From NCBI GenBank assembly GCA_024276825.1, contig JAJRWI010000028.1, positions 1 through 30,717 on the forward strand: DNA of 30,717 nucleotides, given 5' to 3'. This DNA comes from an archaeon (GTDB taxonomy: Archaea > Asgardarchaeota > Thorarchaeia > Thorarchaeales > Thorarchaeaceae). Shown here piece by piece: positions 1 to 30,717 of this stretch; position 1 is the stretch's first letter; every line of letters begins with the position of its first letter. Below the pieces are notes generated by a model, which made no database searches, was not told the origin of the DNA, and worked only from the letters and a program-made list of their open reading frames with translations. The position numbers and the translations under genes are program-made.

Positions 1-974
1 ATAATGCCGAGAATGATGCCAATTATACACCCTAATAGTCCAATGACGAATACTTCTGAAAGAAACAGTGCAAGAATACTCCTTCTCGATGCTCCAAAGG
101 CAAGGACAACACCGGTTTCATATCTCCGTGTCTGAAAGACGGCCGCAAATGAGGAAAAGACTCTAAATGATGCAATAGAACAGGATACAATCACCAATGA
201 CGAAAGAATGAGTTGTGCTTGATTCAAAAAGATTGTAGCAACTCCCAGAGAGTATGCTTTGATGTTTGTCACTTGAAAATTTTCGCCACATATCTGTTGG
301 ATCTGCTGCATGACAACAGGGATATCAAAGACATCATAGACTTCGATTAGGACCTTGTTGACCGAATGGTCTGGATACTTGATGTGAAATATGTCCCATG
401 CTCGTTCTAGCGATATGAAGATGATTGGTCCGATGAGACCCTTGTCCACTGCAAAGCCAATTCCTGTGATATTAAAAAAGCTCAAGCCGGATGATAGATG
501 AACATCCAGTTGTTCTCCCAACGACACATTAAGGAGGTCTCGAGCCTGCTCTGTTATAAAGCAGCCCTGCCCTGAGAGATCGACAGACCCATTTGATATC
601 AGAATGTTGCCAATATGTGCCTCTCGCTGGAGATCTATTCCAACAATTGCAATGTAGATGTATCCTGAATCATTCACCACATAGCCATGTTCTTCAATTC
701 GTGGAATTGTGTTATTAATGAGTGGAAGCGATTGAATGGTTTCTTGAATATCAGCAGTGATGGGTTCACCCCAAACCTTTGAGTTTACTGTTATGTCGAT
801 AGGTGCTAGGGACTCCTGCATGAATTGATTTGCACTATATCTAAGGGCAGTAGTGGCGGAGAGCGCAGTATAGAGTAGACTTACTGAAACCGCAATGGAG
901 AGGGCTGTAAAGACTGCTATTCGCCGTCTACTAAAGGCATTGCGAACACCAATGAGGGCTAACTCGTGACTCAC
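1..974 (-). CDS. FtsX/MacB-family ABC transporter permease (3' end runs off the window)
   Basis: Not in the ORF track; both ends translated by hand. GTG at 974 gives VSHELALIGVRNAFSRRRIAVFTALSIAVSVSLLY (MacB-type first TM). The window edge reads QTRRYETGVVLAFGASRRSILALFLSEVFVIGLLGCIIGIILG, the FtsX motif. The start codon is uncertain. Confidence 0.88.
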   Translation of the reverse strand, partial: MSHELALIGVRNAFSRRRIAVFTALSIAVSVSLLYTALSATTALRYSANQFMQESLAPIDITVNSKVWGEPITADIQETIQSLPLINNTIPRIEEHGYVVNDSGYIYIAIVGIDLQREAHIGNILISNGSVDLSGQGCFITEQARDLLNVSLGEQLDVHLSSGLSFFNITGIGFAVDKGLIGPIIFISLERAWDIFHIKYPDHSVNKVLIEVYDVFDIPVVMQQIQQICGENFQVTNIKAYSLGVATIFLNQAQLILSSLVIVSCSIASFRVFSSFAAVFQTRRYETGVVLAFGASRRSILALFLSEVFVIGLLGCIIGIILGI

Positions 975-1067
975 CTTGCCATGACTCTCCTGAGAGCATA
1001 GATGGTTTAGTATTTATTTCACTTAAAACTCATTATGGATTCGAATCTTTGTTGGTTGGTGAAATAG

Positions 1068-1613
1068 TTGAAGATGCTTGATGTTCTAGATGAACACTCG
1101 AAGGTTCAGAATCTGATCATTCTGCTAATCGTCACTATTACTATGACTTTAGTAATGGGATACTTCAGTCAACAATTTCTAACATTGTCTGGGGGTCTTC
1201 CAATCCCTGATACAAGACTTGGATATACATTCACCGAGATTCAGGACCTATTCTCCACTGTAGGACAAGAGGGATTATTGGTTTATAGAAATTTACAAAT
1301 ATTGGATATGTTCTATCCACTTGCTTATTCACTCGCGTTTGTCGCAGGAATAATGATAGCCATCAGGAGTTGCCCGGAGAGATTTCAGAAAATACGAATG
1401 GCTGGTCTTGTACCAATAGTAGCAGCTGTATTTGATTACATTGAGAATATCCTCATTGCCACTCAAGCCCAGTCATACCCAATACTTGATGAAACTGTGA
1501 TTTCAATTGCAAGTGCATTTACAATGATGAAATGGTTGACATTGCTGATCTCGCTGATAGTGTTCCTGATTTTTGGATCAATTGCTCTTGCCAGCAGAAT
1601 GAAAGTGGAGTAA
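1068..1613 (+). CDS. Uncharacterised integral membrane protein (about 4 TM helices)
   Basis: Four hydrophobic segments with polar motifs LDMFYPLAY and FDYIEN. GGTGA SD-like site just upstream. The start could be TTG 1068 or ATG 1074. Confidence 0.8.
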   Translation: MKMLDVLDEHSKVQNLIILLIVTITMTLVMGYFSQQFLTLSGGLPIPDTRLGYTFTEIQDLFSTVGQEGLLVYRNLQILDMFYPLAYSLAFVAGIMIAIRSCPERFQKIRMAGLVPIVAAVFDYIENILIATQAQSYPILDETVISIASAFTMMKWLTLLISLIVFLIFGSIALASRMKVE

Positions 1614-1619
1614 GAATGT

Positions 1620-1639
1620 GGAGGCCCTCTCGGGCCTCC
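1620..1639. terminator. GC-rich hairpin between convergent genes
   Basis: GGAGGCCC-TCTC-GGGCCTCC, a perfect 8-bp stem 6 nt after the stop at 1613. No U-tract. Confidence 0.5.
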
Positions 1640-1656
1640 TGTCTGCAGGGGATATC

Positions 1657-1893
1657 TCATAGCCCTAATTTACTGGAAATATCACGTTGCTCAGATTGGA
1701 TTCGTGTGCCCTCAGCAATAAGCTTGACCAATTCTTTCGTGTATTCCTGCTTTGATATAAGACCGGATTGGAGATTCTGTTCCAGATCCATTCGTTTCAT
1801 GCCCACTTCATCAAATGCCTTTTCCAAGGCTGCCAGCCTTATTCTCAGAAAGACTGGACTTTCATGCGATGCCTCCCGGCTGTTTTTCAACAC
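1657..1893 (-). CDS. Small helical/coiled-coil hypothetical protein with SHOCT-like motif
   Basis: 78 aa, charged amphipathic helices, LQSGLISKQEY motif. It fills the gap between genes without overlap. GTG start. Confidence 0.65.
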   Translation of the reverse strand: MLKNSREASHESPVFLRIRLAALEKAFDEVGMKRMDLEQNLQSGLISKQEYTKELVKLIAEGTRIQSEQRDISSKLGL

Positions 1894-2021
1894 ATAAACG
1901 ACCCCTTATAGTTGAAACTGATTAATAATTATGATATATTATAATATAAATTATTCGTTTCATGACAAATAATAATTGTGGGGTCTATCACGCGAACACA
2001 TAAATCAGCCGCAACAATTTC

Positions 2022-3611
2022 ATGCAGGGTGCGACACAAATGAACTCAATTCAGGCCAATATTAGCAAGGTGACTGTATTTCGGAATGGGGCACGCATAA
2101 CTAGGACTGGGGAAATCTCAGCAGATAAGGGACCTGTCAAGGTCATAATTGAAGGCATTACTGAGTATGCTGAGAAGGATAGTGTCAGGGTCACAAGTTC
2201 AGGACCTGTGATGATCACATCATTTGATGTTAGAACACGATCGATCCTAAAGAAACCCAAAGAGGACAGAGAATCACTAGTCAAAGAACTTGACAATCTC
2301 AGACTCAAGGCAAAGGAGATCAAGGGTCAGATAGAGATTGAGCAAGAGCGTCAGTCTAGGATGATTTTTGCAAGTGAGAGTTTTGCAGGCATGTTTGGAG
2401 TTGGGTTCGCTGCTGGAGAGAGTGAAATATCGAGAGTGGACGAGTTAGACTCGACAACTGAAAGGCTGTTGATCGAAACTGCTGATAGGATCATTGCCCT
2501 AAAAAAGGAGCTCAAGGAGATTGAGGACAGGATTAAAATAATCGAAGAGAATGTTCAAGAATTCGAGTCTGAAATCAAGGTCAATGAGGTTCATGATGTA
2601 GAGGTAACTCTTGATGTGAAAGAAGGGGCCAAGATATCTTTAGAGATATCCTATCAGGTTAATGGATGCAGATGGAATCCGAGCTATGATATTGAGGTCT
2701 CGGACAAGGGAACAAAGTTGCGTAGGATTGCAATGATTTTCAATGATACGAGAGAGAGTTGGAATAATGTCAAACTTGTTGTGTCCACATCCTCATCCAA
2801 CACTGTTGAGGCAATTGAACCAACTCCATTCTTTATCAGAGAATATATTCCCAGGCCCCCTCGAAGGATCAAGGCGAAGAGGGCCAAACATGCTGAGGAG
2901 GCACCACCATCACCTGCAATACCAGCTGTGATGACAGAAGTCGAGTATGAACCTGAACCAATGGAGGAATTATTTGCAGATGTCGAAGAATCATTAGGAG
3001 GAATTGCTACATACGAGATTCCAAAGCCAGTGACAATTCCTGATGATGGCGAAGAGCACCCCGTTACACTAATAGAGGAGGAGTTGAATTCCAAAACTCT
3101 CCATTACTGGTACACTGATGAAATGCCTGATGTGGTCGCATATAATCAAATAGAGAATGGATCAGTTGTCATTCTTCCGGGCCCGATGAAGGTGTTTGCA
3201 GGTGAAGAGTTCATTGGCGAAACCCACATTGAGATGGTATCTCCGCGGGAGTCCTTCAAAGCGGGAGTCAGAACAGCTTACGATGTCAAAGCAAAGAAAG
3301 AGCTGATTGAGAAGATTGTTGAGAAGGCAGGTCTCACAAGGGGCAAGATGCGGCGGAAGTACAGGTACAGACTGACAGTAGAAAACTTTGCAAGAGAAGT
3401 GATCTCTATCGAAGTGAATGACAGAATTCCTCATAGTGAGAGTGAAAAAATATCTGTGAAGTTTGACTGGCAGAAACACTTCAAAGAAAAACCTAAACTT
3501 GGAATCCTGAAGTGGCAGCTAGAGATTCAGCCTAGTGAGAAGAAGATAATAGAATATGAGTTTGAAGTTGAGTGGGAGCGCGGAGTTAATTTCACAGTCC
3601 CATTACCATGA
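2022..3611 (+). CDS. DUF4140/DUF4139 (mucoidy inhibitor MuiA-like) protein, paralog 1
   Basis: N-terminal ISKVTVFRNGARITR, long coiled coil, ISYQVNGCRWNPSYDI, NDTRESWNNVKLVVST, VNDRIPHSE, GILKW. Alternative start ATG 2040. No signal peptide. Confidence 0.9.
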   Translation: MQGATQMNSIQANISKVTVFRNGARITRTGEISADKGPVKVIIEGITEYAEKDSVRVTSSGPVMITSFDVRTRSILKKPKEDRESLVKELDNLRLKAKEIKGQIEIEQERQSRMIFASESFAGMFGVGFAAGESEISRVDELDSTTERLLIETADRIIALKKELKEIEDRIKIIEENVQEFESEIKVNEVHDVEVTLDVKEGAKISLEISYQVNGCRWNPSYDIEVSDKGTKLRRIAMIFNDTRESWNNVKLVVSTSSSNTVEAIEPTPFFIREYIPRPPRRIKAKRAKHAEEAPPSPAIPAVMTEVEYEPEPMEELFADVEESLGGIATYEIPKPVTIPDDGEEHPVTLIEEELNSKTLHYWYTDEMPDVVAYNQIENGSVVILPGPMKVFAGEEFIGETHIEMVSPRESFKAGVRTAYDVKAKKELIEKIVEKAGLTRGKMRRKYRYRLTVENFAREVISIEVNDRIPHSESEKISVKFDWQKHFKEKPKLGILKWQLEIQPSEKKIIEYEFEVEWERGVNFTVPLP

Positions 3612-3620
3612 GGTGATAAA

Positions 3621-5165
3621 ATGACAGTAGTGATTGAAGCCAAGATTTCAGAGGTTGTCGTGTTTCGAGATGGTGCTAGGATCACAAGAAGCGGAAAGGT
3701 CGATCTCAAGAAGGGTGAACAGACCGTTATTGTAAAGGGAATCTCGCGCCATGCAGTTCCTGACAGCTTTCGTGTGAGGGGCAAGGGCTCTGCAGTTTTA
3801 AGAACAATTGACATTGAGAAAGAGAGTAAGAAGTTTGAACCCAAGGATGAGCTTAAAGAACTTAGAAGCAGACTAGAGGAATTGCAAGATGAGAGTGAGA
3901 AGCTCAACCATATTATTGAGATTCAAAGGCGAAAGATCAAGCAGCTCAAAGGGATGAGTGAGAAATTTGCTGCAGAGTTCGGCAAATGGTATGCTATTGG
4001 CGAGTCTGAGATTAAGAGATTGATTGAGTTCGATGATGCAATTTCAAGGTTATTGAAGAAGGCCAAAGACACAATCCGTACTACGGAGAAGAGGTTGGAG
4101 GACGTAAGACATGAGATTGAAAATATTACGCGTAACATAACGAGGATTGAGGGCGACATTCGGGTGGTCAGAACCCATTCAGTCAAGATAATGGTGGAAG
4201 TACTTAAGGAGGGCACTGTTCAATTTGACATCACATATCAGGTCAGAAGAGCAAACTGGAAGCCAGTCTATGATATAGACATTGAGCAAGGACATACAAC
4301 ACTAAAGAGGATTGCAATGATAAACAACTCTTCAGCTGAAGACTGGATTGATGTTGCTCTTAAGGTTTCAACTGCAACATCTGTCCCTGTGCAAATAATT
4401 GAGCCAGACCCCATGTATATCTCAATTATTGAAGGCCCAGTGGGATTTGGAGGGGTTTCTGGAGAGCATGTGCCTGTGCGAGGTCTTTATCAGAGTGTTG
4501 ATGATATGGAGATTGACGAGAGTGAAGTGCTTACTTCAAAGGAATTGATTAGTGGTGTGGTAGTCTATGAGATTCCAGGCAGGGTCACCATTCCATTTGA
4601 TGATGAGCCACATCCAATTACTCTGACAAGCGAGGAATTTGAGTCAAAGCCCATCTACTACTGGAATGCTTATACGATGAATGAGGTGGTGCTTCAGAAT
4701 GAGATTACTAATGGGCCATCAGTGCTAATACCCGGAAAGGCCAGAGTCTACGATTCTGGAAGCTTCATGGGTGAGAGCACGATAGGGCTTATTTCACCCA
4801 GAGAAAAGTTCAGGCTTGGAACAAGACTAGCTTATGATGTCAAGGTCAAACGTGAGTTGAACTTGAAGGACACTGACCAATCGGGCATTACTAGGGGCAA
4901 AGTAAAAAGAGAATACGAGTACGCTCTTGAAATCGAGAATTTCGCTCAGGATTCGATTGAAGTCCTTATTGTTGATAGAATTCCATATAGCCAATCTGAG
5001 AAGATTGCTGTTGAATTGAAAGACTCCTCTGTCGAACCTGAAGAGTTTGAGCTTGGAATTCTTAAGTGGCGAGTCGAGATCAATTCGCAAGAAAAGAAGA
5101 TAATCCAATACAAATATTCTGTCGAATGGGAGAAGGAAGTCGAGATAACCCCACCTTTACCATGA
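3621..5165 (+). CDS. DUF4140/DUF4139 (MuiA-like) protein, paralog 2
   Basis: ISEVVVFRDGARITR, coiled coil, ITYQVRRANWKPVYDI, IVDRIPYSQ, GILKW. Starts 9 nt after paralog 1, with a GAGGTGA SD overlapping the upstream stop. Confidence 0.9.
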   Translation: MTVVIEAKISEVVVFRDGARITRSGKVDLKKGEQTVIVKGISRHAVPDSFRVRGKGSAVLRTIDIEKESKKFEPKDELKELRSRLEELQDESEKLNHIIEIQRRKIKQLKGMSEKFAAEFGKWYAIGESEIKRLIEFDDAISRLLKKAKDTIRTTEKRLEDVRHEIENITRNITRIEGDIRVVRTHSVKIMVEVLKEGTVQFDITYQVRRANWKPVYDIDIEQGHTTLKRIAMINNSSAEDWIDVALKVSTATSVPVQIIEPDPMYISIIEGPVGFGGVSGEHVPVRGLYQSVDDMEIDESEVLTSKELISGVVVYEIPGRVTIPFDDEPHPITLTSEEFESKPIYYWNAYTMNEVVLQNEITNGPSVLIPGKARVYDSGSFMGESTIGLISPREKFRLGTRLAYDVKVKRELNLKDTDQSGITRGKVKREYEYALEIENFAQDSIEVLIVDRIPYSQSEKIAVELKDSSVEPEEFELGILKWRVEINSQEKKIIQYKYSVEWEKEVEITPPLP

Positions 5166-5207
5166 GATGTGAGGGGAGAGATGAGGGGATATCTCGAGAT
5201 ACTTGAA

Positions 5208-6551
5208 CTAGTAATTACTCATCTCTTCGATAAGGACTGCAATTCGTTTCATTGACCTATGGAAATTGTCAATCAGGATACTCTCATTGGGAGAGTGAAC
5301 TCTCGAGTAGAAATCGCCGACGCCAATGGAAACCATTGGCACATGTCCTTTGAAAAGATACAGTGGACCTGAACCAGGACTTGTGGGATGAATGACTAGT
5401 GGGTGTCCAAAGACTCGTTGATTGGCCCTATCGACAACTTCAACAAAAGGATGATTTACAGGAGTCTTGGCTGCGGGGTATCCTTCATGCCATGCGATCT
5501 TGACATCACTGAATCCATGCTTGTCAAGATGACCCCTCACCTTTTTCAGAATGTCATCAGGGTTCATGTCTTCTACGAGTCTAAAGTCGAGCTTAGCAAA
5601 GGCCTTGGCAGGAAGAACGGTCTTAGAACCCGCACCAAGGTATCCGCTTCCAATTCCACAGATGTTGCAAGTTGGGCTGTTGTAATAGTGTTCCTTAAGC
5701 TCATCACCGGACAGAGAGTTGAGGAAGGAGTCAATGCCAAAGAACTTACGAACGCGGCCCTCATGAAAGTCAATCTTGTAGATTGCTTCTTTTTCCTCAG
5801 CACTCAGCGGACGAACATCATCATAGAACCCATCGATTAGAATCCTGTCAGTCTTGTCCTTGAATGTACCTAATGCCCAGACCAAGCGGTAAGGAGCTGA
5901 TGGAAGAACACAAGCGTTTGAAGAATGTGAGTCATGCGACAGTAACTCGACCTCAAGTTGAACAAATAGAATGCCTTTAAGCCCAAGCCATGCCTCCTGC
6001 TTGCCATCAATCCCAGAGCCCCCAAATTCCCATATGCCCCCATCAGCTTTGATGAAGTGTTTGTTTGCATTGATGAACTCAGGGAGATGCTCGCTGCCGA
6101 TCTCTTCTTCCCCTTCTATCACGAATTTGATGTTCACAGGCAATTTGGTGTCAGTTTCAATAAAGGCCTTAATCGCCGAGATTCTTGAAACTGTGTCGCC
6201 CTTGTTATCAGCCACACCCCGGGCGTATAACCGTCCGTCACGGATTTCAGGTTCAAATGGGTCAGAGTCCCAGAGTTCGAAGGGTTCTGCAGGTTGAACA
6301 TCATAGTGATCATAAAACATCAGAGTCTTATCAGCACCAACATTAATCTCGCCAGTAATAACAGGTGCGCCTGATGTACGGTGAAGAGAGGCGTCCACGT
6401 CTGCGCTTTCCAAAAGTCGCATGACTAATTGTGCAGCTTCCACCATATGATCGCCTTTTGCAGCCACGGATGGAATCCGACACAATGCTTTCAGATCTTC
6501 TATCGAGTCATCAAGATTTTCATCAATATAATCAAGAACAGGTTCTATCAT
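5208..6551 (-). CDS. M20/M25/M40 metallopeptidase (dipeptidase/ArgE-DapE-like)
   Basis: Metal-binding and catalytic motifs HYDVQPA, GRLYARGVADNKG, EGEEEIGS, HSPNE. AGGTGG SD upstream. Confidence 0.95.
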   Translation of the reverse strand: MIEPVLDYIDENLDDSIEDLKALCRIPSVAAKGDHMVEAAQLVMRLLESADVDASLHRTSGAPVITGEINVGADKTLMFYDHYDVQPAEPFELWDSDPFEPEIRDGRLYARGVADNKGDTVSRISAIKAFIETDTKLPVNIKFVIEGEEEIGSEHLPEFINANKHFIKADGGIWEFGGSGIDGKQEAWLGLKGILFVQLEVELLSHDSHSSNACVLPSAPYRLVWALGTFKDKTDRILIDGFYDDVRPLSAEEKEAIYKIDFHEGRVRKFFGIDSFLNSLSGDELKEHYYNSPTCNICGIGSGYLGAGSKTVLPAKAFAKLDFRLVEDMNPDDILKKVRGHLDKHGFSDVKIAWHEGYPAAKTPVNHPFVEVVDRANQRVFGHPLVIHPTSPGSGPLYLFKGHVPMVSIGVGDFYSRVHSPNESILIDNFHRSMKRIAVLIEEMSNY

Positions 6552-6698
6552 TTTTACCCCACCTTCCGTTGTCGAAGTAGGACAAATAACCTTCTGTCAA
6601 CACAGTTTTTTGACCTTTAATTAAACATGCAAAAAACAATTAGTTTATTCTGCCAGTATTATTGTAAGTGGAAATTCATAGTACAGGAAGCGATTGAA

Positions 6699-7016
6699 AT
6701 GGCAAAAATAAGTCCGTTTGTGAAGTTACTAAGAGGAGAGTATGAACTAACAGTAATCCTCCTCTTGACAAGACTTCGTGGGAGAGCAAGAGCTGATGAG
6801 ATTATCAAGAAGGGAAAGGAAACCAAGACATTGCCAGCCCTAAATGGTGCAAGAGTGGCACAGGCAAGGAAATTCTTGTTGAAGAATGAGTTGATCCACA
6901 TTAGAAAAGAAGGCAAGGAGATAATTCATATTCTGACTAAGAAGGGCCAGAAACTGGGAAAAATGCTCAATGCAATTGCAGACTTCATTGTAAAGGATCT
7001 GAAATGGGAGAGGTAG
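6699..7016 (+). CDS. Winged-helix DNA-binding protein (MarR/HxlR/ArsR-like fold)
   Basis: Basic 105-aa protein ending in a wing plus helix (LLKNELIHIRKEGKEIIHILTKKGQKL). ATG 6699 is preferred over 6627 because the extension looks like promoter sequence. Confidence 0.7.
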   Translation: MAKISPFVKLLRGEYELTVILLLTRLRGRARADEIIKKGKETKTLPALNGARVAQARKFLLKNELIHIRKEGKEIIHILTKKGQKLGKMLNAIADFIVKDLKWER

Positions 7017-7390
7017 AATCTTCAGGTCAACAAGGCTAATAGATGACAAACTTTGCAGCAACAATTCTAGTTGATGGAAAAGGTGCGGGCAAAATCTTTC
7101 ATAAATTCTTCACGACTTGAGCTTGTTCCACTCCATGATAGAACTATCTGCTGTTCTGCCAGTTATTATGAATGAGTAGTGTAATTCTCGATTAAAATCC
7201 AATTGATGTTAGGAATGATCTTCACAAGATTCTTGATTCATTCATGACATTAGTGCAAATTATCAATACAACATGTGGCCATAAGTCCCACACTTATCTT
7301 TATTACATTTTGTAGCTAATCATATTATTTGCAATGACCCACAAACACACAGGTTGCAAGTGCAAGAGGTCATAGCAGGAAGTACTGGAA

Positions 7391-9313
7391 ATGTCCTATG
7401 TTTATATGCGAGCTTTGGAAACCGCACCTGAAAGATATGATAAGGGAATTGGTCTGCTCGGTTGGGGCCAGCTTGATAAAATCAGAATCCAGATTGCTGA
7501 TGAAATAGCATCGGTTGCCAGCAAAGTTCTTGAGATTGGTGTTGGAACTGGCACACAAGCATTATTGCTAGCCAAACGAGGGCTTAATGTTACGGGTATC
7601 GACCATTCAAGTGCTATGTTGGCAATTGCACAGAAAAAGCTAGATCAATTGCGGGAGAGTGATCCAACAAATACAGAGTTAATAAATCGTATTACGCTGA
7701 AACAGAAGGCAGCAGTGCAGCTCGATGAGTTTCCTCCAGAGTCATTTGATGTAGTCACTGCCACACTTGTGTTTTCTGAGCTCTGGGATTCTGAGCAGAA
7801 ATATGTTCTTGCTAATAGCTATCGATTGCTTAAACCCGGTGGTCTTCTTGTCTTGGCCGACGAGGTAATTCCCGCCAGCCGTGTTAAGCGACTATTACAT
7901 TGGATAATTTCAGCACCATTGAAAGCATTTACTTACCTTCTGACTCAGACTTCAACAAGACCCGTTCGAAATCTTAAGCAAATGATTGTTTCAGCAGGTT
8001 TTGAGATTGTCCGTATTGATTGCTATCAGCTTGATTCATTTCAGGTCATCATTGCAAAGAAACCCGAAATATCCATTCATTCCAAGGCTGGCATTGTAGC
8101 CGAAACCATCTCCCCGCCCAATGACGGATTGATTGCAAAGGTATGGCAAACAGCTGCACGAATGATTAGACATCCGACAGAGATTGGATTGCTCCCAGTG
8201 AATGATCCCACCTCTGATTCTCCTGTGTTGTGTACCTGCAATTTCAAGCTCACTGTGAGTCGACTATACAGCTTTCTGAAAGACAATCAGGTTGATGCGT
8301 GGATCTTGGTCGCGCCGACCGATGGAATAAATGTCTGGTGTGCTGCTTGTGGTGGTGATTTCAATGCTGGGTCTGTAATAACTGCGATCAAGATCTCTGG
8401 CTTGAGCGAAAAGGTCACGCATAGAACTATTATCCTTCCACAACTAGCTGCACCTGGAGTTGACCCAAACGAGGTCCGGAAGATCACTGGTTGGAACTGT
8501 GTCTGGGGGCCAGTTCATTTTGATGGACTCATAGATTTTCTACATGACTATCCGAAGTCAATCAAGAACAAGTCTGAACAACAAAGAGCTGTCATGTTCA
8601 AACTCCCATTTCGTCTTGAGATTGGTTCTGCACTTGCCTTTCCAATGTTATTGATTCTTGGAGTTCCCATTTCTCTCATCCTGTGGTTTTATCAATTGAC
8701 CTTCTGGATCGTCCCAATGTTGCTATGCATCTTGATTTACATATACGGACTGTTTGTCTTTTGGCCACACATTCCCGCTTTTCATGGTACAAGAAAAGTA
8801 GCAATCTGGACTGGACTTGTTTTCACTGGCTTAGTAATACTATCTTGGTTCTCTACCGATGTTATGAATCTTTACAGCCCAGCAATGATACCATTCACTG
8901 GCATTCTTGCATCTTTGAACCTTTGGCCTCTCTATATATTGACTGGTCTTTTATCAGTGGTCATCGTGTACGATGCTGATGGTCTGACCCCGAATCTAAG
9001 ATCATCACTACTGGCTCGGAGTTGGAACAAAGGCAAACTCAAGGTTATGGAGCGATGGGGTGTTTCATATGACCTTGCACCCTATGGCAAAATCTCTCTA
9101 AATTCTGAAATATGTAATAGCTGTGGTATCTGTGTGGATGTATGTCCAATGATAGTTCCTCAATTCAACATGGATAGTAAGAAGGTTATTCTTGTTCATC
9201 CCGAGATATGTGTGAACTGCCGAGCATGTGTGCTCAGATGCCCTGCAAGGGCATTATATCTCGAACCTGAAACTGAGGCTGCGCGACTGGCATTGGAACG
9301 ACTCCAGCAATAG
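7391..9313 (+). CDS. Fusion of class I SAM methyltransferase, HgcA/CdhD-like corrinoid domain, TM helices and 2x[4Fe-4S] ferredoxin (HgcAB-like)
   Basis: Methyltransferase motifs VLEIGVGTG, FDVV, LLKPGGLLVLAD. HgcA-like motifs SPVLCTCNFKLT, AWILV, GINVWCAACGG, HRTIILPQLAAPGV, WGPV. About 4-5 TM helices. Ferredoxin motifs CNSCGICVDVCP and CVNCRACVLRCP. Confidence 0.92.
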   Translation: MSYVYMRALETAPERYDKGIGLLGWGQLDKIRIQIADEIASVASKVLEIGVGTGTQALLLAKRGLNVTGIDHSSAMLAIAQKKLDQLRESDPTNTELINRITLKQKAAVQLDEFPPESFDVVTATLVFSELWDSEQKYVLANSYRLLKPGGLLVLADEVIPASRVKRLLHWIISAPLKAFTYLLTQTSTRPVRNLKQMIVSAGFEIVRIDCYQLDSFQVIIAKKPEISIHSKAGIVAETISPPNDGLIAKVWQTAARMIRHPTEIGLLPVNDPTSDSPVLCTCNFKLTVSRLYSFLKDNQVDAWILVAPTDGINVWCAACGGDFNAGSVITAIKISGLSEKVTHRTIILPQLAAPGVDPNEVRKITGWNCVWGPVHFDGLIDFLHDYPKSIKNKSEQQRAVMFKLPFRLEIGSALAFPMLLILGVPISLILWFYQLTFWIVPMLLCILIYIYGLFVFWPHIPAFHGTRKVAIWTGLVFTGLVILSWFSTDVMNLYSPAMIPFTGILASLNLWPLYILTGLLSVVIVYDADGLTPNLRSSLLARSWNKGKLKVMERWGVSYDLAPYGKISLNSEICNSCGICVDVCPMIVPQFNMDSKKVILVHPEICVNCRACVLRCPARALYLEPETEAARLALERLQQ

Positions 9314-9664
9314 TTTACATTGAAATAATACATTGAATTATGCCAAAGAAAGAATAATAGCGAGTTAATCCCTTCTAAATATTCGGTTTTCAAGAGAATT
9401 GCAGGGTGGTTTAAATAGTTTCATCAGAAATCAAAGTCTGAATTGTGCCCAGTGCCGTTCATGGAAGGACAGGACTTTAATGTCCAAGATTGTGTCCAAT
9501 TTACAATAAACGGTTGTGGTTGAACTCAAATGCATGTGCGGATTCTGAGAGGCTTCTAGTGAACTTAGTCGCACACATATCAAGCGATGAGTGGACGGTC
9601 TTAATCCAGTCGCAAGAATTATAGCAGAGCACATTTAAGAGAAGGCCAAGAGAAAAGCTCCTGA

Positions 9665-10678
<1,014 letters not shown>

Positions 10679-10700
10679 GAGTCCCAGTAGGGGCTCTTTT
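10679..10700 (+). terminator. Hairpin plus T-tract immediately after gap
   Basis: GAGTCCC-AGTA-GGGGCTC (7 bp with one G-U pair) followed by TTTT. Confidence 0.6.
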
Positions 10701-10716
10701 CCATATTTTCGTGAGT

Positions 10717-10732
10717 GAAATCACTTTAATAG
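10717..10732 (+). promoter_or_regulatory. Putative archaeal BRE-TATA promoter of the amidohydrolase
   Basis: GAAATCAC-TTTAATAG, ending 31 nt before ATG 10764. Confidence 0.5.
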
Positions 10733-10763
10733 TAAAATGGCATTTCGATTTCTGTGAAATGTC

Positions 10764-11957
10764 ATGAAGGCCCTAGTGAATGGTACATTATTTTGCCCAG
10801 TAAATGGACTGATTAAGAATGGTGCAGTACTGTTTGATGAGAGTAGAATCATAGAAGTGGGTTCATCGGTGAATATTCCGTCCGATGCAGAGATCATAGA
10901 TGTGGAAGGCAAGTTCATTGTACCTGGATTCATTGAGGCTCATGCTCACCATGGTCTATTTGATGGAACAATTGGGCAGATGGGCATGGATGGAACTGAG
11001 ATGACTGCTGCCACCACCCCTGAAATGAGGGGAATCGATGGATTCAATCCACATGAACCTTCGCTCAAAGAGATCGTACGCGGTGGTGTCACCTGTATTA
11101 ATACGGGCCCCGGTTCTGGAAATGTGATTGGTGGCGAGTGCCTTGTGTTCAAGCCCACTGGTGCTCCAGTAGTAGACCAGATGATTGTGATGGCACCATC
11201 TGCCCTTAAAGTCGCATTGGGAGAAAATCCCAAGCGGGTACATGGCTATGAGAATAAGCGAACGCCACAGACAAGAATGGGTGTGGCGGCATTGTTGAGA
11301 AAAACATTCACAGATGGCCAGCATTACCTTGAAGAATGGACTGCATTCGGGGCAAAAGCTAGAGAGGCAAAGGAGAAGGGTGAAGCAGTGCCACCCCCGC
11401 CCAAGCGAGACCTCGGTATGGAAACAATAGCCAAAGTGCTCAAAAGGGAGATCCCAATTCATGCACATGCTCACAGAGCTGATGACATTGCCACAATACT
11501 TCGAATTGCAGATGAATTCAATATCAGAGTGGTGTTAATTCACTGTACTGAAGGTCATAAGATTGCGGATTATATCGCCGAGAGAAATGCCCCAGCGGTG
11601 GTTGGTCCAACAATTCTCTGGGCAAGTAAAGCAGAAACTCGTGAGAGAGGCTTTGATACTGTGATCACTCTTGTAAAGGCGGGTGTGAAGGTCGCCTTGC
11701 AGACTGATTCATTAACGCCAATGGAGTTTTTCCAGTTATTGCCCATGTATGTCATCAAGCATGGCCTGACCAGAGAGGAGGCTCTTCGTTGTGTCACGAT
11801 GAATCCAGCTGAGATCTTAGGCATTGAGAAACGAGTAGGCTCTCTGGAACCCGGCAAGGATGCTGACATTGTCGTCTGGTCAGGTAATCCCTTCGAGTTC
11901 TATTCAAAACCAGAAAGGGTATTCATAAATGGCAATGAAATCCAGATGGAACAATAA
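10764..11957 (+). CDS. Amidohydrolase superfamily metal-dependent hydrolase (imidazolonepropionase-like)
   Basis: PGFIEAHAH (HxH motif), KVALGENPKR, HAHRADDI, IHCTEG, NPAEILG, GSLEPGKDADIVVW. Confidence 0.93.
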   Translation: MKALVNGTLFCPVNGLIKNGAVLFDESRIIEVGSSVNIPSDAEIIDVEGKFIVPGFIEAHAHHGLFDGTIGQMGMDGTEMTAATTPEMRGIDGFNPHEPSLKEIVRGGVTCINTGPGSGNVIGGECLVFKPTGAPVVDQMIVMAPSALKVALGENPKRVHGYENKRTPQTRMGVAALLRKTFTDGQHYLEEWTAFGAKAREAKEKGEAVPPPPKRDLGMETIAKVLKREIPIHAHAHRADDIATILRIADEFNIRVVLIHCTEGHKIADYIAERNAPAVVGPTILWASKAETRERGFDTVITLVKAGVKVALQTDSLTPMEFFQLLPMYVIKHGLTREEALRCVTMNPAEILGIEKRVGSLEPGKDADIVVWSGNPFEFYSKPERVFINGNEIQMEQ

Positions 11958-12151
11958 CTTCGAGATCTTAAACAATTCAGCAATGAACCATTTCATTCAT
12001 TACAATATGAAAAGCTATATGCCCACATACAATGGCTGTTACTGATGCCATAAGGATGTAAATGACCGGGTCTCTTACTAAAATAGCAAACAGGATAATC
12101 GAGCGACATCTCACATAGACCTTAATCATATCAAAAGGGGAGTATTCCAAT

Positions 12152-13234
12152 CTATTTCAGGAATGGAAACGCCTGATACAGCAGCTTATTGATTCGCTCC
12201 TCATCGAAACCCATTTCCATGTCAGTGCCCTTCATGGCTCCAATCTCTTTTGATATCATATCTGCAAAGGTCTTTAGTGATCGAATCAGCAATAATGATG
12301 ATCTGTCGACCAGAGCGGTGACAGCAAACTCTTGCTCAGGTTTGTTCTCTATAAGGATGACTCTGTCTCCGGTCTCGATCTTGGCCAGTTCCTTTATGCT
12401 TCCTGATGACTCTTTAATCACAATTGATATTGCAGTCAAGGCTGAAGCAAGAAGGTTTGGTTCAATGTCAACATCTTCATTGCCATATGAAAACAGGTTG
12501 ACTCCAGAAGTGGCTACGATTGAAACATTATAGAGTTCAGTGGGAATTCTATAGAAGTATTCTAGGTCAGTCAGCAATGCGATCACAATTATTCCAATCA
12601 TTGCAATACGTATCATATCTGTGGCAGATTCAGTGTTGATCCCCTGAAAGACTTGGATTCCCAAATAGTTTGGGAGATCATAGGTGAAAATCACCGGGAT
12701 ATATGACACAGCAATTACAAGCAAGGCAACACTCAAGAGAAGACTGCGAAACTCTGGGCGCTTCTGCTGAGCCGCAAAAAACACTTTAGCACCATAACCA
12801 AAGATGTACATTCCCAATAGACTGAAACAGACCTTCCAGACAAGATATGACAGGTTTCCCTCGGCCACAGGATTTGAAATAGTCACCAGACCAGTGACCA
12901 GCTGCGTGACTACAAGTGCAATTGCAACTGACATATAGTGCCATGGGGGACTCTCATGTCTCATAGACAGGAAGAAGAATCCCAATATCGCAAAAACGAT
13001 ACTCCAAGAGGTCAATACAAACCATTGAAGCAGATTAGGTCCGAGACCAAATATGTCAATTTCCGGGCCTGCTTTCATCATGTTGGCGATTCCGGTCAAT
13101 GTGCCTAATGCAGTGGCAGTCTTGATATAGTACACTCTACGACCAGTCTTTCTCTCACGAATCCAGAAAAGGAGAGTTATAAGAAAGAAGCCTGTAAAAA
13201 GGCCCAGCCCAACCAAAAACAGATTAAGATCCAT
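12152..13234 (-). CDS. 7-TM membrane protein with C-terminal longin/roadblock (profilin-like) domain
   Basis: Seven hydrophobic segments in aa 1-222. Then LYNVSIVATSGVNLFSY...NLLASALTAISIVIKE...LAKIETGDRVILIE...FAVTALV, the beta-beta-alpha-beta-beta-beta-alpha pattern of Asgard longin-like domains. Confidence 0.75.
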   Translation of the reverse strand: MDLNLFLVGLGLFTGFFLITLLFWIRERKTGRRVYYIKTATALGTLTGIANMMKAGPEIDIFGLGPNLLQWFVLTSWSIVFAILGFFFLSMRHESPPWHYMSVAIALVVTQLVTGLVTISNPVAEGNLSYLVWKVCFSLLGMYIFGYGAKVFFAAQQKRPEFRSLLLSVALLVIAVSYIPVIFTYDLPNYLGIQVFQGINTESATDMIRIAMIGIIVIALLTDLEYFYRIPTELYNVSIVATSGVNLFSYGNEDVDIEPNLLASALTAISIVIKESSGSIKELAKIETGDRVILIENKPEQEFAVTALVDRSSLLLIRSLKTFADMISKEIGAMKGTDMEMGFDEERINKLLYQAFPFLK

Positions 13235-13363
13235 GGCAGCACCACCCTATAATGTGAATTTCTTGTTCTTATTCTTTCACATGATGTATTGAATAATGAA
13301 CGATGACTATGCGTTGAGTTCCCATAACGCAATCATCCTTTGGATTAATCCGTAGTGAATAAT

Positions 13364-16300
13364 TCATGCTGAAGATCGTCTTCTATATATGATCACAACG
13401 ATAATCACGATAACTGCAGAAGCACCTATTACCATAGATATCGCAAATGTGAACTGACCACCAAGGAAGTTTCCAATTCCTGGACCCACAGTTGTGTTTG
13501 TTGTTGGAGTTTCAGTGATTGGTGTGGTTGTGGTTGTTGTAGGAGTTGATCCGAGTTCATTTACAATGACCAAGACAATGTCCGTCATTGAATTACCACC
13601 GATGTCGAACACTTCAAGCATATAGACATAGCCGCCAGCAAGGTGGTTGTCGACATTGATATAGAAGCTCTCGCCTGAGGCATTCCAGAAACCTGCTTTC
13701 ATAATTACTCCATCGCAGGTTATCTCGTATCTATAGGGATGGTCATCGTAAGCCGTCCAATTTATGGCATGGCCCGTTTCACCCTCTGTATATGTGACAT
13801 CTGGCGGTGAGCAGATGGTTGGAATAGTGGCATCCATCACACTGACAATAACCGTGTCGCTAACAATGTTTCCACCAATGTCGTTCAATGAAATGGTGAA
13901 GTTATAAATGCCCACACTCAGTACGTCCACCGAAATACTGACATTCCAACTCATTTCAGTCCATATCTCACTGAGAATGAGCTCTCCATCTCTGTATATT
14001 TGATACGAAACTGGATGGAGGTCATAGAATGTCCAAGTAATGAAATATCCCGTGTCACTCTCGTTATATGTGATGTCCATGGGAGAGTCTACGATTGGAG
14101 GAGTGCCATCATACACATCTACAAGAACAGAATGGATGCTTGTATGATCAAGAACATCCCATGCACGAATGCAGTAATTATAATTACCAAGATCATGACT
14201 ATCAATTGAGATCTCAATCCATTGATCTGTTGAATTCAGAAACCCACTGTGAATTATCGTGCCATTCAGAAATATCTCATACCCTGCAGGGTTCGCATCC
14301 ATCACATGCCAGCTAATTGTGTTCCCTGTTGTTGTTTCAGCATATGACCCGTCATCTGGGCCCCCAATGATTGGACTTGAATCATCAACAATGAATACAA
14401 GACTGACTGCAGCTGTATTCCCTGATTCATCACTTGCATTAATATTGAATACATGCTCACCTTCAATGCTTGGCAATGTGAGTGTGTATGGCTCGACAAG
14501 GACCGTCCAGTTGCCTTGATCAACTCGAATCTGAACAGTTGTCAGATGGATGTCAGTGATTGATAAGTAGACATTGGTCCCGCTCTCATGCACCGTAGCA
14601 TTGGAAGGTGATATGAGAACTATTTTTGGAATGGTGTCATCCACAACAAACACATATTTCATGTCCACATAGTTGTCTGCCTCATCAGTTGCATTGACCT
14701 GAAGGAACCATGTTCCATCACCTGAAGGCACAGGAATACTATACGGACTCGAAACCACTCCCCAGAAACTCGAGTTCCAGACATATCCAACAACCACCGA
14801 GTTTGCATCATTCACATCAATGTCAATCACATGGCTACTTCTGATGACTGAATTATTCGCTGGTGCAATCAGACTGATTGTTGGGGCCGTATCGTCAACA
14901 GTCCAAACAAATAGAATTTGATTCACATTATTGACGACATCTTCTGCTCTTACTCTAAGAATATGCTCACCGTCGCCACTGGGTATTGTTGTCGTGTATG
15001 GTGTGGTTATTCCCACCCAAGTGCCACTGTCCCATTGGACCTCAACAAGATTGAGATTAGCATCAGTGACATTCAGAAACACATTGATTCCTCCATGCTG
15101 AACAGTTGAATTGTTGGGGCTCACTAACTCGATGTAAGGTGCAGAATCATCAACCTCAAACTGAAACATCTGGACCTTATTATTGCCTGCAATATCCACA
15201 GCACTCACGTACAATGTATGAAGTCCATCGCCTGATGGTAGTGTCGTGTCATATGGGCTGGCCCACACCTGCCAACTATCGGAGTCCCAATGAAACATCA
15301 CTTGTTGCAAGTGTGAGTCCGATATTGATACATCTATGTCAGTCCCTGATTGTTGTATGGTGTTGTTCAAGGGGGCAACAAGAATGATTGATGGAGTTGT
15401 ATCATCAGTGATGAACTCAAATAGGGCAAATCTATGGTTGCCAGCCTGATCAACTGCATCAATCTCTAGAGCATGATTGCCATCGCCAGTCTGAAACTCG
15501 CTATTAAATGGGCTCAGAAAGAGAGTCCATACGCCTCCATCCCAGCGATAATAAGCAACATCCAGATTCTCATCATTGATGTCAATGTCAATGGTGTATC
15601 CACTCTGGTGAACCGACTCATTTGCAGGCGAAACCAATGTTATTACTGGAAGAGTATCATCAGTAGTGAAGTGATAATCTACCAGTTCATAGTTTCCAAC
15701 AAGATCGGTGGCGTTTATAGATAGCACATGTATTCCATCGCCCGCTGGCAGATATGTATCGTAGGGGGCGTTCCATATCGCCCATGAGTTGCTGTCCCAT
15801 TTATACATCACAAAATCAAGGTCGGTGTCTTGAACTGAAACATTGATGAGTGTGCCACTCGCACAGATCGAGTTGTTTGTAGGACTATTTAGGATGATTA
15901 ATGGTCTTGAGTCATCAGTTGTGAACACATACTTTTCGAGATTCCAATTACCAACGCTGTCAGTGGCATTCACATAGAGCACATGCTGGCCATCGCCAGT
16001 TGGTAATGATGTGTCATATGGGTCTGGAAATGTTGCCCATGCTTCACTGTCCCAATGGTAGACTGCACTATCAAGATTGGGGTCATCAATTGTCAAGTCA
16101 ATAATGGTTCCACTGTGATGAATGGTGTTATTAGTTGGTCCCAGCAGAGTGATTGCAGGTGCGGTATCATCGGTTTCAAAGACACATCTGGAGAGTCTGA
16201 AGTTTCCTGCATAATCTGTAGCATTAATGTATAGAGTATGCAACCCATCGCCTGCTGGTATGGTTGTTTCGTATGATGCATTCCACACAACCCAACTGTC

Positions 16301-19300
16301 TGTGTTCCAGTGATATTCAACCGAGAGTAGATGATCATCATTTACTTGAACTAAAACAGTTACTCCACTGTTTTGCACTGTGTTGTTCGCAGGAGTCAGC
16401 AGTATTATGTCTGGAGCAGTGTCATCTATTGTGAATGAGTATGTCTGATGATTCCAGTTTCCTGCGTTATCGCAAGAATACACATTCAGAGTGCTTAGCC
16501 CCTCACTGAGTCCAGCAGTACTGATATCCCATGGACTGTTCAATGTGTTGTTCGAGCCCCCATTCCAGTTGTACAATGCAGAACTCAGTGTGTTGGTATC
16601 AAAAATATCAAGATCTATAATGGTGCCAGACTGGATGATAGAACCATCAGTGGGCTCATAAAGTGTGATGATTGGAGCAGTGTCGTCAACGATGAATGTG
16701 AATGAGCTGGTTCTCGTGTTTCCAGCATCATCATATGCGTATGCATGAAGAACATGAGTCCCCTCAGATAATCCACTCACTTGGATATCATAGGGGCTTG
16801 AGAATGATATATTGGACCCACTGTCCCATGCATATTGTGCACTATTGACGCTATTAGAATCAGTAATGTCTAGGTCTATTATAGATCCCGATCGAATTTC
16901 GGAACCATCAGCTGGCGAACTTAGGATAATAGTTGGGGCGGTATCATCAATTATGAATGTGAATATTGATGTCTGGATGTTTCCAGCAGCATCCTCAGCG
17001 GTAATGTGCAATATATGTGATCCTTCACCAAGCCCTGATGTGTCAATATCGTAGGGACTATTGAGAGTCTGATTAATACCGCCATCCCAACTATACAAGG
17101 ATTGCTGCAAGGTGTTGTCATCCAATATTGAAAGGTCTATGACTGTACCTGATTGTATCTCCGCATTGTCTGCTGGACTGTTCAATGTGATAGTTGGAGC
17201 GATATCATCTATTATGAATGTGTATGTGCTCTTTGCCCAATTACCAGCCAAGTCCTCCGCATAAATGTGAAGTAAATGACTGCCTTCTGAAAGACCCTGT
17301 GTATCCACATCGTAGGGGCTACTCATAGTCTGGTTGGCATTGCCATCCCAGTTGTACACTACTTGATTGATGGTATTATTATCAGATATTGAGAGGTCTA
17401 TGATTACGCCTGATTGAATCTCTGAACCATCTCCCGGACTGTTTAGAATAATGGATGGTGCTGTGTCATCAATAGTGAATGTATACGTGACATATCTAAG
17501 ATTCCCCGCGTTGTCCTCTGCATAGACTCGGAGTGAGTGGTCTCCCTCATCGAGTCCTGCAGTGCTGATATCATAGGGACTAACAAGTGTCTGATTGACA
17601 CTCCCATCCCAGTTATATGTGACCTGTGAAATTGTATTAGCATCATTTACAGATAGATCAATGAGTGTTCCTGATTTTATCTCAGAACCATCAGCAGGAC
17701 TGTTCAGTGTGATTGTTGGTGGTGTGTCATCAATCACATAGGTATATGTGGCCTTTGCCCAATTATCAGCTGCATCTCTTGCATAGACAGAGAGCGTGTG
17801 TGATCCCTCATTCAATGTTGAAGTGTCAATGTCATAGGGTACAACGAGTGTGTTGTTTTGCCCACTATCCCAAGCGTATAGGACTTCAGACAATGTGTTA
17901 ATTTCATTGACATCAAGATCAATGTTTGTGCCAGACTGGATTTCAGAGCCATTATTTGGTGTGTTTAGAACTATGTTGGGTGCGGTGTCATCGATTGTGA
18001 AATGAAATGTTGCACCCTGCCAGTTTCCAGCCTCATCTCGTGCATATGCATAAAGCACATGGGCCCCCTCTGAAAGCCCTGCTGTTGAAACATCGTAAGG
18101 ACTGGCTAGAGATGAGTTAGCATTGGTGTCCCATGCATAGAGCACTTGATTCAATGTGTTGGACTCGGTGATATCAAGGTCTATAGTCACACCTGAATTG
18201 ATCTCCGCGTTGTCAATTGGATTCACAAGAGTGATAGTTGGTGCTGTATCATCAATGATGAATGAATATATGGCTCCTTGCCAATTACCTGCTACATCCT
18301 GTGCATACACATGCAGTGTGTGAGTGCCCTCGTTTAGATTAGTCGTATCAATATCAAATGGGCTTGATAAGGAGATATTGGAACTGCCGTCCCAATTATA
18401 CATGACTTGTGATAGCGTGTTGTCATCACTAACTGTAAGATCCACTATTGTTCCGCTCTGAATTTCTGCTCCATCAGTGGGACTGTTCAACACAATGGTT
18501 GGGGGTGTGTCATCAATGATGAAGCTGAACGCGCTGTATCGCCAATTACCAGCCTGATCCCTTGAATAAACATTGATAGTATGAATCCCTTCAGACAACC
18601 CTGATGTGCTCACATCATATGGACTGTTCAGAGTCGTATTGCTGGAACCATCCCAATTGTAGAGTGTTTGATATAGGGTATTCACATCGCTTATTGACAG
18701 ATCGATTTCAGTCCCTGACTTGATCTCTGCTCCATTAGCAGGACTGTTCAACACGACAGTTGGAGCAGTGTCATCAATAATGAACGAGTATATTGCACTC
18801 TGCCAATTCCCAGCATTATCACGCGCATATACATTAAGCTGACGAGTTCCTTCCAGAATGCCTGCGGTGTCAACATCATACGGCGTATTGATCGTTGAGT
18901 TTGCAGCACCATCCCAGTTATAAATCACTGTGTATATTGTATTAGTATCGTTGATTGAGAGATCTATCGTGGTTCCTGATTTTATCTCAGATCCGTCTGC
19001 AGGAGTGTTCAATGTAATAGTTGGTGGTGCGTTGTCAAACACGAAGGTGTAATTCACAATTACCTCATTTCCAGCCATATCGGTCGCATGAACAGTGACA
19101 TAATGCTGACCCTCACTAATTGCACTCGTATCAATATTATAGGGACTGGCTAAAGCATAGCTAGAATTTGACATGCCATCCCAGTAATAATATGTCTGGT
19201 TGAGTGTATTAGAATCTGAAATGTCGAGATCAATGAGAGTCGCTGATTGTATCTCCGAACCATCACCGGGACTATTTAGAGTCACAACCGGCGCAGTGTC

Positions 19301-22300
19301 ATCAATTATGAAAGCAAAAGTTGCTGATTGCCAATTTCCTGCATTGTCTCTTGAGTAGACATGCAGTGTGTGTGAGCCCTCATTCAATCCTGTTGTGTTG
19401 ACACGATAGGGACTTGGAAGTGTGTTGTTTGTTCCATCATCCCATGCATAAAGAACCTGATATATCGTGTTGTTGTCATTGACCTGAAGGTCAATCATTG
19501 TACCTGATTGTATTTCTGAACCATCATTAAGATTTGCAAGCGATATAGAAGGCGGTGTGTTGTCAATAATAAAATCAAATGAAACATTTCTGCCATTTCC
19601 TGCGGCATCCTCGGCATAGACATACAGTCTGTGAATGCCCTCACTTAGTTCACTTGTGCTTACATCATAGGGACTACCAAGACTGGTGCTACTGCCATTG
19701 TCCCAGTTATATGTGACCAGATTTAGGGTATTCTCCTCAATTATATCTAGATCTATGATGATTCCTGACTGAATCTCCGCACCATTTGCAGGGCTATTGA
19801 GAATGACTCGCGGAGCAGTATCATCGATGATGAATGAATAAATTGCACTTTGCTGATTTCCTGCCTGATCTAGGGCAAACACATAGAGGGTGTGTGTTCC
19901 ATTTGACAATCCCGTAGTGTCTATGTCATATGGGCTGGCTAATGTTGAATTTGATCCTCCATCCCAGTTATATAGCACCTGACTGAGTGTGTTTGAGTCA
20001 GTCACCGCAAGATCAATAATAGTTCCAGGCTGTATCTCAGAGCCATTTGCAGGACTGTTCAACACAATATTTGGCGAAGTATCATCAATTATGAAGGAGT
20101 ATATTGCCTTCGCCCAATTTCCAGCTTGATCTCTGGCATAGACATTAAGAGTATGGCTCCCCTCTGAGAGTCCTGTTGTACTCGCATCATATGGACTGCT
20201 CAAAGTGGAGTTCGAACCACTGTCCCATGAATAAAGCACTTCAGCTATTGTGTTGCTATCTGATACATCAAGATCAATATCTGTTCCTGACTGAATCTCT
20301 TCACCATCACTCGGACTGTTCAGTGTGATAGTAGGTGCTGTTGAATCAATGATGAATGTGAAACTCACGGACTGCCAGTTTCCAGCGGCATCACTGGAGT
20401 AGACATAGAGGACATGTGTTCCATCGCCCAGTCCAGCAGTACTTACATCATACGGGTTGTTTAGTGTTTGATTCGCATTGCCATCCCAATTGAACAATGT
20501 TGTTGATAGACTGTTTGAATCACTCACACTCAAATCAATGTCAGTGCCAGGTATAATCTCTGAGTTTTCAGCTGGTGAATTAAGAACGATTGTCGGAGCG
20601 GTGTCATCTATTGTAAAACTGAATATTGCTGTCTGCCAGTTGCCTGCCTGATCTTGAGCGTATACATAGAGTGAATGTGTTCCCTCTGAGAGCCCTGTTG
20701 TACTAACATCATATGGACTGCTCAGCGATTGATTTGTTCCACCATCCCAATTGAACAATGCCTGCGATATTCCGTTTATATCGGTTATACTAAGATCAAT
20801 GGCTGTACCTGACTGGATTTCAGAGCCATCACCAGGACTGTTTAATATGATTGTTGGACTAGTATCATCCGTTGTAAATACATAGCTGGCAAATGTTGAA
20901 TGTCCGGCACTATCGGTCGCGTTGATATATAGAATATGATCTCCATCACCTATTGGCACAGATGTGTCATATGGTGATGCGAGAACCGCCCAAGCGTCAG
21001 AATCCCAGTGATAGTAAACAGTACTGAGGTCTCCATCCACATCGGTGATATTGAGGTCTACAGTAGTGCCGCTCTTGACCACAGTTCCATTTGCTGGTGA
21101 GATCAGACTGACAGTTGGTGGTGAACCTGTCACATCTTCAACGGTCCAAACGTAGACTTTGTACTGATAATTGCCTGCTTGATCAGTAGCATTGACGTAT
21201 AGAGTATGTACCCCAGTGTCCAATGGAATCTGTGTGTCATATGGCGAACTCATCATCGCCCAAGAATTAGAATCCCATTTGTAATAGACTGTGCTTAGAT
21301 GAGAGTCGCTAATGTCAAGGTCCACAGTAGTTCCTCCAGTCTGAACGGTGTTATTCTGGGGACTTACCAATGAGACCGTAGGTGCTGTGTCATCCACCGT
21401 AAATGTGAATGAAGAGTACTGATAGTTACCCGCAAGGTCGGTTGCATTAACATAGAGTGTGTGGAGACCATCACCACTTGGCGTTAACGTGTCGAATGGT
21501 GAAGTCAAGTTTGCCCAAGCATCAGAGTCCCAATGATATCTGACATAATCAAGATGAACATCAGAAATATCGAGATCAATCGTTACTCCACTCTTTAGAA
21601 CCGAACCATCAGCTGGGCTTACGAGGATTACAGATGGTGCTGTGTCATCGCAAATGAAACTTCTTGTAGATGTGTTGGTGTTGCCTGCCAGATCATAAGC
21701 AATGACGTATAGTGTGTGATTTCCATCAGCTGTGGGGACTGTGGTTTCGAAGGGTTCAGTCCAATTGGCCCATATTCCAGTGTCCCATTTGTACTGACTG
21801 TAGTCAAAATTGGCATCTGATATATCGACATCAACCGTAGTACCACTCTTTACAATGGCATTGTTTTCAGGGCTCACAAAGACCAAGGATGGATTTGTAC
21901 TGTCAGCATGCAGAACTATTCTATCAACAGTGATCTGCCTTGCAGAATCAACAGCAATCACTCGCACGGTATGGTCGCCATCAAGCAAAGACATTGGTAT
22001 TGATGAATTCGTCACACGAGCATGATACTGGCCATCTACATAGACCTCTGAGTATGTGACTGAGTTATCGTCTGATGCGTTCCATGACAGTGTGAATGGT
22101 GAGCTGACATATGCATTACTATTCGGTTGATTTATCGAAATATCGGGATATTGGTCTATTCCCAAGTAATTCAGCACTTTGCTTAATGCATCATTCCTGT
22201 CGTCTGAACTCGATATCGCCTCAAAATTGAAACCAAAGTAGACCACCTTGTAAGTTCCTGAATAACGTACAGCAGCACCAGGAGTTCCTGTCACATCATA

Positions 22301-25300
22301 CGTAAGACATTGTGAGCCCCCGTTAATGGGCGATACCTCATCAGGATATCCATTGTTTCCTCCTCCGTCTCCACCACCAACTGCATAATTGACTCCATCA
22401 AATATTGGATCACTTGCGACCCCACTTACAGCTGCACCATTGGTGTCATCGGCAATATAATCACCGTGAAGATAGGTCTGAAGCCAAGTTTCCCACGCGT
22501 TCTGATTTGAATCATAGCCAATGTCCTGACCACTGATGAACATTTTACCTCCGTTGTCAAGAAATGTTCCAATGTTGGTCCTATCAGTCGTAGAGAGAGT
22601 TGTGCTATAATCGTCGGATGTGAACCAGATCACAATATCATATGCCATTAAAGTGGTCGAGGATGGTGAACCATCAGAACTCACAGTCCATACATCAAAT
22701 CCAGTACCTTCATAAAAGCCATTGGCCTCCAGAGCGGCCTTGTAGTATTTCTCATATGATGCTCCATTATCGTCATCGACCAGCAACATCCGTGGACTTC
22801 CGGTCTTGACATAAACATTTGATGAGTCATAGACTGTGCCTCCAGAACCCACTGCTTTGGCAATAAACGTTACATTACCTGCCTCCAAACATGATACATT
22901 CATTGAATATTCATAATAGCCTGTACCGCTGTTATAGTGATCCGTAATGTCAATCCATGTGTCATTCCAGAATCGCAGGCCGACGGAAGAAAGTCCAGTG
23001 CCACTTGCTGAAACCTGCACTGTGAAGGCGCCTGTAAGCAGTTGGTCTTCTGAAGGTGTTACCAAGCTTACGGTTGGTGTTGAAGTTCCTGATGAGCTTG
23101 AAAACGTGAATAAGCCTCCATTCCCCGTTACATATTTTACAACAATGTAGTATGTGCCGCTTGAGGTTGGTGTGTATGTGATATGCTCAGATGCACCAGT
23201 TGCAAAGTTGATTGACTTAGAGATGAGAATTGGCTCGCCATAAGTATCATAGTTTCCGCTATAGAGGAATAGATCATAGTCAGCACCATCGGGCACATCA
23301 AGATTGAATGTGTATGTTGTTCCTGCAGTTAGAGTCACATGACGAGCCCATGCTTTTCTTCCATAATCGCCTGCCTCGATCGTTGCACTCTCTGCAGTTC
23401 CAATTGTATGGGCAAATAGATATGCCTCAAGTGCAGCATCTGCATTCACACGACCGTAACCCTCGACAGTGTCCTTTGCTCCTCTATTTATCGCGCTTAT
23501 TTCATAGGAAGTCATCATCAATAACTGCTTGATTGTGTAAGGCCTTGAAGTGCTATCATACACCCAGTTTTGTGATCCCCCCATTGCGTCCACAAGTAGT
23601 GCTGATAGTCCTGCCACATATGGGCATGACATGGATGTGCCTTGCATTATCGCCATATCATTAGATTGTTGCTCAGCAAAAGCTCCATCTGCCTCCTGGT
23701 CATTGGAGTCCACCGAGAGTATTGCTCCTTGAGATGAAACTCCACCCGGTGCTACAAGGTCCGGCTTCTGTGTGTTCTGATAACCCGGCCCTTCTGAAGA
23801 ATAGGATGTGATCTGGTTGTGGTCGCCCGTCGCCCCAACACAGATGACACCATCAACATGACCTGGCGTGTTAATATTGTTTGCGCCCTGCCCATCATTC
23901 CCTGCTGAAACGCAGGTCACAATTCCCTTTGAAACCAGATTGGCGGTAGCAGTATCAACAGAAGCGACAGTGCTTGAGAACCCAAGACTCATTGAGGCCA
24001 CTGTGATATGATACTTCTCTGCATTTGCGACAACCCAGTCAAGACCATTCACTAGGTCGGTGGATGATCCGGAACCTGTATTGTCAAACACCTTGACACT
24101 GACAAGTTTCGTGTCAGGTGCAACTCCACTGAATCTAAGATGTCCATCAGTGGGAGTGGAATATGGATACTTGTTAATGCCCGTCGCTCGAAACTCTTTT
24201 GGTGAAACGCTTCCCGGGAATGACACATGAATCCACACGGAATAGATTCCAATCTCGTTCTCATTCAATGTATAAGTGAGGTCTCTCTGCGAATTTGAGT
24301 TGGCAACCTGATCAACAATTGTGCCATTGGGGCTCTTTAGAATCACATCGTTACTACCGACATTTATATCGCCACTCCAAAGAGTTGTGACATCGATAGT
24401 GCCAGCAGCCTTGACTTCTATATAATAGCTAAAATAGCCTGAAACCGCCTGAGTCGTTGAATACTTGATTCCCCAAGTGCTGCCAATTCGATTTCCATCT
24501 ATTGTTGAATTATACTCCTTACCTGCAGCAATGCCTGCACAATGACTCCCATGACTGTTCTGATCTTCGGGAGACGTGGAACCATCTGCGGTAGCATCAT
24601 ACCACCCCACGATTTTTGCATTTGCAAAGTCCATATCGCCATAGGGTGATAGCATAGTATGGGTGTCATCAATGCCTGTATCCAGAATCACAATTGAACT
24701 GTTCCAATCGCCAGTATATCCAAGAGTGTCCCATACATAGGTTCGTACATTGGTGAGAAGTGTGCTGACATCTGAGTATCTTCTCATTGGCTGGTCGCGC
24801 TCGACGAGCTCGACCTCTCCAAGTTGTGATATCTGCGGGATCTTATCATATTGTATTCTTCCAGCAAATCCGTAGAATGCATGTTCGAATCGATTGGTAA
24901 CGGTCCCGCCATTAGCAATAAACGATTCAATCGCAATGTCCAACATTCCTTCTTCAACGGCGATTATCAGTTCCACGGGGTCTGACGATGTTCCATTCAA
25001 ACTCTTTTCAAGCATGATGGTTTCAAGTTCGTCGTGAATCTTGTTTCCATCACTGTCCACTGATGCAAAGATCTTTGCCTTCTGTTCTTCAAAATTAATA
25101 GTTGAAGTCGGTTCATAAATTCTTACAGGCTCAAGTTTGGGTTCAGTGACAAATTTGGGTGTTTCCTGATTCATTGAAACTGGTTGACCTTGAACCTTAG
25201 TCAGGTCATTAGTCAACCAAGGACCATTTTCAAGAATACTCGCTTCATTATTCGCATGAATGAATGATGTTGGGTTTGGTTGGACCATTAAAATTGTCAA

Positions 25301-25345
25301 AAAAACAAAGCACACAATAAGCATTCTCTTTCTAAGTAGACTCAT
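13364..25345 (-). CDS. Giant (3993 aa) membrane-anchored S8 subtilase with Ig-like repeat stalk
   Basis: Signal peptide MSLLRKRMLIVCFVFLTIL and an I9-like prodomain. Catalytic D222 (ILDTGID), H265 (HGSHCAG), N483 (SAGNDG), S571 (GTSMSCP). Then PPC-like, Ig and GATase-like domains, 32 repeats, a Thr/Pro linker, a TM helix and a YRRRSSA tail. GAGGT SD 7 nt upstream. Confidence 0.95.
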   Translation of the reverse strand: MSLLRKRMLIVCFVFLTILMVQPNPTSFIHANNEASILENGPWLTNDLTKVQGQPVSMNQETPKFVTEPKLEPVRIYEPTSTINFEEQKAKIFASVDSDGNKIHDELETIMLEKSLNGTSSDPVELIIAVEEGMLDIAIESFIANGGTVTNRFEHAFYGFAGRIQYDKIPQISQLGEVELVERDQPMRRYSDVSTLLTNVRTYVWDTLGYTGDWNSSIVILDTGIDDTHTMLSPYGDMDFANAKIVGWYDATADGSTSPEDQNSHGSHCAGIAAGKEYNSTIDGNRIGSTWGIKYSTTQAVSGYFSYYIEVKAAGTIDVTTLWSGDINVGSNDVILKSPNGTIVDQVANSNSQRDLTYTLNENEIGIYSVWIHVSFPGSVSPKEFRATGINKYPYSTPTDGHLRFSGVAPDTKLVSVKVFDNTGSGSSTDLVNGLDWVVANAEKYHITVASMSLGFSSTVASVDTATANLVSKGIVTCVSAGNDGQGANNINTPGHVDGVICVGATGDHNQITSYSSEGPGYQNTQKPDLVAPGGVSSQGAILSVDSNDQEADGAFAEQQSNDMAIMQGTSMSCPYVAGLSALLVDAMGGSQNWVYDSTSRPYTIKQLLMMTSYEISAINRGAKDTVEGYGRVNADAALEAYLFAHTIGTAESATIEAGDYGRKAWARHVTLTAGTTYTFNLDVPDGADYDLFLYSGNYDTYGEPILISKSINFATGASEHITYTPTSSGTYYIVVKYVTGNGGLFTFSSSSGTSTPTVSLVTPSEDQLLTGAFTVQVSASGTGLSSVGLRFWNDTWIDITDHYNSGTGYYEYSMNVSCLEAGNVTFIAKAVGSGGTVYDSSNVYVKTGSPRMLLVDDDNGASYEKYYKAALEANGFYEGTGFDVWTVSSDGSPSSTTLMAYDIVIWFTSDDYSTTLSTTDRTNIGTFLDNGGKMFISGQDIGYDSNQNAWETWLQTYLHGDYIADDTNGAAVSGVASDPIFDGVNYAVGGGDGGGNNGYPDEVSPINGGSQCLTYDVTGTPGAAVRYSGTYKVVYFGFNFEAISSSDDRNDALSKVLNYLGIDQYPDISINQPNSNAYVSSPFTLSWNASDDNSVTYSEVYVDGQYHARVTNSSIPMSLLDGDHTVRVIAVDSARQITVDRIVLHADSTNPSLVFVSPENNAIVKSGTTVDVDISDANFDYSQYKWDTGIWANWTEPFETTVPTADGNHTLYVIAYDLAGNTNTSTRSFICDDTAPSVILVSPADGSVLKSGVTIDLDISDVHLDYVRYHWDSDAWANLTSPFDTLTPSGDGLHTLYVNATDLAGNYQYSSFTFTVDDTAPTVSLVSPQNNTVQTGGTTVDLDISDSHLSTVYYKWDSNSWAMMSSPYDTQIPLDTGVHTLYVNATDQAGNYQYKVYVWTVEDVTGSPPTVSLISPANGTVVKSGTTVDLNITDVDGDLSTVYYHWDSDAWAVLASPYDTSVPIGDGDHILYINATDSAGHSTFASYVFTTDDTSPTIILNSPGDGSEIQSGTAIDLSITDINGISQALFNWDGGTNQSLSSPYDVSTTGLSEGTHSLYVYAQDQAGNWQTAIFSFTIDDTAPTIVLNSPAENSEIIPGTDIDLSVSDSNSLSTTLFNWDGNANQTLNNPYDVSTAGLGDGTHVLYVYSSDAAGNWQSVSFTFIIDSTAPTITLNSPSDGEEIQSGTDIDLDVSDSNTIAEVLYSWDSGSNSTLSSPYDASTTGLSEGSHTLNVYARDQAGNWAKAIYSFIIDDTSPNIVLNSPANGSEIQPGTIIDLAVTDSNTLSQVLYNWDGGSNSTLASPYDIDTTGLSNGTHTLYVFALDQAGNQQSAIYSFIIDDTAPRVILNSPANGAEIQSGIIIDLDIIEENTLNLVTYNWDNGSSTSLGSPYDVSTSELSEGIHRLYVYAEDAAGNGRNVSFDFIIDNTPPSISLANLNDGSEIQSGTMIDLQVNDNNTIYQVLYAWDDGTNNTLPSPYRVNTTGLNEGSHTLHVYSRDNAGNWQSATFAFIIDDTAPVVTLNSPGDGSEIQSATLIDLDISDSNTLNQTYYYWDGMSNSSYALASPYNIDTSAISEGQHYVTVHATDMAGNEVIVNYTFVFDNAPPTITLNTPADGSEIKSGTTIDLSINDTNTIYTVIYNWDGAANSTINTPYDVDTAGILEGTRQLNVYARDNAGNWQSAIYSFIIDDTAPTVVLNSPANGAEIKSGTEIDLSISDVNTLYQTLYNWDGSSNTTLNSPYDVSTSGLSEGIHTINVYSRDQAGNWRYSAFSFIIDDTPPTIVLNSPTDGAEIQSGTIVDLTVSDDNTLSQVMYNWDGSSNISLSSPFDIDTTNLNEGTHTLHVYAQDVAGNWQGAIYSFIIDDTAPTITLVNPIDNAEINSGVTIDLDITESNTLNQVLYAWDTNANSSLASPYDVSTAGLSEGAHVLYAYARDEAGNWQGATFHFTIDDTAPNIVLNTPNNGSEIQSGTNIDLDVNEINTLSEVLYAWDSGQNNTLVVPYDIDTSTLNEGSHTLSVYARDAADNWAKATYTYVIDDTPPTITLNSPADGSEIKSGTLIDLSVNDANTISQVTYNWDGSVNQTLVSPYDISTAGLDEGDHSLRVYAEDNAGNLRYVTYTFTIDDTAPSIILNSPGDGSEIQSGVIIDLSISDNNTINQVVYNWDGNANQTMSSPYDVDTQGLSEGSHLLHIYAEDLAGNWAKSTYTFIIDDIAPTITLNSPADNAEIQSGTVIDLSILDDNTLQQSLYSWDGGINQTLNSPYDIDTSGLGEGSHILHITAEDAAGNIQTSIFTFIIDDTAPTIILSSPADGSEIRSGSIIDLDITDSNSVNSAQYAWDSGSNISFSSPYDIQVSGLSEGTHVLHAYAYDDAGNTRTSSFTFIVDDTAPIITLYEPTDGSIIQSGTIIDLDIFDTNTLSSALYNWNGGSNNTLNSPWDISTAGLSEGLSTLNVYSCDNAGNWNHQTYSFTIDDTAPDIILLTPANNTVQNSGVTVLVQVNDDHLLSVEYHWNTDSWVVWNASYETTIPAGDGLHTLYINATDYAGNFRLSRCVFETDDTAPAITLLGPTNNTIHHSGTIIDLTIDDPNLDSAVYHWDSEAWATFPDPYDTSLPTGDGQHVLYVNATDSVGNWNLEKYVFTTDDSRPLIILNSPTNNSICASGTLINVSVQDTDLDFVMYKWDSNSWAIWNAPYDTYLPAGDGIHVLSINATDLVGNYELVDYHFTTDDTLPVITLVSPANESVHQSGYTIDIDINDENLDVAYYRWDGGVWTLFLSPFNSEFQTGDGNHALEIDAVDQAGNHRFALFEFITDDTTPSIILVAPLNNTIQQSGTDIDVSISDSHLQQVMFHWDSDSWQVWASPYDTTLPSGDGLHTLYVSAVDIAGNNKVQMFQFEVDDSAPYIELVSPNNSTVQHGGINVFLNVTDANLNLVEVQWDSGTWVGITTPYTTTIPSGDGEHILRVRAEDVVNNVNQILFVWTVDDTAPTISLIAPANNSVIRSSHVIDIDVNDANSVVVGYVWNSSFWGVVSSPYSIPVPSGDGTWFLQVNATDEADNYVDMKYVFVVDDTIPKIVLISPSNATVHESGTNVYLSITDIHLTTVQIRVDQGNWTVLVEPYTLTLPSIEGEHVFNINASDESGNTAAVSLVFIVDDSSPIIGGPDDGSYAETTTGNTISWHVMDANPAGYEIFLNGTIIHSGFLNSTDQWIEISIDSHDLGNYNYCIRAWDVLDHTSIHSVLVDVYDGTPPIVDSPMDITYNESDTGYFITWTFYDLHPVSYQIYRDGELILSEIWTEMSWNVSISVDVLSVGIYNFTISLNDIGGNIVSDTVIVSVMDATIPTICSPPDVTYTEGETGHAINWTAYDDHPYRYEITCDGVIMKAGFWNASGESFYINVDNHLAGGYVYMLEVFDIGGNSMTDIVLVIVNELGSTPTTTTTTPITETPTTNTTVGPGIGNFLGGQFTFAISMVIGASAVIVIIVVIIYRRRSSA
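13556..21904 (-). repeat. 32 tandem Ig-like coding repeats in three classes (4A-17B-8A-3C)
   Basis: Counted by hand from the DDTAP...WD...PYD...DxAGN unit. The B block (20869-16427) is 1481 aa = 17x87+2. The second A block (16426-14387) is 680 aa = 8x85. Confidence 0.93.
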
Positions 25346-25443
25346 TCGCTAGACCTCTGAATCATAGATGAGAATAATGCCCTAAGGCATTGAACAATTG
25401 CATTTGATGCATCTAGAGATTTTATCATGCTTTGGAACCATAT

Positions 25444-25457
25444 CTTTTAAATTCGTT
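25444..25457 (-). promoter_or_regulatory. Putative BRE-TATA promoter for the giant subtilase
   Basis: Minus strand reads AACGAA-TTTAAAAG about 100 nt upstream of the ATG. Confidence 0.35.
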
Positions 25458-25513
25458 GTTTTGTTATTTTCTAAATTGTTCTTTTATGGAATCAGTATTA
25501 CAAGAGCATTCGC

Positions 25514-26284
25514 TCAACGCCTTTTTCTTAAAAGAACAAGAATTGTCTTAGGGACCAGATATCCAAAGAGAATCGCCATTGCAACAACATATCCAATACC
25601 AACAAATGGTGAAATCAACATTAGAGACTGCGCTGGCTCAATCACAAAGGCTCCTATTATGTATCCGATAAAATATGCGGCCACATATGGGATATAGTTT
25701 GAAACAGGAGAAATCAGAATAAACAGTAATCCAAGGATTGTTGAGGTCTTTAACCATTTCTTGTATTCATCATTGCTCATTTTTATGTAGATATAATCTT
25801 CGGCATCAAGTATCAAGATGTCCTCTTCCATGGCTGCTTGGAGCAACTGTTCTGATGTCTTTACTTTTCCAGGTCCAAGGATTATGAAAAGGGCAATGAT
25901 GAAAACAACAATTGCCATTCCCAAGGTCTGTACGATGTACACATAGAAGATGCCAATCAGTAATGTGAACATCCCGACAGCAAGTCCGATGCACATTGTT
26001 GCAAGGAATGTATTATCCATGAATGTGTCCTGGATTAGACTTCCTGCTTGTCCATGTGTTTTTCTTACCACATTAGTCATCAGCCACTCATGTGAGAAGC
26101 ACCTTGTGTATTCTGTATTTCCTGAGAGATCTAGTCCTCTAATGTTATTCTCAATACTTAGACGTAATTCAAGCTCATCATATGCGGTCTTGTTACGACT
26201 TCTCCAAAGGGTGTACAGTGAAATAGCAAAGCCCGATAAGAGAAAGGCCCATACAAGATCCATCGGTTTCATCTCAATAATCAT
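25514..26284 (-). CDS. Uncharacterised multi-pass membrane protein
   Basis: 256 aa with 5-6 hydrophobic segments and a basic C-terminus (LRKRR). No family motif recognised. Confidence 0.8.
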   Translation of the reverse strand: MIIEMKPMDLVWAFLLSGFAISLYTLWRSRNKTAYDELELRLSIENNIRGLDLSGNTEYTRCFSHEWLMTNVVRKTHGQAGSLIQDTFMDNTFLATMCIGLAVGMFTLLIGIFYVYIVQTLGMAIVVFIIALFIILGPGKVKTSEQLLQAAMEEDILILDAEDYIYIKMSNDEYKKWLKTSTILGLLFILISPVSNYIPYVAAYFIGYIIGAFVIEPAQSLMLISPFVGIGYVVAMAILFGYLVPKTILVLLRKRR

Positions 26285-26674
26285 ACATTGCTTTTTTTCA
26301 AATCTCGAATTTTGGTTTTATTCTTATTCAATTACTGCTTTAGGCATTTTTTACTCTCTTAATATCTTCCTATGAACATCTTATTTGGTATTGAACTTAA
26401 TCATATATTTCGTTTCATATTGGGCCAATTGTTAGATTTATTCGAGGATCTCAAGAAACATGATTAATTCTGAGTTTAACGCAAATCTTTTGCCAATGTG
26501 ATGTTTTTGATTTACTGCATTATGGAATATCAAAATTATCCCCGTGAAGTCATGCGTGGATTCACTTCCTGCATGTGTTCCTGTTACAAAATCTTCTTGG
26601 CAAAATGCAATGATATATTATGAAAGAATTAATCAAGGTCATTAATATCATTCGGTAATGAAAGGGGCATCACC

Positions 26675-27529
26675 TTGGTAGAGATCATTAATCCTCATAC
26701 CACTGAAGAACTGACTGAATGGCTGCGTCTAGTAAGCATAAATCATCAAGACTTTTCAGCAGATGTTTCTCTTGAAGTAGATGAAATCATGCAACTCTTC
26801 CAGAGTCATGAACTCGAACTTGGAAACCTTTTCCTTATTCGAAAGAATGGAATCGCTAAATGTGCCGCGCGATTTAACCCACATCTTGGTATTATATCGG
26901 ACCTGTCCCCATCGCCTGGGGAACGAGAGCATTGTGCTCCTCTTATAGATGCTATGATCAAATTGGCCCGTGAAAAACAGTTCAATAGAATCTCGTGTTG
27001 GATTCCTGGTCATAGAATACGGGTTGCGGGACTCCTAAGTCAATTTACATTTGACACTCGCCAAGTTCGATTCATCATGCAATTGAATCTGAGTGACCTT
27101 CAAGCCAAAAAGCCCACTGAATCAACGATACGCAAGTATCAAGAGTCCGATCCCTCATATCATTCGCTTAGCCCAGCAAGAGAAACTCAAGTTTCAATTT
27201 TTGAACTTGCAGAATCTGCTAAGATGGACTGGACGCCAAGACTTGTGGGCTCGCTTGATAAGAGTAATTTGCCCATACTTGTTGCATTCATCTCAAAACA
27301 TGATAACAAAAGATCACTTATCCGGTTATTGAAAGAATCAATCAACACCTTTTATTCAACAGATCTTCAAGATTTGATTATTGACATACTCTACAAGCTG
27401 TTGGATTTAGACACAGGTCATGTGGAAATGGAACTCGACGGTGATTATCGACTGATTGACTTTCTAAAATCATTGGGCTTTGTGAGAGACCGTGTACTTG
27501 TAGAACTATCTTTGCCCCTGTTATATTAA
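26675..27529 (+). CDS. Hypothetical protein, probable divergent tandem GNAT fold
   Basis: Two half-domains each end in GNAT-like segments (LIDAMIKLAREKQFNRI...LLSQFTF and LIDFLKSLGFVRDR). TTG start with an AGGGG SD. No canonical acetyl-CoA R/QxxGxG motif. Confidence 0.55.
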   Translation: MVEIINPHTTEELTEWLRLVSINHQDFSADVSLEVDEIMQLFQSHELELGNLFLIRKNGIAKCAARFNPHLGIISDLSPSPGEREHCAPLIDAMIKLAREKQFNRISCWIPGHRIRVAGLLSQFTFDTRQVRFIMQLNLSDLQAKKPTESTIRKYQESDPSYHSLSPARETQVSIFELAESAKMDWTPRLVGSLDKSNLPILVAFISKHDNKRSLIRLLKESINTFYSTDLQDLIIDILYKLLDLDTGHVEMELDGDYRLIDFLKSLGFVRDRVLVELSLPLLY

Positions 27530-27541
27530 ATCCTAATTTGG

Positions 27542-27568
27542 CGCCTTATATGAAAGGCGAATACTTTT
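27542..27568 (+). terminator. Short hairpin plus T-tract after the GNAT-like gene
   Basis: CGCCTT-ATATGA-AAGGCG followed by AATACTTTT, 12 nt after the stop. Confidence 0.4.
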
Positions 27569-27715
27569 CTTAGACAGATTTTATTATGAATATGCAAATT
27601 AAGAAAACAACATATTATGCCGGGAGGGTCTGATAAGGCAGGCTTTGGAAGCATTGAATCACGATTTGTTTGATAAACGCTTGACTCCAATTCCATCTCG
27701 AGGTCTACCCTCAAC

Positions 27716-27736
27716 GTGAGCACCAAGGGTGCTCAC
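27716..27736 (-). terminator. Perfect 9-bp hairpin just after the ATPase operon
   Basis: GTGAGCACC-AAG-GGTGCTCAC (plus-strand reading), 4 nt beyond the stop at 27741. Confidence 0.55.
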
Positions 27737-27740
27737 ACCA

Positions 27741-28832
27741 TTATTCTTCTTTTATCTCCCCGTATCTATGACATCTTATCCAATGTCCTTGTTCAACCTC
27801 TCGGTATTCCGGAATCTCGATTCTACAGATGTCTATTGCATAGTCGCATCTAGGATGAAATGGACAACCTTCTGGGACGCTTGCAAGATCTGGTGGTTCT
27901 CCCCTGATTCCTCGAAGTCGCGGTTTCTTTCCACCCGCCTTCATTCTCATCATCGCAATTGTGGGAAATGAGGACATGAGACCCATAGTATAGGGATGGC
28001 TTGGCTGATGAAACATCTGAACTGCATCGCCAAATTCCATTAGCTTGCCCGCATACATGACTGCCACTCTATCCGCCATCTCGGCAATGACTCCTGCATC
28101 ATGACTTATCAGAAGAATTGAAACATCAAACTCATCCCGCACCATTCTTAGCACATTCATGATCTGTCGCTGAATGGTCACATCAAGAGCACTTGTTGGT
28201 TCATCAGCAATTACAAGGTGTGGGGCAGAGATTAAGGCCATTGCAATTAAGATACGTTGTGCCTCCCCACCGCTGAAATTTGAAGGATCTAATACAAAAC
28301 GTGCTTTAGCATCCGCCAAGCTGACAAGATTGAGAAACTCCAATACTCTCTTCCTCATCTCGATGAGTCTGATGTCTTCATCATGAATCTCAAGGGGTTC
28401 TCCTGTCTGCATTCCAATACTGAACTGAGGGTTCAATGCATGAGCAAGACCTTGTGGTATGATTGAGATCTCTTTTCCTCTGATTTTAGTGAGTTCTTCC
28501 TCATCAAGAGCAGTGAGTTCGATATCCCTATAGAATACGCGACCCTGCATTCCTGGGCGCTCTTCTGCATTTTCTTCAAACTTCTTCACGAGTCCAGGAA
28601 CATTGGACGTGCCTGCATAGAACTTGGCCACCCGATTAAACAGACCTGTAATAGTAAGAAGTAGAGAGCTTTTGCCACATCCACTTTCGCCCAGAAGCCC
28701 GATACATTCACCTTCGTTAATTTCGAATGAAACATCATCGACTGCACGCACTAGTCCTTTCTTTGAAGCGTAATATGCACGCACATTCTCAACTCTGAGA
28801 AGCGGCTTTTTCTCGGACATATTCATTACCAA
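27741..28832 (-). CDS. OppD/DppD-like oligopeptide ABC ATPase with insertion
   Basis: Walker A GESGCGKS, signature FSGGEAQR, Walker B VIADEPT, H-loop ISHD, HPYT, and C-terminal GCPFHPRC..C..C. The start may be ATG 28826 or 28820. Confidence 0.92.
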   Translation of the reverse strand: MVMNMSEKKPLLRVENVRAYYASKKGLVRAVDDVSFEINEGECIGLLGESGCGKSSLLLTITGLFNRVAKFYAGTSNVPGLVKKFEENAEERPGMQGRVFYRDIELTALDEEELTKIRGKEISIIPQGLAHALNPQFSIGMQTGEPLEIHDEDIRLIEMRKRVLEFLNLVSLADAKARFVLDPSNFSGGEAQRILIAMALISAPHLVIADEPTSALDVTIQRQIMNVLRMVRDEFDVSILLISHDAGVIAEMADRVAVMYAGKLMEFGDAVQMFHQPSHPYTMGLMSSFPTIAMMRMKAGGKKPRLRGIRGEPPDLASVPEGCPFHPRCDYAIDICRIEIPEYREVEQGHWIRCHRYGEIKEE

Positions 28833-28867
28833 TTCCCTTCATTTAATTCATTTATTAAATGCTGTTA

Positions 28868-29998
28868 TTAGAACTCCATAGCAGGAAGTTCCTCATATCT
28901 ATGGCATGCTACCCAATGTTCTGATTCCACCTCTCGGAATTCAGGAATCTCACTTCTGCATGTGTCAATTGCAAACTTACATCGGGGATGAAAGGGGCAT
29001 CCGGATGGGGGATTCACCATATCTGGCAGAGATCCTGGAATCCCTCTGATCCGCATTCCTTTCTCACGTATCTTTCTGATCAATTCCATCGGAGGATTGC
29101 TCATGATGAATGCTCGTGTAAATGGATGTCCAGGTCGTTTGAACACAGTAGTGACATCACCAAACTCCATGAACTTACCAGCGGACATGACTGCAACCTT
29201 TTCAACTGACTGAGCAATTGTCCCTTGATTATTGCTGATCAATATCAATGCAAGATTCATTTTCTCTCGTGCAAGTGCAATGGCATCGAGAATTCTCCTT
29301 TGCACCCCAACATCTACTGCAGTGGTGGGTTCATCTGCAATCATTAGCTTTGGCTGCATGATTAATGCCATGGCAATCAATATTCTCTGGTCTTCACCCA
29401 GACTGAACTCTCCGGGTTTCAAAGTCTTTCTAATATCCACATCGCCAATCTCAACAAGATCTAGAACTTCCAGTACTCTTCTTGCAACCTCTTTCTCCCA
29501 GAGAATGTCATCATCATCATGTGCCCATAATGCCTCAGCCGTCTGTAACTCAATCTCAGTATAAGGGTTCAAAGACCCTGCAAGGCCTTGCGGAACATAA
29601 GTGATCTCATTACCGCGAATCTTTCTCATCTCTTTCTCAGTCAACGATAAAAGATCTTTGCCATCGAAGATGATATTCCCCCAGACCCCGGGTAATTCCT
29701 GATCAAGGTCCTCAAACCTCTTGCCTGCAGACTTTGCCTTATCATAAAGCTGCCAGAGTCTCTTGCTTTTCTCATCCCCTGATGATGAGGCATAAAATCT
29801 TGACAGATCATTGAATAGACCAAGGATTGACAATGCAATTGATGACTTCCCAGCACCGGACTCGCCAAATATGCCCAGTGCTTCCCCGCGTTTTAACTTA
29901 AAACTAACATCATCAACAGCTCTTAGAATTCCTCTTTTGGTTGTGTGATATGCTCTAAGACTCTCAACGCTTAAGAGACAATCATCATTATTGGACAT
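28868..29998 (-). CDS. OppD/DppD-like ABC ATPase with degenerate signature and H-loop
   Basis: GESGAGKS, MIADEPT, HPFT, GCPFHPRC..C..C. The signature reads FSLGEDQR and the H-loop reads ISNNQG. Confidence 0.9.
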   Translation of the reverse strand: MSNNDDCLLSVESLRAYHTTKRGILRAVDDVSFKLKRGEALGIFGESGAGKSSIALSILGLFNDLSRFYASSSGDEKSKRLWQLYDKAKSAGKRFEDLDQELPGVWGNIIFDGKDLLSLTEKEMRKIRGNEITYVPQGLAGSLNPYTEIELQTAEALWAHDDDDILWEKEVARRVLEVLDLVEIGDVDIRKTLKPGEFSLGEDQRILIAMALIMQPKLMIADEPTTAVDVGVQRRILDAIALAREKMNLALILISNNQGTIAQSVEKVAVMSAGKFMEFGDVTTVFKRPGHPFTRAFIMSNPPMELIRKIREKGMRIRGIPGSLPDMVNPPSGCPFHPRCKFAIDTCRSEIPEFREVESEHWVACHRYEELPAMEF

Positions 29999-30021
29999 AG
30001 TTTTGAATAGGCATGATTAGC

Positions 30022-30035
30022 TATAATAACATTCG
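30022..30035 (-). promoter_or_regulatory. Putative BRE-TATA of a leaderless transcript for the ATPase pair
   Basis: Minus strand reads CGAATG-TTATTATA, ending 23 nt before ATG 29998. No SD site is present. Confidence 0.55.
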
Positions 30036-30049
30036 AAGAGCGCATATGC

Positions 30050-30091
30050 AAAAAAAGGATTGGGAAGTCGGAGATATACTTCTCTGACTTC
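30050..30091 (-). terminator. Hairpin plus T7 tract after ahpC
   Basis: Minus strand GAAGTCAGAGA-AGTATA-TCTCCGACTTC (11 bp with one mismatch) followed by CCAATCCTTTTTTT. Confidence 0.65.
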
Positions 30092-30108
30092 GTCTGAAAG
30101 AAATGTGA

Positions 30109-30696
30109 TTAGATCTTCCCAACTAGCTCAATGGAGGGAGATAGCACTTCGGCTCCAGGCTTCCATCTGGCTGGGCATACCTTGCCTTCATGCTCGGAAA
30201 CGAACTTGGCAGCAAGGAACTTTCTAAGTATCTCCTCAATGTTTCTGCCAATATCATTGCTATGAATCTCAATTGAAACCACATGTCCATGCGGATCAAT
30301 TATGAAGGATGCACGCCATGAAAGACCGACATCTTCAATGTAGGTGCCAAAGATCTTGCAGAGCCTCCCAGCAGGATCTCCAACCATGGGATATTTGATC
30401 TTTGATATTGCCTTAGAGTGGTCGTGCCACGCCTTGTGAACATAGTGCGTATCAGTGCTGACACTCAATATCTCTGCACCGTTCTTTTTGAACTCCTCAT
30501 GGAACTCGGCAGCATCACTCAACTCTGTGGGGCATACGAATGTGAAGTCTGCAGGATAGAACAGAAGCACGAGCCACTTTCCCTTGAAGTCTCTCAACTT
30601 GATCTTTCCGAAATCATCCTTCTCAGGGAAATATGCGTCGAGCTCGATATCTGGAACCATATCTCCAATCTTGAGAGCTTTTACTTCTTCGCTCAT
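30109..30696 (-). CDS. ahpC: Typical 2-Cys peroxiredoxin, AhpC type
   Basis: FYPADFTFVCPTEL (peroxidatic Cys), VCPARWKPG (resolving Cys), C-terminal SPSIELVGKI. Confidence 0.95.
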   Translation of the reverse strand: MSEEVKALKIGDMVPDIELDAYFPEKDDFGKIKLRDFKGKWLVLLFYPADFTFVCPTELSDAAEFHEEFKKNGAEILSVSTDTHYVHKAWHDHSKAISKIKYPMVGDPAGRLCKIFGTYIEDVGLSWRASFIIDPHGHVVSIEIHSNDIGRNIEEILRKFLAAKFVSEHEGKVCPARWKPGAEVLSPSIELVGKI

Positions 30697-30717
30697 ATTT
30701 ACTCACTGGGAATTAAC

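Follow-up and report, generated by a model that had tools for sequence, protein, structure and literature searches.

A CpaM methyltransferase domain fused to an HgcAB-like protein in a Thorarchaeaceae genome: one-chain form of a catalogued two-gene module

Described relatives and architecture of the locus

Purified HgcAB, the mercury methylase formed by HgcA and HgcB (NF040863 and NF040864), is reduced to Co(I) via its clusters and methylated by SAM (KD 33 uM, k 0.15/s) to Cys-ligated CH3-Co(III), the Cys-on ligation of cobalt having been demonstrated for HgcA (PMC11588087). The cap helix of HgcA carries the motif N(V/I)WCA(A/G)GK (PMC5893877) and its N-terminus a CU/CC pair (10.1101/2022.07.06.499078), while in HgcB Cys73 is essential and the C-terminal Cys pair nearly so (PMC7305189). 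A related family, the HgcAB-like fusion protein (NF043039; the ‘fused HgcAB’ of Podar 2015, Gilmour 2018 and Lin 2023), joins corrinoid, membrane and dicluster ferredoxin domains in one chain; Asgard clades of it have been published (Lin et al., 10.1101/2022.11.21.517362), and the carriers P. furiosus and M. methylutens made no methylmercury in culture (PMC4646819, PMC5893877). CpaM, the corrinoid protein-associated methyltransferase (NF043040, a hypothetical equivalog), is a free protein of ~220 aa, and its association with the corrinoid protein is curated in NCBIfam. [quoted passage not shown]

The window analysed here is the whole 30,717-nucleotide stretch of contig JAJRWI010000028.1, from a genome that is 98% complete. 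As the initial annotation had described, one uninterrupted ORF contains a SAM methyltransferase, a corrinoid domain, transmembrane helices and two cluster motifs, arranged as follows.

7391..9313, + strand: ORF P0001, CpaM::HgcAB-like single-chain fusion, 640 aa, stop-free (30 full-length homologues)
7391..8062, + strand: CpaM class I SAM methyltransferase domain, aa 1-224, UbiE/Coq5/CmoA-like fold (NF043040, VIA)
7532..7552, + strand: predicted SAM-binding motif I, aa 48-54 (conservation of G50 and G52)
7601-7603, + strand: acidic residue D71 of the methyltransferase domain (conservation)
7775..7864, + strand: CpaM-specific S129-E130 and D157-E158 (with M6, E10 and Y16), 91-100% conserved
7880..7945, + strand: hydrophobic/amphipathic CpaM helix, aa 164-185 (AF2 helix H164-185; P176, L177 and T181 conserved)
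8063..8140, + strand: linker, aa 225-250, partly of low pLDDT and Cys-free (sequence, AF2 model)
8141..8548, + strand: predicted corrinoid-binding domain, aa 251-386, CFeSP/HgcA fold (PF03599; superposition on 2h9a_A)
8330..8359, + strand: cap helix N314-V-W-C317-A-A-C-G-G-D, with the C317 codon at 8339-8341
8603..8986, + strand: membrane domain of four predicted helices, aa 405-532 (hydropathy, AF2, conservation)
9086..9268, + strand: predicted 2x[4Fe-4S] ferredoxin (Pfam Fer4 families)
9113-9148 (C575-P586) and 9209-9244 (C607-P618), + strand: CxxCxxCxxxCP motifs (sequence)
9269..9310, + strand: C-terminal helix, Cys-free, with no CC tail (sequence; HgcB alignment)

The gene stands alone, with ~370 bp of non-coding DNA on its upstream side and ~350 bp on its downstream side, its upstream neighbour being a possible winged-helix ORF and its downstream neighbour encoding GAPDH. 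Within the chain, the Pfam CdhD match covers aa 264-382, the membrane domain ends in a conserved D528-x-x-G531-x-T533-P534 motif, and the spacing between K224 and R257 amounts to 29-41 residues in the fused forms. The cap motif N314-VW-C317-AA and the two CxxCxxCxxxCP motifs from C575 and C607, the latter as in HgcB, were found where the annotation had placed them; the cap helix then continues CGGD and not GK, and after C617 there is no further Cys in the chain. HgcA is described with five C-terminal membrane helices, and four are predicted here.

The predicted ligands of SAM, B12 and the Fe-S clusters are all nearly invariant among 85 systems and 98 CpaM representatives. G50, G52 and D71 occur in 85/85 systems and in 99-100% of the CpaM representatives, and the domain, in which both of these elements are intact, is predicted from its sequence to bind SAM and transfer its methyl group. 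C317 is likewise present in 85/85 systems and is the predicted cobalt ligand by analogy with HgcA, and T282, N284, P350-Q351, A354, G356 and G373-P374 of the corrinoid domain are nearly invariant. We considered the cap ‘CxxC’ as a functional motif and rejected it, since C320 is found in only 48/85 systems and varies inside the fused clade. The CpaM residues S129-E130 and D157-E158 probably form an acceptor or docking face, and the helix at aa 164-185 probably makes a membrane or partner contact.

Family membership, homologues and descent

We carried out the profile searches and the architecture census that the initial annotation had suggested. The N-terminal domain, for which that annotation had proposed a resemblance to CpaM, scores 247.8 bits against the curated NF043040 cut-off of 180 (aa 2-224, full profile), and it lies in the same ORF as the corrinoid protein with which CpaM is associated. 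The remainder passes NF043039 with 333.2 bits against 285 (aa 249-623, profile 2-350 of 350; E 2.6e-99, far above chance) and has that family's corrinoid, membrane and dicluster ferredoxin domains in one chain. HgcA (NF040863, 132.6 bits vs 275), HgcB (NF040864, 44 bits vs 99) and UbiE/MenG (TIGR01934, 58.9 bits vs 158) all fail. An arsenite methyltransferase (ArsM) was also considered for the N-terminal domain and rejected: ArsM-type models reach 37-49 bits, far under their cut-offs, and against the catalytic cysteines expected of ArsM the domain has a single, unconserved Cys (C211).

The alignment-based AlphaFold2 model of the whole chain has a pLDDT of 85 and a pTM of 0.84 (44 for the pLDDT of a single-sequence model of the C-terminal part). 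In it, aa 251-386 superpose on CFeSP 2h9a_A with Z 18.7 and an rmsd of 1.6 A over 127 residues, and the structures closest to the N-terminal domain are those of CmoA and Coq5 (VIA Z 23.6 and 22.4). CFeSP itself, of which the host carries its own copy on another contig, differs from the ORF in being soluble, in lacking the cap Cys (PMC7305189), and in being loaded by a TIM-barrel methyltransferase from methyl-pterin. When the two parts were folded as separate chains, the score was 0.39 against 0.00 for the best of 3 controls, with runs agreeing in at least 86% of contacts and a partner pLDDT of at least 77. In the benchmark of this score the mark was reached by 58/80 solved pairs and 2/110 mismatched pairs, although just 7 of the solved pairs, against both of the mismatches, did so with a score of 0.60 or less, and the parts here are halves of one gene; the modelling weakly suggests a contact between CpaM and the HgcAB-like part. 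Inter-domain covariation reached a maximum z of 6.2 vs 4.3-4.9 in shuffled alignments (125 rows, Neff 86), a value confounded by clades that we set aside as evidence.

Full-length homologues number 30, with 49-60% identity and 98-100% coverage of the chain. They were drawn from assemblies in ENA, JGI, NCBI and Logan; all the named ones are Asgard archaea (Thor-, Hel-, Hod- and Promethearchaeota), and several of these triple fusions are labelled ‘HgcAB-like fusion protein’ by NCBI. The majority of relatives are split, which could favour an assembly or read-through artefact, the outcome that the initial annotation had named as refuting its proposal. The 30 independent full-length homologues make such an artefact untenable, and its probability is negligible, P0001 lying within a 27-row, all-fused clade with 100% support in both domain trees. 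The closest relative, P0024, seemed to be naturally split, but the break proved to be a frameshift near residue 425.

In the census (301 Asgard genomes, with 60 places above the NF043039 cut-off and coordinates compared with those of a CpaM search), CpaM was fused to the HgcAB-like gene in 13 cases and directly upstream in 43, that is 56/60, and 30 mapped loci agree; the other four comprise one contig edge, one partial CpaM on another contig and two left aside. These counts bear out the annotation's view that CpaM usually has an adjacent gene to itself, and its Rosetta-stone logic was right. The pairing recurs, with gene order kept, in the non-Asgard loci examined, including a Dehalococcoidales genome and Mesorhizobium, and the single CpaM in a 401-genome sample from the phylum of the Dehalococcoidales genome was a fusion with a corrinoid domain. 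Of the best 150 CpaM clusters (50% identity), a corrinoid domain is present in 22, of which 8 have the ferredoxin as well, the named fused members including Anaerolineae, Ranarchaeia and Hodarchaeales. Within the host family, seven triple fusions were above cut-off among 77 genomes, and the gene is a patchy accessory trait there. A plasmid search gave no match, a search of genome contigs with the single protein gave two loci, and a metagenome scan matched mostly generic methyltransferases.

With the two families already catalogued together with their association, and the pair split elsewhere, the ORF is the one-chain form of a known two-gene module and not a new system, so that the annotation's term ‘undescribed system’ is an overstatement; the Asgard fused HgcAB clades had also been published (10.1101/2022.11.21.517362). 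The ORF shares with NF043039 proteins the corrinoid-membrane-ferredoxin chain, the cap Cys without GK and the absent HgcB tail, and differs in having CpaM in the same polypeptide, as 13/60 Asgard copies do. With CpaM it shares the conserved residues and the place upstream of the corrinoid domain, whereas CpaM itself is free. In the titles and abstract openings that we surveyed there was no description of CpaM with a corrinoid protein or of a methyltransferase fused to an HgcAB-like protein (one Asgard hgcA study fell outside this scope).

The domains appear to have diverged together (Mantel r of methyltransferase vs corrinoid tree distances 0.93 for 59 type-1 systems and 0.90 for the 27 split ones), for which shared inheritance of a cassette alone would suffice. 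The states fused and free require 10 changes on a 118-row CpaM tree, with at least 4 of them forced by starred branches, and fusion or fission has therefore recurred. In a tree that lacked reference sequences from P. furiosus and M. methylutens, P0001 branches with the fused HgcAB-like proteins, apart from HgcA, which forms a separate clade with 100% support; its placement among CpaM-partnered lineages has support of 82-86, which is unstarred, and the root is uncertain. A second Asgard type (type 2), a CpaM-like::HgcA-like paralogue with a copy in the same genome (G000:C82:1-1302), also has a methyltransferase fused to corrinoid and membrane domains. Unlike the ORF, it has the cap NVWCAARG and a separate ferredoxin with GCGC and often CC, and it branches nearer to HgcA than the ORF clade does; ArsR lies in 7/15 loci of this sister clade and Acr3-like genes in 4/15.

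Mercury, methyl transfer and alternative readings

HgcA/HgcB and the ORF have homologous corrinoid and membrane domains, the Cys cap helix, 2x[4Fe-4S] and SAM as the likely donor in common. The presence of the cap Cys, the membrane domain and both clusters, and 37% identity to a canonical HgcA over 248 residues, would accord with a genuine mercury methylase that has its own SAM domain, and Podar et al. pointed out that a negative culture test leaves inability unproven. We nevertheless regard this reading as quite improbable. Both mercury-methylase models fail, an AU test rejected grouping the P0001 clade with HgcA (p-AU 0.0005), and MeHg was not formed by two cultured carriers of the family. 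The canonical HgcAB locus examined also differs in having no CpaM neighbour. At residue level, the cap reads NVWCAACG, with the Cys kept and GK absent; the position of HgcB Cys73 aligns to ~A630; the C-terminal cysteines are absent; and the N-terminal CU/CC of HgcA finds no counterpart in the Cys-free linker. As the mercury-handling thiols of HgcA and HgcB are thus missing, the acceptor is probably other than Hg and the ORF is probably not a mercury methylase. The literature background given by the initial annotation, with SAM as donor (PMC11588087) and Hg-negative carriers of fused hgcAB (PMC4646819, PMC5893877), was confirmed.

Our preferred reading, which we hold at a probability of about one half, is a membrane-anchored, self-contained methyl relay serving stress defence. 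Low-potential electrons passing through the two [4Fe-4S] clusters would reduce the cobamide to Co(I), as demonstrated for HgcAB; the CpaM domain would bind SAM and offer its methyl group to Co(I), so that SAH is released and CH3-Co(III) forms, Cys317 being its axial ligand; and the methyl group would leave as a radical or carbanion to a non-mercury soft electrophile that SAM does not methylate directly, an acceptor that would come in by way of the membrane or in a small-molecule complex. A SAM-to-Co(I) step by CpaM is plausible by analogy with HgcAB. HgcAB is, however, methylated by SAM with no CpaM-type domain, so that the need for this domain is not established, and the closest structures of CpaM are small-molecule enzymes, which counts against the relay. 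No class I Rossmann enzyme is known to methylate a corrinoid.

The serious rival is a reduce-then-methylate scheme, an unlikely reading by our estimate but the first among the alternatives, in which the corrinoid/2x[4Fe-4S] part acts as a reductase that frees a thiol, selenol, reduced metalloid or quinol and CpaM methylates the product from SAM, with no methyl-cobalt. Known reductases such as reductive dehalogenases and QueG use B12 together with two [4Fe-4S] clusters. Enzymes of the UbiE/Coq5/CmoA/PmtA type are the nearest to CpaM, whose acidic face is conserved, fusion and co-divergence would suit sequential steps equally, and HgcAB has been reported to dechlorinate CCl4 (preprint 10.64898/2026.04.26.720869). 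Against this scheme stand the invariant Cys cap helix, which in HgcA stabilises methyl-Co(III) (PMC11588087), the descent of the corrinoid domain from the methyl carrier CFeSP, and the tendency of Co(I) beside bound SAM towards methylation.

Two other readings were weighed. CpaM could serve for reactivation only, as the AdoMet domain does in methionine synthase, rescuing oxidised Co(II) through reductive methylation while another donor, such as methyl-H4MPT or a methylated substrate, is used in turnover; reactivation classically pairs SAM with a source of electrons, and the host has a Wood-Ljungdahl cdh cluster. We consider this improbable, as a second methyltransferase or donor-binding partner is conserved near no locus, the fused ferredoxin could re-reduce Co without SAM, and Me-THF was rejected as HgcAB donor. 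Slightly less probable still is a module that gives CH3-Co(III) in trans to radical SAM enzymes, as a split class B radical SAM methylase. The Mesorhizobium pair, with both members above cut-offs, shares its cluster with three radical SAM genes. The pair is flanked by AmmeMemoRadiSam enzymes both in that cluster and, within a single Asgard family, at 9 loci, and ahead of another triple fusion lies a CUAEP-tail enzyme; yet the mapped loci of the ORF and its 27-member clade have no radical SAM gene nearby, and the neighbours elsewhere come from differing radical SAM families, genes that are common in anaerobes.

Acceptor, genomic context and significance

Within the relay, a toxic thiophilic metal(loid) or chalcogen of the As, Sb, Se or Te type, made harmless or exportable, is a candidate acceptor at a little better than even odds, and an organic electrophile or radical (quinone-like, a xenobiotic or a natural-product intermediate) at a little under even odds; we therefore slightly prefer detoxification. 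Across 48 loci there was no conserved neighbour beyond lineage synteny, with ArsR near 0/48 and Acr3 near 1, and CopA-type ATPases lay within ~5 kb of 2/51 loci. Hints of metal stress come from these ATPases, from the ArsR and Acr3-like genes of the type-2 clade, from the copper response of P. furiosus described below and from the ArsL-related CUAEP radical SAM gene that precedes another triple fusion, and hints of an organic substrate from F420-dependent oxidoreductases flanking the cassette in three lineages and from the radical-SAM biosynthetic cluster in Mesorhizobium. None of these hints applies at this ORF's own locus. For the quinone route, the 98%-complete genome contained no MqnA/D and no above-cut-off MenB; a UbiE/MenG above cut-off was found on another contig (C70), together with four UbiA-family genes in the same genome. 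A search for CobS returned none.

PF0729 of P. furiosus is probably AAL80853, judging by GenBank numbering. The latter is the fused HgcAB of this species (PMC7438021). Next after copZ (PF0727), which encodes the copper chaperone, come PF0728, for a class I SAM methyltransferase, and PF0729, and these two rose by log2 5.0 and log2 3.4, respectively, on copper shock (10.1101/2020.08.14.251413). PF0728-PF0729 is a probable CpaM/HgcAB-like pair, and its copper induction may be read-through from copZ.

A wider and more doubtful proposal, which we advance tentatively, is that CpaM acts on protein-bound cobalt and that the HgcAB superfamily would have its complete and probably original form in the three-part chain, a membrane-bound protein donating a methyl radical or carbanion to non-mercury electrophiles, the mercury methylase having arisen via CpaM loss and thiol gain. 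If CpaM does have protein-bound cobalt as its substrate, this would be a role without known precedent for a class I Rossmann methyltransferase. In surveys of mercury methylation, Asgard genes of this kind should not count as Hg-methylation potential. The single-chain ORF is a convenient one-gene test construct, and with donor site, cobalt and electron wire in one gene, domain-deletion and substrate-screen experiments become simple; the gain is limited because the module also exists as an adjacent pair in many genomes, probably including that of cultured P. furiosus. The fusion bears on the native purpose of HgcAB and of its non-mercury-methylating sister family, as it indicates that the latter operates together with a SAM domain dedicated to it.

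Genes surrounding the fusion in the window

Among the other genes encoded in the window (coordinates, strand) are:
2022-5165, +: DUF4140/DUF4139 (TIGR02231) paralogues in tandem
6627-7016, +: 129-aa ORF with a faint winged-helix match (E 0.12)
9668-10678, +: type I GAPDH (TIGR01534 passed)
13364-25345, -: 3993-aa subtilase with numerous Ig-like repeats

The 129-aa ORF, which lies 374 bp upstream of the triple fusion (P0001), may encode a regulator. The GAPDH is of the bacterial type, encoded here in an Asgard genome.

Type-2 fusions and split pairs in Asgard genomes

A second methyltransferase::corrinoid fusion, of type 2, was detected in the host genome:
G000:C82:1-1302, -: type-2 fusion with the cap motif NVWCAARG, incomplete as the contig end cuts the gene

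This gene lies no more than about 8 kb from the cdh (Wood-Ljungdahl) cluster and, as judged by eye, adjoins apparent cystathionine gamma-lyase and cysteine synthase genes. In type-2 systems (L107, L108, L110, L112-L114, L116, L118) the ferredoxin is a protein of its own that contains GCGC and frequently a terminal CC, and the 15 type-2 loci include seven with ArsR neighbours and four with Acr3-like neighbours. Additional Asgard split pairs (L104-L106, L111, L120) consist of a CpaM-like gene and a corrinoid-membrane gene, the latter with the cap NVWCGSRGG or NVWCS(S/A)AGG and without a fused ferredoxin.

Closest relative and radical SAM contexts

Three further loci were noted:
L099:8001-9952: closest relative (79% DNA identity), called as two genes
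L205:6133-9908: radical SAM gene with a CUAEP/CCAEP tail, then a triple fusion directly downstream
L122:3101-13734: Mesorhizobium cluster holding CpaM and an HgcAB-like::DUF2817 gene

The closest relative carries a frameshift near residue 425, reflecting either an assembly error or a pseudogene. The L205 radical SAM gene is ArsL-related and passes the NF040546 cut-off, and the tail of the adjacent triple fusion bears Cys. Alongside these two genes, the Mesorhizobium cluster encodes a hydrolase, a ThiF/hydrolase fusion and radical SAM proteins of the SPASM, HemN-like and AmmeMemoRadiSam types; it possibly represents a natural-product pathway employing the CpaM/HgcAB-like module.
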